Origin: a virus
Reading direction: 5' to 3' (one strand)
Virus record (IMG/VR): IMGVR_UViG_3300028549_001826
Length of the DNA stretch: 64,000 nucleotides
Made by a program: the position numbers and the translations under genes. The notes beneath the pieces were generated by a model, which saw only the letters and a list, made by a program, of their open reading frames with translations, was not told where the DNA came from and ran no database searches. Position 1 is the first letter of the stretch. Each line of letters begins with the position of its first letter. Below, in pieces: positions 1-64,000 of the stretch.

Positions 1-26
1 AAATTATAAATAGAATTGAGATTAAA

Positions 27-698
27 ATGGAAAAACAATTAATTGGTAAAAGACATAGTCACAATGATAAACAAGTTGACTATTGGATACATGTTACAAA
101 TAAGTGTAACTGGTTTTGTGATTATTGTATCGTTGATACACATAATACTAAAGATACACAAATAGAGAATGTTTTAAAAACTATACAAGAAGATGTTAAA
201 GACAATTCGTTTGTATCATTAACAGGTGGAGAAATAGGAACACTTTCTAAAAGCGAAATTGAAAGTATATTTATATTACTTGAATCAAAACAATGTAAAA
301 TTTGTATTGATACTAATGGTTTATTTTTAAGAAAATATTCGGAGTATTATAATAGAGTGTTTGATTACTTTTATCATTGTTCTGAAAAACTAACACTAGA
401 AGAAGATATTTTCAAAGATATATCTGATCCAGAAAATAAATTAACTTTTATGATAGTTGTATCAGATAGTAATTTTGAAAACAGCATTCCTTTCTTAACT
501 AAGTGGAATAATGTATTGTTTCATGTGCATGGAGCTATGACAAATGGAAATGGTGGAAACACTTTGAGTAATAAGTTTGCTTTAAAATTATTTCACGCTT
601 GTCATAAATTGGAAAATGTTAATAAAGAACATCTTACCTATATTATAAATTTGTATGCTGGAAAGAATGAACATGTGTTTATCGACTCAAGAAAATAA
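27..698 (+). CDS. Radical SAM protein
   Basis: CxxxCxxC (CNWFCDYC), LTGGE and DTNG motifs; no C-terminal Cys cluster. TATAAATA at 5-12 upstream. Confidence 0.85.
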   Translation: MEKQLIGKRHSHNDKQVDYWIHVTNKCNWFCDYCIVDTHNTKDTQIENVLKTIQEDVKDNSFVSLTGGEIGTLSKSEIESIFILLESKQCKICIDTNGLFLRKYSEYYNRVFDYFYHCSEKLTLEEDIFKDISDPENKLTFMIVVSDSNFENSIPFLTKWNNVLFHVHGAMTNGNGGNTLSNKFALKLFHACHKLENVNKEHLTYIINLYAGKNEHVFIDSRK

Positions 699-1305
699 TA
701 TAAAATTAAGTATTTTAATACTTACTCATAATCGTCCAATATTGTTTAAGCGATGTTTAAATAGTATATTATCACAAAACTTTAATTGCTCTATAGAAAT
801 ATTAGTTAATAATGATAGCAATGATATAGAAGAGATATCCAATGATATTTTTTCTATAAAATATTTCTATAAATCTTCTAACAATCTATCAGATTTGTAC
901 AAACATTTATTTGATCAAGCAAAAGGCGAATATGTTTATTTTTTAGAAGATGATGATTATTTATATAAAAATTTTGCTTGCATTCTTAATAAATATATAT
1001 TCGAAGATATTGATTTATATTATATGAAGTACAAAAATCCTTATGAAAATAAATATGAAGAGATATCTTTACCAACAATTAATACTCATTTTCAATTATC
1101 TCAAATATTATTTAAAAAAGAGCTTGTAGAAAATAGTTTTCCAGATAATAATTCCTTAGATAATGATTGGAAACTTTTTCAAACAATTATTAATAAAACA
1201 GACAATATAAAACTTATAAACAATATAATGTTTATTCAAACATATGATGGAAAGGATAATATAAGTTTTCCTAAATTTAACAAGGATATTCGATGGAATC
1301 AATAG
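667..1305 (+). CDS. Glycosyltransferase family 2 (GT-A fold)
   Basis: ILILTHNRP..FKRCLNSILSQ, EILVNND and YVYFLEDDD (DxD) motifs. The ORF is open from 655; start placed at ATG 667. Confidence 0.85.
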   Translation: MNMCLSTQENNIKLSILILTHNRPILFKRCLNSILSQNFNCSIEILVNNDSNDIEEISNDIFSIKYFYKSSNNLSDLYKHLFDQAKGEYVYFLEDDDYLYKNFACILNKYIFEDIDLYYMKYKNPYENKYEEISLPTINTHFQLSQILFKKELVENSFPDNNSLDNDWKLFQTIINKTDNIKLINNIMFIQTYDGKDNISFPKFNKDIRWNQ

Positions 1306-2222
1306 AATATATAAAACAGCAAGGATTAGGTCATAAAGTAGATAGATTATATATACATTGGGATATTACAACGCAATGTGAATATAAATGTTCTTATTGT
1401 TATGCTCGAAAAGAATATGAAGATAAATGGAATAGACCAGGCATATGGAAAAAACAATTAAATGTTATTGATGCTTTAAAAGAAAGTACTCTACCTATAT
1501 TTTTAGGACTACTTGGTGGAGAACCAACATCTCATTATAAATATTTTGAACTATTGGATAATCTTGAACAGATAATATTAGTAAACAATGATTCAAGATT
1601 ATATATTACTACAAATGGTAATAAAACAAATGAATTCTTTTTGAAACATAAAAAAGTTAATAAACAATTTTATGTTTTGTTTAGTCTCCATCCTGAGTAT
1701 GTTGATGATACAACTTTTAACCAATTCAAAAATAATATTAGAATAATGCTTGAAAAAGGATATAGAGTAAAAGTTAATGTAATGCTGCATCCATCGAAAC
1801 AGTATTGGGGATTTCTTAGAACTGCTATATTAAGTCTAAACACTTTAGATATAGAAGTTCATCCTCATTATATTTATTCAGATGCTCACAATAGTGTTTT
1901 ATATTCTAAGGATTTTTATGAATTTTTTGAAGAAGCAATTAAAACAAAAGAACCTGAATTTATATTTGAAACAGATGATGATATTTATCTTTTAACTGAT
2001 CAAGATATATTTAAAAACAAATATAATAAATTTAAAGATTGGAATTGTTGGAACAATAATTATGAAATAGATTTGGATTGTAGAATTAATCAATTTTGTT
2101 TTGAAGACAAAAAAGATATAGCTTTGGATTATTTTAAAAATATATCAAGCATTGTTTCAAAAAAATGCCCACATGAGTATTGTAGTTGTGATGGTTTGCT
2201 AAAAATTAAAAAGGAAAAATAA
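1293..2222 (+). CDS. Radical SAM protein with C-terminal Cys (twitch/SPASM-like) module
   Basis: CEYKCSYC, LLGGEP and TTNG; C-terminal CWNN..DCRINQFC..CPHEYCSC. Confidence 0.9.
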   Translation: MESIEYIKQQGLGHKVDRLYIHWDITTQCEYKCSYCYARKEYEDKWNRPGIWKKQLNVIDALKESTLPIFLGLLGGEPTSHYKYFELLDNLEQIILVNNDSRLYITTNGNKTNEFFLKHKKVNKQFYVLFSLHPEYVDDTTFNQFKNNIRIMLEKGYRVKVNVMLHPSKQYWGFLRTAILSLNTLDIEVHPHYIYSDAHNSVLYSKDFYEFFEEAIKTKEPEFIFETDDDIYLLTDQDIFKNKYNKFKDWNCWNNNYEIDLDCRINQFCFEDKKDIALDYFKNISSIVSKKCPHEYCSCDGLLKIKKEK

Positions 2223-3166
2223 TGCATAGTATAGATAGACTTGATATGAAAGTTGAAACATTAATATGTGATCACCATTTTATGTTTGAAATAACAAGAC
2301 AATGCAATATGAGTTGTTCATATTGTTATAAAGATAATAACACTAAAATACCTGATAATAATAAAATAGAATTTTATATGTTTATTAGAAAGATTACAAA
2401 ATTATTAGAAGCTCATCCAAATAAAACTTTTGAAGTTGATTTATTAGGAGGAGAACCAAGTATATCACAATATGCAGTCGAGTATTTTAATAAGTTAATA
2501 ACATTATCAACTATACATAATAATTTAAAATGGATTACCATGACTACTAATGGTCAAGAATTTTTATATAATCATGAAAATCTTTTAAAAACAAATAAAT
2601 TTAAAATTGAAATAACATACCATAACTCTTTGAAAAATATAGACAAATTTATAGAAAATCTTATTAAATATAAAACGAGTTATAATAATGTTATTTTAAC
2701 ATTAAATCTTTTTCCAAAAGGTTTTAATCTTGATAAAATATTGAGAGTGTTATATGTTTGTAAAGAATATGATATTATTGTTACAGTAATGAGTATATTT
2801 TCAGACACAACTATAACCTATTTAGATGAGAATATTTATAAGCCTATTTTTGATTTTATAAATGCTAATAATATGATCAATGATAAAGTAACAGATCAAT
2901 ATGCTTACAAAACAAAAGATTATATTAGAAGAATTCCAACTCGTTGCAAATTAAAAACATTTACTATACTATTTGACGGCACTATTGTATCATCATGTGG
3001 TTATAAATTAAAAGATAAATTAAATATAAAATACAATGAGTATCCTTTTGATGAAGAAATATTATGCAACGCTTCTATTTGTCAAGGAGCGAGTGGTTAT
3101 AATCAGTATTTATTATCTCAAAAAGATTTTAAAGAAGATGAGAAAAATGAGAAAAATAATGCATAA
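2222..3166 (+). CDS. Radical SAM protein with C-terminal Cys module
   Basis: CNMSCSYC, LLGGEP and TTNG; C-terminal CKL..DGTIVSSCG..CNASIC. TAATG overlap with the previous gene. Confidence 0.9.
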   Translation: MHSIDRLDMKVETLICDHHFMFEITRQCNMSCSYCYKDNNTKIPDNNKIEFYMFIRKITKLLEAHPNKTFEVDLLGGEPSISQYAVEYFNKLITLSTIHNNLKWITMTTNGQEFLYNHENLLKTNKFKIEITYHNSLKNIDKFIENLIKYKTSYNNVILTLNLFPKGFNLDKILRVLYVCKEYDIIVTVMSIFSDTTITYLDENIYKPIFDFINANNMINDKVTDQYAYKTKDYIRRIPTRCKLKTFTILFDGTIVSSCGYKLKDKLNIKYNEYPFDEEILCNASICQGASGYNQYLLSQKDFKEDEKNEKNNA

Positions 3167-4136
3167 AATTAAATTAAAACATTCATATGAAATAATGCAA
3201 AATGATAATAAATTGATATTTGGTGCAGAGTATGATTATCAAATAACAATTAGGATAACAGAATTATGTAATATTAAATGCGAGTACTGTGAAGTTAATA
3301 AAGGGAAACCTTACAAATACGATGATATTATAAGGTCTATTACGTTATTAAATAAATTTTTTGATGAAAACAATTTTAATAAAGTCTTATTTTATTTTCA
3401 TGGGGGTGAACCAACTACTCACCCAAAATTATTAGATATTTTAAAATATATCAAAACTAGTCGAGAAAATAATATAATAGAACTTCAGACAAATTTATTA
3501 TCATCCGAATCTTTTCTAAAACAATATTTGAAACACATTGACTTGTTAAGTATATCATATCACTATATGGAATTAGTTAGAGTTAATAAATTAGAATTAT
3601 TTATGAATAATATAAATTATATTGTATCAAATAATTATTACATTGATAAATTAGATATAATGTTAGAAAATGTTTTATATGAACATATAGATATATTTCA
3701 TAATACTATAGAACATTTATTAAAATTACCAAACATAATTAATAGTGAAATGATTTATTTTTACAGTAATTATGATTATAATAATGAAACATCTAAAAAA
3801 CATTTAGAATTTTATAAAAAATATAATAAAACAGAACAATTGTATAAAATTGATGGTGTTGTTTATTCTACTAATGAATTATTTGGTAGAGGGCTAGATT
3901 GTGTTGGTAGTAGATGTGATGCTGGTAAAACTTCTATAATTATGAACGGGAATGGTGATGTTTTTAAATGTGGACAACATTTAATGGAATATTTTCTTAA
4001 CAATAAAGGAAAACCTTTTATAAATATTATCGAAAATGGTTTTAAATCTTTAAATATTTTATATAAAATAGGCACTCGATGCGTATGGGATTATTGTTGT
4101 GGAGATTTTTATTTAAATAAAAATATTAAAGGCTAA
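3159..4136 (+). CDS. Radical SAM protein with C-terminal Cys module
   Basis: CNIKCEYC, FHGGEP and QTN; C-terminal CDAG..NGDVFKCG..CVWDYCC. Start placed at ATG 3159, overlapping the previous stop. Confidence 0.9.
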   Translation: MHKIKLKHSYEIMQNDNKLIFGAEYDYQITIRITELCNIKCEYCEVNKGKPYKYDDIIRSITLLNKFFDENNFNKVLFYFHGGEPTTHPKLLDILKYIKTSRENNIIELQTNLLSSESFLKQYLKHIDLLSISYHYMELVRVNKLELFMNNINYIVSNNYYIDKLDIMLENVLYEHIDIFHNTIEHLLKLPNIINSEMIYFYSNYDYNNETSKKHLEFYKKYNKTEQLYKIDGVVYSTNELFGRGLDCVGSRCDAGKTSIIMNGNGDVFKCGQHLMEYFLNNKGKPFINIIENGFKSLNILYKIGTRCVWDYCCGDFYLNKNIKG

Positions 4137-4138
4137 AT

Positions 4139-4930
4139 ATGAAACAAATAGTTGAGTGGGAATTAGTGTCACATTGTAATTATAATTGCGACTATTGTTT
4201 ATTACCAAAGTATAATTATATCAATGATCAAATTAAAATAAAAGAATTCATACATAATACTTTAAAACCATTTCGAAATGAAGTTTTATTTTGTTTTGGT
4301 GGTGAACCATTTCTACATAAAAATATAAAATTCATAATTGATGAGTTAAATATTGTTAACCAAGTATTTGAAATACAAAGTAATTTAAGTTTATTAAGTT
4401 TAGATAAAATTGAGATACTTAATTTAACGAATTTTAAATTAAATGGCTCAATTCACCCAACACAAATAGATTTAAAAGAAATTATATATAATTTAAAAAA
4501 ATTAATACAATTATCTGAAAAAAATAATATATCTATACAAACAATAGATATAATGTATGTGGGCGAAATTTCTGTCAAATATTATAATATTCTTAAAAAT
4601 CTTTTTAAACTAAATTTTAAACTTACTCCTATCTCGGGATTTTATGAAACAAATAGTTGTGCTAAAACAATAGAATATAATAAATTAAGACATGAAAATG
4701 AATTCAATAACAATATTATTTTTGAAGAAATTATAACACCTGCATATGATATATATAGATCAGAGGTTTGGGAAAAACAATGTCTTGATGAAATAACTAC
4801 ACTCAACCAAGAATGTTATTATAAGAATAGATATTTTTTATTTGATTCAATGTTGAATATAAATAATTGTTGTTATAGAGAGTTCAATACAACAGGAATA
4901 TGTCAACACAGTAAATGTTTTTGGATGTAA
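4139..4930 (+). CDS. Radical SAM protein with C-terminal Cys module
   Basis: CNYNCDYC, FGGEP and QSN; C-terminal CYY..NCC..CQHSKC. Confidence 0.88.
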   Translation: MKQIVEWELVSHCNYNCDYCLLPKYNYINDQIKIKEFIHNTLKPFRNEVLFCFGGEPFLHKNIKFIIDELNIVNQVFEIQSNLSLLSLDKIEILNLTNFKLNGSIHPTQIDLKEIIYNLKKLIQLSEKNNISIQTIDIMYVGEISVKYYNILKNLFKLNFKLTPISGFYETNSCAKTIEYNKLRHENEFNNNIIFEEIITPAYDIYRSEVWEKQCLDEITTLNQECYYKNRYFLFDSMLNINNCCYREFNTTGICQHSKCFWM

Positions 4931-4948
4931 TAAAGGGAAAGGAATCTT

Positions 4949-5806
4949 ATGCAATCATTGCAAAAATTATCTATTAATATAGCGGGAGCGTTTACCTTTA
5001 ACTTTACAGAATTTTTTCTCAAATCGGCAATATATAAAAAATTTAATATAACTGTTTATGATGGAGTTAATAATTGTCAATGGAATGGTGGTAGAATCAA
5101 TAGACCAATTTATATAGATCAAAAAGATATTGAACGATACAATAAATTAGGTATAGCTGTATCTTTAACATTTTCAAATCATATTATAGATTTAAACGAT
5201 GATACAGGACAAACATTATTAAAATGGTTGAATGATTCCCAAATTAAATACGGTATACAAAATGAAATTACTTTAGTTAATGAAGATTTTTTAAAACATT
5301 TGAGATCTAATTATAATTTTATATTGAAATATAGTATAACAGGACATGATTCAAAACAAAAAAATGTAGAAGAATTAAAAGTGTATTATAAAAGATTAGA
5401 ACTTTTATATGATAAAATTGTTCCAAAAATGGAAGATGTTTTCAAAAATGTTTTCTCAAATAATAATAAATATGAATTAATGTTAAATGATACATGTTTA
5501 GAAAATTGTCCATATTATAATGAACATTTTAAGGCTATTAATTTTATAAATAAAAATACACTTATTGATATAAATAATTTATACAATGATAATAAATCCA
5601 TAGAAGAGTGTTGGTTATCAAATTTTGATCCAAATATACCAAATATGAATAATAATTGTGGCATGGATTTTAATGAGAGTATGTTTAAAGAATCACTAAG
5701 TAAAGGTTTTAATTCTTTTAAGATATCAGGTAGAGAGAATAAACAAGAAGATATATTAAATGATATCAAATATTATATAAGGATTTATGATGCTATTGAA
5801 AAATAA
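4949..5806 (+). CDS. U32-family (UbiU/TrhP/RlhA-like) Fe-S protein
   Basis: ELMLNDTCLENCPYYNEH Cys motif, further Cys residues and C-terminal FKISGRE (compare the U32 motif FKIEGR). Confidence 0.65.
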   Translation: MQSLQKLSINIAGAFTFNFTEFFLKSAIYKKFNITVYDGVNNCQWNGGRINRPIYIDQKDIERYNKLGIAVSLTFSNHIIDLNDDTGQTLLKWLNDSQIKYGIQNEITLVNEDFLKHLRSNYNFILKYSITGHDSKQKNVEELKVYYKRLELLYDKIVPKMEDVFKNVFSNNNKYELMLNDTCLENCPYYNEHFKAINFINKNTLIDINNLYNDNKSIEECWLSNFDPNIPNMNNNCGMDFNESMFKESLSKGFNSFKISGRENKQEDILNDIKYYIRIYDAIEK

Positions 5807-6770
5807 ATTAAAGTTAAAACAAAAATTTGAATTAGTTATAAAAAATGAACTAAGCCATTTTTTAAATATAAAGAATGTAAAAGATGTTTCTATAGATATA
5901 CATTATAAAAATCTTGGAGATAATAACGGTAAATTAATTATAGGATATTTTTCTATTATTGAATACAATGGTGAAAAATATAGATTGGTTTTAAAGGATG
6001 AATTGTACCGCATTTATAATGAAGATGTTGAGACAGAAAATATTGAATTGTTTACAAAAGAAATTATTGAGAAAATTATAGAAAATAAAGTGTTATTCAA
6101 AGATATAACAAAGATAAAACCAGAAACATATAACAATAATGATTTATTAAAAAATGAGTTATATAAGATTTATCACAATAAACATTTAAATCTATTACAA
6201 GAATATAGTAAACCATTGAATGATATTAAAAAGATTTCTTTTAATGATAAAGAATTGTTTTATGATTTCTACGATAACCATTTTAACAACATACCACATT
6301 CTCCCGAAGTTTTATTTTCTTCTGAAAATTGTTTATTATTAAAATACTACAATATTAAACAAAATTTAACAATTAAAATATTAGAGAATGATAAAAAACT
6401 GTTTCAGAAATGTTTTGAAATAATAAATGATATAAATAATTATTTTAAACAAAATGATACCTATTTAGTTTTCCCTATATTTAATGTCGAGAATTTTGCG
6501 CAACTAGATGATGACACAATTTTATATATCGATATTGATGGTTTACAGAATAATAATTTTTTAACATATGCTATAGCACTTAGAGAGAATGAAATGAATA
6601 ATGATCAAGAAGTAATAATCGATTATATCCAAGACAATATTTATACAAACATAACTAAGGTAATGTTAGATAATCAGAATACATTCACAGATTTATTAAA
6701 TGTGTCTCCAAATCTCAAATATGTAAATATGAATTTCAATAATTTAACTATACATAATTTACTAGTTTAA
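5787..6770 (+). CDS. Hypothetical protein (weak kinase-like remnant)
   Basis: 327-aa ORF overlapping the previous stop; FNVENF...YIDID loosely resembles kinase catalytic and metal-binding loops. Confidence 0.55.
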   Translation: MMLLKNKLKLKQKFELVIKNELSHFLNIKNVKDVSIDIHYKNLGDNNGKLIIGYFSIIEYNGEKYRLVLKDELYRIYNEDVETENIELFTKEIIEKIIENKVLFKDITKIKPETYNNNDLLKNELYKIYHNKHLNLLQEYSKPLNDIKKISFNDKELFYDFYDNHFNNIPHSPEVLFSSENCLLLKYYNIKQNLTIKILENDKKLFQKCFEIINDINNYFKQNDTYLVFPIFNVENFAQLDDDTILYIDIDGLQNNNFLTYAIALRENEMNNDQEVIIDYIQDNIYTNITKVMLDNQNTFTDLLNVSPNLKYVNMNFNNLTIHNLLV

Positions 6771-6802
6771 ATACAGGTAAATTAATAATTTCAAGCAATA
6801 AA

Positions 6803-6838
6803 ATTGGTAGCTAGAGGATTAATCCTCTAGCTACCAAT
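6803..6838. terminator. Bidirectional terminator-like perfect palindrome
   Basis: ATTGGTAGCTAGAGGATT|AATCCTCTAGCTACCAAT, a 36-bp perfect palindrome between convergent genes. Confidence 0.75.
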
Positions 6839-6851
6839 CTTGTGGCAATTT

Positions 6852-7187
6852 TTAATCAACTAATTCTACTAATTCAACTAATTCAACAGGTTGATTTTCT
6901 TCACTCCATTTAACATTTACTGCTTGGTTGAATGTTTCTTTTAACCAATATAATTTTACTAACTCTTTTTCAACATCTTCATATTCAACTAAGATATCCT
7001 CAATTCTTTTCAATCTAACCATTACAGCATTTACTTGAGCTGAACTCATAGTTGGTAACTGTAATATCAATCCTTCAATTCTATTTAAATCTTCGATAGC
7101 ATTCATAGCTAAATCTTCTATCAATCCGCTATGATCAACTTCTTCGACTTCTTTAACTACTATACTTCCATCTCTTTCTAAACTCAT
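6852..7187 (-). CDS. Hypothetical acidic early protein
   Basis: 111-aa ORF with AGGAG SD; VEL repeats at the C-terminus. Confidence 0.75.
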   Translation of the reverse strand: MSLERDGSIVVKEVEEVDHSGLIEDLAMNAIEDLNRIEGLILQLPTMSSAQVNAVMVRLKRIEDILVEYEDVEKELVKLYWLKETFNQAVNVKWSEENQPVELVELVELVD

Positions 7188-7363
7188 GTCATTCTCCTAA
7201 ATTTTATTAATAAAGAATCATCATATTCTAACTATTGCTAGTTCTAATACGATGGAATAAGTTATTGATTAGTAACCCAATTCTTTGTCCTCTCGTGACT
7301 TGTAACTGAAATCATTATATCCTATTGTACGGCGTACTTTAAGATACTCTAACTTGTATTCTT

Positions 7364-7430
7364 TCTTTATCTACATATATTATATCTATGGTATCAAGAA
7401 GTATTTCTCAATGGATACCATAGATATAAC
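7364..7430 (-). promoter_or_regulatory. Early promoter/operator module copy 1
   Basis: Minus-strand TTGAGA-N21-TATAAT (-10 at 7379-7384); 16-bp inverted repeat at 7380-7395/7414-7429. Confidence 0.7.
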
Positions 7431-7507
7431 ATGTAATCATCCCTACAACTTACATAACATAAACAACATACCAAACTAATAATTTCGAGCAATAAAGATA
7501 TTCATTC

Positions 7508-7960
7508 CTAAGCTATAAGCTTAGGAATGAATCCTCTTAAGTTAATCTTAGATGATTGCTCACCTTGGATTCTTTGTCCATCATCATTATTGATGATAGT
7601 GTAACTTGTTTTAAATGGTGTCATATATACACCAACTACTTTTCCGCTAACCTTTTTGTGGTCAACATTTATTGTAATATCCTCACCAAGATCTGGTAAG
7701 ATTACACTATTCATTTCTTTTACATTTTCAAATGTAATATTTTCTGCATAGTTTTCAACTGATTCAAATATATCTTCAATTTGAATTTTGTGTTTTTTAT
7801 GTACAACATTTTTTGATGTGTACTCATTTATCATATAATTCATTGTATACGATAGATCATTTCTAATAGTTACTTCGTAACCATCAACTAAACCTTGCAC
7901 TAATTGTGCACCGTCAGTGAACACTACTTGTGTTCCATTTTTAATAACTTTTATTGTCAT
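7508..7960 (-). CDS. Hypothetical early protein
   Basis: 150-aa ORF with GGAG SD, downstream of promoter module 2. Confidence 0.75.
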   Translation of the reverse strand: MTIKVIKNGTQVVFTDGAQLVQGLVDGYEVTIRNDLSYTMNYMINEYTSKNVVHKKHKIQIEDIFESVENYAENITFENVKEMNSVILPDLGEDITINVDHKKVSGKVVGVYMTPFKTSYTIINNDDGQRIQGEQSSKINLRGFIPKLIA

Positions 7961-7984
7961 TTCTTTCTCCGTTTTAATTTTATT

Positions 7985-8056
7985 TTTCTTTGTCTACATA
8001 TATTATATCTATAGTATCATAAGGTATTTCTCAAAGAATTACTATAGATATTACAC
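7985..8056 (-). promoter_or_regulatory. Early promoter/operator module copy 2
   Basis: TTGAGA (8029-8034)-N21-TATAAT (8002-8007) on the minus strand; 12-bp inverted repeat ATATCTATAGTA/TACTATAGATAT. Confidence 0.7.
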
Positions 8057-8115
8057 TAAACAATCCATACATAAACAACTAGCTAATACATATATTAAAA
8101 CAATAAAATGAGGTT

Positions 8116-8139
8116 CTCGTTAAGTTTTTACTTAACGAG
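8116..8139 (-). terminator. Hairpin terminator candidate
   Basis: CTCGTTAAGT-TTTT-ACTTAACGAG, a 10-bp stem overlapping the stop of the 8128-8292 ORF. Confidence 0.55.
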
Positions 8140-8292
8140 GTTACCATACATTTCATCTCTTGACCATTTGTGATCAAGATTATAATCGTCTTCTTCGACG
8201 TCTTTATTTAACGCTGCATCTGAATGCAGCGCATAACCTAATTGTCCAACTACTATTATAAATAGTATTACTGCAATTATTAAATCTTCCAT
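8128..8292 (-). CDS. Small membrane protein (54 aa)
   Basis: Hand translation MEDLIIAVILFIIVVGQLGYALHS...GNLVK; AAGGA SD; not in the ORF track. Confidence 0.55.
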   Translation of the reverse strand: MEDLIIAVILFIIVVGQLGYALHSDAALNKDVEEDDYNLDHKWSRDEMYGNLVK

Positions 8293-8302
8293 TTTGTTTT
8301 CC

Positions 8303-8422
8303 TTATAATAATATATAGTTAGTTATCATATAACCAACTGTAACTGATGCAATTATTTCAATTGCAACTATAACTGTATACCACGCATATATTGCGTTTA
8401 ATTCTGACCTTTTTATTGTCAT
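8303..8422 (-). CDS. Small membrane protein (39 aa)
   Basis: MTIKRSELNAIYAWYTVIVAIEIIASVTVGYMITNYILL; GGAG SD with the same start context as the ORF at 7960. Confidence 0.5.
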   Translation of the reverse strand: MTIKRSELNAIYAWYTVIVAIEIIASVTVGYMITNYILL

Positions 8423-8447
8423 TTCTTTTCTCCGTTTTTGTTTTCTT

Positions 8448-8520
8448 TTCTTTGTCTACATATATGATTTCTATGGTATCTAAATGTATTTCTCAATGAA
8501 TTAGTATAGATATTACATTA
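8448..8520 (-). promoter_or_regulatory. Early promoter/operator module copy 3 (degenerate -10)
   Basis: TTGAGA (8491-8496), GATACCATAGA and ATATGTAGACAAAG are conserved; the -10 position reads AATCAT. Confidence 0.6.
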
Positions 8521-8580
8521 ATAATTTCCATACATACATAAATTATAATAATAAAGCATTAAAAAGTATTAGTAAGTATC

Positions 8581-8610
8581 ATTAGTAAATGGTTATAACC
8601 ATTTACTAAT
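8581..8610. terminator. Perfect palindrome, terminator candidate
   Basis: ATTAGTAAATGGTTA|TAACCATTTACTAAT, 30 bp, covering the stop of the 8593-8694 ORF. Confidence 0.55.
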
Positions 8611-8694
8611 TTTTACTAATGTTTTGTAAGATAACATTTCTGTTAGCACATAAGCCATCAATAAGACAGCTATTATCAATATACTTATTAGCAT
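8593..8694 (-). CDS. Small hydrophobic protein (33 aa)
   Basis: MLISILIIAVLLMAYVLTEMLSYKTLVKISKWL; AAGGA SD; downstream of promoter module 4. Confidence 0.45.
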   Translation of the reverse strand: MLISILIIAVLLMAYVLTEMLSYKTLVKISKWL

Positions 8695-8713
8695 ATTCTT
8701 TCCTTTAATTTTA

Positions 8714-8768
8714 TTTTCTTTATCTACTAATATTATATCTATGGTAATAAAGTTAATTTCTCAGAAAA
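8714..8768 (-). promoter_or_regulatory. Early promoter/operator module copy 4
   Basis: CTGAGA (8759-8764)-N21-TATAAT (8732-8737) with the TACCATAGA box. Confidence 0.65.
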
Positions 8769-8777
8769 ATTTTTAGA

Positions 8778-8916
8778 TAAAAGGCATCCTTTTGGATACA
8801 AGAAAAACAAGTGGATCCTAAATGATGCCTTTTTTCACCGGTCACAAACCCTTATAAACAAAGGGTTTCTCCCTTATAAACCACTGAAAGCATCCAACAG
8901 GATAAAATCGTGTTTT
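8778..8916 (+). repeat. ~135-bp dispersed intergenic repeat, copy A
   Basis: Near-identical to 44058-44195 and to the reverse complement of 15594-15726; ATCC-N4-GGAT boxes at 8784-8799 and 8890-8905. Confidence 0.95.
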
Positions 8917-9022
8917 AACAAATATTCATTAATATAAAAATAAATTTTAACAACAAAGCATCCAAGATGATAAATAATAACATAGAAATTATTATGGATA
9001 GCAAGATAAAAAAGGAATAAAA

Positions 9023-10033
9023 ATGCAAACTATAATTATAACGGGACACAAGGGATTTATAGGAACATACGCAACAGCTATGTTTATAAATCAAGGTTTT
9101 AAAGTGATAGGTATTGATAAACAAAGTAATATTAAAAGTCGATCTAAATTATTAGAACACTTAATATACAATAAAGATCGTTTAGATACTCATTTAGAAG
9201 AGGTATTTGAATTCGATTTATCAAAAAAATCAATTAATGAATTAAATATAATTGGAAAAGAAAATTATAAAAGATATCAACATATTGATTGTTTAATACA
9301 TTTAGCAAGTCCAGTTGGGGTTAAAAGTATAAATCTTGATCCACACAAGTATATGAAAGAAGCTCTTGAGATAAATTTAAAAATAGATTCTTTTTGTGAG
9401 GAACATAGAATACCTTTGATATACGCTAGCTCGTCTGAAGTGTTTGGTGAAAATGATCAAATTACACCAGAAAGTAATTATAACATTAATCAGAGTCTTA
9501 GAAGTAGTTATGCGTTACAAAAAGCATCAAGTGAAATACTATTTAGATCAAATGAAAAATATTCAAATATAAATGTTAGATTTTTTAATATATATGGTTA
9601 CGGTCAAGATACTCCAGGTATGGTTGTGCAAACATTTATTAATAGTGTATTTAATAAACAACCATTAGAAGTACATGAAGACTCTTATAGAACTTTCTAT
9701 AATGTGAATGATGCGGTTAATAAATTATTTACTTGTTATAAAAAATTAGCAAATGTTAGCCACGATTCAAAAGTTTTAAAAGAATCATATAATATAGGAT
9801 CATTGAATGAAAGTAACTATATATCTATTTATAAATTAGCTGAATTAATTTGTGAACTATATCAAGAAGGTGAGATAACTACACCTGAGGAATTTAAAAC
9901 AAGTTTTATAAAATCAAGACGACTAGTTGAAACAGGATTCAAAGACAATGAAGAAATATCATTGCGTATAGGACTTATAGAATACATGAAACTAAAAATA
10001 CAATTAGAAAATTTTTCAGGAGAGATGAAATGA
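9023..10033 (+). CDS. NAD-dependent epimerase/dehydratase (UDP-glucuronate decarboxylase-like SDR)
   Basis: GHKGFIG, HLASP, YASSSEVFG, YALQK (YxxxK) and RFFNIYG. Confidence 0.88.
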   Translation: MQTIIITGHKGFIGTYATAMFINQGFKVIGIDKQSNIKSRSKLLEHLIYNKDRLDTHLEEVFEFDLSKKSINELNIIGKENYKRYQHIDCLIHLASPVGVKSINLDPHKYMKEALEINLKIDSFCEEHRIPLIYASSSEVFGENDQITPESNYNINQSLRSSYALQKASSEILFRSNEKYSNINVRFFNIYGYGQDTPGMVVQTFINSVFNKQPLEVHEDSYRTFYNVNDAVNKLFTCYKKLANVSHDSKVLKESYNIGSLNESNYISIYKLAELICELYQEGEITTPEEFKTSFIKSRRLVETGFKDNEEISLRIGLIEYMKLKIQLENFSGEMK

Positions 10034-10842
10034 ATGTAGCAGTAATAGGTGGTAATGGTGTTGTTGGTAGAGCTTTAATAAATAGTTTTAAACATAATGT
10101 AAATGTTGAGATAGTTGATCCAACTGTAAAAACACCACTAGAATATAAAAGCGTTTTTGATTTATCAAATAAAGTTGTTACAGAATGTACACATTATTAT
10201 GATTATATATTTATAACAGTTCCAACACCAACAACAGGACATGAAAATTTTGAGCACGATAATTCATTAATTAAATATTATTTAACAATGATTAATGAAT
10301 TTACAGAATCTTTTGAAAATTTTAATCCAGTGGTTGTTATAAACAGTACAACTATTTATAATTTTTCAAAAGATTACACTAAATTAAATATATTGTATAA
10401 TCCAGAATTTATACAAGATGTAACAGCACTTGATGATTTTATAAATACACCAAGTATAGTTATAGGTGGAAATGATCCAACAATTATTAAAACATTAGAA
10501 TACTTTTATAAAAATCATACAAATGTAAAGACTGATGATTTCATTATAGGAACTGTAGATGATGTTATACATTTTAAATATATACGAAATTTAAAACAAG
10601 CTTGGAATTTAATGTTTTGGGAGTTAACTCAAGATATAACTTTTGATAGTTTAAAAATGAAATCAATGATGGATAAGATGCCAGTTAAAGAAAATCATAT
10701 TATAGGATATGGTGGTTATAGAGGGTTTGGTGGTAAATGTTTACCAAAAGATATTAAGGCTTTAACAACTTTAGATAAAATTAATACTTATGCTAAAGAT
10801 ATGTTAAAAGCTTTACTTAAATATAATTCAAGATTATTATAA
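10030..10842 (+). CDS. UDP-glucose/GDP-mannose 6-dehydrogenase family, short form
   Basis: VAVIGGNGVVG, FITVPTP, YNPEF and catalytic GFGGKCLPKD; lacks the C-terminal domain; ATGA overlap with the previous gene. Confidence 0.85.
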   Translation: MNVAVIGGNGVVGRALINSFKHNVNVEIVDPTVKTPLEYKSVFDLSNKVVTECTHYYDYIFITVPTPTTGHENFEHDNSLIKYYLTMINEFTESFENFNPVVVINSTTIYNFSKDYTKLNILYNPEFIQDVTALDDFINTPSIVIGGNDPTIIKTLEYFYKNHTNVKTDDFIIGTVDDVIHFKYIRNLKQAWNLMFWELTQDITFDSLKMKSMMDKMPVKENHIIGYGGYRGFGGKCLPKDIKALTTLDKINTYAKDMLKALLKYNSRLL

Positions 10843-10879
10843 TAAAACAATAAAACAAAAAAACAAAAAAGGAAAAAGA

Positions 10880-11137
10880 ATGACACAAGTATATAATGGT
10901 GCTGGAGAAAATGAATACACATTAAATAGTGGTAAAGTTGTAATATTAACAGAAAATGAATTCAATGAATTATTTAGTGATGCTATATGTGATGTAAAAG
11001 TAGAAAATGAAGATTATGAATGTCAAGTTAGAATGTTAGAAGAAAATTGGGAAAAAGCTGAGAGAGAATTAGAAGAATGTAAAAAAACTATAAATAGTTT
11101 AAATAATATTATTAGTAGAAATAACTATGAGAGATGA
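10880..11137 (+). CDS. Hypothetical small coiled-coil protein
   Basis: 85-aa ORF with AAGGA SD. Confidence 0.65.
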   Translation: MTQVYNGAGENEYTLNSGKVVILTENEFNELFSDAICDVKVENEDYECQVRMLEENWEKAERELEECKKTINSLNNIISRNNYER

Positions 11138-11413
11138 AATATTAAATGTTAAACAACAACGGTTTTTATTTTTAATTATGGTAAGTTCTATCATTATTTT
11201 AAATGTATTATTATTTGGAGCGGATGCAGTATTTTCAACTATAAAATAAAATTTTTTCAAATTTTACACATAATAAAATCGCACCTAACAAATAGATACA
11301 AGTTATATAATTTTTGTCAAAGCTGTGTATCTCAATATGTAGTTAAAAATTAAAAATTTATAATTTAAATAAGAATGAAGAATTTAATTCTGCAGAATTA
11401 ATATGAAAGGATT

Positions 11414-12259
11414 ATGATAATGTCAATAAACTTATCAGTTATAAATGAAAAAGCTTTCATTAATAACAGAATTGAACTGCTAGAAGAAAGTATATCTATT
11501 CTAGGTGAAATGCCTAGAATTAGATTTAAGGCGAAATTACAAGAAGCTAATGTTGTAAATAACAATGGTCGAAGTTATTCTCCAGAAGCACTTTCTGTTA
11601 TAGTATCTCAATTAGGTCCTAAAGCAACCGAAAGAAAACTTATTGGGGAAATGGATCATCCATCTCCTCAAGGTGATCAAGCGGCTAAGTTAAAACGAAG
11701 TAGTACTATATCTTTAAAAGAATCATGTGTTCTTTTTACAAAATTAGAATTTGATGGACAATTCATAGTAGCAGAATGTGAAACACTCACAAACACTGCT
11801 GGTATGGATTTATATAGACTTTTAAAAGATAAAGTATCATTTGGTTTCAGTCTTAGAGCTTTTGGATCTTCTGTTAAAGGTCCAGGTGGAGTTATTCAAA
11901 TTTCGCCTGTTGGTTTGAAAGCTTTAACTTTTGATGTTGTATCAAATCCATCTCATTCAAATGCTGTTATATACGAATTTATTGAAGAGGGAACAAATAT
12001 TAATGACATATTAAAAATGGCACAAGATTTAACATCTTATGTACATTCTGATAGTGTTCAAGAAATGATATTAGAATCCACTTCTTTTAGTGACAATATG
12101 AAAGCATTTGATAATACAGGAAACATGATGACTAGTTGTGTTTGTTCTATAGATGGAACTTGTGTTAAAGGTACGATCGAAGAGAGTGTAGACTTTCTTT
12201 TAGATATGGCACTAAGCGAATCAAAATATAAAAGATTTGATTTTAAATTAGGAATCTAA
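11414..12259 (+). CDS. Prohead core protease (T4 gp21-like)
   Basis: LQEANVVNNNGRSY, LIGEMDHP, GFSLRAFG and TFDVVSNPS motifs; immediately upstream of the capsid gene. Confidence 0.88.
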   Translation: MIMSINLSVINEKAFINNRIELLEESISILGEMPRIRFKAKLQEANVVNNNGRSYSPEALSVIVSQLGPKATERKLIGEMDHPSPQGDQAAKLKRSSTISLKESCVLFTKLEFDGQFIVAECETLTNTAGMDLYRLLKDKVSFGFSLRAFGSSVKGPGGVIQISPVGLKALTFDVVSNPSHSNAVIYEFIEEGTNINDILKMAQDLTSYVHSDSVQEMILESTSFSDNMKAFDNTGNMMTSCVCSIDGTCVKGTIEESVDFLLDMALSESKYKRFDFKLGI

Positions 12260-12310
12260 TTCGAAAAAAAATAAAAAATTATTTTTTTTAAAAGAAAATT
12301 TCAACATAGA

Positions 12311-12321
12311 TAACAAATATA
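12311..12321 (+). promoter_or_regulatory. Candidate late promoter motif TAACAAATATA
   Basis: 35 nt upstream of the capsid gene; identical 11-mer at 15793-15803 (+) and 54539-54549 (-). Confidence 0.45.
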
Positions 12322-12355
12322 TTGAAACCAAAAAATTATACGAAAAAGGCAAAAA

Positions 12356-13900
12356 ATGAACGAAACTCTAATTTTAGAAAACTATTCTACATTCCTCACT
12401 GAAAACAGTGAGTTATTTTCAGATGCAGCATCTGCGTCAACAATTATCACTGATCCAATAACTTATGAATCATATACTGATAAACTTTTAGAAGGTATTG
12501 AAGAAAGTACTGCAAAAATTATCAGAGGTCAATTTAATAGAAACAGAGAACAGTTACTTGAGGAAAGTGGTCTTATGGCATCTCCTGAAGCTATTACATA
12601 TGCAGTTGCATCTTTCCCAATGTTAGTTGATATTTATGCAGATCCACTTTTATCTAAAGTTATTAGTGTATTCCCATCAAGTGTTCCTACAATGACTATT
12701 CCAAGACTTAAATGGATTGCAAAAGTTATCGACCTTAAAGGTAACTCTAAAGATTACGAATTCCCTAATGCACAACAAATGATCAGAGTAGATTCAATTG
12801 ATACTGTTATTACAAAATCAACTGGAAATATTTTTAATCTTAATATGGGTGCAGGTGATGCTCCAATCAATTCAGCTGAATTTAGAATCAATAGAAGAAA
12901 TTTCAAAGTTGTTGGTGTTAAATTAAAAGATGAAAATGATGTTGTTAAAGAACTTGTTATCACTGCTTATGCAGATGCTAGGGGAAATTTCTTCTCTGAA
13001 TTCGAAGTAACTCCAGATGCTAACAAAACAACTCTTGTTAGAGTTCAAGGTCAAGTACAATTTGACAATGGTGCTGTAACTGTTTCTCTTGCAAATCTTG
13101 GATCAGCTGCTGCTTATACACTTGCTGAAACAAAAGTAAGATGTAGAATTCAAGGTGTTGGTAACGGTAAAGCTGTTGTTAAATCTAGACCAAAAATGGA
13201 AGGGATTGATATTAACTGTGATATCGAAGATTCTTTTGAAGTTGAAAACATTGAAGAGATCTTACAAGACTGGAAATCACTTTATAATTTAGATATCTTA
13301 GCAGAACTTAAAAATTATGTTAAAGATCAAATCAAATTAAATAGAGATTATGAAATCGCTGAATTACTTGAAGCTAACTTCTTAGCTGGTGAAGGTGTTT
13401 GTAAAACTGTTAATCTTGAAGCTATGAGAGATGTTGTTAAAGGTATGCCTGCAAACGCAATGGATATTTTCAAAAATGTTATCCCACCAATTATCTCTAT
13501 GATTGAAGAATTAAGTCAAGGTACTCGTATGATTCCTAAATACCTTGTAACAGGTATTGATACGGCTGCAATGGTTAAATCATTACAAAAATTCGTAGTA
13601 AGTTTTGAAGGTAACGAAGGAACAACTGCATTCAATGGTGAAACAGGTACATTCTCTAAATTAGAAGTTATCACATCTTTCGCTGTAGGTAATGCTATGA
13701 TTTATCTTATCCCAAAATCTGAAACACTTTCTCAATCAACAATTGTTGAAGTTTCTCATAAACCGTTATATATCATAACTGAGACAACTAACTCAATCAG
13801 AAGAACATTTATAAAATGTAGAAACTGGATTGGAATTGTTCGAAAAGAAGCTATCGGTTCACTTAAAATCGAAGGTCTTGCTCCTTATTTAGCTAAATAA
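12356..13900 (+). CDS. Major capsid protein (T4 gp23-like, HK97 fold)
   Basis: 514 aa following the prohead protease; N-terminal L-x-E-rich propeptide; ELKNYVKDQIKLNRDYEI backbone-helix-like segment; strong terminator follows. Confidence 0.75.
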   Translation: MNETLILENYSTFLTENSELFSDAASASTIITDPITYESYTDKLLEGIEESTAKIIRGQFNRNREQLLEESGLMASPEAITYAVASFPMLVDIYADPLLSKVISVFPSSVPTMTIPRLKWIAKVIDLKGNSKDYEFPNAQQMIRVDSIDTVITKSTGNIFNLNMGAGDAPINSAEFRINRRNFKVVGVKLKDENDVVKELVITAYADARGNFFSEFEVTPDANKTTLVRVQGQVQFDNGAVTVSLANLGSAAAYTLAETKVRCRIQGVGNGKAVVKSRPKMEGIDINCDIEDSFEVENIEEILQDWKSLYNLDILAELKNYVKDQIKLNRDYEIAELLEANFLAGEGVCKTVNLEAMRDVVKGMPANAMDIFKNVIPPIISMIEELSQGTRMIPKYLVTGIDTAAMVKSLQKFVVSFEGNEGTTAFNGETGTFSKLEVITSFAVGNAMIYLIPKSETLSQSTIVEVSHKPLYIITETTNSIRRTFIKCRNWIGIVRKEAIGSLKIEGLAPYLAK

Positions 13901-13908
13901 TTGATCAA

Positions 13909-13941
13909 ATAAACATGTAGAGAATTTCTCTACATGTTTAT
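13909..13941 (+). terminator. Terminator after the capsid gene
   Basis: ATAAACATGTAGAGAA-T-TTCTCTACATGTTTAT, 16-bp arms. Confidence 0.75.
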
Positions 13942-13998
13942 ATTTTATATCATTTAAATGTTTAGTAACCAGTTTCTAAACTTATTAAAAGGAATCAC

Positions 13999-15528
13999 AT
14001 GCTCCAGACAAAACAATTAGAGTATTATTATAACTATGAAAAGAATACTATAAAGAATACTGTTAATAAATACATGAAAACAAAAGATCCAGAATTATAT
14101 AAGGATATAGATGCTTATATTAAAGATGAAGATATTATTGAGAAGAATATAAAGAATTCTTTTATTATAAAATTTTATTGCTATATACACGAAATAGCTA
14201 TACCAAGATGTAAAAACGAACAATGTAACAATTTTACAATATATCAACAAGGACGATTTAATGATTTTTGTTGTATAAAGTGTTGCAACACATCTAATCA
14301 TAAAAATGATAAGCTAAAAATAACATGGCAGAATAAATCAGAAGAAGATCATCAAATAAAAATAGAAAAGTTTAAAGAGTCTTATAAAAATAATTTTGAA
14401 AACTTTAAAGATAATATTATGAAATCTAAAAAAATTTATAATTTAGATAAATGGAATAATAAAGAATTTATAGAGGAGCATTTTTTAGATGCTAAAAGAC
14501 AATTCAAATTATTTGAATTTATGGATTATTTTAACTGTTGTCAACCAAAAGCTCATAATAAATTAATTGAATTGAATATAAACTATTCTAAAATCAATAA
14601 GATGTATTCTATAGCGGAAAAAGAAGTTGTAACATATATCGATGAACTAATAACCAAATATAATAAACCTTATAAAATCATTGAGAATCATCGAATAAAC
14701 CAGAAGGAATTTGATATATTAATCAAAGAAGATGATAAAATAATTTTAGGTATTGAATACGATGGTTTATATTGGCATAGCTATAGAAAAGACACTCATA
14801 GACCAAAATCATACTATCGATCAAAACATTTAGAAAAAACCGAAATAGCTATTGAGAATGGTTTTCAATTATTACATATTTTTGAAAATGAGTGGAAACA
14901 TCCAGATAAGAGTTTAATATGGAAGAGTATGATTAAGAATAAACTTAATATAACAGATGATAAAATATATGCTAGAAATTGTAGTGTAAGATATGTCAAA
15001 TCATCTGATGCTACTGAGTTTGTAAAGAATAATCATATACAAGGTAAAAACAATAGAGGTGTTATAAAAATAGGCTTATATCATAAGGACGAATTAGTTC
15101 TTATAGGAACATTTGGAACACCTCAATTTGTAAATGACTATAAAAAAGGTTCTTATGAAATTATTAGACTATGTTCAAAATTAGATACCCAAGTTGTTGG
15201 TGGAGCTTCTAAATTATTAGCTTACTTTATTAAAATGTATAATCCAAAACAAATTATATCGTATGCTAATAGACGTTGGAGTGAGGGAGAAGTTTATAAA
15301 CAATTACATTTTACTTTAGATGGAAAAATACCACCCAATAGTTATTATATAGATGTAAATAATTATAATAAGATGTATCATCGAAGAAAATATCAGTCTC
15401 ATATTGTTAAAAATATTCTGAAAGAAAATTATAATGAAAATATATCAAGTATGGATAATGCTGTACAGTCTTTAAATGTTATGGTAATCTGGGATAGTGG
15501 TAATTATAAATTCACATATAATATGTAA
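13999..15528 (+). mobile_element. Hef-like free-standing homing endonuclease
   Basis: N-terminal CxxxxC..CCxxC zinc ribbon; Vsr/PD-(D/E)xK-like EFDI..GIEYDGLYWHS..LLHIFENEW core; C-terminal IYARNC..NHIQG..VVGGASKLL..ISYANRRWS domain. Confidence 0.75.
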
Positions 15529-15593
15529 ATCAGAATTTATCCAAAAGGATACAAAACAACAAAAACAATTTTAAAAATATATGTAAAACCTTA

Positions 15594-15726
15594 AAAACAT
15601 GATTTTATCCAGTTGGATGCTTTCAGTGATATGAAAGGCATAAACCCTTTGTTTATAAGGGTTTAACCCCAGTGAAAAAAGGCATCATTTAGGATCCACG
15701 CGTTTTTCTTGTATCCAAAAGGATAC
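15594..15726 (-). repeat. ~135-bp dispersed intergenic repeat, copy B (inverted)
   Basis: Reverse complement matches copies A and C; boxes at 15605-15620 and 15711-15726, plus an extra box at 15537-15552. Confidence 0.92.
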
Positions 15727-15869
15727 AAAATAGATTACACATATTTTAAAAATATCGGTGCTAAATTTTAATCTAAAAAATTATCATTTAGTTAACAAAT
15801 ATACATTGCATGATTAATTTATTTAAAAATTTAATCATATTTAATCACAAATTTAAAAGGAAAATACAA

Positions 15870-16802
15870 ATGAATCCATTAGAAAATTTAGGAAAGTTTT
15901 TAGACAATAATACTCCTCAGTCACCTGTTTCTAAATCAGCATCTGCTTTAGATGTTTTAAAGATCTTATCAAAAACAAGAAAAACAGAAGTTAGATTACC
16001 AGTGCTAAGAGTTAATGCTATAGTTTCTCCATTCATAGGAGCAGAAGATTTATATATGCAAACATTAAAAGTATCAGGAGCTTCGTTTCACAGATATGTT
16101 GATGAATTACTTTTTAAACAAACTGAATTTATGGGTATAGTATTCTCAGACTTTAATGATTTTATTACAAATATTTCTCCAATAGATAAACAAGTTCTTA
16201 TTGTTGGTTTATTGCAAGCAACATTTACAGAATTACCTGAGAAAGTTATAACTTGTCCAAAATGTGGTCAACCTGATAGTTATAAATTTAAACCCGAAGA
16301 ACTTATACATGACGATTCTTATTTAAAAGAATGGGATAAAGATGAAGATGTTGCTGATTTTGAAATTTCATCTAAAATTACAGATAACATAGAAGTTGTG
16401 TATCAAATGCCAACTGAAGCTAAAAAATTAGAAGTATTAAATTATACATCCTCTTCACAAATGAGAAATAATCTTGAAAAACATAACGAAGTGTTTAGTT
16501 TACTAGATCTTATGTGTATTTATATTAAGAGAATAATTATTACTCCTGAAGATAAAACACAACAAGTTATAATATTAGAAGATCTTATGGAAGACATTAT
16601 TCCAACTGTTAAAGGTATGCCGTTGGATTTACAAACTCTATTAATAGCGGATCCAACTATAGATGAGTTTACGGTATTTAATCCTTATTATTATTTTAAT
16701 ATTCAATGTAGTGTACCAACATGTTCTCATCAATTCAAATGGGATGAAGTTAAGCCTGAACAAGACTTTTTTCGTAAAGCGTTATCTATATACAACAGTT
16801 GA
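15870..16802 (+). CDS. Baseplate hub assembly/tail chaperone (T4 gp26-like)
   Basis: EVRLP..VSPF..EDL N-terminus, CPKCG zinc knuckle and C-terminal CSVPTC; AAGGA SD before ATG 15870. Confidence 0.65.
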   Translation: MNPLENLGKFLDNNTPQSPVSKSASALDVLKILSKTRKTEVRLPVLRVNAIVSPFIGAEDLYMQTLKVSGASFHRYVDELLFKQTEFMGIVFSDFNDFITNISPIDKQVLIVGLLQATFTELPEKVITCPKCGQPDSYKFKPEELIHDDSYLKEWDKDEDVADFEISSKITDNIEVVYQMPTEAKKLEVLNYTSSSQMRNNLEKHNEVFSLLDLMCIYIKRIIITPEDKTQQVIILEDLMEDIIPTVKGMPLDLQTLLIADPTIDEFTVFNPYYYFNIQCSVPTCSHQFKWDEVKPEQDFFRKALSIYNS

Positions 16803-16980
16803 AGAACATAATAGTAAAATTAAATACGATGTTTTAAGATTTGCTAACAATTCGATATATAATGAATTAAATTTATCATATACCGAATTGATGAGTTTAC
16901 CAATGTTTCTTATAGATGAATTTTATGATACATACAAATCAATGGCTGATAGTAAACGAAATACTGTAAAACATCTTTAA
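16744..16980 (+). CDS. T4 gp51-like small baseplate assembly protein (start uncertain)
   Basis: LSYTELMSLPMFLIDEFY resembles the gp51-type motif; lies in the +1 frame overlapping the gp26-like gene; no SD-backed start. Confidence 0.5.
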   Translation: MKLSLNKTFFVKRYLYTTVEEHNSKIKYDVLRFANNSIYNELNLSYTELMSLPMFLIDEFYDTYKSMADSKRNTVKHL

Positions 16981-17046
16981 TATTTATTTAATTATATATC
17001 AGATAACGATACACGTGCGTGTAAAAAGAAACAAAAAGGAGCTGAA

Positions 17047-17898
17047 GTGGTTATAGATTTAAAAGTTCAAGATATTGAAGCATTAACAACCTCTACTGTA
17101 TATGATAATAATATTGTTTTATACAATTCTGATATAACATCTAATTTAAAATTGATGCAATATTTTGAACAAAACCGAATATTTTTTATAGATGAAATTA
17201 AATTATCAGATTTAACACTTACACAACAAAATGATGTAGGAACATTATTTCTGGAAAAATATAATTATACTATAGAATATAATAATAAAACATTTTTAAA
17301 TTATGCTGCATGTAAAATGTTATTTGCTGAGTTAGATGTTGTAACAAAGTATATAAATGTTGCTTATTTTCAAACACAAAATCAATTAAAAAATGATACT
17401 TCATCAAATTTAACTAATGATAATGTTGTTGATATATCAACAATTAATACTAACAATTATAATATTTTGATTTTAAATTTCTTTGCTTTAAAATTTAGGA
17501 ACTATGATAGTTTCGATAAATACATTGAACCTAGTGAAACTTTATTTGATGTTAATATTGATTACGGTGAATATTCAAAAGAGTTATCATCACAAGCATT
17601 TTTATTAAAACAATTTTCACGATATTTAAGAATTAGAGATGATCAAATACCATTTAGTAATGGTTTTGGAAGTAATATAAAAGCATTCATTCAGCGAAAA
17701 AATGAAGACATAACAAAAACACTCATAAAAGAAGATATATCTTCTTTTATGACAACTATGAGTACTATATACAATACTAATTTTAAATTAGTAAATATAG
17801 AATTGATAGAAAAAGGTGACTATGCTCTAAATCTAACTGTAAAAGTTTATATGCAGATAGATGATTTTGATATTTTCTTAGTAACAATTGAGGGGTAA
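17047..17898 (+). CDS. Baseplate wedge protein with C-terminal gp25-like domain
   Basis: QIPFSNGFGSNIKAFI...LIKEDI matches the gp25/TssE pattern; GTG start with AAGGAG SD. Confidence 0.6.
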   Translation: MVIDLKVQDIEALTTSTVYDNNIVLYNSDITSNLKLMQYFEQNRIFFIDEIKLSDLTLTQQNDVGTLFLEKYNYTIEYNNKTFLNYAACKMLFAELDVVTKYINVAYFQTQNQLKNDTSSNLTNDNVVDISTINTNNYNILILNFFALKFRNYDSFDKYIEPSETLFDVNIDYGEYSKELSSQAFLLKQFSRYLRIRDDQIPFSNGFGSNIKAFIQRKNEDITKTLIKEDISSFMTTMSTIYNTNFKLVNIELIEKGDYALNLTVKVYMQIDDFDIFLVTIEG

Positions 17899-17900
17899 AT

Positions 17901-18905
17901 ATGACAATACATAATAATAATGGTATAAATATTAACATACTTAATCAAGATTCATATCTATATGATTTATATAATCAATTTTTAGAGAATTTACAATTTT
18001 ATCAATTAAATAGTAGTATTAAATCTTTAAGTATAAGATACTATAAAAAGAATTTTTCATTATCAAAAAATATAGAAGATGATCTTGATATGGTATCGTC
18101 TAAAAGGTTTGAAGGTGTTTTTGATTTATTTGATTTTGTTCCTGTGTTAGAGAGTCAACAATTTCAATATCAAAATAATAATGATCAAAACAATCAAGGT
18201 GTTGTTAGAACCACAAGTGGTGTCATAACTATAATGTGTGTTGAAGAACCTCTACCAAATGATTTCTTTCATTTATACTCAAATGAAAGTGAAATAGAAT
18301 ATCTACAAGTTACAAATGTTACTTTTATATTATCTGTTAAAAAATTAAATATTTATCAATTAGAATACACTACTGCTAATTTAAAAAAATCAACAGTAGA
18401 TAAGATACCTATTAATCAACATTTTTATTTTTTAAGAGAAGTATCAAAATTTGTAGGAAGTTCTCGTTATAATGATTTCGCAACTCTTCTGCAAAATAGA
18501 GAAGATATGTTATACACCATTAACAAGTATTATAATGATAGAAAATGTTGTTATATGGATAAAAATTTAGATTTAATTAATCCAGAAATAAATATAACAA
18601 TTAATAAAATGTTGAGTATAGTATCTGAAAATATATATATTCCAAAAATTGGTCCAATTTTAACAGTGCCTGTTAGTGCACCATATGATGTTAAGTTGTC
18701 TTTTAATGACTCAGATATTTTATTAAAAAATGAACTAATTGATACTGTTAAAAAATTATATGATATATATTTTAACATCTTAAATTATGTTGTAAATATA
18801 AATGATCCTAGTCTTGGCGTACAGGCTATAAATGGAACTACTGTTAAAGATTATAAAATAACATCAGTGAAGGATTTAGATGGAAACATTATATCCAAAG
18901 TATAA
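17901..18905 (+). CDS. Putative virion structural protein
   Basis: 334-aa ORF tightly packed in the baseplate cluster; no motif recognised with confidence. Confidence 0.6.
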   Translation: MTIHNNNGININILNQDSYLYDLYNQFLENLQFYQLNSSIKSLSIRYYKKNFSLSKNIEDDLDMVSSKRFEGVFDLFDFVPVLESQQFQYQNNNDQNNQGVVRTTSGVITIMCVEEPLPNDFFHLYSNESEIEYLQVTNVTFILSVKKLNIYQLEYTTANLKKSTVDKIPINQHFYFLREVSKFVGSSRYNDFATLLQNREDMLYTINKYYNDRKCCYMDKNLDLINPEINITINKMLSIVSENIYIPKIGPILTVPVSAPYDVKLSFNDSDILLKNELIDTVKKLYDIYFNILNYVVNINDPSLGVQAINGTTVKDYKITSVKDLDGNIISKV

Positions 18906-18914
18906 GGAATTTTT

Positions 18915-21479
18915 ATGGAAGAAATAATTGTTAATCAACCTCAAAATATTGCACAGTCTAATATAGATGATTCATTATTAGCATCCGAATTGAAATTAGC
19001 TATAGCAGAATATTGTGATATAATTGTAAATACTCCAATCTTTGTAGATAATCAAAATAAGGATGGTATTAAAGAATTACTAAAAGATTTTTTTAATGAC
19101 TTATATGTTACTGAACCAAGTGATGTATTGAATTATGTTGGACAAAAACCATCAAATAAATTATTAACAAGCATATTTACAAGGTATGGTATAGAATCAG
19201 AATATATAAAAGAATATCCTGAATTATTGAAATCTAAAACGGCTTACTTATTAAATAGTTTAGTTGAATCCAAAGGGTCTATTAAAACTTACGAATATTT
19301 AAATAACATTCTAAGTGAGTTTTATAAGGATATAAATTTTTACAAAGTTGTTATTGATCTCAAAACAAAAGGAAATCGTTATGATAATGCTTTTGTTTTA
19401 TTTCAATATTTTGGATCATCTTTAAATAATCCAATTGAAAAGCCTTCATACTTAACAGAAAATGGTATTCGTTTATCACCATCTGCTATTTATGATACTG
19501 ATATAGAGCTTAAATTTTTTATAAATTATAACATGCAGACAAATAATATTGAATATGATATAAGATTATTTGATCCTCAACCTCATGATATTTTTTTAAA
19601 ATTTAATACAATGAAAATAACAGATAATCCTATTTTAATTCCAAAAGGTGAAACAAAGGTTATATATAAGCAGTTAGCGTTTGATACCTCCGCTATCAAA
19701 GAATATGAAAAAGCAAAAGCTATATCAGTGTATTATAATAATGCTTCATACTATGATATGCAAAATGAGGCTGATTTAAATGGGAAGAAAGATATTACTA
19801 TACAATACACTATAAGTGCTCTTATATATGATCCAGTTGTATCAACTGACCCAGAATTAAATGATCCAAATTACAATGTTCAATATATTATAGATTTTGG
19901 AAAAAAACATCCTTTTGAGATTAAAATAGCTTTAGATAAAACTAGTGTTTTAAATAAAACCAATAACACTTGGGATTACAATTATGAAATACTTAAAATG
20001 GGTGAAACAAAAATTGTAACAGGTAAAATAGCTTTAACTTTAGAAGAATTAGAATTTGAGGCAAATGGTAATCAACAAAGTAGATCAGAAGATGATCTTA
20101 TATATAGATTGGAACCTTTATTAATCAATGATCCTAATAATATTTTAAATGAAGTTAATTCAGGTGATTTATTTTCTCGAAAGTTTTTAATGAATAAAAT
20201 TGATTTCTTTGATCAAGATGTTAATAATGCTTTTAAGAAAAATGTATTTCCTGTAACAACAAACCTTATACATATTCAATTGGGATCATCAGTTGTTATT
20301 GATAATACAAAAATGCACCCAGATATAGTAAGAATGTATGGTATGACTTATTTAAATAACGGTCATGTTATGAAATTTAATATTAATAATAATATATTCA
20401 AATTAAATATTCAGGATTATGTTGATGTATTATCTTTTCTAAAATATAAACAAATAGAATTAACAACGGGTAAACGATTTGTGAATGAGAACATTCCTTC
20501 ACATTTTTATCAATATAAATTGCCACCAAATAAATTAAAAGAAATCTATGACCTGCATTTATATTATCAGAATATGCCTCAATCTCATAAATACTTAAAA
20601 GAATTTAAATTTAGATTTAATGAATTATTATTTTCAGAGAATCAAAAATATATTCCTAAGATAAAAAATATGGAAGATTTTGTACTTTATTTAAAAGGTA
20701 ATGCTCCAGAAACATTAGATCAATTATTTATTAAAATAAATGAAGAGTTTCTCCCTGGTAAAGTATTTATAGATGGTATAGATCAGAATCAAAAGTTATT
20801 AGAGATAATATTTAAAATTCAAAACAATTATGAATTAAAAACTATAGATGAATTTATAGATATTTTATCAACGATCGAAATAACTGATTCACAAACGGTT
20901 GTGTCTGTTTATGATATGATTAGATCTAAATTTAATATAAAGTATCCAAGAATGGTTGCATTAATAGAAGCAATTGATAATGTTGATGATATTATAGAAA
21001 TCTATTTATATAATTATAAAGTCGCATTAGAATATGCTTCTAAAATGGATAACTTAGTAGAATATTTTATAAATGATATTTATCAGTTGTATATACAAAG
21101 TACAGTGTTTACGAAAAGATTTTTTAATCCAGTTATAGAATTATTTGAACAGTATTTTTTTAAAGCTGAACAAGTTTATAAATCAGAACAAAATTTATCA
21201 GAGGTTGTTAGAGATAAGACTAATGTTGTAACTAATGATGATAATGCTTCTATTTTGGTAAGTAAAGATAAAGTGTATTCTATTATATTTAAAAGAGATA
21301 AACAAGCAATTAGTATATTGTGTGAACAAATAAATAATAATGGTCAAAAATTAGAAATCGAAGATAACTTTAAAATAGAAGTTTTTAAACCTAATTCAGA
21401 AGTTGGTCAAGAACCTATTTTGAAATCATCTTATATCCAAGATAAAAATAATGTTGGAAATTGGGTTGATATTATTTAA
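18915..21479 (+). CDS. Baseplate wedge protein (gp7/P2 gpI-like)
   Basis: SKGSIKTYEYLNNIL resembles the gpI-type KGT/S motif; 854 aa; baseplate context. Confidence 0.5.
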   Translation: MEEIIVNQPQNIAQSNIDDSLLASELKLAIAEYCDIIVNTPIFVDNQNKDGIKELLKDFFNDLYVTEPSDVLNYVGQKPSNKLLTSIFTRYGIESEYIKEYPELLKSKTAYLLNSLVESKGSIKTYEYLNNILSEFYKDINFYKVVIDLKTKGNRYDNAFVLFQYFGSSLNNPIEKPSYLTENGIRLSPSAIYDTDIELKFFINYNMQTNNIEYDIRLFDPQPHDIFLKFNTMKITDNPILIPKGETKVIYKQLAFDTSAIKEYEKAKAISVYYNNASYYDMQNEADLNGKKDITIQYTISALIYDPVVSTDPELNDPNYNVQYIIDFGKKHPFEIKIALDKTSVLNKTNNTWDYNYEILKMGETKIVTGKIALTLEELEFEANGNQQSRSEDDLIYRLEPLLINDPNNILNEVNSGDLFSRKFLMNKIDFFDQDVNNAFKKNVFPVTTNLIHIQLGSSVVIDNTKMHPDIVRMYGMTYLNNGHVMKFNINNNIFKLNIQDYVDVLSFLKYKQIELTTGKRFVNENIPSHFYQYKLPPNKLKEIYDLHLYYQNMPQSHKYLKEFKFRFNELLFSENQKYIPKIKNMEDFVLYLKGNAPETLDQLFIKINEEFLPGKVFIDGIDQNQKLLEIIFKIQNNYELKTIDEFIDILSTIEITDSQTVVSVYDMIRSKFNIKYPRMVALIEAIDNVDDIIEIYLYNYKVALEYASKMDNLVEYFINDIYQLYIQSTVFTKRFFNPVIELFEQYFFKAEQVYKSEQNLSEVVRDKTNVVTNDDNASILVSKDKVYSIIFKRDKQAISILCEQINNNGQKLEIEDNFKIEVFKPNSEVGQEPILKSSYIQDKNNVGNWVDII

Positions 21480-21543
21480 ATGTTGAATAACTAATAGTAC
21501 AGTTACTATTAGTGCAAATAATATGGAAAGGAAAAGGAACAAG

Positions 21544-22323
21544 ATGAATAAATTTGCTAAAAGGCATAATATTGATTATGTTGATACAAAGATATTGAAT
21601 CCTCATGATAAAATAACAGCAGATGTATCATTAGAAACATTCAATAAACATTATAACAAACCAGTAAGAGGTTTTGCTATAGTGGAAAATAGTAATGGTG
21701 ATATAATAGATACTCCGAATTTAGTTTTATTACAAGGTAGAGAATTTTTAACTCAACAATTAGCTAAAACATTTGGTGTCCAAGATAAAAACTACTTAAA
21801 TTATAAAGTAGCTTATTTTGGTGTTGGATCAGGTGGAGCGGATACAGGAAGTGTACCTAGTAAAATAGGTCCGTTTGATGATAATACTGATCTAGGATCT
21901 CCTAGAAAGATATATGATGTTGATACAAATGATACTAATTATAATTATATAAATGGTGGTTATTTGAAAAAAATAACAGCTGATGGTGGTTCTGTTGAAG
22001 TAATTTTAGAAGATCACTCTTTTTCTGTAAATGGTAAAACAGTGGATGTTCAAGCATACACTACTATAAAGTATACTATGATTATTAGAGCTGATGAAAC
22101 ATTAAAAACAAATGGTTCATCTTTTGCTTTTAATGAGGCTGCCTTATACGCTGTACAATTTGACGGAGATCCTACTAAAAGTCATCTTCCTGCTCGTAGA
22201 GATTCAGAAGATGAATTAACTAGATTTGATCCATTGAATTTGTGTTTTGCTAGATTTACAACTTTAACAAAATTTATTGAACCAGCTGATTCATTTAAAA
22301 TCACTTGGTACATATTATTATAA
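21544..22323 (+). CDS. Tail-collar/fibre attachment-like baseplate protein
   Basis: NLVLLQGRE, FGVGSGG, FNEAALY and FARFT..K..KITWYI pattern; start placed at ATG 21544. Confidence 0.55.
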   Translation: MNKFAKRHNIDYVDTKILNPHDKITADVSLETFNKHYNKPVRGFAIVENSNGDIIDTPNLVLLQGREFLTQQLAKTFGVQDKNYLNYKVAYFGVGSGGADTGSVPSKIGPFDDNTDLGSPRKIYDVDTNDTNYNYINGGYLKKITADGGSVEVILEDHSFSVNGKTVDVQAYTTIKYTMIIRADETLKTNGSSFAFNEAALYAVQFDGDPTKSHLPARRDSEDELTRFDPLNLCFARFTTLTKFIEPADSFKITWYILL

Positions 22324-22415
22324 TAGTGTTATTAAAATAATATATGGTTGAAATCCCTTTTTGAAATATCACGGAAACAAAATAACTATAAAAATAAAAA
22401 GAAGGAGAAATACCT

Positions 22416-24572
22416 ATGTATATTCCAAACATTCCTGGTGTTAGTACATCAGTTATTGATAAAACAGAAATACTTAAAGTTATTAATCATAACAGAACAA
22501 TTCTTTTACCTATATTCAGTAAATATGGTAAAGAAGGGTTTATAACAAGTATCGGTGTTGATGAATTTAATTACAATCATGGTAGAATGGATTTGAAAAA
22601 ATATGGTGTTGCTTACGTATACGGTGAAGCAGCTGCAAAAAATAATATAGTACTTTCATATAGACTATTACCAGATGATGCTACATATGCTAATAATGTT
22701 TTAAAATTTGATGGAACATATGGAACAAAATCAGGAGCAACTACTAAAGAACTTATATTCAAAGGTAAAAATGCTACAACTGGTGCTATAGTAGATGATA
22801 ATACTGTTGTTTTAGCATTACTTGCTAAATATAGAGGTGAAGGATATAATTCGGTATTTACTACTTTTGGTCCAGCAGTCGATTATGAAAGAGCTGATGC
22901 AAATAAAGATGGTGAAACAAATTACAAATTTAACTTTGTTCAAGCAAATGTTTATGAAGAAACTCCAAAAGGTGTTAAAGCTTTAGGTGATCCAATAGTA
23001 TTTTCATTAATGGATGTTGATCCATTTACAAATGAACCTATTGTCAATAAAACAAACGGTGCGCAACTATATGTTAATCAAGTATTCAAAGAGAAAAATG
23101 ATTTCGCAACTCTTATGATTAATGATAATGGAACATGTACTTATCAAAATGATATGTTATCTAATGCTAATATAGATGTTGTTGTTAATAATAGAAGACT
23201 TATCTTAAAAGATCCTGTTAGTGAAATTTATTATGAGTTAAAAGTAGAAAATTTTACAACTATGGTACCAGATGCGTCTGGTGTTAATAGACCAACAGTT
23301 GGACAAAGAGTTGCTAAAGTAATTACAAATACATTACCATATGATGATTTTGTTAAATATATAAAAACAGATGATACAGATCCACTTATTGTCGAATTAT
23401 ATATTGATATTGATAAAGATATTAAAGTTAAAACAGTTTCAGCTGATGTATTAAATGCTATAGGAACTACAACTATACCATCTGTTATAACTATTGATGG
23501 TGATGATGCGTTCTATAACATTACTGTTTCAAAAGATGGTGCTGGATTTAAAATTAATGATTTAACAGAATTTGATTGTTTTAGACATAAAATTTATAGA
23601 AAATTAATGACATACTCTATGAAATTATATGAGGGAACTGATGGTCAATATTTGACTAGCAATGGTTCATTAAATTTTGGAAATAGTGCGGATGGTCAAC
23701 AATCAGCAAAAGAATTGTTACTCGATTTCTATAATAATAACCAAGAGTTAAGAGAAGTTTTATATCCAAGATATGATTTCGATTATATTCCTGATTGGAC
23801 AGATAATGTTGGTATAATGCAAGCAATTGTAAATCTTGCAGATGATATTGGTTTAACAATGCCTTTAATAAATTGCCCACATGATATGTATAATCCAAAA
23901 ATTGCTTCTAAAGATTTGGAAGAGTATGATGTAACTGCTAGAAAAGAAAGATTATTTATGAGTTCATATAATAGTATGTTATATTCTGGACAAATGAATA
24001 AAACACATACTTTAGAAAATGGTGCATCTATTTATATGCCGTTCTCTTATTATGCAATGTGTGCACATTTAAGAATTGATAATAATTTTTCAATTACTGA
24101 ACCGGTTGCAAACATTGAAAAAGGTGTATTTGATACAGAATTATTAAATTTAACATATGCTCCAACATCTTTAAAAATTGAACAATTAAGAAATGTTCAA
24201 ATTAATACAGCTATAGTTGAACCAGATGGAACTTATATCATAGATCAATTAACTATGTATAAAAAAGCATCTAAATTAAGTAGAGCTAATGTTGTTAAAG
24301 TACTTCATAGAATTAGAAAAGATCTTCCAAAAGTTCTTAAACCATTGATTCAATTAAAAGAAACTATAGATGTTAAAACATCTGCTATTAGAAAAGCAAA
24401 TAGTGAATTAAGTAGATGGTTAGTATCTATTGATAATACTAAAGACGGAATTTTCTCAGAGATAACTGTTAAGGGTTCTTATGATGATTCAACTTATAAA
24501 CTTAGATTAACAGTAACTGTTAAACCAATAGGCACAATTGAATCAATTGATATACCTATTATAGTTATATAA
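22416..24572 (+). CDS. Contractile tail sheath protein
   Basis: N-terminal PGVSTSVID; C-terminal LSRANV..IRK and VTVKPIGTIESIDI; 718 aa, followed by the tube gene. Confidence 0.88.
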   Translation: MYIPNIPGVSTSVIDKTEILKVINHNRTILLPIFSKYGKEGFITSIGVDEFNYNHGRMDLKKYGVAYVYGEAAAKNNIVLSYRLLPDDATYANNVLKFDGTYGTKSGATTKELIFKGKNATTGAIVDDNTVVLALLAKYRGEGYNSVFTTFGPAVDYERADANKDGETNYKFNFVQANVYEETPKGVKALGDPIVFSLMDVDPFTNEPIVNKTNGAQLYVNQVFKEKNDFATLMINDNGTCTYQNDMLSNANIDVVVNNRRLILKDPVSEIYYELKVENFTTMVPDASGVNRPTVGQRVAKVITNTLPYDDFVKYIKTDDTDPLIVELYIDIDKDIKVKTVSADVLNAIGTTTIPSVITIDGDDAFYNITVSKDGAGFKINDLTEFDCFRHKIYRKLMTYSMKLYEGTDGQYLTSNGSLNFGNSADGQQSAKELLLDFYNNNQELREVLYPRYDFDYIPDWTDNVGIMQAIVNLADDIGLTMPLINCPHDMYNPKIASKDLEEYDVTARKERLFMSSYNSMLYSGQMNKTHTLENGASIYMPFSYYAMCAHLRIDNNFSITEPVANIEKGVFDTELLNLTYAPTSLKIEQLRNVQINTAIVEPDGTYIIDQLTMYKKASKLSRANVVKVLHRIRKDLPKVLKPLIQLKETIDVKTSAIRKANSELSRWLVSIDNTKDGIFSEITVKGSYDDSTYKLRLTVTVKPIGTIESIDIPIIVI

Positions 24573-24588
24573 TTAAAAGGATAATAAT

Positions 24589-25395
24589 ATGTATATAAGC
24601 GATATTACATTACTAGCTAATGAAAACAAAACCGATGTAAATAGATACATCGGTGGTTCTGATAAAACCGTTAATGATCATCCATTTATTAAAGGATATT
24701 TTTATGTATTTTTTGGATTTCCAACTACTTTGTTTGGAGACGCTGCTGGTATGGATGCTAAATCAGCACAAAAATATTTACTAACATCAGCTGAGTCGTT
24801 TACACCTCCAGGTGATAGACAAATTAATCTTCAAGATATGCAAGGACAAGGTGGTGTTGATTCATCATTCATTACTGGTCAAACCATAACTAGAGATTTT
24901 AGTATTCAATATAAAGATTACTGGGGTTCTCCTGTATTCAGAATACATAAAAGATGGACAAATTATATAAATCCATATTTAGGTGTAAGTGAAGTTGCTG
25001 ATAGCTTCTCTGCAAATGAGTATAAAGGTATTTGTATGGTTATACAAACAAAACCAGTTGCTAGAAAAGGTGCTTCGGGTGATGATAAAAGAAAAGCATG
25101 GACAAAAGCAGACATTCTTAAAGTTCATTTATTTGATGGTGTTCAATGTACTACTGATTTTAGTAGTATATATGATGCAAATGTAACTGATAATTCTTTT
25201 GTTAAACCAACAGCACAATATAAATTTGACGGTTATCCGTTAGATGAAACCGATCCAGCTACTATCGAAACTGCATTAAAAGTATTACAGAATGCAAATA
25301 TGTTTGATAAAACTTCTGAGTTATATAAAAATTTAGCGAAAACAGAGTCAATCTTACAAGGTGATGCTAATACATCAACAACAAGCACAAATTAA
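24589..25395 (+). CDS. Tail tube protein (gp19-like)
   Basis: Follows the sheath; FSIQYKD..HKRW and FDGV.C.TDF..Y...D...KPTAQYKFD tube pattern. Confidence 0.75.
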   Translation: MYISDITLLANENKTDVNRYIGGSDKTVNDHPFIKGYFYVFFGFPTTLFGDAAGMDAKSAQKYLLTSAESFTPPGDRQINLQDMQGQGGVDSSFITGQTITRDFSIQYKDYWGSPVFRIHKRWTNYINPYLGVSEVADSFSANEYKGICMVIQTKPVARKGASGDDKRKAWTKADILKVHLFDGVQCTTDFSSIYDANVTDNSFVKPTAQYKFDGYPLDETDPATIETALKVLQNANMFDKTSELYKNLAKTESILQGDANTSTTSTN

Positions 25396-25417
25396 TAATT
25401 TTGTGCTTAAACATAAA

Positions 25418-25445
25418 TAAATACAGACTAACAAGTTTGTATTTA
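25418..25445 (+). terminator. Hairpin after the tube gene
   Basis: TAAATACAGACT-AACA-AGTTTGTATTTA, a 12-bp stem with one G-U pair. Confidence 0.55.
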
Positions 25446-25522
25446 TCAAGATATATTTACTATATTTTGATAAACACAAAAATACGTTGAACTCAACAAA
25501 TATATAAATAAAAGGATAAGTC

Positions 25523-26065
25523 TTGGCAGAGAAACAATTAAAACGTGACTATGGTGAATTAAAAGAAACTTTAAATGTTAAAGGGGAATTTGATTTAGTC
25601 TGTTATGGAGAAAATATAAATTACCAATTAAAATATGTTCAAGAAAAAATAAATAACGCTGAGATAAAAATAACATCATTAAAAGTTAAAGAAGCAATCA
25701 TATCTTCTATAATTGATAGAACTAATGATAGTGTTTCTAAATTTTTAGCAGACCATAATTATCCAAAAGCACAAGGCTTACAAAACGCATTAATAACACA
25801 ATTTGAAACTTATTCTCTTATGCAAGATATGATATTAAAATATGAAAGTAATATTCAATCTTATATTAAAATGAGTCTCGATATAGAAAATCATAAAGTT
25901 AATACTTATGTAAAAATTAAAGCATCTAAAAAGAATGATGATAAAACTGATAAAAATTATGATGCAATCGTATCAAAATTTAATGAGATAATGAATAGTG
26001 GACCAGCGGGTGCGCAAGCATTTAAATCGAATATACAAAAAGAACTTAATCTAGAAGGATATTAA
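25523..26065 (+). CDS. Hypothetical helical protein
   Basis: 180 aa; TTG start with AAGGA SD; AACAAATATATAAATA upstream. Confidence 0.7.
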   Translation: MAEKQLKRDYGELKETLNVKGEFDLVCYGENINYQLKYVQEKINNAEIKITSLKVKEAIISSIIDRTNDSVSKFLADHNYPKAQGLQNALITQFETYSLMQDMILKYESNIQSYIKMSLDIENHKVNTYVKIKASKKNDDKTDKNYDAIVSKFNEIMNSGPAGAQAFKSNIQKELNLEGY

Positions 26066-26067
26066 AA

Positions 26068-27771
26068 ATGATGACGAATAAAATTATTCACACAGTTGGT
26101 GATTTATTAAATAATGGAGTTTCTCCAAAAGAATCTATACCAGAAACACAATATATTTTTGAAAATGTTGTTTGTGGTATGGCTAAAAAAATAGAAGAAA
26201 CAACAGATACGATTTTCACAGGTATTAATCTTTTAGAAGATATCGAAAACATTAAAGAATGCTTTAATGAGAATATTGATGTATTTGCTTATATGAATGC
26301 TCAACCATATGATAAAAGAAAAATGGTTAAAGAATTTATGGAAAATACATATTTAGCGGAAGTGTTTACATTTACAGTTGATAATTTAATATCAGAATCA
26401 ACTTTAGGTGCTTTATCATTTTCACAACAATATAAGATTGAAAATACTAAATCAGAATTAGGTATAAAATATCTAGGTGAAAATATAGATTTGAATCCTG
26501 AGTATAGATTATACGAAGAATCGTTTATTGGTAATGCTTCAATTTCTGGTGCTATTGGTGCAGCAGGTGCTTTATTAGGTGCACCATTATTTCCAATAAT
26601 AGCTGTTTCAACAGCAGCTGTATTAGCTGTTGAATTATTAGTTCCAATTGCTTGGTCAGCTAAAAAAGAAGCATCTGCACAAAAATATCTAGGAAGTATA
26701 GGTAAATTATTATTTACTTCTAAACCATTTTTTATATCATCAAGTTCTCCAATAAATAGCAGTATAAATAATATTATACAATTTGATAATTTGCATATGA
26801 ATCCAGAAGTAAATAAATTATTTTTATCATTGCAAAAATCTGCTACAAAACAAGAAGTTATAACGAATCTTGAAGCCATATTTATAACATGTCAAGATAA
26901 ATCTATAATGGATGTAAATAATATAAATCATTTATCAGAAGAAGAGTTACAAAATGTATTAAAAACAAAATACGATAAATCAAAAGTAAATCTTATGTCT
27001 CTGTTTTATAATAATGTTATGAAAAAAGCAACAACTGGTGAAGAATCAAATAATGCAGCGTTAACATTTAGAAGATGTGTTATTGAAAAACTATTAGATT
27101 TATATAAATATTTAGTTCTAGCAAATGCTGTTAACTCAAGAGAATATTTAAAAATTGCTAAAAGCTTAACAAGTGTTGATCATGGAAATACTGAACAATT
27201 ATTTAGTTTTGTATCAAGTGTTGATGATAATGATAAAAACTCAGAATTACTTAGAGAAAATTTAATAACTTTAGTTCAATTAAGAATTGAGTTTGATAAA
27301 ATGGCTAGAGAATTAAGTAGAGGTGCTTTTAAAATAGATACTGAGTCTGGTAAATACTTTGAACAATTATTGAAAAGAACTGATAGAGAAATAGAAGATC
27401 AATTAAGAAATCATGGTAAAAAAATAGATACATTATATGAAAGTAGAAAAGATTTTCAACAAAAAGATTTTAAAAATAATCCACAAAATGTAAAAAGAAG
27501 TTTATTTAGTTTTAATAATGATAAGCCTGCAAATACTAGCCCACAAAGACCAAGTTATAGTGGTTCTAATAATCAAGGTTCTAATGGGTATAATGGGTAT
27601 AATGGTTCTAATAATTTTAATAGAGATAATAGAGATAATAATCAAGGTTCTAATAATTTTAATAGTGCACAAAAACCAGGGTTTAATCAACAACGACCAA
27701 GTTATAGCAATAATAATATGAATAACAATAATAACAATAATAATGGTAATAGACCTAGTTACAATAACTAG
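26068..27771 (+). CDS. Putative internal head protein with hydrophobic hairpin and N-rich tail
   Basis: L-x-E-S/N sites, a GAIGAAGALLGAP hydrophobic stretch and an Asn/Gly/Ser low-complexity C-terminus. Confidence 0.65.
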   Translation: MMTNKIIHTVGDLLNNGVSPKESIPETQYIFENVVCGMAKKIEETTDTIFTGINLLEDIENIKECFNENIDVFAYMNAQPYDKRKMVKEFMENTYLAEVFTFTVDNLISESTLGALSFSQQYKIENTKSELGIKYLGENIDLNPEYRLYEESFIGNASISGAIGAAGALLGAPLFPIIAVSTAAVLAVELLVPIAWSAKKEASAQKYLGSIGKLLFTSKPFFISSSSPINSSINNIIQFDNLHMNPEVNKLFLSLQKSATKQEVITNLEAIFITCQDKSIMDVNNINHLSEEELQNVLKTKYDKSKVNLMSLFYNNVMKKATTGEESNNAALTFRRCVIEKLLDLYKYLVLANAVNSREYLKIAKSLTSVDHGNTEQLFSFVSSVDDNDKNSELLRENLITLVQLRIEFDKMARELSRGAFKIDTESGKYFEQLLKRTDREIEDQLRNHGKKIDTLYESRKDFQQKDFKNNPQNVKRSLFSFNNDKPANTSPQRPSYSGSNNQGSNGYNGYNGSNNFNRDNRDNNQGSNNFNSAQKPGFNQQRPSYSNNNMNNNNNNNNGNRPSYNN

Positions 27772-27791
27772 GTCTATTAAAAAGGATAATT

Positions 27792-28034
27792 ATGAAAAAA
27801 CCAATAGGGTGTTTTTTGGTACTAAATGATAATGAAGCATCAATAATTAAACACCATATATCAAAAGAGTATTCTAGTTTAAATTATGAATACACTGTTA
27901 CAGAATCAGAAGATGCAAAATTTAAATTACTCTTTATTTTTCATGATGAAACTTTATTTACAGAAATTAAAAGTTTTATAAAAAAGATTGAGTTGACTAC
28001 TAAAAGATATAATTTAAATAATTTAAGAAAATAA
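27792..28034 (+). CDS. Hypothetical protein
   Basis: 80 aa, AAGGA SD. Confidence 0.65.
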   Translation: MKKPIGCFLVLNDNEASIIKHHISKEYSSLNYEYTVTESEDAKFKLLFIFHDETLFTEIKSFIKKIELTTKRYNLNNLRK

Positions 28035-28055
28035 GAAAATAAGAAAGGTTTAAAA

Positions 28056-28301
28056 ATGGCAATACAAACATCATTTGTAAAAAGATCAAGAGAGGCAAAA
28101 AAGAATGCAGGTGTAGCATTAATTGCTATGGATTTAGCTAAAAAAAATAATGATCCGTTGTGGGTAAAATCAAATAAAGCTAAAAAATTATTTATATTTG
28201 CAAAACAAGCTATAAATAAAAGATATAAACAACAAGCTGTTATTGCTTGGCAAAAACAAGAAAATCTTAAAAATTCTAATCCAATAGAAAATAGTAAATA
28301 G
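28056..28301 (+). CDS. Hypothetical basic protein
   Basis: 81 aa, Lys/Ala-rich, AAGG SD. Confidence 0.65.
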   Translation: MAIQTSFVKRSREAKKNAGVALIAMDLAKKNNDPLWVKSNKAKKLFIFAKQAINKRYKQQAVIAWQKQENLKNSNPIENSK

Positions 28302-28347
28302 TAAGTAGTAATAAAAGATAAATTATATAGAAAGGAGATTATTATTA

Positions 28348-29082
28348 ATGATTAATTTGATAAAAAATCTCCAACCTAAAGATGATGACATGACTCATAT
28401 TGGTTTAAATGATATATTTACAGAAAATCTAGATGATTATAATATTATTAAACCAATCTTTTCCGAAAAAGATTTGATTGGTAAACAAGATACAACTCTA
28501 GAATCATATGATCTCAAAAATTCATTATATTATATAAAGAATTTTTGTAGCACTTATTTATCATTTAAGCAAAATTTAGATGACATCAAAAAAATTGACA
28601 AAGAACAGAATTATAGTAAACGTTTTACTACACCTCTAAATGAAATAAAATATGATTATAATGAAGCAAGATACATAGCGGTTCAAAACTTCTTATTGAA
28701 AACTTATAAACATGTGGATGTGACTTTTAAAGTCTTTGTAGTAGAAACAAACTCGTATTTAACAATTGTTGATAAACTTGTTTTAACTAACGATAAGTAT
28801 TATATTCAACCAGAAATTGAATATATAGTATATAGATTAATGTACAATAATATAATACCTCAAAGAGATGTGTTAATTATTGAGGAACTTTTTGCAATAT
28901 ATAATGAGTTATATGATACTTGTAAAACATGTAGTATTTATAAACAAAAATCAAACAGTATTAAATCACTATTTGATATATCATTTAAATATAAAGATGA
29001 TGATATTGTTTTAAAACTGAATGATTACAACTTCTGTCATCATTGTAGATTTCATAATATATGTTTAAAAGAAAGACATTGA
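28348..29082 (+). CDS. Possible degenerate Cas4/AddB-like Fe-S nuclease fold
   Basis: One N-terminal Cys (KNFCS) plus C-terminal CHHCRFHNIC; IVD motif present but no clear D/E-x-K. Confidence 0.4.
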   Translation: MINLIKNLQPKDDDMTHIGLNDIFTENLDDYNIIKPIFSEKDLIGKQDTTLESYDLKNSLYYIKNFCSTYLSFKQNLDDIKKIDKEQNYSKRFTTPLNEIKYDYNEARYIAVQNFLLKTYKHVDVTFKVFVVETNSYLTIVDKLVLTNDKYYIQPEIEYIVYRLMYNNIIPQRDVLIIEELFAIYNELYDTCKTCSIYKQKSNSIKSLFDISFKYKDDDIVLKLNDYNFCHHCRFHNICLKERH

Positions 29083-29108
29083 TAAAATGGGAAAGGTAAA
29101 GATAATAA

Positions 29109-32030
29109 ATGAAAAAAATTAAATTTGGAAGTTTTCCATTAATAAAGATGACTAGAAAAGATAGGAATTGTGTTGATAGATATAGTATTAAAAATTATGC
29201 CGATCTAATAACTCTTAATTCTGCGGTTAAATCTAATTCAGCAACTGTCGACAAATACATTACACCTTATGCGGTATATAAATATTTTAAACAATCAACA
29301 GAAGAAGATGTTCATGATTTAAATGATAAATCAAAAAGTATGAAAAGAGCTTTTAGAAATTTAAAAGAGATTTCTATAGGTATAAATAATATACCATTTT
29401 ATTCAGATAAAGTAGCCTTTCCAATTTATTTAGAACAACAATCAGCTGGTGGAAATAATTTTGATTATGATTTTTTATTGCTAACTAATGATCTTGTTGA
29501 TAAGCAAATACTTGATGAGATTATATATGATGATATAGTAACATTATTATTCTTGGTTGTTAAAGATCAATTTTATCCATATATATCATTGCCTCAAATA
29601 GGCAATACTTCAAGTAATACAGCAGCACAAGTTAAAAAAGATTTCGCACAATTCTTAGAATATTGTAAAAAATATGATAGTAATCCTATAAATGTTTTTT
29701 TAACAATGATTAGAATGGCTGCTCATAATAAATTTAAAGCAAATAAAAATCCAGGTTATATACAAGGCATGATGAGTAGAGTATCATCATCAGCTGATTC
29801 AAAACTTAGCAATTTATTTGCTAATGGTGAAATTAAATCTGTAGACTTCTTTGTAAAAGCTTTGGAGCAATCAGATATAGCTAGATTTATGAATGCTGAT
29901 GATAAAAGAAATAATATTTCACATTTACCACCATCAGATGATAGTATGTTATCTTCATCTGATAGAGCAAAAAATTATGTAATGTCAAATGATGCTACAA
30001 AAAGTTCAGCTCTTCAAAGAGAATATCTTTTAAGTAAAACACATCATTATAATAAAATTTTATCAGTTGTTGATGCTTTATTATATTTTAACAAAGATAC
30101 AAAAATTATAGAAGAGATAAATGATGGTACACTTACTACTAAAATTATAGCAATTAATGATAGTAATGTTAGTATAGAGTTTGATGTTAATGTTGATAAA
30201 ATTATTGATAGAGTAAGATCAGATTATTTTGACGAATTCGTAAGATCTTTGGTATTGTTAGCAAATACTTCTTATACAGTTTATGAGAGCAAAGCTATAA
30301 CACAATTACCTAAACAAGTTCGAGATATGATATTAAGAATTAGACAAACTAATTCTCCATTGAATTCAGCTTTAAATGTTAATAATGGTGATGCAACTAT
30401 AAACAGTTATATGAATCAAATTGATGCGTTAACAGAGCAATTAACAACAGTTAGAGCGACTGGAGATGAAATACTTGCACAAGCTGTTCAAGATCAAATT
30501 AACAGTCTATATACTCTAATAAATAAAGCTCAACAGAATAAAATGTTAGATTCAATTGTTAATAAAAGAGAAACATCTCCTGATAAAACAAAAGCATCTT
30601 TTGCACAATTTAGATTTGAAGAAAATATCGGAGCTATACAAGGATCATTAATATTTTTATTAAATGAGCTTGAGTTAAAGATATATGATAAAGTTATGCT
30701 TCAAAAAATATTTACAGCGTTTGGTTCAAAAGGTAATGATTCTGATAGAGATGCAGTTCTCGCTGATTTTGAATCAACATTTGCTTCTATAACATCAGAA
30801 ATTATTGCTTCATTTGTATCTAGTTATGAACAAGAAATTATTAATTTATATTCTTATCAAGGATTACAAGTTAGTGTTGAAGAGATGAATCTTATATCAA
30901 ATTTAAAAGAATCTTCTGAGAAGGATGTTCAAAATATTATAAATGATAAATTAAAAAAATCAATGTATAAATTATTATTGAATGCTACTAGAGATTTTGG
31001 AACTGTTAATGCTAATGCTACATTTAAATATGCAGAACATAGAGTTGAAAAGAATCCTATTATTAAATCAACAATAAACAAATCAAATAATTTTAAAACA
31101 TTTGTTGTATCCAAAAAGATACTATTAGATTTATATGAAATATTATTACAAATTGATTCTCAAAAATATTTAGCAGGATTGTTAGCTTATCCTCCAAGTA
31201 AAGTTATGGGTGATTTAGCTAGAATGAAAATAATGATTACAAGACTTGGCTTAAGTCATAATCCTGTTTTTGTTTACGACGAACAAGATGGATCTGTATT
31301 ATTAAGTTCTCCCGATATTTTGAGCCTTACAGGAACACCTATTTATAATAAAATTACAGGTGCTCAAATGCAAGCAGTTTGTAAACTAGATCTTAATACA
31401 CAATTGTGGAGCGATCAAGGTATTATGAAAAAAGTTGATGAAACAACTAATAAATTAGCTCTACAAAAAACAGAGAAAGTTGTTAAAGATATTCGTAAGA
31501 AAATACATGATTTAGAAATAGTTAAAACTAAAACTAAATTACAAAATGATGCACTTGTAAGAGAAAGACAAAATCTAATTAAAGCTGAAGAAAATTTAAT
31601 CAAAATTCAAGCTAAGCAACAAAATGCTAGAGAAGATTTTAAATTAACAACAAGTATAAGAAGTGATTTCAATCCTGAATATTCTGGTTCATTCGAAGGA
31701 GGACATAATGAGAGAGGATACTCTCCTATATCTCAACCTAATAATTTTAACCAGTCTAATAATAATATGGGAAATAATCCTATGCTTAATAATGGTTATA
31801 TCAATGATATCAATGGTAATGTTGGTAATGCTGGGAATGTTAATTCCATTAACGGATCAATACAAACAGTTCCAAATAACAACCTTGCGATAGGAAATGG
31901 ATATCAAGGTAATAATCAAATAGGTTATAGACCAGGACAACCAGGACAACAAGTTTCACCAGACCAAGAATATAAAGATAGAATGAAACAGAATATCGTA
32001 AATATATTACATACAAATGGAAGATTATAA
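29109..32030 (+). CDS. Large putative virion/internal protein with coiled coils and N/G/Q-rich tail
   Basis: 973 aa; coiled-coil segments; low-complexity final ~120 aa. Confidence 0.7.
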   Translation: MKKIKFGSFPLIKMTRKDRNCVDRYSIKNYADLITLNSAVKSNSATVDKYITPYAVYKYFKQSTEEDVHDLNDKSKSMKRAFRNLKEISIGINNIPFYSDKVAFPIYLEQQSAGGNNFDYDFLLLTNDLVDKQILDEIIYDDIVTLLFLVVKDQFYPYISLPQIGNTSSNTAAQVKKDFAQFLEYCKKYDSNPINVFLTMIRMAAHNKFKANKNPGYIQGMMSRVSSSADSKLSNLFANGEIKSVDFFVKALEQSDIARFMNADDKRNNISHLPPSDDSMLSSSDRAKNYVMSNDATKSSALQREYLLSKTHHYNKILSVVDALLYFNKDTKIIEEINDGTLTTKIIAINDSNVSIEFDVNVDKIIDRVRSDYFDEFVRSLVLLANTSYTVYESKAITQLPKQVRDMILRIRQTNSPLNSALNVNNGDATINSYMNQIDALTEQLTTVRATGDEILAQAVQDQINSLYTLINKAQQNKMLDSIVNKRETSPDKTKASFAQFRFEENIGAIQGSLIFLLNELELKIYDKVMLQKIFTAFGSKGNDSDRDAVLADFESTFASITSEIIASFVSSYEQEIINLYSYQGLQVSVEEMNLISNLKESSEKDVQNIINDKLKKSMYKLLLNATRDFGTVNANATFKYAEHRVEKNPIIKSTINKSNNFKTFVVSKKILLDLYEILLQIDSQKYLAGLLAYPPSKVMGDLARMKIMITRLGLSHNPVFVYDEQDGSVLLSSPDILSLTGTPIYNKITGAQMQAVCKLDLNTQLWSDQGIMKKVDETTNKLALQKTEKVVKDIRKKIHDLEIVKTKTKLQNDALVRERQNLIKAEENLIKIQAKQQNAREDFKLTTSIRSDFNPEYSGSFEGGHNERGYSPISQPNNFNQSNNNMGNNPMLNNGYINDINGNVGNAGNVNSINGSIQTVPNNNLAIGNGYQGNNQIGYRPGQPGQQVSPDQEYKDRMKQNIVNILHTNGRL

Positions 32031-32067
32031 ATATCTCAATCAATAAAAATTAAAATAAAGGACATTA

Positions 32068-32859
32068 ATGTTAAATAATTTATCATTATCTATAAATAAA
32101 GCTTCAGGAAAAGCTCGTCAACAAATCGAAGAAGCAAATTCTTTAATTAAACCATTAGTTGGAGCAGATAGATATTCTTCTGCTCTATTTGAATCAAAAG
32201 TTATAGCTGATACAAAATATCTAAATACTCTAGGCTTGAATATATTAGAAGAATCAGATAGAGAGAAATTTCTTGGAACACTTCAATTAATTTATGAGGG
32301 TGTAGAAGAACTATTACAAGAAGTTGACACAAGACCTAGAATGTGTTCTGTATCGTTAAATAATGAACTAAATGAAAATACATCTCTTAATATTTATTCA
32401 AATTATTTGACTGAAAATATTAATAAAACATTTTCTAAACCGTTATTTGAAGGAACACTTTTAAATGATCATAAAGATGAATCAAAATTATTAATGGAGT
32501 CATTAGTTCTTATTCAAGAATCTGAAAATGTTGATGCTGAATTATTTTTAAAATATGCATTATTTGAAGAATCTTTAACTAATGGTTTAGTTGATATTAT
32601 ATTATCAAATGAAACTAAAAATAAAGTTTTAAAATATATCAGTATACAAGAATCAACATATTTTGATCTATTTGATAGAAATGTAAAAGTGATTATGAAT
32701 GAGTTGTATGAAAACACAACAATGCTTTCATCAATGCTTTCACCAAAATTATTTGAAGAATCTTTAAAAGCACCAAGTGGAACAATCGTTGACGAACCAT
32801 TAAATGTTAAAGAATTTGCGGGGATCAGTTCGGCTTTCAAAGCTACAAGAATACTTTAA
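32068..32859 (+). CDS. Putative prohead core/scaffold protein
   Basis: Many L/I-x-E-(S/N) sites (LFES, ILEES, LLMES, LFEES twice); TATAAATA at 32026-32033. Confidence 0.55.
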   Translation: MLNNLSLSINKASGKARQQIEEANSLIKPLVGADRYSSALFESKVIADTKYLNTLGLNILEESDREKFLGTLQLIYEGVEELLQEVDTRPRMCSVSLNNELNENTSLNIYSNYLTENINKTFSKPLFEGTLLNDHKDESKLLMESLVLIQESENVDAELFLKYALFEESLTNGLVDIILSNETKNKVLKYISIQESTYFDLFDRNVKVIMNELYENTTMLSSMLSPKLFEESLKAPSGTIVDEPLNVKEFAGISSAFKATRIL

Positions 32860-32893
32860 TTTTAATAATTAAAAGCATAGGATAGGAATTAAA

Positions 32894-34132
32894 ATGCAAG
32901 AACAAAAACAACCATTGCAATCAACTAATTTAACACCAGATGCTGCTCCTGAAGTAATTGAATTCGTTGTTAATAAATTCTTGAATGATCAAGTATTATA
33001 CAATCAATTAGTATCAATACTCAAACTATTAATATCATCTTTATATACTGATAGTTTGAGTCATGGATCATTTTGTGATTCCTTAAGAACACCTACAGGT
33101 CTTCCTAATAAATTGATTCAAATGTTTGGTGTAACTGATAGACAATTATCAGCTGATATGGAAAAGATTGGTTTTTATCGTGGGCATAAAATGTACGCTG
33201 ATTTATATTATCAAACTTTGATTATTGTTTATTTAATAGGACTAAAAAAGAATGATGATGTTCTTAGAATGTACGCTTTAGTATTAATGCATGTTAAATT
33301 ATTAAATGGTAGAAAATACAAATATATGCCAAATGGATGCCAAGAAGGAATAGCTGAGTATTTAGTAAATTCAGTATTACGAAAATCACATACATTTGTC
33401 AAACATCCTAGTCCATTTAATGCTATATCTCAATATCTAGCACCGAGCCTAGATAACACTTATAAAGATATGTTAAAACATGATCCTTATAATCCAAAAA
33501 GAGGATTGATAATTATTTTAGCTCAAGGTTGGGCAAGAGTTGATCAGATATTTTTAGGACTTGCACAACATTATTATGCTGCATGGAATGATAATGGTCA
33601 AAAAATGATGCCTAGTTCAAAAGATTTAAATAATGGTCAAGATGTTGAGAATTTATCTAATGGTAAAACCATAGCGATGACAAATAAGTCTATCAAGAAT
33701 TTAATGAATGATTACACAAAGTTAAATGAAGATGATATAAAGTATTTAAAATCACCACCTTATTCTGTATCAACTTTATTTATTGACAAAGTTCAAGAAT
33801 TTTTAATGGATACAAGACACGAAGATGATTTGAGAAATATAATAGAAGTGTTATTTGAGATAACAAATGTTACAGATGAACATCAATTATGTGTTATGAA
33901 TGTTGTTTTAACTGCTGATAAATTGTCAGGTGTTAAATCTAAAGAAAGTACAAAACATAATCTTAAAGAATATATTGATATATTACTTAAAGAAATGTTT
34001 GGAAATGTTATGTTAAATGCTGGAGCAAGCACACAATTAAAATTACGAAAAGTATTATTATTAATAATAATATTAAGATGTAAAAAATCATTATGTAATG
34101 CTAAAGCAGGTTTTGAAAGAGCGGGTTTTTAA
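32894..34132 (+). CDS. Hypothetical helical protein
   Basis: 412-aa ORF with AGGA SD. Confidence 0.7.
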   Translation: MQEQKQPLQSTNLTPDAAPEVIEFVVNKFLNDQVLYNQLVSILKLLISSLYTDSLSHGSFCDSLRTPTGLPNKLIQMFGVTDRQLSADMEKIGFYRGHKMYADLYYQTLIIVYLIGLKKNDDVLRMYALVLMHVKLLNGRKYKYMPNGCQEGIAEYLVNSVLRKSHTFVKHPSPFNAISQYLAPSLDNTYKDMLKHDPYNPKRGLIIILAQGWARVDQIFLGLAQHYYAAWNDNGQKMMPSSKDLNNGQDVENLSNGKTIAMTNKSIKNLMNDYTKLNEDDIKYLKSPPYSVSTLFIDKVQEFLMDTRHEDDLRNIIEVLFEITNVTDEHQLCVMNVVLTADKLSGVKSKESTKHNLKEYIDILLKEMFGNVMLNAGASTQLKLRKVLLLIIILRCKKSLCNAKAGFERAGF

Positions 34133-34157
34133 TAACTTCGGTTATTAGCCTTTTCTT
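34130..34157 (+). terminator. Intrinsic terminator with cUUCGg tetraloop
   Basis: TAATAAC-TTCG-GTTATTA followed by a T-rich tract. Confidence 0.7.
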
Positions 34158-34243
34158 TTATTATGTTTTAAAATAATAAATAAAATATAATAAAAGAAAA
34201 ATATTTATTAATAAATAATAATATTTAATATCAAAGGAATAAT

Positions 34244-35128
34244 ATGTTTAGAACATTTGATGAAAACGGTTCAATGAAAAAATCACTGGTGCCTAAATTG
34301 ATGACTGTACCTGCTGCATCAGGTAGATCACAAATTACTCCAGTTATTCAAAAGTTTTTATATGACAATGGTATAGGATTTCTTGACGGAAAATATTCTC
34401 CACATGTTAATGGTTATTATCATGTGTCTATGCAGGTTGGAGCTTGGATTAATAAAGAAGGTCATGGATTCAGTATTGTTGAGAATGATGGAAAAATAAC
34501 TATAAAAACATCTGGTGGAGAAGGAACAAATACTTGGCTAAATTATTCTGAAAATCATTTAGCTGCTATGGAAGATTTTCAACAAAATAATGGTCTATAC
34601 TCGACTGATATAGACTTACCAAATATAACTGTTGATTATGAATCTATATCTGGAAAAGTTCGATCATTAAATTATGCAACCAGAATTAATTATGCAGGTG
34701 ATTTTAGTATATCATATATTGATAATTATAATGGTAATATTATGAAATTTCATGACGCTTGGTTTAAATATATAGATGCTTATAAAAAAGGTTTAATTTA
34801 TTATAAAGATAAAACAACCAATCCTCATTTTATTTCTATTCCCTATTTTAATGCTGTGTGGATAGCAATATTTTATCCGTTCACAACTGATATTCAATGT
34901 TTAATAAAAATTATGGGTGTAGCTCCAATAAATTTACCTTTCAAACAAATGTTAGGTGATAGATCTAAATCAACTATGACTACTTTAAATTTTAATTATA
35001 AAAGTACAGATCTATTTTGGAAATTCTATGATCTTAAACCGAATAAAGATATTGATCCAGAAGATAGAGGTGCTTTTTATAAAGAATACATGACTCATAT
35101 GAATCATGTTATAACTGGTTACAAATAA
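34244..35128 (+). CDS. Tail tube initiator (gp48/gp54-like, tube fold)
   Basis: IDLPNITVDYE..Y..DFSISYIDNY..IMKFHDAW..GVAPINL..TLNFNY. Confidence 0.7.
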   Translation: MFRTFDENGSMKKSLVPKLMTVPAASGRSQITPVIQKFLYDNGIGFLDGKYSPHVNGYYHVSMQVGAWINKEGHGFSIVENDGKITIKTSGGEGTNTWLNYSENHLAAMEDFQQNNGLYSTDIDLPNITVDYESISGKVRSLNYATRINYAGDFSISYIDNYNGNIMKFHDAWFKYIDAYKKGLIYYKDKTTNPHFISIPYFNAVWIAIFYPFTTDIQCLIKIMGVAPINLPFKQMLGDRSKSTMTTLNFNYKSTDLFWKFYDLKPNKDIDPEDRGAFYKEYMTHMNHVITGYK

Positions 35129-35145
35129 ATATTTAAAGGATTAAT

Positions 35146-35643
35146 ATGGCTGCGCAACAAAAAATATTTGAGGGTGTGAGTGCTGTTCAAATTAGTAACA
35201 ACAATGCACCTTATGAACCTAAAGCTGATAAAACTTATTCATCAGGACTCGATAAAAATGATGTGGTTATTAATCAAACAAGTTCTAATCCAAAAGCAGA
35301 AACCGATGTCCAGAAGAAACAAGAAAAAGAGATAAAAAACAAAAAAACAGAAGAACATAAAGCAGCAACAAACGCTATTGAGACAAATCGAAAAGCACAA
35401 ACTGATAAAAAAGGTAATGTTACTATATCAGAAGTGAAAAAAACTGTAAATATTGTTAAAGGAAAAGATGGACAAATTACATCTACAGTAGTTGATGTCT
35501 CTAAAGAGAAACTTGCTATAAATGCAGCTTTTGAAAAAAAGGTTCCACTTAAACAACCGGTTGTTAAAACTAAAGCACCTAGAGTTAAACGAGAAGTCAA
35601 ACACTATGTCCTTGGAATATATACTGGTTCAACATGGGAATAA
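35146..35643 (+). CDS. Hypothetical Lys-rich protein
   Basis: 165 aa, AAGGA SD. Confidence 0.7.
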   Translation: MAAQQKIFEGVSAVQISNNNAPYEPKADKTYSSGLDKNDVVINQTSSNPKAETDVQKKQEKEIKNKKTEEHKAATNAIETNRKAQTDKKGNVTISEVKKTVNIVKGKDGQITSTVVDVSKEKLAINAAFEKKVPLKQPVVKTKAPRVKREVKHYVLGIYTGSTWE

Positions 35644-35676
35644 ATCAAACAAAACAAATAAAACAAAGGATAAAAA

Positions 35677-36144
35677 ATGACAAGTAAAAAATTAGAAGAT
35701 TTAAATCCAATAGCTAGAGCTAAATTTATAGCTTGGGATAAAGAATGTGAAGCAAATGGTATCGATGTATTAATATATTGTACATTAAGAGATAGTAAAG
35801 ATCAAAATGAACTTTACAAAATTGGTCGAACTGTTAAAGGTTTAGGAGCGACAAAAGCTAAACCTATGGGAAAAACTGTTACTAATGCTAAAGGCGGTGA
35901 AAGTTTACATCAATATGGTGTAGCTATAGATTGTGTACCATTATTTCATGGTAAAGCTTTATGGAATGGTGATTTACCAAGTACACCACAAGACGATAAA
36001 CTGTATGAGAAAATGTCAACTATAGCTAAAAAATATGGTATCGAATGGTCTGGTGCGTGGAAATCATTTCCAGAGAAAGCACATTTCCAATACACAGGTG
36101 GATTAACATTAAAAGATTTCCAAGCAGGAAAAACTTTAAAATAA
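35677..36144 (+). CDS. Endolysin, M15 L-Ala-D-Glu peptidase
   Basis: TLRD..DQ.ELY..GRT, VTNAKGGESLHQYGVAID (SxHxxGxAxD) and WSGAW..F.E..HFQ. Confidence 0.92.
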   Translation: MTSKKLEDLNPIARAKFIAWDKECEANGIDVLIYCTLRDSKDQNELYKIGRTVKGLGATKAKPMGKTVTNAKGGESLHQYGVAIDCVPLFHGKALWNGDLPSTPQDDKLYEKMSTIAKKYGIEWSGAWKSFPEKAHFQYTGGLTLKDFQAGKTLK

Positions 36145-36167
36145 AATAAAATGAAATAGGATTTAAG

Positions 36168-36713
36168 ATGGATGCATTGTTAAGAGCAAAAGATGAATTG
36201 TCAACAATTCAGGAACAATTAATAGAATACTTAACTGTTGGAGAAGAGAGTCAAGATTTAACGCATTTATTTGCACAACTGAGAGTTGAAAATCCTATAG
36301 CTTACGAATTATCATTGTTAATGTATCAAGATTTTAAAACAAAATCTAAAATAGATAGAAAAAAGATGGCTAAAGTTATAACAGCTATCATTAAACAAAA
36401 TCATACAACTTATGATAAATTAATTCAACACGAACAGAAATTAATTATAGAAAAGGAGAAAACAATGTTTGAAAAACTAACAAATCCTAAAGTATTAGGC
36501 ACTATCGTAGCTGCTTGGTTAGTTGTTGTTTTGACATTAACTGCTATTTACAAAGTTTCTCCGGATGCATTTCATACTATAGTTTATAGTATGAATTTAA
36601 CTGTGGGTAATATTTCTAAAACAAATCAAACACCAACACAAACATCACAAACATCACAACCATCAACACAACCAACACCATCAAATGAAAATAATATAAG
36701 TAAGAGTAATTAA
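36168..36713 (+). CDS. Single-TM membrane protein, holin candidate
   Basis: TM segment VLGTIVAAWLVVVLTLTAIY; directly after the endolysin; S/T/Q-rich tail. Confidence 0.45.
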   Translation: MDALLRAKDELSTIQEQLIEYLTVGEESQDLTHLFAQLRVENPIAYELSLLMYQDFKTKSKIDRKKMAKVITAIIKQNHTTYDKLIQHEQKLIIEKEKTMFEKLTNPKVLGTIVAAWLVVVLTLTAIYKVSPDAFHTIVYSMNLTVGNISKTNQTPTQTSQTSQPSTQPTPSNENNISKSN

Positions 36714-36714
36714 T

Positions 36715-37422
36715 ATGTTAAGTTTTATAAAAAATATTTTTAATAAAGAAATAAAAAGTGAACAGAAAGATGCATATGATTATAGTAAAGATTATATATC
36801 TCCTTTAAATTTTGGACATCTTGAAAAGATTGAAGTAATAGTACCAGAAGTTGAAATAATAAATAATGTTGGACCAGAACATCCAACTATTATAATTATA
36901 GATGATATTGGTGGTATGGTAGATTTATTATACATAGAACTTCAAAGAATTCAATGTACAAAAGTTACACAAAAATTTAATATAGTTTTAGCTAAAGGTG
37001 ATTACGCTGCATTTAGTGTAAAAGATTATATGGATAAGGGTGGAAAAGTTGATATAGCATTCTTAGATATAACTCTTGGTGGTGTTAAAGATAATGTAGA
37101 ATTAGATGGTGTTGATGTTGCTTTAATGATTAAAGATAAAAATCCCAATAGTGAAATAAGATTTATAACAGGTCATGTTTTAAATAAAAGAAATCCAGAA
37201 GTATTTGAATTTATGGATAAATTTAAAACACAAACAGGTTTAGATATAGAAGAAGAAGAAGTATATTATGATGAACAATTAGAAGAAGAAATTTTAATTA
37301 GAAAACATATTATAGGAAAAAATTCTAATAGAGTTATGTTAATGGCTTTAGCTATTGAACAATGGTTGAAGAGAAATAATTTATATGAAAAATTTGTAAA
37401 GAAAAATAGACATAGATATTAA
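36715..37422 (+). CDS. Stand-alone CheY-like response-regulator receiver protein
   Basis: IIIIDD, DIAFLD (phospho-acceptor), LDGVDVA, IRFITG (Thr) and HIIGK (Lys); no output domain. Confidence 0.8.
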   Translation: MLSFIKNIFNKEIKSEQKDAYDYSKDYISPLNFGHLEKIEVIVPEVEIINNVGPEHPTIIIIDDIGGMVDLLYIELQRIQCTKVTQKFNIVLAKGDYAAFSVKDYMDKGGKVDIAFLDITLGGVKDNVELDGVDVALMIKDKNPNSEIRFITGHVLNKRNPEVFEFMDKFKTQTGLDIEEEEVYYDEQLEEEILIRKHIIGKNSNRVMLMALAIEQWLKRNNLYEKFVKKNRHRY

Positions 37423-37474
37423 GAGTATTTTTATTTAAAATACTAGAACGATAAAAATAATAAGGAAATGATTT

Positions 37475-39829
37475 ATGACAGATATAAATACAACTATGTT
37501 AAATTATGAAACAATAGTTAGAGAAAATTTAAAAGTAAAGAATCCTGTTTTATTAAAAACAGGCGTTCTTGGAACTCTTATCAATATAATGAGTCATATT
37601 AAATATGATACTGCTTCATATTATCAAAAATTATTAAGAGAATTAAATCCAGCAACTGCTGAAGATTTTAATTCATTATTGTTTCATAGTACAACTTTAA
37701 ATTATAATATTGGTTTTGCAAAACCATCAACAGCTCAAATAAATATTGTTATATCAGAAGCAAATTTAAGAGTAACCGAAACATTAACATATAATATTGA
37801 TAAAGATACTTTATTGGTTGATACAGTTGGAAATAATTATACATTAGAAGAAGATATAAAAATCTATATAAATAATTCAACGATATCAGCGGAGAGAGTA
37901 AGTTCTAACGCGACAAATGGTTTAGATATAAATACTATAATTAATCCATATAAAGTTACAGAGAAGCTTTATCTCATTGAATATGCAGGATTGAAACAAT
38001 ATAAAAGAAATTTTAATATATTTTATGTACCTGATTACGAAGTTGGTGAAGATATAACTAATTCAATTTCAATTGATTCTTATACAAATATTTATGAAAT
38101 AAATGTTTATTTACAAGAATCAATGGATGTTGTATTGTATGAAGATTTATTAAGAACTAGAACTTCTGAAGAACTTCCTGATATATTTAGAATGAAAAAA
38201 TTAAATATAAAATATAATAAATTCAATGCTAGTCAATTTGATGAAGACATTTATTTAACTATTGAGAATAAACAATTAATTTTTAATTTAGGAAATGGTA
38301 TCAATGGTAAGAAATTTGATGCAGGTAATAGGCTTGTATTCGAAATTAAAACAACTAAAGGCGCAATGGGAAATGTTAATCAAATTAATATAATTGCACC
38401 AAATGTTTTAGTATCAAGTAATGATGATGGTGGTTACAAATCTGTATTTAGAACAAACGTTAAAATGTTAAGTTCAACCGGTAGTCAAAATGGTGAAAAC
38501 TTAGATGATATTTTTACAATCAGAAATAAAATGATTAAAAAATCAAACACTAGAGATACAATTGTAACATTAAATGATTTTCAAACAGAATTTACTGTAA
38601 ATAATAATAAACCTTTTGTTGATATTAAATATTTCAATTCTAAAAATAATGTATTTTTATATAATATATTACAAGACAGTAATAAAAAGATTATAAATAC
38701 AACAACTTTGTGTTTAAAAGAAAAAGATTTTAATGAACAATTATTCTTCCCTGAGTATACTTACCAAGGTATAAAATTAATATCTCCATTCTATTATAAA
38801 AAAATATTTAATAATTATACAGCTTATATGATTAAGCCATTAATCGAAGTTAATCTTATAAATGATATTCTTGTTGATAACAGTATTCTTGTTAAAAATA
38901 ATGTAACTCTCCAAATAGTTTATGATTATTTTGAGAGAAAAACTAAATTAAAATTAGTAAATTATAATAGTTTAAATACTTATAAATTTTCATCAAATCA
39001 ATTTGATGTCGAATTGAATAAGTATAATAATTTTGAAATAACTGTAAACCAAAGATTCTTAGATCAATACTGTTTATTCGAGGAACCACTAAAAGATATT
39101 CGCTTAAATATATTTGATCATAATTTGATCTTCCAACTAGAATATAAAAGTAATGATATTGTGTATCAACTTGTTGAGAAACAAAAACACTTTACATATA
39201 CCGAATTAAATAGATTAAATCCTAGTATCAATATAAAGTATATTTTAAATATTCCATACATTGATAGTTATTATTTTAAAACAACATCTGGTAGAAACAT
39301 TTATACACAATTAGATGCATTCTTTAATATAACTGATAAGCAACATAAAATTGCTTTTAATATGGAAGTAAATCAATCCTTTTTTAATACCATAGACCTA
39401 CCAGAATTGTATAAAAACTATATAGTTAAATCAAACAATAATGGTGAATTACTAAATTCAAAAAGTGCTGTTATATTAAATGTTGTAGTAGATAAATATG
39501 AATATGGTTTATCAAATATATCAAGTGTTGAAGAGTTGGAATTTAAAATCAAAGCTTTAACTTATGCTTTATTAAAATCAAAAGAAGGTTTTGGTGTTGA
39601 TTATTATGAAACATCACTTGAAAAATTAATCTACGATAATATTAATATTTTTAAAAATATCGAAGTTCTTTCACCTAAAGCATTTACTATTTTTGATAGT
39701 AAAACTATATATGCTAATATGGAAAAAGATTTACACAGCAAGTTAAGTATTTTAGACCTTGTGAGATATGTTCCAACATACTTCCATTACGATTATGATA
39801 ATATTAGAATAAGTATTGAATTTATATAG
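37475..39829 (+). CDS. Baseplate wedge protein (gp6/baseplate J-like)
   Basis: LGNGINGK, TTKGAMGNV, NGENLDDI..IR and TIVTLNDF gp6-type motifs. Confidence 0.75.
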   Translation: MTDINTTMLNYETIVRENLKVKNPVLLKTGVLGTLINIMSHIKYDTASYYQKLLRELNPATAEDFNSLLFHSTTLNYNIGFAKPSTAQINIVISEANLRVTETLTYNIDKDTLLVDTVGNNYTLEEDIKIYINNSTISAERVSSNATNGLDINTIINPYKVTEKLYLIEYAGLKQYKRNFNIFYVPDYEVGEDITNSISIDSYTNIYEINVYLQESMDVVLYEDLLRTRTSEELPDIFRMKKLNIKYNKFNASQFDEDIYLTIENKQLIFNLGNGINGKKFDAGNRLVFEIKTTKGAMGNVNQINIIAPNVLVSSNDDGGYKSVFRTNVKMLSSTGSQNGENLDDIFTIRNKMIKKSNTRDTIVTLNDFQTEFTVNNNKPFVDIKYFNSKNNVFLYNILQDSNKKIINTTTLCLKEKDFNEQLFFPEYTYQGIKLISPFYYKKIFNNYTAYMIKPLIEVNLINDILVDNSILVKNNVTLQIVYDYFERKTKLKLVNYNSLNTYKFSSNQFDVELNKYNNFEITVNQRFLDQYCLFEEPLKDIRLNIFDHNLIFQLEYKSNDIVYQLVEKQKHFTYTELNRLNPSINIKYILNIPYIDSYYFKTTSGRNIYTQLDAFFNITDKQHKIAFNMEVNQSFFNTIDLPELYKNYIVKSNNNGELLNSKSAVILNVVVDKYEYGLSNISSVEELEFKIKALTYALLKSKEGFGVDYYETSLEKLIYDNINIFKNIEVLSPKAFTIFDSKTIYANMEKDLHSKLSILDLVRYVPTYFHYDYDNIRISIEFI

Positions 39830-39838
39830 GAGTTTCTT

Positions 39839-40864
39839 ATGCAGTATCAAACAGATGATGATGGAAAACTTATTCATAATACTGTATTAAATTTAGAACC
39901 AATTACTTTAGACTATTCACCATTCTCATTAGATAATATCTCATTTTTAAATGGCTTGAAAAAAGGTTGGAGTTCTGTATTTATAAATACAGATGGTCTA
40001 ACTCCAGAGCAATGTTTAGAATTAGTAATAAATTATATGCAAAGTTCAGATTTTTTAAATATTATCAAACAGTATATTAAAGGAAATTCGTTTCCAATTG
40101 ATGCACAACAGACTATAGAGAAATATTTAAAAGATGAGAGAGAATTTTTATTAATTGATAAGTCAAAACTTAATCAAGTATTAAATAATCCTTCAAAAAT
40201 AAATACACTATTAAATGCTTCTGAATTACAAATAATTCAACAACAAGCATTTAATAGAAATATTATTCAAAATTTGTCGAGTAAACTAACTACTTCACAA
40301 ATTACAGAAGTAGTTAAATATAATTTAAATTTTATAGATAAGACTTCATATCAATCTTTATATAATTCCGGTGTTATAAATCAAATACAACAATATATTG
40401 AAACACATCTAGATATAAATAACGAAGATATTGTATTATTGATTAAAGACGAATTATCAACTATTCTAAATAGTCATGTATTTTTACCATATGAAACAGT
40501 AATGAATGTTATTAATAGTCCTTTAAATGTAGGTACAATATTAACAAAAGAACAATTCATTTCTGTTTTGTATAGAGCTGCTTCTAATTTAGCATTTATA
40601 AGTCAAAATGATATAGATGATATTGAAAACTTATATAATAAAAAACAATATAATAAGATCAAAGATATATTTAATAGTTCTGAAATTATATTGATAATGG
40701 AAAATGAATTAAATGAGAAAAAAATCATCTCTAATATGTTGACATTTGATCAAGTTCAACAATTCTTTAACACTTTAAAGAACGAATTTTTTGAAACAAA
40801 TATTTCGTTCAGTCGATTAGATATAACAGATGATGATATAAATTTATGGATCAATGCCGTATAA
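39839..40864 (+). CDS. Hypothetical (putative virion) protein
   Basis: 341 aa between gp6-like and fibre genes; AGGAG SD. Confidence 0.65.
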   Translation: MQYQTDDDGKLIHNTVLNLEPITLDYSPFSLDNISFLNGLKKGWSSVFINTDGLTPEQCLELVINYMQSSDFLNIIKQYIKGNSFPIDAQQTIEKYLKDEREFLLIDKSKLNQVLNNPSKINTLLNASELQIIQQQAFNRNIIQNLSSKLTTSQITEVVKYNLNFIDKTSYQSLYNSGVINQIQQYIETHLDINNEDIVLLIKDELSTILNSHVFLPYETVMNVINSPLNVGTILTKEQFISVLYRAASNLAFISQNDIDDIENLYNKKQYNKIKDIFNSSEIILIMENELNEKKIISNMLTFDQVQQFFNTLKNEFFETNISFSRLDITDDDINLWINAV

Positions 40865-40883
40865 AATAAGAGAAAGGAAATTT

Positions 40884-41150
40884 ATGGACAACATGTTAAA
40901 TAATAAATCAGATATTACTGATTATGGACAATTTCCATTATTAGAATTACCACAAAGACATGATAATGTTTTTGTTGATACCAATTATGGATTAATAGAA
41001 GAGAGTTTATTAAGAACTATAATTAAAGAAGAGATGAGAGCAGAGTTAGATAAGATGAGAGCAGATATGCAATTATTATATATAAGTGGTAATGATGTTT
41101 ATTATAATGGTAGTCGGTTAGTTAAAGCTGAAGAAATTTTTACAAATTAA
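40884..41150 (+). CDS. Small hypothetical protein
   Basis: AAGGA SD before ATG 40884; the ORF is open from 40854. Confidence 0.6.
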   Translation: MDNMLNNKSDITDYGQFPLLELPQRHDNVFVDTNYGLIEESLLRTIIKEEMRAELDKMRADMQLLYISGNDVYYNGSRLVKAEEIFTN

Positions 41151-41159
41151 GGAGCAATT

Positions 41160-43604
41160 ATGGGATTGAGTAATGAAACATATATTGTTCATACAAAGTA
41201 TTCAGGTGATATAGTTGTACCTGTTGAAAATGTTGTAACTTATAAAAATATACAACTAGTTGGTTATAACGCATATCAATATCATGAAAATATAAGTCAA
41301 TCACTTGTAAATTTAAATGATGAGATTATATTATTAAAAAATGGTCCAGCTGGACAAGCTCAGCTTGATTTAGAAGAAGTTATTGCTCAAGCTAAGTTAG
41401 ATATAACTACTCAAAAAGATGAGCTAGAAGCTGCTTTAAACAGCGCATTAACCACATCATTAGATAAGATAATAAAAGATACCACTGTAAATAATACAGC
41501 AATGTCTGAATCAATAGTAACTATAGAGGGTAATATAACTTCACTTGATGTATCTAAGACAGAACATGGAAATAGATTAGAAACTATAGAAACTCAAATT
41601 AATGGTAAAGTTACTTCAACTGAGACAACTATAGGTATTATTGATAAGATTAAAACACATGCAAGTGAAATTACAAATATTCAAAATTCTATTGGTAAAA
41701 TAGAAAGTATAAATGGGTCTACTGTAATTGCTGGAACTGGTGTTTTAGGTAATATTGAATTATTAACAAGAGTCATTGGTGATAATAATAGTGGAATCTT
41801 AAAAGATAATATTGATATGAATGCAAATATTGTAAATATAAGTAAAATTGTAGGAACCTCTTATGAATCAACTTATAATTTATCATCTGATGTTAAAGAT
41901 ATTAAAACATTTCTATTTAATACACCACAAATACCTATATTAGAAAATACAAATTTAATGAATGATGTATATAATGATAGTACTGGTTTAATTACAAAAA
42001 TTACAAATATTGAATCTAAGATAAATGTATTGGATGGTTTATCATCCAATTCTGTTGCTCAAAGTCAATCATTATACACTTTATCAAATACTGTTGATGT
42101 TATAGAAAGCGATGTAACATTATTAAAAACAAACTCAAATTCAAATACAAATAGAATTATAAGTATTGAAAATTTAGGTCTTAATGCTTTAAAAGAAACA
42201 GTTGTTGGGACAAATGGTTTAACAACTATTATTGGTAGTGCTACAAGTGGATTAATTAAAAAAGTAAATGATAATGTTTTAGCTATAAATTCAAATAATA
42301 CAACTTTAACAACATCTTTAACAACATTGGGTAATCGTGTAACCAAAACAGAAGAAGATATAGTTATTATTAAATCAGATATATCAACTATAAATAATGA
42401 TATAAATATAGTTGAGGGTGATATATCTGATATTGTTGAAAATATATCTGATATTGAAACAAACATATCTAATATGATGACAACTGTTGATACTCATATG
42501 ACATATAATTCTGTATTATATAATGCTCAAAAATTATCAACAATGGATACAACTTTAACTAGTTATATAAATGCTGATATATTAGCACAATTTCAGTCAT
42601 ATTTTTATAATACAACAACTAGTACTTATATAGCAAAAGATGCAATTGGTATTGAAACAATTGCTAAATGGAGTGATGATACAACAGCAACTGGTATGAA
42701 ATTAAAAACAAATAATTTCATAAATACTTATTTATCAACTGATCCACAATACGGAAAAATCAATACATTAGAATTATCAATGAATACACTCAGAGGTAGC
42801 GCTAATACAGCTGGATCAATTTTAAAAGGATTAACTGATTTAGAAACAGATCTTAATTTAAAAATAGAAACAGATGTAAATACACTCTCTGCAAATTTAA
42901 GTCCTAGAGTCACATCATTAGAAAATGATAATACATTAAATAAGAATAAAATAGCAGCACTTGAGTCAAAAGATTCTATAATGAATAAAGCTTATGATGA
43001 AATAGTAAATGAAAGTGTTAAATATAGCACTTTATTACCCTTTCTAAAAAAGATATTCATAATGATAAATCCTAATACAAATGTTTCAAATGATAATTTG
43101 TCATTAATGTTTGATACATTAATAAATAATGTAAGTACACTTTCTGCTACTTATGTAAATAATGGTGTTGTAACATTAACTAAAGGAACAAATACTTCAT
43201 TACTTGATTATAATATAGTTGAGAAAAACTTAACATATTTCTTATTAGATGGTGATACAGAGGCAGCTACACATAGAATTAGATTTAGAATTATTAAAAA
43301 ATTAGATAACTCTATTATCGAATACATAGAACTTAATGATACTATATCAGATCCTGATAATTATAATGTTTCTAGTTTAATTGGAAACAGAGTTATAAAT
43401 CATGTTATAACAAACAATGATTTTGCTTTCTTTAAACGAACAGGTGAAAATACACTTGATGATACTATATATAAATCATTGAGTGATATCTACGGATATA
43501 TCGCAGATACAACAAACTATGCAGTAGAATCTTATTTTGATGTTAATGTTAAAAATTCAATAGATTTCAACACGGTTGAAAGCTTTACAATTAAATTACA
43601 ATAA
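41160..43604 (+). CDS. Long coiled-coil tail fibre/fibritin-like protein
   Basis: N-terminal IQLVGYN...ENISQSLVNL anchor-type motif; extensive heptads (RVTKTEEDI, RVTSLENDN). Confidence 0.7.
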   Translation: MGLSNETYIVHTKYSGDIVVPVENVVTYKNIQLVGYNAYQYHENISQSLVNLNDEIILLKNGPAGQAQLDLEEVIAQAKLDITTQKDELEAALNSALTTSLDKIIKDTTVNNTAMSESIVTIEGNITSLDVSKTEHGNRLETIETQINGKVTSTETTIGIIDKIKTHASEITNIQNSIGKIESINGSTVIAGTGVLGNIELLTRVIGDNNSGILKDNIDMNANIVNISKIVGTSYESTYNLSSDVKDIKTFLFNTPQIPILENTNLMNDVYNDSTGLITKITNIESKINVLDGLSSNSVAQSQSLYTLSNTVDVIESDVTLLKTNSNSNTNRIISIENLGLNALKETVVGTNGLTTIIGSATSGLIKKVNDNVLAINSNNTTLTTSLTTLGNRVTKTEEDIVIIKSDISTINNDINIVEGDISDIVENISDIETNISNMMTTVDTHMTYNSVLYNAQKLSTMDTTLTSYINADILAQFQSYFYNTTTSTYIAKDAIGIETIAKWSDDTTATGMKLKTNNFINTYLSTDPQYGKINTLELSMNTLRGSANTAGSILKGLTDLETDLNLKIETDVNTLSANLSPRVTSLENDNTLNKNKIAALESKDSIMNKAYDEIVNESVKYSTLLPFLKKIFIMINPNTNVSNDNLSLMFDTLINNVSTLSATYVNNGVVTLTKGTNTSLLDYNIVEKNLTYFLLDGDTEAATHRIRFRIIKKLDNSIIEYIELNDTISDPDNYNVSSLIGNRVINHVITNNDFAFFKRTGENTLDDTIYKSLSDIYGYIADTTNYAVESYFDVNVKNSIDFNTVESFTIKLQ

Positions 43605-43614
43605 GGAATAATAT

Positions 43615-43962
43615 ATGAGTGCTATAAGTGATATAGAGGCAGCTAACTTAGCTGCCAAGAATGATTTGATAACTTCCGATATTACAAATTCTAGTTTATT
43701 ATCAAATGCTAATTCTTTTAATGATTCAACACCTGCTTATAATTTATCAACAGGACAACTTTATATAGTTATGGGTGATAATAATTTAATTAAAAAAGTA
43801 AATTATAATAATGCAAAAATGTTTAATCTTATTGGAAATGTTAATACAAATATTGTAAACATTAATACAAATATTGGAAACTTGACAAGTTTAACAACGA
43901 CAAATAAAAGTAGTATAGTAGCTGCTATCAACGAGCTCAAAGCAGCTATTAATGCTTTATAA
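43615..43962 (+). CDS. Small fibre-associated protein
   Basis: C-terminal IGNLTSLTTTNKSSIVAAINEL, a motif typical of phage fibres. Confidence 0.65.
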   Translation: MSAISDIEAANLAAKNDLITSDITNSSLLSNANSFNDSTPAYNLSTGQLYIVMGDNNLIKKVNYNNAKMFNLIGNVNTNIVNINTNIGNLTSLTTTNKSSIVAAINELKAAINAL

Positions 43963-43967
43963 AAACC

Positions 43968-44001
43968 TTTTCTCAATCTTATTAATTTAAGATTGAGAAA
44001 A
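43968..44001. terminator. Terminator closing the + strand structural block
   Basis: TTTTCTCAATCTTA-TTAATT-TAAGATTGAGAAAA, a 14-bp stem. Confidence 0.7.
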
Positions 44002-44011
44002 ACTTTCTTGT

Positions 44012-44047
44012 ATTTCATTTTGTATCCAATTGGATACAAAATGAAAT
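44012..44047. repeat. 36-bp perfect palindrome centred on a GTATCCAATTGGATAC box
   Basis: ATTTCATTTTGTATCCAA|TTGGATACAAAATGAAAT is self-complementary. Confidence 0.9.
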
Positions 44048-44057
44048 TTCTTGTGTT

Positions 44058-44195
44058 TAAAAGGCATCCTTTTGGATACAAGAATATGCGTGGATCCTAA
44101 ATGATGCCTTTTTTCACAGGTCACAAACCCTTATAAACAAAGGGTTTCTCCCTTATAAACCACTGAAAGCATCCAACTGGATAAAACTGTGTTTT
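44058..44195 (+). repeat. ~135-bp dispersed intergenic repeat, copy C
   Basis: Near-identical to 8778-8916; boxes at 44064-44079 and 44169-44184; extra box at 44237-44252. Confidence 0.95.
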
Positions 44196-44288
44196 TAATT
44201 TTTTACTTCTTTATCTAAAATTGAAATTGCAATAATGCATCCAATTGGATACAAAAATGAGTACAAGAAAAAGATGAGAGAAATCATC

Positions 44289-44660
44289 TTAGACTTCTCT
44301 CAATCTTCTTAATAATAAATCATATTGATTTATATTTGATCTAATATTAAACGGTGTAGAATTATTTAAATATACTGTAATATCATATTTTTCTAAAGTG
44401 TTTGGTACTCTTATGGCTTCAATCATAACAACCTTTTTAAGATTTATATAAATATTATCCCCTATTGATATAAATTTTTTAGTAAAATCCGGAGTAATTT
44501 CAGCATCCTTTTTAAACTTTTTATTTATTAAAATCTCTTTATACTTAAATTTTTCTTTATTTAATATATAAACTTCTTTATAATCACTTACTTCTTTTAT
44601 TTTTAATAATTCAACATTATCAAAAATTACACATTGATCATCAAATGACGAAACTAACAT
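44289..44660 (-). CDS. Hypothetical protein, possibly LytTR-like DNA-binding
   Basis: FISIGDNIYINLKKVVMIE resembles the LytTR pattern F.R.H.S..VNL..I..I. Confidence 0.45.
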   Translation of the reverse strand: MLVSSFDDQCVIFDNVELLKIKEVSDYKEVYILNKEKFKYKEILINKKFKKDAEITPDFTKKFISIGDNIYINLKKVVMIEAIRVPNTLEKYDITVYLNNSTPFNIRSNINQYDLLLRRLREV

Positions 44661-44669
44661 ATTTTTTCC

Positions 44670-45179
44670 TTAACCTAACAATGCATTTACCAATGGTCCA
44701 GTTCCTCTTCGTTGAGTTCCTATACCTTTAATAAAATTTCTTTCAGCTGCTTCTAATTGTTGAGCAGCACCATATTCATTTAAAATAATAATCCAATTTT
44801 TTTTATACTCTTCCCATGTTCTAGGTAAGTTTATATCACCGTGACCATATCTGATCATATTTTGTTCTATTTCTTTAAATTTTCTTCTTTTCAATTCATT
44901 ATGAATTACTCTTCCGTTTAAATTTTCTTCACCGTTTTTCAAATATTCTGCTATATGTTGGTTATGTCTAAAACCAGCACCTGTTCCTTTTCCTATATAA
45001 ACAGGAAGATACATAAATTCAATTATATCACCATTAGGCAATTTATATTTATTATGTTTTTCTGTAAACGGATCAAGGTACACATAAATAAAAAATTTAT
45101 GCTCATTATAATCAAAATAATGTAATCTTGGTCTAACTTTTTCAAATTTTGATATAGGTAAATTATAATATGGGTTCAT
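44670..45179 (-). CDS. GIY-YIG endonuclease
   Basis: FIYVYLDP...VYIGKG..R..QH; AERNFI..IG...GPLVN. Confidence 0.8.
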   Translation of the reverse strand: MNPYYNLPISKFEKVRPRLHYFDYNEHKFFIYVYLDPFTEKHNKYKLPNGDIIEFMYLPVYIGKGTGAGFRHNQHIAEYLKNGEENLNGRVIHNELKRRKFKEIEQNMIRYGHGDINLPRTWEEYKKNWIIILNEYGAAQQLEAAERNFIKGIGTQRRGTGPLVNALLG

Positions 45180-45188
45180 AAATATCCT

Positions 45189-45767
45189 TTACCTATAATG
45201 TTTTTTCAATTGATCAAGTTTGAATTGTTTACCTAAATTATGATAGGTTGTTGTTTCAGATGGATCTAATTTAATACCAGGTATATAATGAAAACTATTC
45301 ATTATAGTATGTGCTATAACTTTATACATCGTATGTGGATAAACATCTACATTAGAATCACCCATTATACAAATTGATATATAATCTTCAAAACCTGGAA
45401 TTTTACTTTTGTAATATATAGGTCTTAATTGTATAGGATAATATTGTTTACCAACCAACTCAACACAAAAATGAAAAGGCATAAATAAATTAGACTCAGG
45501 CGAACCACCATAAGTTTTATGAAAATATTGTATATAAGCTTTTAAATCAAACTCAGTTTTATCAATTTTAACCAAATCTATCGGAAAGAACTTATTATTA
45601 AAAGTATCAAAAATTACAAAACCTTTTGGTTTTGGTTGAAAAATATTTACTCTTTTAAATTCTTTCTCAGCAGGTGAATCTTCTATTAAATTAAATTTAC
45701 CAGAATTATCAAAAGTTTTTCCATTGTTATCATTTTGTATCATATTTTTATCCTTAACCATTATCAT
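45189..45767 (-). CDS. Degenerate N-acetylmuramoyl-L-alanine amidase (Amidase_2/PGRP-like)
   Basis: PFHFCV..RPIYY..YISICIMGD pattern; FVIFDT sits where the Zn-binding IxxHHT normally is. Confidence 0.45.
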   Translation of the reverse strand: MIMVKDKNMIQNDNNGKTFDNSGKFNLIEDSPAEKEFKRVNIFQPKPKGFVIFDTFNNKFFPIDLVKIDKTEFDLKAYIQYFHKTYGGSPESNLFMPFHFCVELVGKQYYPIQLRPIYYKSKIPGFEDYISICIMGDSNVDVYPHTMYKVIAHTIMNSFHYIPGIKLDPSETTTYHNLGKQFKLDQLKKHYR

Positions 45768-47829
45768 TTACTAACATATATCTTGGTATATTATTTTTCC
45801 AAGTTTGATCTATAAAAGTATCAAATTTTGCCCGAAATCTTAAATGAAGTAATGTGTATGATATAGCTTTATGTCTTGCATCATTATAACTTATAAGACC
45901 TTGTATTAACATCTTTCGAAATGTATTTGAAACATTTGTCGCGATTCTAATATTATAATTATCTGTATTAAAAGTCATATCTTTATGTTCTATTTTAGAC
46001 AATCCTATTAAACGATGCTCATCACCAATCACTTCTCTTTTGTAACTACTAGTTGTTGTTTTAACATTACTTAAATATCCATCTGTTTCAACTTTAACTT
46101 CTTCAAGCATATCAATATCTTCCAATATTAAAGTGTTTCTATTATATTTAAAAATAGTTCTAAAAGTTATTTCTATAGTATTTAAAGGATTATCTATATC
46201 GATAAATTTATCAGCTAAAAAACAATTTATATATTTTTGATCAACATATGTTTTCATATTAGTTCCCAAAATATCATTTATTGAATAAATATCTCCGTGG
46301 ATAATATCTATATCATTTCGCAAAACTTTTGTATTAATATTCATTCTTTTTAAAACACTTCTGTTAGAGTTACCAGTAAGATCTTTTTTAGTATGATAAA
46401 CTGTTATAATACTATGTTTTGTATCGACACTATATTGAAATATATCGTCAAAACATTTAGATATAAAATTATTAAAAGATACATTTAACTCATTGTCAAA
46501 AGTATCTGATGAATTATTTTCAATTAAATCGAATACAGCTAAGCCAAAAAGATTTCCATTATTATATTTATTTGTATACAATAAGGGATTTGTTGTAAAA
46601 TCTATTGGAACAACTTGATCAAAAGATAAATCAAAAGATAAATCAAATTTATGACTGAACCCACTATTTATTATATCAAAATATTTTTTACTTTTTAAAT
46701 ATTGTTTAATATTCTTTACAAAGCAATTCTGTATATCAAAATCTTTATTAATCTTTAGAAAATCTTCTAAATAAGTTTCAGACACAGTTCCGATAGAATC
46801 CGTAATGTATAAAATTTTTCCATAAATTTCTTTATAATTTTTTATAACGAAAATATCTTTTATCATATTGAGCACTATGTTGTAATTATACATGGTATTA
46901 TATTTAGAGTAGTTATTCGAGGATACACTTGGAAATTCTTGATGTAATTCTGGAATCATATCAAATATTACATCTGAGTTATTAACAATAATATCTAAGG
47001 ATTCCACTGAATTTATATTAATAGAAAATGATTCATTTATAATTGCTAAACCAATATCTTTTATAAAATTTTCACAATCCGTTCTTAATATATATTTAGG
47101 GAACTTTTCAAAACTATCTATAGGTTGACTTTTATCAATTAATAATGTTTCTATCAATGCTTCTTCTTCTGTTATCAAATATTTATAATTATGCTTATTT
47201 AATTTTATTGCTAAATTCCAAGATCTAGTTGTAACAGATAATGCTGTACCTACAGTTGTGTTTACTCTTAAAGTATCACTAAATATATTTAAATTGCTTT
47301 CTGCTAAGTTTATCAATTGCCAAATACTTTCAAAATTTTTAAAAATTGTTTCAAGTGTTTCAAATAATGTATCAAATTTTTCATTTATTATATCAACATC
47401 TGTAATATCTTCAAATTGTATTGTATCATCTTTTATTCGGAATAACCTTAATTGTTCTCTATGTATTTTATAAATAATATTAAACCATTCTCCTATAATT
47501 GTATCATCATATAAAAATGACCTGATATCAATTATCCTATCAAATGCATCTACAGCATTACAAATAAATTTATCAGCTTGATCTGATAATAAAACTAAAT
47601 CCATACCTCTATCATTCAACACAGTACTTAAAGAATCTCTATATTTAATAATCTTTTCAAAACTAGTTTTAATTCTAGCAAAATCTTCCAAATTATATTG
47701 TTCATATTTATACTTGGGTGTTGCACTCGTTAAATTATATTCATAAGCTTTCGACATAATAGGTTCTAATATAATTGAACTATTTAAAATAAAATCGTCA
47801 CATTCTGTTAAAATGTCTATATATGCCAT
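45754..47829 (-). CDS. Putative baseplate/tail structural protein
   Basis: 691 aa in the operon after PAAR; no motif recognised with confidence. Confidence 0.6.
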   Translation of the reverse strand: MAYIDILTECDDFILNSSIILEPIMSKAYEYNLTSATPKYKYEQYNLEDFARIKTSFEKIIKYRDSLSTVLNDRGMDLVLLSDQADKFICNAVDAFDRIIDIRSFLYDDTIIGEWFNIIYKIHREQLRLFRIKDDTIQFEDITDVDIINEKFDTLFETLETIFKNFESIWQLINLAESNLNIFSDTLRVNTTVGTALSVTTRSWNLAIKLNKHNYKYLITEEEALIETLLIDKSQPIDSFEKFPKYILRTDCENFIKDIGLAIINESFSININSVESLDIIVNNSDVIFDMIPELHQEFPSVSSNNYSKYNTMYNYNIVLNMIKDIFVIKNYKEIYGKILYITDSIGTVSETYLEDFLKINKDFDIQNCFVKNIKQYLKSKKYFDIINSGFSHKFDLSFDLSFDQVVPIDFTTNPLLYTNKYNNGNLFGLAVFDLIENNSSDTFDNELNVSFNNFISKCFDDIFQYSVDTKHSIITVYHTKKDLTGNSNRSVLKRMNINTKVLRNDIDIIHGDIYSINDILGTNMKTYVDQKYINCFLADKFIDIDNPLNTIEITFRTIFKYNRNTLILEDIDMLEEVKVETDGYLSNVKTTTSSYKREVIGDEHRLIGLSKIEHKDMTFNTDNYNIRIATNVSNTFRKMLIQGLISYNDARHKAISYTLLHLRFRAKFDTFIDQTWKNNIPRYMLVNDNG

Positions 47830-47842
47830 AAAAATTCCTTAA

Positions 47843-48130
47843 TCATAATTGAATGTGAAGAGATGAACCAATAGTTACACCTGATCCACAGCCTGAAACA
47901 TTATCCCCTAATCGAGATAAACCTAAACCCATATCTAACCAACCAATATTGTTTGCTATTATAATAGATGTTCCACATGGAAATGTTACCATACTAGTAT
48001 TTGTAGCAATTAATACACCACCCTCTAAAAAATTAGCAGAACCAGATGTAACTAAACCTGTTGCTGGAAAGGGTGTTGGTGCACATAAACACATACCTGG
48101 AACTGAATCACCTACTTTTGTTAAATTCAT
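47843..48130 (-). CDS. PAAR-like spike tip protein (T4 gp5.4-like)
   Basis: KVGD...C..C, SGSANF..GG..IA, CG and SRLGD.V.GC.SG repeats; 95 aa. Confidence 0.8.
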   Translation of the reverse strand: MNLTKVGDSVPGMCLCAPTPFPATGLVTSGSANFLEGGVLIATNTSMVTFPCGTSIIIANNIGWLDMGLGLSRLGDNVSGCGSGVTIGSSLHIQL

Positions 48131-51100
48131 AGTAAAACCTTTTCTAAACCTTTAATTTGTATATATTGATTTGCACATGTTTTTAATTTTTCAGCATCAG
48201 TTGATTGTTCAACATAAACTGTAATTGGACCAAACAAACCTTCAAATAAATTTATATAACCTAAACCTGGATAAAATTCTGAACCAATACTCATTAAGTT
48301 AAAATTTATAGGAGTTTCCATAATCTCTTCAACTCTTTGATTAAAATTTTTAGATGTTAATATTATTCTATATTTCTTTTCATAATTTACTTTTTCTATA
48401 AAAATACAATTCCATTCATCATTGATATTTGATATATATTTTGTAACAGTTCCAAATTTAATAACAATTTGGTTAGTTTTACTATTATAGAATACAACAT
48501 TATTATTTATATCATCACTGATAATAACATGTCTCTCCAAGTTCGATAATTTTTTATCAATATAAAACCAAACACTAAGTGTAAATGATAAACCATTTAA
48601 ATTATTTGAACAAAAGAAATTATCTAGCATACCTTTATACACTTGAAAGAAATCATTTTTTATAACTTCACCGTAACCAGAAATCTTTTGCTTATCTTTA
48701 TCTAAACCAAGTAAGAATAAAACATTATTAGCAGATGATAATTTATTAGTTGATGATGGTGTTATATTAATATTTGATGTTGTAGTGTTATTATAAATTC
48801 TATTATTTATATCCATTATTGAGTAATCAAAATTAACTATACTTGTTTCGGGTTTTGTATTCAATAATGAATTTTTATAAAAATCATAACCTTTATCTTT
48901 TACAGAATATACTAAATTCATTATTTGTAAAGTACAAGCATAATGCATCCCTTCAGGCATAAACCCTTGAGGTAATCCACCAATATAACTTGGCATCAAT
49001 TTATAACCAAACATATTTAAAATTGTAGCTTTAAATTCCTCTTTACTTTCATTTAATAATTTTATAGTTATTAAATTGCCTTGTATTGAGAATGTAAAAT
49101 TGTAAACATTTCCAGGAACTAATTCATGATCAATAGTTATATCCGCACCTTTTACATAAGTATTGCTTGGTAAGTGTAATTGTAATTTTTTATCAATAAT
49201 TTGAATAGCAATCTCTTTCTCTTCATTAAGCATTAAAAACATAATTGATCGTTTACTTACATCTTTTAATAGTTCAACTGGGATATTAGTTAAAATTCCA
49301 CTTTCAGGTATGATAATATTATAATTTGAAGCTTCTGTTATTTTATCAGCTTCATCTATAAGTTTATTTAAATCATCTGATATTATATTATTCGCTAATT
49401 TTATATTTTCAAGCATTTGTTTTTGATCATCAGGTATTAAACATAATGTTTCAGACTCTTTTTTAACTTCGTTTGAAACAGATTGTTCTTTTATTTCTTC
49501 AGATAAAGATTTTGCTAACATAAAATTTGTTTTTAATATATTTTTAGACAACAATAATAATCTATCTCGTGGAATTGATATAATCAATTCATCATTATTT
49601 ACACCAGAATATAAATTTGATTTTGAACCAAAAGTTCCTAAAACTATATATTCAGGATATCTTCCTGTATAATAATTTTCGCTAAAATCATATTCTCCTT
49701 CAGCATCTAATTCTAGATTAAAAATACATCTAATATTTAAATAATTTACAGAATTTACAAACTTACCTATGAATTCCATATTAGGCTTAATAAAATATTT
49801 TTTAATATTATGTTTTATAGTAGTTGTTTTAGTTAGTGTCCCCATAGTTTCACTATCTACATCTTTTACCCAATCTTTATAATCATAAGTAATTTCTTGA
49901 TTATCTATTTGTATATATTTTATTCCATCTGTTCCCGGGGAAACTACTTTTTCAACAACATTATCATATTCAACTACTTCCTTGTAAGTACTTTGAATAG
50001 TTTCGATAGTTATTGTATCAGGTTTTATAATTTTTTCATACGCTTTAAATTTATATTCGAAATAGGTTTTACCTTTTAATAAAGAAACTTCACCATTTTT
50101 ATCAGCATCAACATGTTCTGGAAAATAGCATTTGAAGTTATCTTCTTCAACTATTTTTGATGTAAGACTTCCATATATAGTATTCTGATTAGTTTCTAAA
50201 ATACCTGTGCTTGAATGATTGGCAAAATTTAATTCGGAAATATTAAGATTATTAATTGAACAAAATTCTAAATAAGATTCAGTTGTGTTACAATTATTTT
50301 CTACAAATATTTTTGAATTATTTAATTCTTCAACCTTGCTCTGAATATTTTTTAAAGTTTCTGTTAAATTTGTAATTGATACTAATGATGGAATATTTAC
50401 AACTTCACCTGTATCTAATTTAACTTCGTCTAAAACATCTGTTGGAATATTTTTAATATTTTCAGTAACTATTGCATTATCTATTATATTTCCAATTTTA
50501 AAAATTAGATTCATATCATATGAATTTGAATCTTTTAAAGATGGAGTACTTAATGCTATATATGGATAATGAACATCATTACAATCATAAGTAATTGTTG
50601 GAATATTTGCATTAGAAATTTGACCTGATATATTTTTACTCATACCATCTGCTACAATAACTTTATTTTCAATAATATTTGATTCAGATATATCACCAAA
50701 ATTCTTCATAGGTAAAACATATTTAACACCGTTAGGTATTGCAATATCTAATTCATAAGGATATTCTGATTGAGATAATATTTCAGAGACATCTTTTTGT
50801 TTCAATTGATCACATACTAAAACAGGAGCGCTTTCAAAATCTTTTTCAAATGTTTCTATAAGACTTTGTGTCCTAGTTTTAATTGTATCTAATTTAATTG
50901 GAATATCTTTTATATCTAGAAAACATTGATATTTTTCGAGGATAAACTTGATAATATAAGCAATCTTCTCATTCATTATACTTTGTATCAATCTAGATAT
51001 AGTCGCTTTAATTAATGCGTTTATCGCGCTAACAATTATATCAACAACCCATTGTATTAATTTACATAAGATATCACAACCACATGCAAAATCAAAATTA

Positions 51101-53190
51101 CTAGCAATAACATCAAAACATATATGATCATATTTTAAAAGTTGTTCTAATTTAGATATAGCTCCTTCATACGCATTCACTATAAATTTTAATTTATAAT
51201 ATTTTGAGTCATTATAAGTTGATATATAACTAGCATAGGCGAACTCTGCACCATCTATTTCATCACTTTTAGTTTGAAGAAATAAAATAAAACGAACTGG
51301 TTCAAAATAAGTGCCAAGACTTGAAATAATTGCTTTGCTGTCAAAAGAACTTACTGTTGATGTTACTTTCTCACCAAGAGTTTCACCTATAAATAATTTA
51401 TTAGACTTTACTAATAGTTCATTATAAATTACATTATAAATGCCTCGTAATTCATCTAATTCTTTATTTAAAGAAATTTCAGCTTCGATTTTACTTTTCT
51501 TTAACTTTCTAATTAAATCATTTCTATTTGTATTTATAGTAACTACTTGATCTATAGTTTCTGTACCTTTAACCATTGGTGCAAACAATTGTTTTTCATC
51601 ATCTTCTAATAAAACTGTTTTAAATTTATTTTTATCAAGCACACTTCTATTTATAATTGTATTATTAAAAATATTTTTTTCATCCTTAATTACATCATAA
51701 ATAATAGTATTATAATCAACATTATTTAAATTTATAATTTTATCATTTATAGTTGGTTCAACCATAAAAAAATCTTTATCAGAAATACTTCCACCATAAG
51801 CTACAACTCTTTCTAAATTATTAATAATATTTTGATCAAATGGTTCATTTTTAACATCTGATTTATTTTTAATTAATAATTCTTTGAATACTATTTTATT
51901 ATGTTTGTCAATATCATCTAATAATTTTTTCCAAGCATCTTTATTTTTATACAATACTCTATCAACTAATAATTTATCAAAATCATCTTGTGTGCTAATT
52001 TCTACTTTTTCTGGAGGATTAAAAGTTACACCAAGTATTGTTAACAGACAGGTACATGATACTTTATTTCTAAGCATTATCATTTTGTTTAATGAATCTT
52101 CTCCAAAATAATAATCATTCATCATATCATCAATTTTTTTCAAATCAAATTTAGCATCACCCGGAATAGCTGACGAATTCTCTTTATCGTTTATTTTTTG
52201 TAATTCAATTACTTTTACTTTTATCTTTTTCAGATATTCAATCTGCTCTTCATTTATTTTTTTAATTTTATCTTCATCTTCTTGCGTCATAGTATTATTC
52301 AAACCAGACATCTCTGAATAAAGAGAATAATAGAAAGCAAGTGTATCCAAATTCATTCTATAATATACTTCAAGACTATTTATTTCTTTTTGAATATTAA
52401 ATTTAGTATTATTAAATTCAATTCTTTCACTAGTAGATACTTCTTTCTCATAATGTTTATTAAGTGCTTGAGGATCATAATTTACATAAGCATCTAATGA
52501 TTTCAAAGCGTTATTTATTTTATCTTGAGACTCTTTCAAATAAATATCATACTCGGGTTGATCTTCTCCAATAATTGGAGTACATGATTGTATTTTTTTA
52601 ATAATATTTTCTAGAGGATCTATTAATACATTTAAAATTGTACCATCCATTACCCAATCATAAAATGCTTCGAAGCCATTTAAGAAACTATATATAGGTT
52701 TTAAAAAATCATAACCTGCAGTTTTTAGCCAAGGATTACCAGGAACTGGTTTAATCGCACAATAATAAGCTTTAAATACAACATAACTATTAGCTGATTG
52801 TTCTGCTAATTTAATTAAAGTTGTACAAACTTCTTCTGTTACTGAATGTAATGGATCTCTAATATTACCATTATATTTTTCACCAAGAGAACAACAATTA
52901 AAATTTGTAATTAATTGTATAAATAAATTATTAAGTACTCTCATATCTTTATCAATTGTTTCAACTTTATCAAACACTCTCATACTTATTTCTGATTTTT
53001 TAACATCTAAAAAATTAAAATTTATATTACCTAAGTTACCAAAATTTATACTACAAGGAGGTAATCCTAAATTAGAAGTTGCTTCATTTAAAGCTTCGTT
53101 TGTTTTATCATTGTACTCTTGAAGTTTTTGATTTTTATCTATTGGAATAGTCGAATAATCTTGCTTAATTTTATCATACTGTGAAGCCAT
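48127..53190 (-). CDS. Giant virion protein with two C-terminal LamG/ConA-like domains
   Basis: 1687 aa; Cys-containing helical N-terminal half; SYIGGLP and FTLSVWF..WNC..SIGS..FEGLFGPITVY LamG signatures. Confidence 0.6.
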   Translation of the reverse strand: MASQYDKIKQDYSTIPIDKNQKLQEYNDKTNEALNEATSNLGLPPCSINFGNLGNINFNFLDVKKSEISMRVFDKVETIDKDMRVLNNLFIQLITNFNCCSLGEKYNGNIRDPLHSVTEEVCTTLIKLAEQSANSYVVFKAYYCAIKPVPGNPWLKTAGYDFLKPIYSFLNGFEAFYDWVMDGTILNVLIDPLENIIKKIQSCTPIIGEDQPEYDIYLKESQDKINNALKSLDAYVNYDPQALNKHYEKEVSTSERIEFNNTKFNIQKEINSLEVYYRMNLDTLAFYYSLYSEMSGLNNTMTQEDEDKIKKINEEQIEYLKKIKVKVIELQKINDKENSSAIPGDAKFDLKKIDDMMNDYYFGEDSLNKMIMLRNKVSCTCLLTILGVTFNPPEKVEISTQDDFDKLLVDRVLYKNKDAWKKLLDDIDKHNKIVFKELLIKNKSDVKNEPFDQNIINNLERVVAYGGSISDKDFFMVEPTINDKIINLNNVDYNTIIYDVIKDEKNIFNNTIINRSVLDKNKFKTVLLEDDEKQLFAPMVKGTETIDQVVTINTNRNDLIRKLKKSKIEAEISLNKELDELRGIYNVIYNELLVKSNKLFIGETLGEKVTSTVSSFDSKAIISSLGTYFEPVRFILFLQTKSDEIDGAEFAYASYISTYNDSKYYKLKFIVNAYEGAISKLEQLLKYDHICFDVIASNFDFACGCDILCKLIQWVVDIIVSAINALIKATISRLIQSIMNEKIAYIIKFILEKYQCFLDIKDIPIKLDTIKTRTQSLIETFEKDFESAPVLVCDQLKQKDVSEILSQSEYPYELDIAIPNGVKYVLPMKNFGDISESNIIENKVIVADGMSKNISGQISNANIPTITYDCNDVHYPYIALSTPSLKDSNSYDMNLIFKIGNIIDNAIVTENIKNIPTDVLDEVKLDTGEVVNIPSLVSITNLTETLKNIQSKVEELNNSKIFVENNCNTTESYLEFCSINNLNISELNFANHSSTGILETNQNTIYGSLTSKIVEEDNFKCYFPEHVDADKNGEVSLLKGKTYFEYKFKAYEKIIKPDTITIETIQSTYKEVVEYDNVVEKVVSPGTDGIKYIQIDNQEITYDYKDWVKDVDSETMGTLTKTTTIKHNIKKYFIKPNMEFIGKFVNSVNYLNIRCIFNLELDAEGEYDFSENYYTGRYPEYIVLGTFGSKSNLYSGVNNDELIISIPRDRLLLLSKNILKTNFMLAKSLSEEIKEQSVSNEVKKESETLCLIPDDQKQMLENIKLANNIISDDLNKLIDEADKITEASNYNIIIPESGILTNIPVELLKDVSKRSIMFLMLNEEKEIAIQIIDKKLQLHLPSNTYVKGADITIDHELVPGNVYNFTFSIQGNLITIKLLNESKEEFKATILNMFGYKLMPSYIGGLPQGFMPEGMHYACTLQIMNLVYSVKDKGYDFYKNSLLNTKPETSIVNFDYSIMDINNRIYNNTTTSNINITPSSTNKLSSANNVLFLLGLDKDKQKISGYGEVIKNDFFQVYKGMLDNFFCSNNLNGLSFTLSVWFYIDKKLSNLERHVIISDDINNNVVFYNSKTNQIVIKFGTVTKYISNINDEWNCIFIEKVNYEKKYRIILTSKNFNQRVEEIMETPINFNLMSIGSEFYPGLGYINLFEGLFGPITVYVEQSTDAEKLKTCANQYIQIKGLEKVLL

Positions 53191-54511
53191 GTTCCAACCT
53201 TTCTGTTACTACTTTTGTAACTGATTCTTTATAATTATTATCAGATGTTTGAATTCTACCTAATTTTTGTTGTATATCTGAACCAACACTTCTTGATAAA
53301 TTAAATGGTTTTATCATATTACCAATAGGTGAGGATGAACCAGGAACGGTTGATACTAATATACTATTTATTGAACCTGATATAGGATCAGTAGTAGATG
53401 TCCCCATACTTATACCCATATACGCTGCATATAAGCTTGCACTTAAGACTGTGTTCGTAGCAGTGCCTGATACAGCTAATGATTTTGCTGCACCTATATT
53501 ACTTAATATTGTTCCATCCATAAGCATTGTTGATGAATCTAATGCTAACGTTGTTGATGAAATTGTTCCCATCATTGACGTTAAATTCATAATTGGAGAA
53601 TTTGCATAAAAATTTGCTAGTGCAATTACTTCAACATTAGAACCTTTTATTGATGTATTTATTAAAGATTCTACTGATATATAAGCACCATTAATATGAA
53701 CAGAACCAAGAGGATCTGCTTCCATTTTAACATTATGTCCAACTAAATTTAAATTTGTATTTCCTGTTGCTTTTAAATCATTACTAAATAATTGTAAAGT
53801 TTCTGAACCAGTTATTTTAATATTATTACTTTTTATATATAAATTATCATTTGCTTCTAAATTTAATTTTTTTGTAAAAAAATTTACACCTGATTCTGTG
53901 ATAGATAATATGTTGTCTCCAACATTCATTGTTATACCACTTAAATCTACTCTAAATGTAACATTTCCTATATTATAAGTCATTCCATTTTTTTCAACTT
54001 CAAATCCACCATCTGATACAACTCCAGCTTGCGTCATTCCTTCTGTAACTTTTAACAATATTCTGGAATCATCCATTATAATATTAGTTTTACCATTAAG
54101 ATTTGATATATGTGTTTCACCAACACTATCATCTTGTAATATATATGATCCTCTAATTGTTTTATTTATTAGATATTGTTCATCTCTTAAAACAGGTTCT
54201 AATAACATAGGTGAGTTTGTTTTAATTCTATTTATATACGCACTATTAACGGATTCTGTTCTAAAACGAACATTTACATTCATGCCTTCTCTTAATGGGA
54301 AATATGATCCTGAACTTGAAACCATATTTGATTCAGGATTAGTCCATCTAGAGAGTACATTACCATTAACTTCATTCGTTGCCCAAAATGGTTTAATTTG
54401 ATGTTGTTGATTAGTATTTAACTCTGGTATAAATACTAAATATTTTCCTTGGGGATCATTTACATTATTCCCTTGAACTATTACTCCATCGTAATCTAAA
54501 TTTGGTTTCAT
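53174..54511 (-). CDS. Baseplate central spike (gp5/VgrG-like OB fold plus beta-helix)
   Basis: DPQGKY.VFIPEL..W..GSYFPLREGM.V.V.F OB-fold motif followed by beta-strand repeats. Confidence 0.75.
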   Translation of the reverse strand: MKPNLDYDGVIVQGNNVNDPQGKYLVFIPELNTNQQHQIKPFWATNEVNGNVLSRWTNPESNMVSSSGSYFPLREGMNVNVRFRTESVNSAYINRIKTNSPMLLEPVLRDEQYLINKTIRGSYILQDDSVGETHISNLNGKTNIIMDDSRILLKVTEGMTQAGVVSDGGFEVEKNGMTYNIGNVTFRVDLSGITMNVGDNILSITESGVNFFTKKLNLEANDNLYIKSNNIKITGSETLQLFSNDLKATGNTNLNLVGHNVKMEADPLGSVHINGAYISVESLINTSIKGSNVEVIALANFYANSPIMNLTSMMGTISSTTLALDSSTMLMDGTILSNIGAAKSLAVSGTATNTVLSASLYAAYMGISMGTSTTDPISGSINSILVSTVPGSSSPIGNMIKPFNLSRSVGSDIQQKLGRIQTSDNNYKESVTKVVTERLEHGFTV

Positions 54512-54538
54512 TTCTTATCCTTAATACTTAATTTGTAT

Positions 54539-54549
54539 TATATTTGTTA
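54539..54549 (-). promoter_or_regulatory. Candidate late promoter motif TAACAAATATA
   Basis: 28 nt upstream of the gp5-like start; identical to the motif before the capsid and gp26-like genes. Confidence 0.45.
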
Positions 54550-54591
54550 AAGAATGCGTATATAAATATAATTAATTGGCATAGTCTAAGA

Positions 54592-55998
54592 CTAAACCAA
54601 TTTATGAATATTTGTAATTATTTGTGATAATTGTTCTAAGTATTCGTCGAAATTCATAAGAATTTTATTGAATCTATTTGAACTAAAATTATTCTGATTT
54701 ACTTTTTTAAGTAAATTTTGACCCATAGCTTCACATATCGTTTTAGCAGTTTCTGGATCTTTAAATATATCAAGAAAATATTTATAATATTCTTTATAAA
54801 TCATTTCATTTATATATGATTTTAATATTTTCTTATTTGCTGGCTTATAAAAATTTGAATTTATTTTATACATCAATGACTGTGATCGAAAACTATTTTT
54901 TGTTAATTTTAAAAATTTTGAATAATAGAAATGATAATCTAGAATATTTATAGATTTTTTATAACTATAAATAAAATCAAAATAATTTATATCCATAAAT
55001 GATGTTGAATAATCATCCATCAAAAATTCAAAATTATGTTTCAAATATCTTTTGTTTTTCATCATATGTGATACAATTTGATTCTGAATCATCATTTGTG
55101 TAACATTTACACTATTAACATTTGATATAGTTTCATCTTCAAATAAAGCTTCTAGTTGTCTAAAATAACCAACTTTAACATTACTCAATTTTAAAGCATA
55201 GAAGCTAAAAATATTTTTATGAATAAGTGTTATATATGTACTAAAGATAGCTCTTATATAAATAGGATTAAAATTTTTGATAGCGGTAAATAATAAATAT
55301 CTTAAAATCTTTTCAACAATCTGGTCTTGATTTATCATTAATATACTATAATAAAATTGTCCAATTTTAGACTTATTATTATATTTAACAATCCATTGTT
55401 CTATAACAGAACGCAATGTTAATGTAAATTTTTCAATATCAGAATTGTTTGCGATAACATGCATCAACTCATATGAGAATAATTCGATACTTGTTTTGTA
55501 ACCACGGATACCTTTAATATCATTATTCTCGATAATAACATCAGCTCGTTGTTCAAGAATCTTGGTTAAGTAGTGATATGCAACTAATTTTAATTTATGA
55601 ATACCATCTTTAAACATTGTTAATTCAACTGTTTCGAATATATTATCAACAACTGTTTTTAATTTAGTATACTCTTCAGATTCTTCTCCATATTCTTTCA
55701 ACCACGCGTTTAATTCTTCTTCACAACTATTCTCAATAAGAGGACATATGAAATCGTATATTGATAAAAATAAATCATTGTCAAATTGTTTTGTATATGT
55801 TTTAAAATTGCTTAAAGTACTATTTCTTACGATAAGTCTTTCATTTAAACAAGTATCTAATTTTGCATTTATAAATGACTCAATCTTCTCATCAATACAA
55901 TATTTCTCCATAATACTTTTAATTAAACTCTCAACATCTTTTACAGAAACTTTTATTTTATTTTCTCGTTTTGTTCCGATCTCTTGTCTCTTAACCAT
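54592..55998 (-). CDS. Hypothetical helical protein
   Basis: 468-aa ORF with AAGG SD. Confidence 0.7.
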   Translation of the reverse strand: MVKRQEIGTKRENKIKVSVKDVESLIKSIMEKYCIDEKIESFINAKLDTCLNERLIVRNSTLSNFKTYTKQFDNDLFLSIYDFICPLIENSCEEELNAWLKEYGEESEEYTKLKTVVDNIFETVELTMFKDGIHKLKLVAYHYLTKILEQRADVIIENNDIKGIRGYKTSIELFSYELMHVIANNSDIEKFTLTLRSVIEQWIVKYNNKSKIGQFYYSILMINQDQIVEKILRYLLFTAIKNFNPIYIRAIFSTYITLIHKNIFSFYALKLSNVKVGYFRQLEALFEDETISNVNSVNVTQMMIQNQIVSHMMKNKRYLKHNFEFLMDDYSTSFMDINYFDFIYSYKKSINILDYHFYYSKFLKLTKNSFRSQSLMYKINSNFYKPANKKILKSYINEMIYKEYYKYFLDIFKDPETAKTICEAMGQNLLKKVNQNNFSSNRFNKILMNFDEYLEQLSQIITNIHKLV

Positions 55999-56012
55999 AA
56001 TATACCTTTATT

Positions 56013-56468
56013 TTAGAAATCCCAAGGAAATACAATCCAGGAATCATCAGTTATAGTGAATAAGCTGTAATCTACAGCACCGTGTCTTTTTTCAACAATA
56101 CAAAATGTTTTAAATTTCTCTAAATCAAAATGTTCTGCTAGTTCATATTTAAGTGTTTTAATAGTTAAACCAGTATCATATATATCATCAACTATTAAAA
56201 CTTTTTCAGCATTTTTAATTTTTTCTAAATCAAAATCATTAATAGAATCCAACTTAATAGAATGTTGTGTTCCACCTAAACAAGTATCTTCATAAGATTC
56301 GATTTTAACATTTACAATATCTTTGATATTTAATTTATATGCTAATAAACCAGCTGGCATTAAACCGCCTCTTGTTATACATATAATTAGATCGAAAACT
56401 TCATCTGTTTCAAAATGTTCAAATCTTTGTTTTACATCACTAAAATGTAATTTCATTTTATCAGCCAT
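56013..56468 (-). CDS. Purine (xanthine/hypoxanthine-guanine) phosphoribosyltransferase
   Basis: ICITRGGLMPA, VLIVDDIYDTGLT (PRPP loop) and WIVFPWD. Confidence 0.88.
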   Translation of the reverse strand: MADKMKLHFSDVKQRFEHFETDEVFDLIICITRGGLMPAGLLAYKLNIKDIVNVKIESYEDTCLGGTQHSIKLDSINDFDLEKIKNAEKVLIVDDIYDTGLTIKTLKYELAEHFDLEKFKTFCIVEKRHGAVDYSLFTITDDSWIVFPWDF

Positions 56469-56479
56469 AATAATTCCTT

Positions 56480-56971
56480 TTAAAATGTTGTTGGTCTAGC
56501 TATTGATCTAATAACTTGCATAAATCCAGTTTGTAAATTTAAAGTTCCAGTTGATAACCATTTACCATCTAAACCTAAATCATGAGCAGACATCTCTAAT
56601 TCAGAACAAAGTTCCCCAACTTTTACAGCTAGTTCCTTTGCTCTATTCATAAGATCTATCTCTTCTTGTGATAAATCTCTATAACCTTTAATCATCGTGT
56701 GTTGATCTTTCATATCAATTCCTTTTTTATTTAATGTTGCCCAAAAATTTGCCAATTTGAATAAATTTCTTTTGTTCGAATCTTCATAATATGTCCATAC
56801 ACCATCTGGAGCAACTAAACAACCATTTGATGTACCGTCTTCATTTCTAGATAAAGCTAAACCAAGGGGATGTAAAATATCAGTATTAATTTTCCAAATT
56901 AATCCTTTTTCGCTTAAGGTATTAAAATCAATACATCGTTTTTCATCTACTACTGTAGATGTAGCTTTCAT
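56480..56971 (-). CDS. acb2: Two-domain protein: small phage domain plus Acb2 anti-CBASS cyclic-nucleotide sponge (internal start at 56713)
   Basis: QHTMIKGYRDLSQEEIDLMNRAKE...WLSTG..LQTGFM..IRSIARPTTF closely matches Acb2 as I recall it; AAGGA-N6-ATG precedes this domain. Confidence 0.85.
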   Translation of the reverse strand: MKATSTVVDEKRCIDFNTLSEKGLIWKINTDILHPLGLALSRNEDGTSNGCLVAPDGVWTYYEDSNKRNLFKLANFWATLNKKGIDMKDQHTMIKGYRDLSQEEIDLMNRAKELAVKVGELCSELEMSAHDLGLDGKWLSTGTLNLQTGFMQVIRSIARPTTF

Positions 56972-57807
56972 AGCAAATCCCCACCTTTTGGAACTATAGT
57001 TCTTCCAATAAGTGCACCAGAGTTATCTGTACTCTCTTCATAATCTAATCTGATTTCAACACCAGGCACAAATGTTAAAGCTTCCGCAACTGCGAAACTA
57101 CCATCTGGATTTCTTTGTTGAGTTGTAACTTGTACAACACATCCAACACCAACATCCATTGCTTTTGTACTTTTCATCCAACCCTCATTCTCAGAAGATG
57201 CTTTTGAAATTAATTGAAATAAATCACCATTCCCAAAGAATTTTATATCTTTTACATTTTTTGTTGCCCCATTTGCATCCGTATTTCCTAATGTTTTACC
57301 CATTTTTGATCCTTGTTTATCTGATGAACTATTTTTAAAATCTTCGAAAAAACTTGGCTTCAATGAAATCACTGAAGCTTGATTATCTTCTATAATTACC
57401 AATTCGCATATACCATAATTAATAAATAATTTTTCTCTTACATTGCTATATTTTTGATCATTATTCAAACCATGTATAAATTCTAATAGATTTGTAATAT
57501 CAAATTGTTTTGAAACAAATCTCCAAATATATCTTTTAGAATCTTCTACTATCAAATTATTATTTATAAAAATCATAACATCATATGAATAATTTCCATT
57601 TTCATCTTCAGGATGAACTTTTGTTATAATTGCTGGTATATTATCTGATTCACCATCAGATAATGTGATTAATTGACCTTTTAAAAAATTAAATTTATCA
57701 TTAAACGATTTAATAACTATATCAATATTTCCAATATTTTTATTATAATTTTCTAAATCACAATTTCTTTCTAAAATTGATAATATACTAAATTTCTTTA
57801 CTAACAT
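56968..57807 (-). CDS. Two-domain hypothetical protein with conserved small C-terminal phage domain (internal start at 57303)
   Basis: GWMKSTKAM..GCVVQVTTQQRNPDGS..AEALTFVPG; AAGGA-N6-ATG at the domain boundary. Confidence 0.65.
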   Translation of the reverse strand: MLVKKFSILSILERNCDLENYNKNIGNIDIVIKSFNDKFNFLKGQLITLSDGESDNIPAIITKVHPEDENGNYSYDVMIFINNNLIVEDSKRYIWRFVSKQFDITNLLEFIHGLNNDQKYSNVREKLFINYGICELVIIEDNQASVISLKPSFFEDFKNSSSDKQGSKMGKTLGNTDANGATKNVKDIKFFGNGDLFQLISKASSENEGWMKSTKAMDVGVGCVVQVTTQQRNPDGSFAVAEALTFVPGVEIRLDYEESTDNSGALIGRTIVPKGGDLL

Positions 57808-57816
57808 TTTATTCTC

Positions 57817-58011
57817 CTAGTTGGCTTTTTTAGTTTTTCTTTTTTCGATAGCTGATCTAAGCATAACACTTAGTCCATCAAAAAAGACATTTAGAACCGC
57901 CCACAAAATTATAGGAAATAGTGTTGTTAACCAACCTATATCAGCAACTCCTATTATCTTTAAAGCAATCAACATCGCTGTTAAAACTATACATATATTT
58001 TTAAAACTCAT
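57817..58011 (-). CDS. Small two-TM membrane protein
   Basis: LIALKIIGVADIGWLTTLFPIILW, a common small phage membrane pattern. Confidence 0.7.
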   Translation of the reverse strand: MSFKNICIVLTAMLIALKIIGVADIGWLTTLFPIILWAVLNVFFDGLSVMLRSAIEKRKTKKAN

Positions 58012-58041
58012 TTTAGTTTCCTTTTAAATTATTTGATGATT

Positions 58042-59070
58042 TTAAAAATCATCAAAATCTAGTGAACCTTTTGAATAGTTCACAACATTGCCTTCAAAGA
58101 AATTTACTCGTTGATCATTAAACGACGCATATCCGTCAACCCATGGAATAGGATGTTTAGAATTATACATAGCTTTATAACCAACAGCTTCAAGTCTTTG
58201 ATCTGCAAGATACTCTATATATTGTCTAATAATTTTATCAGTAAATCCAAGAATTTGTCCTTGTGTAATATATTCACCCCATGATGCTTCGAGATCAACT
58301 GCTTTTCTAAACATATCTCTAACTTGTTCTTCTAACTCCGCTGTAAATAATTCAGGTCTCTCTTTTCTTACACTATTAATCATATTTTGAAACATTAATA
58401 AATGTGTTACTTCATCTCTTTGAATGAATCTAATCATTTGAGAAGAACCTAACATTTTTCCAGATTTCCCAAGTGCATATATTGCAGCAAATCCAGAATA
58501 GAAATAAATTCCTTCTAAAATTTGATTTGCAAATAAAGCTAAAAGAATTTTTTCATCAGTTACTTTACCACTTAGGTTTTTATAAACACCTGCTATAAAA
58601 TTATTCTTTTCTTTGAGTTTTATATCTGTTTTCCACATATCATAAATCATATCAGTATTATCAGAAATTGATTCAACCATAACCGCGTATGATTTACTAT
58701 GATTTGCCTCTTCATAGCTTTGACGAGAGAGACAAGCATTTATTTCAGGTGCTGTAATATATGGGTTAATATTGTCCATCAAGTTATTAGTTTGCAATGA
58801 ATCCATAAAGATAAGTTGAGATAACACTAGGTCATACATTCTTTTTTCTGGCTCTGTTAAATATTTATAATCTTTTGCATCATTAGTCATTTGTACTTCT
58901 CGTGGAAACCAAGTATTAGCTTCCATCATATCCCAAAGTCTTGTAGCCCATTCATATTTACATCTTGTAAAATTTATCATCCCATCTGGATCTCCACCAA
59001 ATATTCTTCTATCATTTAGATTTTCTTTTGAGTCTGGATTGTATATAGTTTTCTTTTCTATATTCGACAT
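58042..59070 (-). CDS. nrdB: Ribonucleotide reductase class Ia beta subunit
   Basis: [25 protein letters not shown] and RDEVTH diiron ligands; NFFEG...Y C-terminus. Confidence 0.97.
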
Positions 59071-59096
59071 AGTTTATTCCTTTTAAAAAGGGTGTC

Positions 59097-61550
59097 TTAT
59101 TGACACCCTTGACATTCTATTGATCTATCAACAACATCTTCTTTTTCTTTTTCTTTTTCTGCTTCTGAAGATTGACCTCTTAAATAATAAGTTGATTTAA
59201 GTCCAAGTTGCCATGCAAGAGTATAAATCTCGTGAAGGTATCTTCCACTAGCTTTTTCAAGTTTCATAAATATATTTGTACTTTGACCTTGATCAATCCA
59301 TCTTTGTCTAACAGCAGCAGCTCTAATAAGATCTTTTTGATCAATATCATAAGCAGGTGTATAATATTCCCATGTTTCTGGATTAAGATTTGGTGCAACT
59401 ACTGGAATTAAACCAGACATATTTTCTTCAAACCATTTTCTTTTATATACAGGCTCAATTGCTTGAGTAGTTCCAACCAAAATTGAGATAGATGAAGTTG
59501 GAGCGATAGCCATAAGATAACCATTTCTCATTCCATCTTTTTTAACTTTTTCTCTTAACTCATCCCAATCATATAAATATTCAGGTTCATTATCACCAAA
59601 TAATATATTAGTAACATGTTCAGGTGAATGGTCATGAGGCATTGTTCCATAAGACCAATTAGAACCAGAAAATTTATAGTATTCACCTTTTTCTACAGCT
59701 AAATCAGAACTAGCTCTAATTGTATTATATGAAACTGTTTCCATAATTGTATTCAATTTTGTAAGATGTTGTGCACTACCAAAATGAATTTTCTGTTCAG
59801 CAAGCATTTGTGCTTCACCCATAACACCAAGACCAATAGCTCGAGTACTTAAATTAGTATCTTTTACTTTTCTAAGCGGGTAGAAATTTAAATCAATTAC
59901 ATTGTCCAACATTCTCACAGCAATAGGAACAACTCTTTCAATATCTTCTTTAGTATTAATCTTACTAAGATTAATTGATGCTAGATTACAAACAGCTGTT
60001 TCACCATTATATTTTTCTTTTTCAACACAATAAACTGCATAATCTTTTTTATTATATCTAATTGTATTTAATGATGTTATTTTTTTAGCCGGAATTTCCA
60101 TATCAATATCTACAAGTTGAACTAATTCATCTTCAATAAATAAAAATTCTTCTAACTCCGAAATACCACTTTTAGTATTTAGCTCGTGAGCAAAAACTTT
60201 AATATAGTAATAATTTGGAGATGTATTTTGAAAAATTTCTGTACAAAGATTGCTTGATCTAATTACACCTGTATGTTTATTTGGATTTGCTTTATTAGCT
60301 GTATCTTTCCAACATAAGAATGGACTACCTGATTCAAAATAAGATGTAAGAATCTTTTTCCATAAATCTTTTGCTAAGATAACTTCTTTTGTTATATTTG
60401 GAGAAGTTTCATAATGTTTATATAATGTTTCAAATTCAATTCCGTATTTTGAATGAAGATCTTTTACTTCATAAGGATCAAATAAAGTCCATTGACCATT
60501 ATCATGAACTCTTTGCATAAATAAATCTGGTATCCAAAGTGCTGGAAATAATTCATGTGCTCTTCTTCTTTCTTCACCTGAATTCTTTTTAAGATCTAAG
60601 AAATCTTTTATATCTTTATGCCAAGGTTCTAAATAAACAGCTATAGCACCTTTTCTCACACCAAGTTGATCAACCGCAATAGCAACATCATTATTAATTT
60701 TTAAAAATGGTATTGGACCACTAGAAGCATTCATATTACTATCAATAGAACCACCAAGCGCTCTTATATCATTCCAATCCCAACCAATTCCTCCACCAAA
60801 TTTAGAGAGAAGCCCCATTTCGTGAAAACCATCAAAAATACCTTCAATATTATCAGGAGATGCTCCAATATAACAACTACTTAATTGATGTCTAAAACTT
60901 CTAGCATTACTAAGTGTTGGTGTTGCCAACATAACTTCGAATTGAGAAATAACATTATAAAATTCTATAGCTTTTTGATTTTTAATTTCATCATCTTCTC
61001 TTTGAGCTAAAAACATAGCTACTGCCATAAACATATGCTGAGGTAATTCGAATATTTTACCATTATTACTTTTGCTAAGATATCTATCTTTTAATGTTTT
61101 AAAACCAAGATAATTAAATAAATAATCTCTATCAGGATTAATAGCATTGTTTAATAAATTTAAATCATAACCTTTATCTAAAGTATAAATCAATTTTCTT
61201 TCATCTTGACCATACTTTATATAATCTTTAAGATGACCATAAGTATGTCCTTTTATAGTTCCTAAAACTCTTCCAACATCATGATACAAATCATATAACG
61301 ATAATCTAGCTGCTGTAAAGGTCCAATTAGGAACATCTATATCAATTTTTTCAACGGCTGTTTTAATTAAAATTTCTTGTATCTGACTACTCGTCATACC
61401 ATCAATAAACTTGATATGTGAATCTACTTCAAGCTCGCTTTGATTTACACCAGCTAAACCAAATGTAGCTGAATAAGTATTTTTTTGAATTTTTGTAATA
61501 TCAAGCAATTCTCTTCTACCATCTTTTTTAATAATATATATGTCTTTCAT
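59097..61550 (-). CDS. nrdA: Ribonucleotide reductase class Ia alpha subunit with ATP cone
   Basis: ATPTL, LSSC, SNLCTEI, CNLASIN, APTSS, KSTYY and C-terminal CQGCQ. Confidence 0.97.
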   Translation of the reverse strand: MKDIYIIKKDGRRELLDITKIQKNTYSATFGLAGVNQSELEVDSHIKFIDGMTSSQIQEILIKTAVEKIDIDVPNWTFTAARLSLYDLYHDVGRVLGTIKGHTYGHLKDYIKYGQDERKLIYTLDKGYDLNLLNNAINPDRDYLFNYLGFKTLKDRYLSKSNNGKIFELPQHMFMAVAMFLAQREDDEIKNQKAIEFYNVISQFEVMLATPTLSNARSFRHQLSSCYIGASPDNIEGIFDGFHEMGLLSKFGGGIGWDWNDIRALGGSIDSNMNASSGPIPFLKINNDVAIAVDQLGVRKGAIAVYLEPWHKDIKDFLDLKKNSGEERRRAHELFPALWIPDLFMQRVHDNGQWTLFDPYEVKDLHSKYGIEFETLYKHYETSPNITKEVILAKDLWKKILTSYFESGSPFLCWKDTANKANPNKHTGVIRSSNLCTEIFQNTSPNYYYIKVFAHELNTKSGISELEEFLFIEDELVQLVDIDMEIPAKKITSLNTIRYNKKDYAVYCVEKEKYNGETAVCNLASINLSKINTKEDIERVVPIAVRMLDNVIDLNFYPLRKVKDTNLSTRAIGLGVMGEAQMLAEQKIHFGSAQHLTKLNTIMETVSYNTIRASSDLAVEKGEYYKFSGSNWSYGTMPHDHSPEHVTNILFGDNEPEYLYDWDELREKVKKDGMRNGYLMAIAPTSSISILVGTTQAIEPVYKRKWFEENMSGLIPVVAPNLNPETWEYYTPAYDIDQKDLIRAAAVRQRWIDQGQSTNIFMKLEKASGRYLHEIYTLAWQLGLKSTYYLRGQSSEAEKEKEKEDVVDRSIECQGCQ

Positions 61551-61657
61551 TTATAACCTTTAATATAATTTTAGTTTTTTAGTTTTTTAATTTTTGATTT
61601 GGTCGTTTCTTGACTCTATAAATATATAGTTAAATATATATTTAAACAAACAAGTGC

Positions 61658-61685
61658 TTTGATAGAGAAATTAATCTCTATCAAA
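61658..61685 (-). terminator. Terminator after the Hc1-like gene
   Basis: TTTGATAGAGA-N6-TCTCTATCAAA, an 11-bp stem. Confidence 0.65.
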
Positions 61686-61688
61686 ATA

Positions 61689-61970
61689 TTATAATGTGTC
61701 TTTTGAAGCTTTTGCAGCTTTTGAATCAGCAAGTGCTTTTAACATTTTTGCTTTATGTTCAGGTGACATCTCTTTTTTAGGATATGCTGCTTCTTTAGCA
61801 AGCAATGCTGCTCTCCAAGCTTTTACCGTTTTTTTCATATCAGATGTAATAACTCTTGCTCTTTTACCAGCAGATCTTTGTCCGTGTTCATCAATTGCTT
61901 TTAGGTTCTCTAAAAGCTCTTGGCATTGTTTTGTTAATTCACTAGCAACTGTTGCATATGTTTCATTCAT
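61689..61970 (-). CDS. Histone H1-like (Hc1-type) basic DNA-binding protein
   Basis: GQRSAGKRARVITSDMKKTVKAWR resembles the Hc1 pattern GNKAA..R.R; Lys/Ala-rich tail; AAGGA SD before ATG 61970. Confidence 0.6.
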   Translation of the reverse strand: MNETYATVASELTKQCQELLENLKAIDEHGQRSAGKRARVITSDMKKTVKAWRAALLAKEAAYPKKEMSPEHKAKMLKALADSKAAKASKDTL

Positions 61971-62107
61971 TTTAAAATCCTTTTTCTTTTTTTCTTTTTT
62001 TATTTTTTCTTTTATTATTAAAAACATGTTGTGCATTCAATGGTCATTTTTAATATTTAGTTAAGGCCCAACTTGTTAAAAGTACTAAATGGCACGATAT
62101 GATAAAA

Positions 62108-62596
62108 TTAATTAACATTTTCCTCATTAGGAAAATCAATTACAATATCTATTTTAACAGGTTCTACATTAAGAGTATTAATAGTAATAGATTCATTTAC
62201 AATCTCAATATCCTCAGATTTCTCAGGCATTTCTGTTGATTCTAATTCTTGAATCTCTTGTCTAGAAAATCCTTCTTCTTCCATCACTTCAGCTATACTC
62301 ATTTGCATTGTTACCATTTCAAATGGTGATAAATCTTGTGGATCAAGAATTGTAAATCTATTTAAATCAGATACTCTAGTTTCAAGTAAAAACACATTTG
62401 CTTTTGTATTATCTATATTATTTACTTTCACAAATTTGTATCTAGATTTTACTGCTTCCGCAATAATTTGTATAAGTTTATCTTCATCAATTTCTTCTTC
62501 TAAATCTAATTCAACATTGTTAAATCTATATACATTCATAGATATAACATCCTTGTTTCCAAAAATATCCTTTGATACTTCATCATTTATTAACAT
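62108..62596 (-). CDS. Hypothetical acidic protein
   Basis: 162 aa, AAGGA SD. Confidence 0.65.
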   Translation of the reverse strand: MLINDEVSKDIFGNKDVISMNVYRFNNVELDLEEEIDEDKLIQIIAEAVKSRYKFVKVNNIDNTKANVFLLETRVSDLNRFTILDPQDLSPFEMVTMQMSIAEVMEEEGFSRQEIQELESTEMPEKSEDIEIVNESITINTLNVEPVKIDIVIDFPNEENVN

Positions 62597-62651
62597 TATT
62601 TTTTCCTTTTTATTTATTGTATTTTTTAATTTCTATATTACTTGATATGTA

Positions 62652-63575
62652 TCATTTCTGATACATATCGTTAGCTTTCTTATAATTATAAAAGTCTTCT
62701 GATATGTCTTTTAACATATCTTTAACAACATGATCAACAGAGCTATAAATTACTTTATATTTTTCATTACTATTTAGAAAATCGTAAAAAGTTTTTTCTT
62801 TAATATTGTTAAGCATTTTTTGATAATAATTCTCTATAGACATCATTAAATTATCATTATAATTTTCATCATAATTAATATTTAAAGCTATCTCTAAAGC
62901 TCTTTTATTATCTTCCAATCCGTCCCACATTTTTATATATGTTCCTTCTTTGTATCCATTATTTTGTCTAAAAATATTTAAAGTATATTTTAATTTATAT
63001 AATTTTAACATAGTCTCAACATTATTTCCGAGACTTTTCCATATATCAAACCAAAGAACTAAAGTAATAACAGATTGCTCATACATAATACTATTTACTA
63101 ATTTTTCACTAAGTTTTGTAATAACTTGTTTAGCTAATACATCATCTCTGTTAATCTTTTTAATAGTTTTTTCTTCCTGTTTATCTATAACCATCTGTTG
63201 GATTAGAATAATTTTAAATTGTTGTTCTTGACCAGTTTCAATCATTTTTGCTAGATTAAAAAAGAAAATATCAATCATTTCAATTTCTAAATTCAACCAA
63301 TCGTTCTTAGTCTTTTTCCACCACTTCCAATCAAGACTATCAATTGCTTCAGCTGTTTCCAACAATGATGCTAATTTCCAATTTAATTTTGATTGCATCC
63401 AATTTGGATCAACTTTAATATTAAGTGTTTTTTGTAGCTCGATAATTTCGTCTATAAATTCTGGTCTAGTGCCTGTTTGTTCATACACTGCTTTATTCGC
63501 ATCAGCTGTAAGAGTAAACTCATGCAAGTTTACCATTTCTCTAATATCTTCTATCATATTATTAACTTTGTTCAT
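62652..63575 (-). CDS. dut: Dimeric (all-alpha) dUTPase
   Basis: LQ..LN, ETAEAIDSLDWKWWK, IEMIDIFFF, K..LN.FRQ.NGYKEGTY.K.W.G.EDN. Confidence 0.9.
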   Translation of the reverse strand: MNKVNNMIEDIREMVNLHEFTLTADANKAVYEQTGTRPEFIDEIIELQKTLNIKVDPNWMQSKLNWKLASLLETAEAIDSLDWKWWKKTKNDWLNLEIEMIDIFFFNLAKMIETGQEQQFKIILIQQMVIDKQEEKTIKKINRDDVLAKQVITKLSEKLVNSIMYEQSVITLVLWFDIWKSLGNNVETMLKLYKLKYTLNIFRQNNGYKEGTYIKMWDGLEDNKRALEIALNINYDENYNDNLMMSIENYYQKMLNNIKEKTFYDFLNSNEKYKVIYSSVDHVVKDMLKDISEDFYNYKKANDMYQK

Positions 63576-64000
63576 AATTAATTTCCTTTAATATAGCTCT
63601 AAATTGTGCTATTATTGAGTCGCTTGAGTAAGCACTATTATTTATTAAATAATCAAATTTATAATCATCTAGCGCTCTTTCGCTTTCATGTGTATCTATT
63701 AAACTATTAAATTCATATCGATTTTTTCCAATAACTTGTATTGTTGTAACAATTATATTATTATTGATTGTTGCATCTTCTGCTTCGAATGGAAATCTAA
63801 AATCAGATATAATAAAATTTTTATCAGTTGATGCATTTATTTTACTATAAACCATTTTAGACCATACTTGATTATCATTGAATAATACTTTTACATGAGA
63901 AGCTATAAATTGTAATGCTAAACGAACATTGATGTTTCTAACTTCTTCTCCTACAAATTTAGCACCAATATCTAATAAGATTTGATTAATATGATTATAT
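63562..64000 (-). CDS. Deoxynucleoside monophosphate kinase (5' part outside the window)
   Basis: The frame stays open to the window end (..VRLALQFIA..VWSKMV); IISDFRFPFE, HESE..LDDY.FD..INN motifs. Confidence 0.8.
   Translation of the reverse strand, partial: YNHINQILLDIGAKFVGEEVRNINVRLALQFIASHVKVLFNDNQVWSKMVYSKINASTDKNFIISDFRFPFEAEDATINNNIIVTTIQVIGKNRYEFNSLIDTHESERALDDYKFDYLINNSAYSSDSIIAQFRAILKEINYEQS

Follow-up and report, generated by a model that had tools for sequence, protein, structure and literature searches.

The window analyzed here is a stretch of viral DNA of 64,000 nucleotides with a GC content of about 25%. Its genes include those for a Gp23-like major capsid protein (MCP) and a prohead protease of the phiKZ-type Peptidase_S80 family, along with virion proteins, an endolysin and a ribonucleotide reductase, and a radical-SAM operon occupies positions 27-6770. 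The nearest MCPs from cultured phages are those of Staphylococcus jumbo phages, with 24% identity, and the closer homologues are all metagenomic, several lying on contigs of 226-290 kb, which places the window in an uncultured jumbo-phage clade nearer to phiKZ/AR9 than to T4. One relative is the 295-kb metagenome contig JACCEC012807761.1 (hereafter JACCEC), whose MCP is 68% identical to that of the window. Its loci L170-L179 contain genes for two Mom-family proteins, ThyX, a PTPS-like enzyme, the anti-CBASS protein Acb1 and more radical-SAM enzymes, and the clade probably hypermodifies its DNA. A late-type motif, (G/T)TAACAAATAT(A), precedes the MCP gene and several other starts in the window by 15-110 nt, in every case co-oriented with the gene; its total in the window (8 against 6) does not exceed chance, and it is kept upstream of the orthologous gene in L174, L180, L001, L176, L182 and L183. 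The motif resembles the late-promoter consensus of the AR9 non-virion RNA polymerase, AACA-N6-T(A/G) (PMC7598289), and together with the Peptidase_S80 protease it suggests a phiKZ/AR9-like rather than a T4-like phage. A four-copy 55-nt repeat at 7362-8769 (75-87% identity), which contains TAGATATAATAT, faces tiny leftward membrane-peptide genes and is an early-type promoter repeat of a different family from the element described below, the first copy of which begins 9 bp past the last of these 55-nt repeats.

Three copies of an intergenic element, A, B and C, lie at 8778-8916 (+), 15594-15726 (-) and 44058-44195 (+) and are 89-96% alike. An unbiased repeat search recovered them as the longest dispersed repeats of the whole window, at the places and on the strands given by the original prediction. 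Copies A and C match over 106 nt (8811-8916 versus 44090-44195, 96% identity), A and B over 131 nt (8786-8916 versus 15594-15724, 89% complementary), and B and C over 169 nt (15538-15706 versus 44083-44251, 80%). The exact box ATCCNNNNGGAT (ATCC-N4-GGAT) is confined to these three loci, where it occurs nine times as had been predicted; 0.46 occurrences are expected in the window (a 20-fold enrichment), and none of 100 shuffles of the window gave nine. A base-by-base check agreed with the predicted distance of 105-106 bp between box1 and box2, the core GTGGATCCTAAATGATGCC and the hairpin AAACCCTT-ATAAACA-AAGGGTTT, and likewise with the broken stem of copy B, in which TTTTGTATCC replaces AAAAGGCATCC, the long stem is lost and box1 has become a perfect palindrome.

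The possibility, named with the original prediction as one that would refute it, that the copies are assembly duplicates is contradicted by several observations. They differ by substitutions and have unique flanks, the gene order across A and B is that found in relatives, and independently assembled contigs (from a public microbial-mat run that contains 98% of sampled window words and may be where the window came from) extend from each unique flank into the repeat, so the copies are not assembly duplicates. Wastewater, soil and wetland runs contained small shares of the sampled window words and were left aside in judging habitat. The independent contigs break within copies A and B (8869-8898 and 15589-15702), and the summed depth at these breaks is ~2-4x that of the flanks, consistent with a multi-copy repeat in that sample. 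Inversion between oppositely oriented copies, which had also been suggested, found no support in the conserved A/B gene order or in the independent contigs, where "skips" joints alone were seen and no strand-change joint.

Anatomy of the unit

The unit is larger than the ~135 bp first described. Every copy has an extra box (box3) 68 bp beyond box2, which brings the functional unit to ~190-240 bp, and the order of parts is box1, 29 bp, core box, T6, hairpin, box2, a 52-bp spacer and box3 (Table 1). A box search allowing one mismatch showed that the invariant core is itself a one-mismatch box, ATCCTAAATGAT. Its centre lies 77 bp from that of box2 in the window copies, and the two together form a 20-bp inverted repeat. 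The core string is identical in 17 copies on three contigs, an invariance that is partly a search bias since 12 of the 17 were found by searching for the exact core string. The ~40 boxes found across four contigs share the same half-sites with freely varying N4 centres, and their extended consensus is AAAKKYATCC-N4-GGATRMMTTT. The box2-box3 spacer is 83-87% AT, compared with 74% for the window, and locus C has a fifth box inside a 36-bp perfect palindrome. Three T residues only follow the hairpin AAACCCTT-N7-AAGGGTTT; a hairpin that pairs box1 with the core and is followed by T6 is present in A and C and absent from B.

Table 1. Positions of the array elements, the homing-endonuclease gene and the late-type motif in the window
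Feature	Position	Strand	Remarks
Copy A box1	8784..8799	+	GCATCCTTTTGGATAC
Copy A core box	8811..8835	+	GTGGATCCTAAATGATGCC (one mismatch), then T6
Copy A hairpin	8846..8868	+	terminator-type, AAACCCTT-ATAAACA-AAGGGTTT; loop flipped in L001 paralogue
Copy A box2	8890..8905	+	GCATCCAACAGGATAA; 77 bp centre-to-centre from core box
Copy A spacer	8906..8957	+	87% AT; contains TTTAACAAATAT (8914-8925), a motif shared with the DNA just 5' of the MCP gene and other late-type genes
Copy A box3	8958..8973	+	GCATCCAAGATGATAA, degenerate; 68 bp past box2
Copy B box1	15711..15726	-	GTATCCTTTTGGATAC, perfect palindrome
Copy B core box	15675..15699	-	with T6
Copy B hairpin	15642..15664	-	
Copy B box2	15605..15620	-	GCATCCAACTGGATAA
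Copy B box3	15537..15552	-	GTATCCTTTTGGATAA; 68 bp past box2, 9 bp after homing-endonuclease stop
Locus C palindrome	44012..44047	.	36 bp, perfect; with extra box0 GTATCCAATTGGATAC
Copy C box1	44064..44079	+	
Copy C core box	44090..44114	+	with T6
Copy C hairpin	44125..44147	+	
Copy C box2	44169..44184	+	
Copy C box3	44237..44252	+	GCATCCAATTGGATAC; 68 bp past box2
Homing-endonuclease gene	13999..15528	+	free-standing, 509 aa; phrog_3339, E 3.6e-83
Late-type motif (G/T)TAACAAATAT(A)	12309-12322, 15791-15804, 25495-25503, 40795-40803, 54540-54548(-), 8914-8927		

With the relatives included, all 21 copies are intergenic, nearly all of them between co-directional or convergent genes. Their orientation to the neighbours is not fixed, the gene on the box1 side leaving the array in 7 cases and arriving in 7. 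Intrinsic terminators of the neighbouring genes flank locus C, where there is no outgoing gene, and also follow the MCP gene. The motif GTTAACAAAT(A) stands between array and next gene in five lineages, and the usual layout is a terminator, then the array, then a late-type promoter.

Copies in relatives and their turnover

The count of three is correct for the window but not beyond it. A search for further copies, which the original prediction had called for, found two on the IMG/VR contig L001 from the same sample, at least 16 on JACCEC and one on L180 (MCP 70% identical), the last with one change in the core. The L001 copies are convergent with a common central box3. No genes are shared between L001 and the window. 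In the public run that contains the window, a loose end matches the left flank of one L001 copy, and L001 is thus probably a further piece of that same phage population. Its convergent pair (1815-2190) stands directly upstream of a 726-aa gene (2276-4456) with a weak N-terminal match to T4-type large terminases (E 4e-4). On JACCEC, 12 exact-core copies extend from 39 kb to 294 kb, and a profile search added four partner copies with the variant core GGGGATCTTATAGGATAC; the loci number about a dozen, 22-46 kb apart over 295 kb. Seven of them, like L001, are convergent pairs sharing box3. Exact convergent pairs are those of L001, L172 and L175, and four pairs combine a main and a type-2 copy around the common box3. 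In L177 three boxes stand in tandem 41 bp apart (1391, 1432 and 1473; region 1391-1490) and in L178 two stand 66 bp apart (1745 and 1811; region 1745-1850), with a variant-core box (AAAGTTATCCTATAGGATAC...) 28 bp on in both, which shows that boxes multiply as tandem duplicates, in L177 with a unit of about four helical turns.

Outside this clade, a search of 185,579 prokaryote genomes did not find the core 21-mer, and a megablast of 8 kb gave no match among 50,697 phage records. Shorter probes were set aside. The bare palindrome TGTATCC-N4-GGATACA had 119+ single matches in unrelated viral contigs, as by chance, and CTGAAAGCATCC-N4-GGAT matched 38 unrelated loci, with the element itself in L001 only. 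The hairpin 21-mer AACCCTTATAAACAAAGGGTT was dropped as evidence of homology. Exact copies occur in 10 unrelated viral contigs (L005-L013) and 43 unrelated bacterial or archaeal ones (L186-L228), against a naive expectation of ~1, usually with an A-run and a T-run around them and in many cases directly downstream of a tRNA gene, and we read it as a convergent, generic intrinsic-terminator hairpin. One of the unrelated viral contigs, the GC-richer L013, carries three clusters (860-930, 2480-2840 and 4240-4570) that resemble an iteron-rich origin or regulatory region; they consist of 2-5 CCCTTTRTTTATAAGGG hairpins, which face both ways and alternate with ATGCATA and AAATGTCC repeats.

Some positions are conserved. 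The array 3' of the MCP gene (copy B) occupies the same place in JACCEC (L174) and L180, at MCP identities of 68-70%, and copy C probably has its counterpart in the JACCEC copy of L179. Relatives with an MCP of 54-57% identity have another palindrome, ACGATCTTTAAAGATCGT (GATCT-TTAA-AGATC), in this intergenic position, the kind of turnover to be expected of a protein and site that co-evolve. Copy A, in contrast, is 96% identical to C, yet L180, L181 and JACCEC (L174) lack it at the orthologous site, which fits a recent gain or a recent conversion; these empty sites amount to an insertion polymorphism of the kind looked for in MITEs. The window and L001 copies form one structural subtype and the JACCEC copies others, and window copy B is closer to A and C than to its positional orthologue in JACCEC. 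Such sharing of subtypes despite conserved positions indicates that copies are homogenised within a genome.

This evidence divides on the non-autonomous mobile element that the original prediction had offered as one possibility. The absence of copy A from L180, L181 and JACCEC and the concerted evolution within a genome speak for it, whereas no target-site duplication or transposase was found and the positions of B and C are kept in relatives. The lack of a target-site duplication had already been remarked in the window, and none is seen beside A or around the L001 and JACCEC pairs, the palindrome simply extending in these flanks. Copy turnover has the look of recombination or gene conversion, not of transposition. 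One of five window-type copies and four of 12 from JACCEC carry the 7-nt hairpin loop as its reverse complement, whatever the subtype downstream. Flipped loops differ only between paralogous copies, and a second hairpin behaves likewise; loop flips of this kind are a signature of template switching in quasi-palindromes.

A homing-endonuclease gene separates the MCP gene from copy B. JACCEC and L180 lack it in that position and L182 and L183 have it, and homologues adjoin box arrays in L172 (JACCEC), L182 and L183, making four contigs with the window. Two JACCEC paralogues (L172:2618-4108 and L172:5471-7516) adjoin another array. The product of 13999-15528 has a weak match to the Vsr-type REase_MTES_1575 family, and its homologues carry DUF7487.

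Helical phasing and the level of recognition

Five structural variants of the unit, with differing middle segments, place the core box and box2 at centre-to-centre distances of 77, 87, 98, 108 and 119 bp. These distances share a phase of 0.29-0.33 turn (R=0.989), a tightness equalled by 0.01% of random sets, and two distant relatives (76 and 96 bp) have the same phase (Rayleigh p=4e-4 with these included). The box2-box3 distance is 68-71 bp in all subtypes, with a spacer sequence that is only ~60-80% conserved. The ten helical turns originally noted between box1 and box2 thus describe the window-type variant only; the conserved phase is the one between core box and box2. A constraint on the face of the helix is sensible only for proteins on double-stranded DNA, and this favours recognition at the DNA level, by a protein, over an RNA fold, as the original prediction had proposed from the broken stem of copy B.

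We consider it highly improbable that the element is a small structured RNA or acts at the RNA level as a bidirectional terminator or attenuator. Each copy does fold more stably than shuffled sequence, whichever strand is taken (z -2.8 to -4.6), as is expected of any inverted repeat; the box1:core hairpin of A and C sits between A4 and T6 like a bidirectional terminator, and hairpins like the central one, a generic terminator type, adjoin T-runs in 43 unrelated bacterial contigs. The folds differ between copies, however, A and C pairing box1 with the core and B the core with box2, and a consensus fold of 17 copies (RNAalifold, -3.8 kcal/mol) contained 12 pairs, invariant or changed on one side, and no compensatory change. 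The stems are conserved in sequence and not in pairing: positions just outside ATCC/GGAT do not co-vary, and GCATCC...GGATAC, with a C-A mismatch, is common. The hairpin flips its orientation, neighbouring genes have terminators of their own, and helical phasing would be meaningless for RNA. The whole window had no match to Rfam 15 at gathering score; the best hit of a local scan (E<=10) was mir-337 (E 0.28, 18.2 bits against a gathering score of 80). A likeness to a CRISPR repeat was rejected (CRISPR-DR8, E 1.9, 15 bits against 39), and a search for tRNA and tmRNA genes found none.

Candidate functions and known systems

The explanation we prefer, at a little short of even confidence, is that the element is a cis-acting DNA module and not a gene, namely a dispersed, phased protein-binding array at operon boundaries. 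Such an array would comprise three to five imperfect palindromes (up to eight in relatives) alternating with A/T tracts, a terminator-type hairpin and the AT-rich spacer. We infer a sequence-specific dimeric protein, phage- or host-encoded, that would bind the boxes; because the core-box2 distance changes only by whole helical turns, dimers on these two sites may touch, looping or wrapping the intervening 60-100 bp. Every array is placed between transcription units. Typically an operon's terminator precedes it and the late-type promoter of another operon follows; some arrays stand between convergent operons. For this reason a boundary or regulatory nucleoprotein complex is the role that we think most likely for the module, at well below even confidence. 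The terminator-array-promoter layout also favours it. In that role the complex could serve as an insulator, roadblock or operator effective in either orientation. Homologous recombination would keep the copies alike, add or remove them, and let the homing-endonuclease gene invade. Against a boundary role, locus C has no outgoing gene and the operons flanking it are already terminated, so that a boundary would be redundant there, and other late-type promoters of the window (MCP, 25523 and 54511) have no array. The phasing fits an origin or partition complex equally well, and the want of an outgoing gene at locus C keeps such promoter-independent roles (origins, partition or condensation) alive.

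No protein with a helix-turn-helix, ParB, recombinase or regulator domain was found with Pfam and PHROGs among ~45 of the ~60 window ORFs of >=80 aa and 81 ORFs of relatives; most of these ~125 proteins match no family. Nor did a scan for sigma-70 promoters find any within 8778-8916 or 44058-44195. Several known sites were compared by eye and rejected. DnaA boxes have a consensus with a CACA end. The present boxes share with TTATCCACA-type 9-mers only TTATCC/GGATAA or ATCCAC, and their constant part is the ATCC-N4-GGAT palindrome, not the CACA end, so they do not form a DnaA-box cluster. MotA boxes and T4 late boxes fit poorly, and the likeness to IHF and Fur boxes is partial only.

It is unlikely that the arrays are the multiple replication origins of the clade, with an initiator that binds the boxes and a phased complex that strains and opens the AT-rich spacer; convergent pairs with a common central box would then resemble the herpesvirus oriS/oriL. 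A fuller version of this idea seems to us just as unlikely as the simple one: that the arrays are origins or combined origin/boundary elements of an uncultured phiKZ/AR9-related clade, in which initiator and box co-evolve and the arrays form a dozen phased clusters, often ~500-bp convergent pairs, with ATCC-N4-GGAT in one branch and GATCT-TTAA-AGATC in another. The 52-bp spacer, 83-87% AT and conserved in length while its sequence drifts, next to initiator-type repeats is an anatomical resemblance to an origin. There are several helically phased sites, about a dozen loci 22-46 kb apart on the 295-kb genome, whose position is conserved across the clade and which are independent of gene orientation, and the exact convergent pairs of L001, L172 and L175 and the four main/type-2 pairs with a common box3 point the same way. 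At least 12 origins would nevertheless be many, copy A is dispensable in relatives, and no initiator gene is adjacent, the sole primase-helicase-like gene seen (DUF5906) ending ~2.2 kb from an array. Copy B lies within a 35-kb run of co-oriented genes and is not marked by a step in GC skew, a criterion of little power in phages. The packaging site that the original prediction had named beside the origin found no support. Sites without a promoter to regulate, such as locus C, would suit dispersed centromere- or condensation-type sites for a ParB/KorB/SopB/Noc-like protein that organises or segregates the large genome and may silence nearby promoters. Palindromes of 16-24 bp at about a dozen dispersed loci are in keeping with this, as are the tandem 41-bp box arrays of L177, which resemble sopC-type repeats. 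We regard it as very unlikely, since neither a ParB-family nor a partition ATPase domain was found in the ~125 ORFs covered (one 64-kb window and ~1/3 of a related genome).

The signs of turnover could be taken to mean that the element is a selfish or neutral MITE- or BIME-like repeat, spread and homogenised by recombination or endonuclease-driven conversion and of no use to the phage except as a recombination substrate; we judge this to be quite unlikely. Copy A is absent from L180, L181 and JACCEC yet nearly identical to C, window copy B resembles A and C and not its JACCEC positional orthologue, the 20-bp inverted repeat of core and box2 is like a terminal inverted repeat, homing-endonuclease homologues stand beside arrays at different genome places in four contigs, and the flipped hairpin loops are a template-switching signature. 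No target-site duplication or transposase accompanies these features, however, and the positions of B and C are conserved across lineages. Arrays also persist at the same place in distant relatives with another box sequence. Neutral decay would not preserve whole-turn spacing and a box2-box3 distance of 68-71 bp, and the conserved phasing and spacer length make a purely selfish reading hard to square with the data.

Jumbo phages related to phiKZ/AR9 carry out transcription and replication on their own, and few of their origins, unit boundaries and regulators have been described. In a clade without a cultured member the arrays offer a handle, consisting of a defined 24-bp site, an invariant core, a phasing rule and natural box variants across the clade; the variants and the phasing rule could serve to identify the binder. 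A homing-endonuclease gene has lodged beside the arrays repeatedly.

In logic the arrays resemble KorB operators, sopC-like sites, oriS/oriL and BIMEs, but no full match to any of these was found. The KorB operators (OB) of IncP plasmids, the sopC-like sites of N15 and Noc sites are dispersed, are bound by dimers and can act at a distance. As in these systems, one palindrome recurs here at about a dozen intergenic places, some near promoters and in either orientation; the present sites differ in forming phased clusters of three to eight with conserved linkers and not single operators, and in that no ParB-family protein was found. The oriS and oriL of herpesviruses are palindromic origins, and T4 oriF and oriG have a MotA-type middle promoter. 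Inverted boxes around an AT-rich spacer, several per genome, and convergent pairs forming large palindromes recall these origins. The window arrays, whose likeness to an origin is one of sequence anatomy, lack the MotA-type middle promoter. The BIME/REP elements of enterobacteria and MITEs are mosaic palindromic intergenic repeats associated with a RAYT or transposase. The arrays are like them in palindromic mosaic structure, alternating orientation, conserved linkers, frequent location at operon ends, concerted evolution and presence/absence polymorphism, and unlike them in low copy number and in that no RAYT, transposase or target-site duplication was found; the helical phasing, too, points to a protein complex under constraint.

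Among described phage elements the closest are the PeSL (promoter-early stem-loop) cassettes of T4-type phages, which join a sigma-70 early promoter to a GC-rich terminator stem-loop and cluster in hyperplastic regions (PMC2839356, PMC4122927). Like PeSLs, the arrays are short composite intergenic repeats with a stem-loop, dispersed in a large phage genome, and they may act as substrates of homologous recombination that adds or removes DNA and are associated with variable genes. The gain or loss of copy A relative to L180, L181 and JACCEC and the endonuclease beside B would be of this type, though no recombinant junction was observed directly. They differ from PeSLs in that the unit carries no sigma-70-like promoter, the early-type repeat at 7362-8769 being a different family, and in being built on a repeated, phased 16-24-bp palindrome that is also placed between conserved structural genes. 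With the arrays, large phage genomes may have, besides the PeSLs, another kind of dispersed recombination substrate, one without a promoter.

Follow-up and report, generated by a model that had tools for sequence, protein, structure and literature searches.

The 64,000-nucleotide stretch of viral DNA that we analysed (the window) encodes a protein in which an Acb2 sponge domain is joined in frame to an upstream DUF7415 module. The fused ORF (56480..56971, minus strand) is a single open frame of 163 aa. Its N-terminal module (residues 1-86; 56714..56971, minus) belongs by profile matches to the DUF7415/phrog_3954 family, and its Acb2 domain (residues 87-163; 56480..56713, minus) has its own ATG at 56713-56711 and ends at the TAA stop at 56482-56480. 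This DUF7415-Acb2 fusion has not been described previously and is unique among the databases searched. We consider it probable that the fusion is real and recent, and that free Acb2 is still made from the internal start.

The C-terminal half is a genuine Acb2 family member by sequence, fold and pocket residues. The initial annotation, made from the letters alone, had assigned the last 77 aa to Acb2 and proposed a profile match as the test of that assignment. Both have held up: residues 87-163 score 48.2 bits against Pfam PF24729 (Acb2_Tad1_hairpin; cut-off 27) and the whole protein 45.6 bits, and phmmer matches these residues to the PaMx33 Acb2 chains 8h2j and 8ixz at E ~1e-14. In this half of the full-length AF2 model (pLDDT ~90), helices at 87-93, 102-132 and 136-158 form the short N-terminal helix and two long antiparallel helices that define the Acb2 fold. 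Foldseek places the model with the Acb2 structures 8h2j and 8h2x (E 4e-4, probability 1.0, 40-42% identity) and also with T4 Vs.4 (7uq2). The 163-aa ORF is longer than the ~70-95 aa of stand-alone Acb2 proteins, and a 77-aa product from it would need the internal start. Among 305 Acb2 proteins surveyed, 18 carry extensions of at least 40 aa, and in 4-5 of 18 N-terminally extended proteins the boundary has no start codon, which indicates that Acb2 fusions can be stable. In the same survey, the metagenomic Acb2 proteins P0127, P0008, P0154, P0179 and P0185 carry other, unrelated domains at the N-terminus, in one case a STAS-like DUF4325, and to judge from boundaries that offer no start codon some of these are true fusions.

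In PaMx33 Acb2, Tyr11 stacks on the base and Lys26 makes salt bridges (PMC10312549), while Leu14 and Pro90 make hydrophobic contacts to the ligand (bioRxiv 10.1101/2025.08.24.671296). PaMx33 residues Y11, L14, K26 and P90 align with Y97, L100, K112 and P160 of the fused protein, and Y11 and K26 are invariant across 36 close Acb2 homologues. The Acb2 half would be expected to sequester cGAMP-type cyclic dinucleotides, such as 3'3'-cGAMP, and conservation of the cGAMP-pocket residues makes it a reasonable supposition that CBASS is present in the host; some Acb2 homologues target Thoeris instead (bioRxiv 10.1101/2025.08.24.671296). Two positions of the cA3 pocket are altered (R67 to K137 and T74 to L144). 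These positions are reported to vary among Acb2 homologues, and those in which one is missing do not bind trinucleotides (PMC10312549). With lysine and leucine at these sites, binding of cyclic trinucleotides by this half is doubtful. As the same positions vary in true Acb2 homologues, the changes would limit the ligand range and leave family membership unaffected.

Judged by its profile matches, the upstream part is a real DUF7415-type domain; the initial annotation had already treated it as a domain distinct from Acb2. Residues 1-86 match phrog_3954 at E 1e-25 and reach 23.7-25.3 bits against PF24187 (DUF7415), slightly below the cut-off of 27. The closest homologues (P0002, P0230 and P0232) are stand-alone proteins of 78-99 aa that share 64-70% identity with the module and carry PF24187. 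Conserved positions of the family include S20, G23, L24, I28, N29, H34, P35, G37, L38, D56 and W59, and the invariant residues I28, N29, H34 and L38 are all present in the module. Modelled alone by AF2 with 27 homologues (pLDDT 89.3, pTM 0.75), it opens with a short beta-hairpin, followed by two helices, another beta-hairpin and finally a long helix. Foldseek against the PDB returned no match to this fold below E 0.9, and the best VIA wide score was Z 3.9, to unrelated chains. Besides members of the same family, an Atlas shape search recovered only weak rows, among them a cluster whose label reads MazG-like with DUF7415; scores in the Atlas feature search were 0.83 or less and unusable. A search of NCBIfam gave no match, and our literature search found DUF7415 mentioned in no paper.

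DUF7415 lies at the extreme C-terminal end of the protein in nearly all of 86 loci, mostly with fewer than 20 residues after it. Here 77 Acb2 residues follow the module, and given the usual C-terminal position such a C-terminal partner is atypical. Stand-alone DUF7415 proteins have 65-100 aa and include 86-aa proteins of T4-like Pseudotevenvirus and Karamvirus phages; otherwise the domain sits behind DUF5405, an Rv2179c-like 3'-5' exonuclease, HTH, zinc-ribbon or Lar-like segments, or other uncharacterised domains. Gene neighbours at 80 other DUF7415 loci from IMG/VR include Dam methylase, P2 gpA, tail protein X and DksA/TraR zinc fingers, with no known sponge among them and acb2 within 2.5 kb at none of the 80. 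We read DUF7415 as a promiscuous small end-module to which no role is assigned. On P2-like prophage contigs (L043:1886-2806, L063:2486-2920 and L037:2168-2671) the partners to which DUF7415 is fused are the Rv2179c-like 3'-5' exonuclease, a Lar-like restriction-alleviation zinc ribbon that scores at the cut-off, and DUF5405. Matches in Klebsiella and Citrobacter T4-like phages that span residues 14-115 of our protein were considered as a fused or adjacent pair and set aside, the downstream gene there encoding an unrelated membrane protein.

The full-length AF2 model (32 sequences; mean pLDDT 80.7, pTM 0.49) points to two well-folded domains whose packing against each other is not confident. 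A complex prediction with two Acb2 domains and the N-terminal module scored 0.00, which gives no verdict in either direction.

How the two halves meet can be read directly from the DNA. On the minus strand the junction is TTA AAT AAA AAA GGA ATT GAT ATG AAA GAT CAA, and no stop lies between the DUF7415 module and the Acb2 domain, just as first noticed. Likewise, a Shine-Dalgarno AAGGA (56720..56724, minus) does stand 6 nt 5' of the internal ATG at 56713. The junction comprises an A3 run (56731-56733), a T and an A6 run (56723..56728, minus; T6 on the plus strand). The alternative frames read ..H*IKKELI* and ..NIK*KRN* (asterisks are stops), with stops 0-4 codons from the junction: the +1 frame ends KKELI* at a TGA (56710..56712, minus) that overlaps the internal ATG as a latent ATGA junction, and the -1 frame ends ..NIK*. 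The internal ribosome-binding site, AAGGAATTGATATG, is nearly identical to that of the downstream phosphoribosyltransferase (PRTase) gene, AAGGAATTATTATG, whose ATG is at 56468. In-frame internal sites of the form AAGGA-N5-8-ATG number three in the ~18,900 codons of the window's long ORFs, and the ATG at 56713 corresponds to residue 1 of stand-alone Acb2 homologues; the rarity of the motif in the window, together with this coincidence, makes the internal start of acb2 more than chance. The fused ORF itself begins at an ATGA overlap (56968..56971, minus) with the stop of a 279-aa, Lockin-containing ORF, and its Shine-Dalgarno, AAGGTGGGG (56979..56988, minus), lies within the 3' end of that upstream ORF.

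The upstream neighbour repeats this architecture. The 279-aa ORF (56968..57807, minus) consists of a 168-aa module, which has its own Shine-Dalgarno and resembles a 200-aa stand-alone protein of contig L004, followed by a Lockin-family sponge domain in its last 111 aa. The Lockin assignment is based on a stand-alone 110-aa protein of contig L098, which has a precomputed match to PF26760 (Lockin) and is 76% identical to the domain over 111 aa; the domain also stands alone in Bacillus phages Flasso and phBC6A51. An internal AAGGA-N6-ATG, at 57303, is kept at the Lockin boundary, so that the Lockin and Acb2 boundaries account for two of the three in-frame internal AAGGA-ATG sites mentioned above. 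Downstream of acb2 lies the PRTase gene (56013..56468, minus; 151 aa, PF00156 E 3e-18), syntenic with relatives. The locus is a two-sponge counter-defence island of Lockin and Acb2, followed by the PRTase, just downstream of nrdAB. Two further features of the island may be recorded. Inside the 279-aa ORF, ~50 nt before the Lockin start, a terminator-like hairpin of 9 pairs followed by CAAGTTTTTT (57357-57378, minus) has the look of a leftover from the end of an earlier gene. The PRTase directly follows acb2 here as it does in L098 and L099, with 151 aa in the window and 216 aa in the closest relatives, a conserved association.

Relatives of the two halves indicate from what kind of arrangement the fused ORF arose. 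Comparison with homologues, recommended at the outset, showed that some relatives keep split genes, in which the stop is followed by a spacer of 4-11 nt in place of the ATGA coupling that had been envisaged. Split DUF7415-acb2 pairs occur in three AT-rich phage groups (L004-L007, L101/L102 and L103/L105/L106), where acb2 is a separate 74-aa gene directly downstream of P0002, P0232 and P0230; the post-stop spacers are 11, 9 and 4 nt, respectively (TAAAAAGGAAACTTATG, TAAAGGGATAAAATG and GGGAAATAATATTATG). One contig with a split pair also contains the terminal part of nrdA (76% identical) and the 200-aa homologue of the Lockin neighbour's N-terminal module, and thus comes from a related phage. 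Two of these contigs show additional genes around the pair: a NADAR-domain gene (PF08719; L004:1002-1526 and L005:370-894) directly 5' and an AstE/AspA-like gene 3', a layout that suggests a variable accessory island after nrdA.

The closest Acb2 comes from relatives of another kind. P0227, from the L098 contig group and present on contigs from at least four samples, has 77 aa, is 74% identical and starts MKDQH like the window's. Its contigs run nrdB, a 492-aa protein, a 32-aa protein, a 65-aa membrane protein, Lockin (110 aa, PF26760), acb2, PRTase and a 488-aa protein; Lockin stands alone and overlaps acb2 by ATGA, and DUF7415 is absent. The window's backbone corresponds: a 64-aa membrane protein (58011-57817), the two fused ORFs, the PRTase and a 468-aa ORF. 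In DNA alignment, homology to L098 resumes exactly at the internal ATG, and the Lockin end plus ATGAAAG of L098 also aligns at the first ATG of the fused ORF. Relative to this backbone (L098:1540-1600) the window is longer by 258 bases, or exactly 86 codons (56714-56971), flanked by a 7-bp direct repeat, ATGAAAG, with which each of the two ORFs begins. Many genes of this genome start with MK, and the repeat is for that reason no proof of mechanism. Because relatives have either a split pair or no DUF7415, and because the fused protein was found nowhere else, the fused state is derived and lineage-specific. The arrangement resembles a DUF7415 gene of the split-pair type placed before a P0227-type acb2, with the intervening stop gone. 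A first joint alignment of both halves had misplaced DUF7415 homologues onto Acb2 columns and was discarded in favour of a second.

A single base separates the present frame from a split pair in either of two ways. Shortening the A6 run by one A leads to ...LNKKELI*, where TGA and ATG overlap, and the coupled pair predicted for this change was confirmed as to frame. It is merely one of two equally simple one-base routes, since one A more in the preceding A3 run gives ...ATLK* and then a 13-nt spacer, and this end aligns with the ...NLLK* end of P0002. The L103-type DUF7415 protein has its end, ...SLNKGK*, in the frame that the window now shows, which makes the frame through the A-run plausible as native.

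Both halves in one protein were sought widely. Among the best 150 of 980 phmmer hits in 1.84 billion representatives, none has both halves; a fused protein would outscore all 150 listed. Word-indexed searches of 5.8 billion clusters, run at lengths close to the query's and below it, retrieved the window's own protein and otherwise matches to one half only. In no phage record is 80% of the fused-protein query covered, and a peptide-pattern scan for the whole protein found nothing in IMG/VR viral contigs and only two distant DUF7415 loci in metagenomes. Identical 163-aa sequences appear in the JGI/IMG and Logan collections, on two contigs in all, and these records may share the same reads. A literature search found no paper on N-terminal extensions of Acb2.

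The fused ORF had been proposed to represent a gene with two products, a phase-variable switch or a sequencing indel. Like the first of these proposals, the reading that we favour is a real fusion with possibly two products; an indel is possible, and a switch is argued against. An indel of sequencing or assembly in the A-run, which we regard as unlikely although clearly worth weighing, would mean that the true phage has separate genes for a DUF7415 protein of ~81-88 aa and a 77-aa Acb2. The junction TTAAATAAAAAAGG is entirely homopolymer, and a single base gained or lost restores a stop in either alternative frame, with one restored reading ending where P0002 ends in the alignment (...ATLK* with ...NLLK*). 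Base composition deprives the restored stops of their force: at 25.6% GC a nearby off-frame stop is expected after any shift and carries no weight. The window holds 190 homopolymers of at least 6 bases, yet its long ORFs (1687, 973, 854, 817, 814 and 784 aa) are intact and bear no sign of homopolymer error, which argues that the platform is not error-prone at such runs. An artefact would also have to strike twice. The neighbouring Lockin ORF has the same architecture, and two independent errors within 840 bases are unlikely. Against a real fusion count the fact that the fused ORF is known from a single sequence, unique among billions of proteins, the C-terminal partner, which is unusual for DUF7415, and the perfectly kept internal Shine-Dalgarno and ATG, undecayed as for truly separate genes; the occurrence of the same protein in two collections speaks the other way. 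An 86-aa domain only 10 residues before Y11 might, moreover, hinder dinucleotide binding. The domain identities, the residues, the anatomy of the junction, the split genes of relatives and the uniqueness of the fusion are results; to these the favoured reading, of a real fusion, adds by inference a correct DNA sequence, synthesis of both products and binding of the ligand. A programmed or phase-variable switch, in which slippage of ribosome, RNA polymerase or replication on the A6 run toggles fused and split forms, seems very improbable. The run does sit at the gene junction, and since both shifted frames stop 2-4 codons past it, slippage would free the N-terminal module. However, the zero frame is AAA AAA GGA after a T and not the slippery A_AAA_AAG, the sole hairpin is weak (~40 nt downstream, -11.8 kcal/mol, z -2.5), and the relatives' junctions (GGGAAATAA and TAAAGGG) have no such run, which is thus not conserved. 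An A6 is also short compared with the homopolymer runs known to support useful slippage rates.

A further question is whether the fusion was selected because DUF7415 is a working partner of Acb2, for instance as a lid, an adaptor or one more sponge. Three related groups that differ in Acb2 subtype all keep the DUF7415-acb2 pair, the neighbouring Lockin sponge is likewise extended, and sponge-sponge fusions are known and have exposed new sponge families (bioRxiv 10.1101/2025.07.12.664507). We nevertheless hold such a partnership to be improbable, given the 80 other DUF7415 loci, where acb2 is never within 2.5 kb and the neighbours (Dam methylase, P2 gpA, tail X and so on) include no known sponge. 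Furthermore, DUF7415 is a promiscuous end-module that elsewhere is attached to exonuclease, DUF5405, Lar-like or HTH proteins, the closest relative of the Acb2 half does without it, and the full-length model, with its pTM of 0.49, offers no confident inter-domain packing. It is tempting to go further and speculate that both sponges, Lockin and Acb2, come by design in two isoforms, a long one into which an accessory module is read through and a short, free one from the retained internal start, and that DUF7415 is a new counter-defence module, acting on the Acb2 hexamer by modifying, tethering or complementing it; this, too, we consider a long shot.

Under the favoured reading of a real and recent fusion, we propose a model where DUF7415 and acb2 were ancestrally two tightly coupled genes, as in relatives, and the stop between them was lost through what amounts to the gain or loss of a single base in the A-rich junction, leaving one continuous frame. 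Ribosomes ending the Lockin ORF would restart at the overlapping ATGA and produce the 163-aa tethered form, while the untouched internal Shine-Dalgarno and ATG most likely still yield the normal 77-aa Acb2. The Acb2 part should form the usual hexamer and, free or mixed with the tethered form, would sequester CBASS cyclic dinucleotides. Two protomers contribute their N-terminal regions to the dinucleotide pocket of Acb2 (PMC10312549), and the DUF7415 module would consequently sit at the pocket entrance. Functionally, the fused protein is probably close to ordinary Acb2.

Acb2 is already well known, and the window's gene therefore adds little as a sponge; the fusion is a minor, perhaps recent variant of a known counter-defence gene. 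If real, it is the first DUF7415-Acb2 protein and, with the extended Lockin, an example of how counter-defence islands may evolve by reading accessory genes into sponge genes. If an indel artefact, what is left is an ordinary accessory block of Lockin, DUF7415, acb2 and PRTase. DUF7415 is widespread in T4-like and P2-like phages and has no assigned function or fold. Fusion to sponges has revealed new sponge families before (bioRxiv 10.1101/2025.07.12.664507), and this precedent, taken with the conserved DUF7415-acb2 pair, makes DUF7415 an inexpensive candidate to test. The chief value of the locus is as a pointer to DUF7415 and to a Lockin and Acb2 island with in-frame upstream modules.

Elsewhere in the window, two other places drew our attention. 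Plus-strand ORFs 15810-16802 and 16663-16980 overlap near a T6 run at 16761 (16740-16810), and tblastn found no phage homologues of either. At 2222-4136 (plus), consecutive ORFs of 314 aa and ~330 aa contain CxxxCxxC motifs typical of radical-SAM enzymes. A candidate frameshift at 3036-3166, where the ORFs overlap by 131 nt, vanishes with a later ATG that overlaps the stop of the first ORF.

Compared with known systems, the Acb2 half has the same helical-hairpin fold as Acb2 of PaMx33 (gp26; PDB 8H2J, 8H2X and 8IXZ) and T4 Vs.4 (7UQ2), and shares with the PaMx33 protein the N-terminal motif MxxQHxxIKGYRDLSQEEIDLMN. The window's protein differs from PaMx33 Acb2 in its extra 86-aa N-terminal DUF7415 module, in an inter-helix loop 16 residues shorter and in the altered cA3-pocket residues (R67 to K, T74 to L). 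The Lockin-acb2-PRTase operon of L098, L099, L100 and a 12.2 kb contig from JGI and NCBI has the same backbone order downstream of nrdB, with small membrane protein, Lockin, acb2, PRTase and ~480-aa protein in common, Acb2 and Lockin identities of 74% and 76%, and a shared junction of Lockin stop and ATGAAAG. Unlike the window, these relatives are without DUF7415 or the 168-aa module, and both of their sponges are stand-alone genes. The DUF7415-acb2 pairs of L004-L007, L101/L102 and L103/L105/L106 show the same order and linkage, and their DUF7415 proteins are 64-70% identical to the window's module. There, however, a stop and a spacer of 4-11 nt separate two distinct genes in place of the fused ORF, and the Acb2 is of another subtype (MENQH..., 74 aa, ~47% identity to the window's).

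Tad1, which shares PF24729, also has an N-terminal domain before a C-terminal helical hairpin, as the fused protein does. The N-terminal domain of Tad1 is a beta-sheet domain, whereas the window's module is mainly helical with two short beta-hairpins. No Tad1 chain was among the PDB sequence matches (E up to 10) or the Foldseek lists, an absence that excludes no family; as far as these tools can tell, the fused protein is not Tad1-like. Parallels exist in the sponge-sponge fusions, Tad2-Acb4 and Sequestin-Tad2/Acb4 (bioRxiv 10.1101/2025.07.12.664507). These have been seen tens of times and the DUF7415-Acb2 fusion once, and, unlike theirs, the window's partner is no known sponge, has no recognisable fold and leaves an internal start in place. 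The principle is nonetheless the same, in that a small homo-oligomeric sponge is likewise joined to a small phage module.
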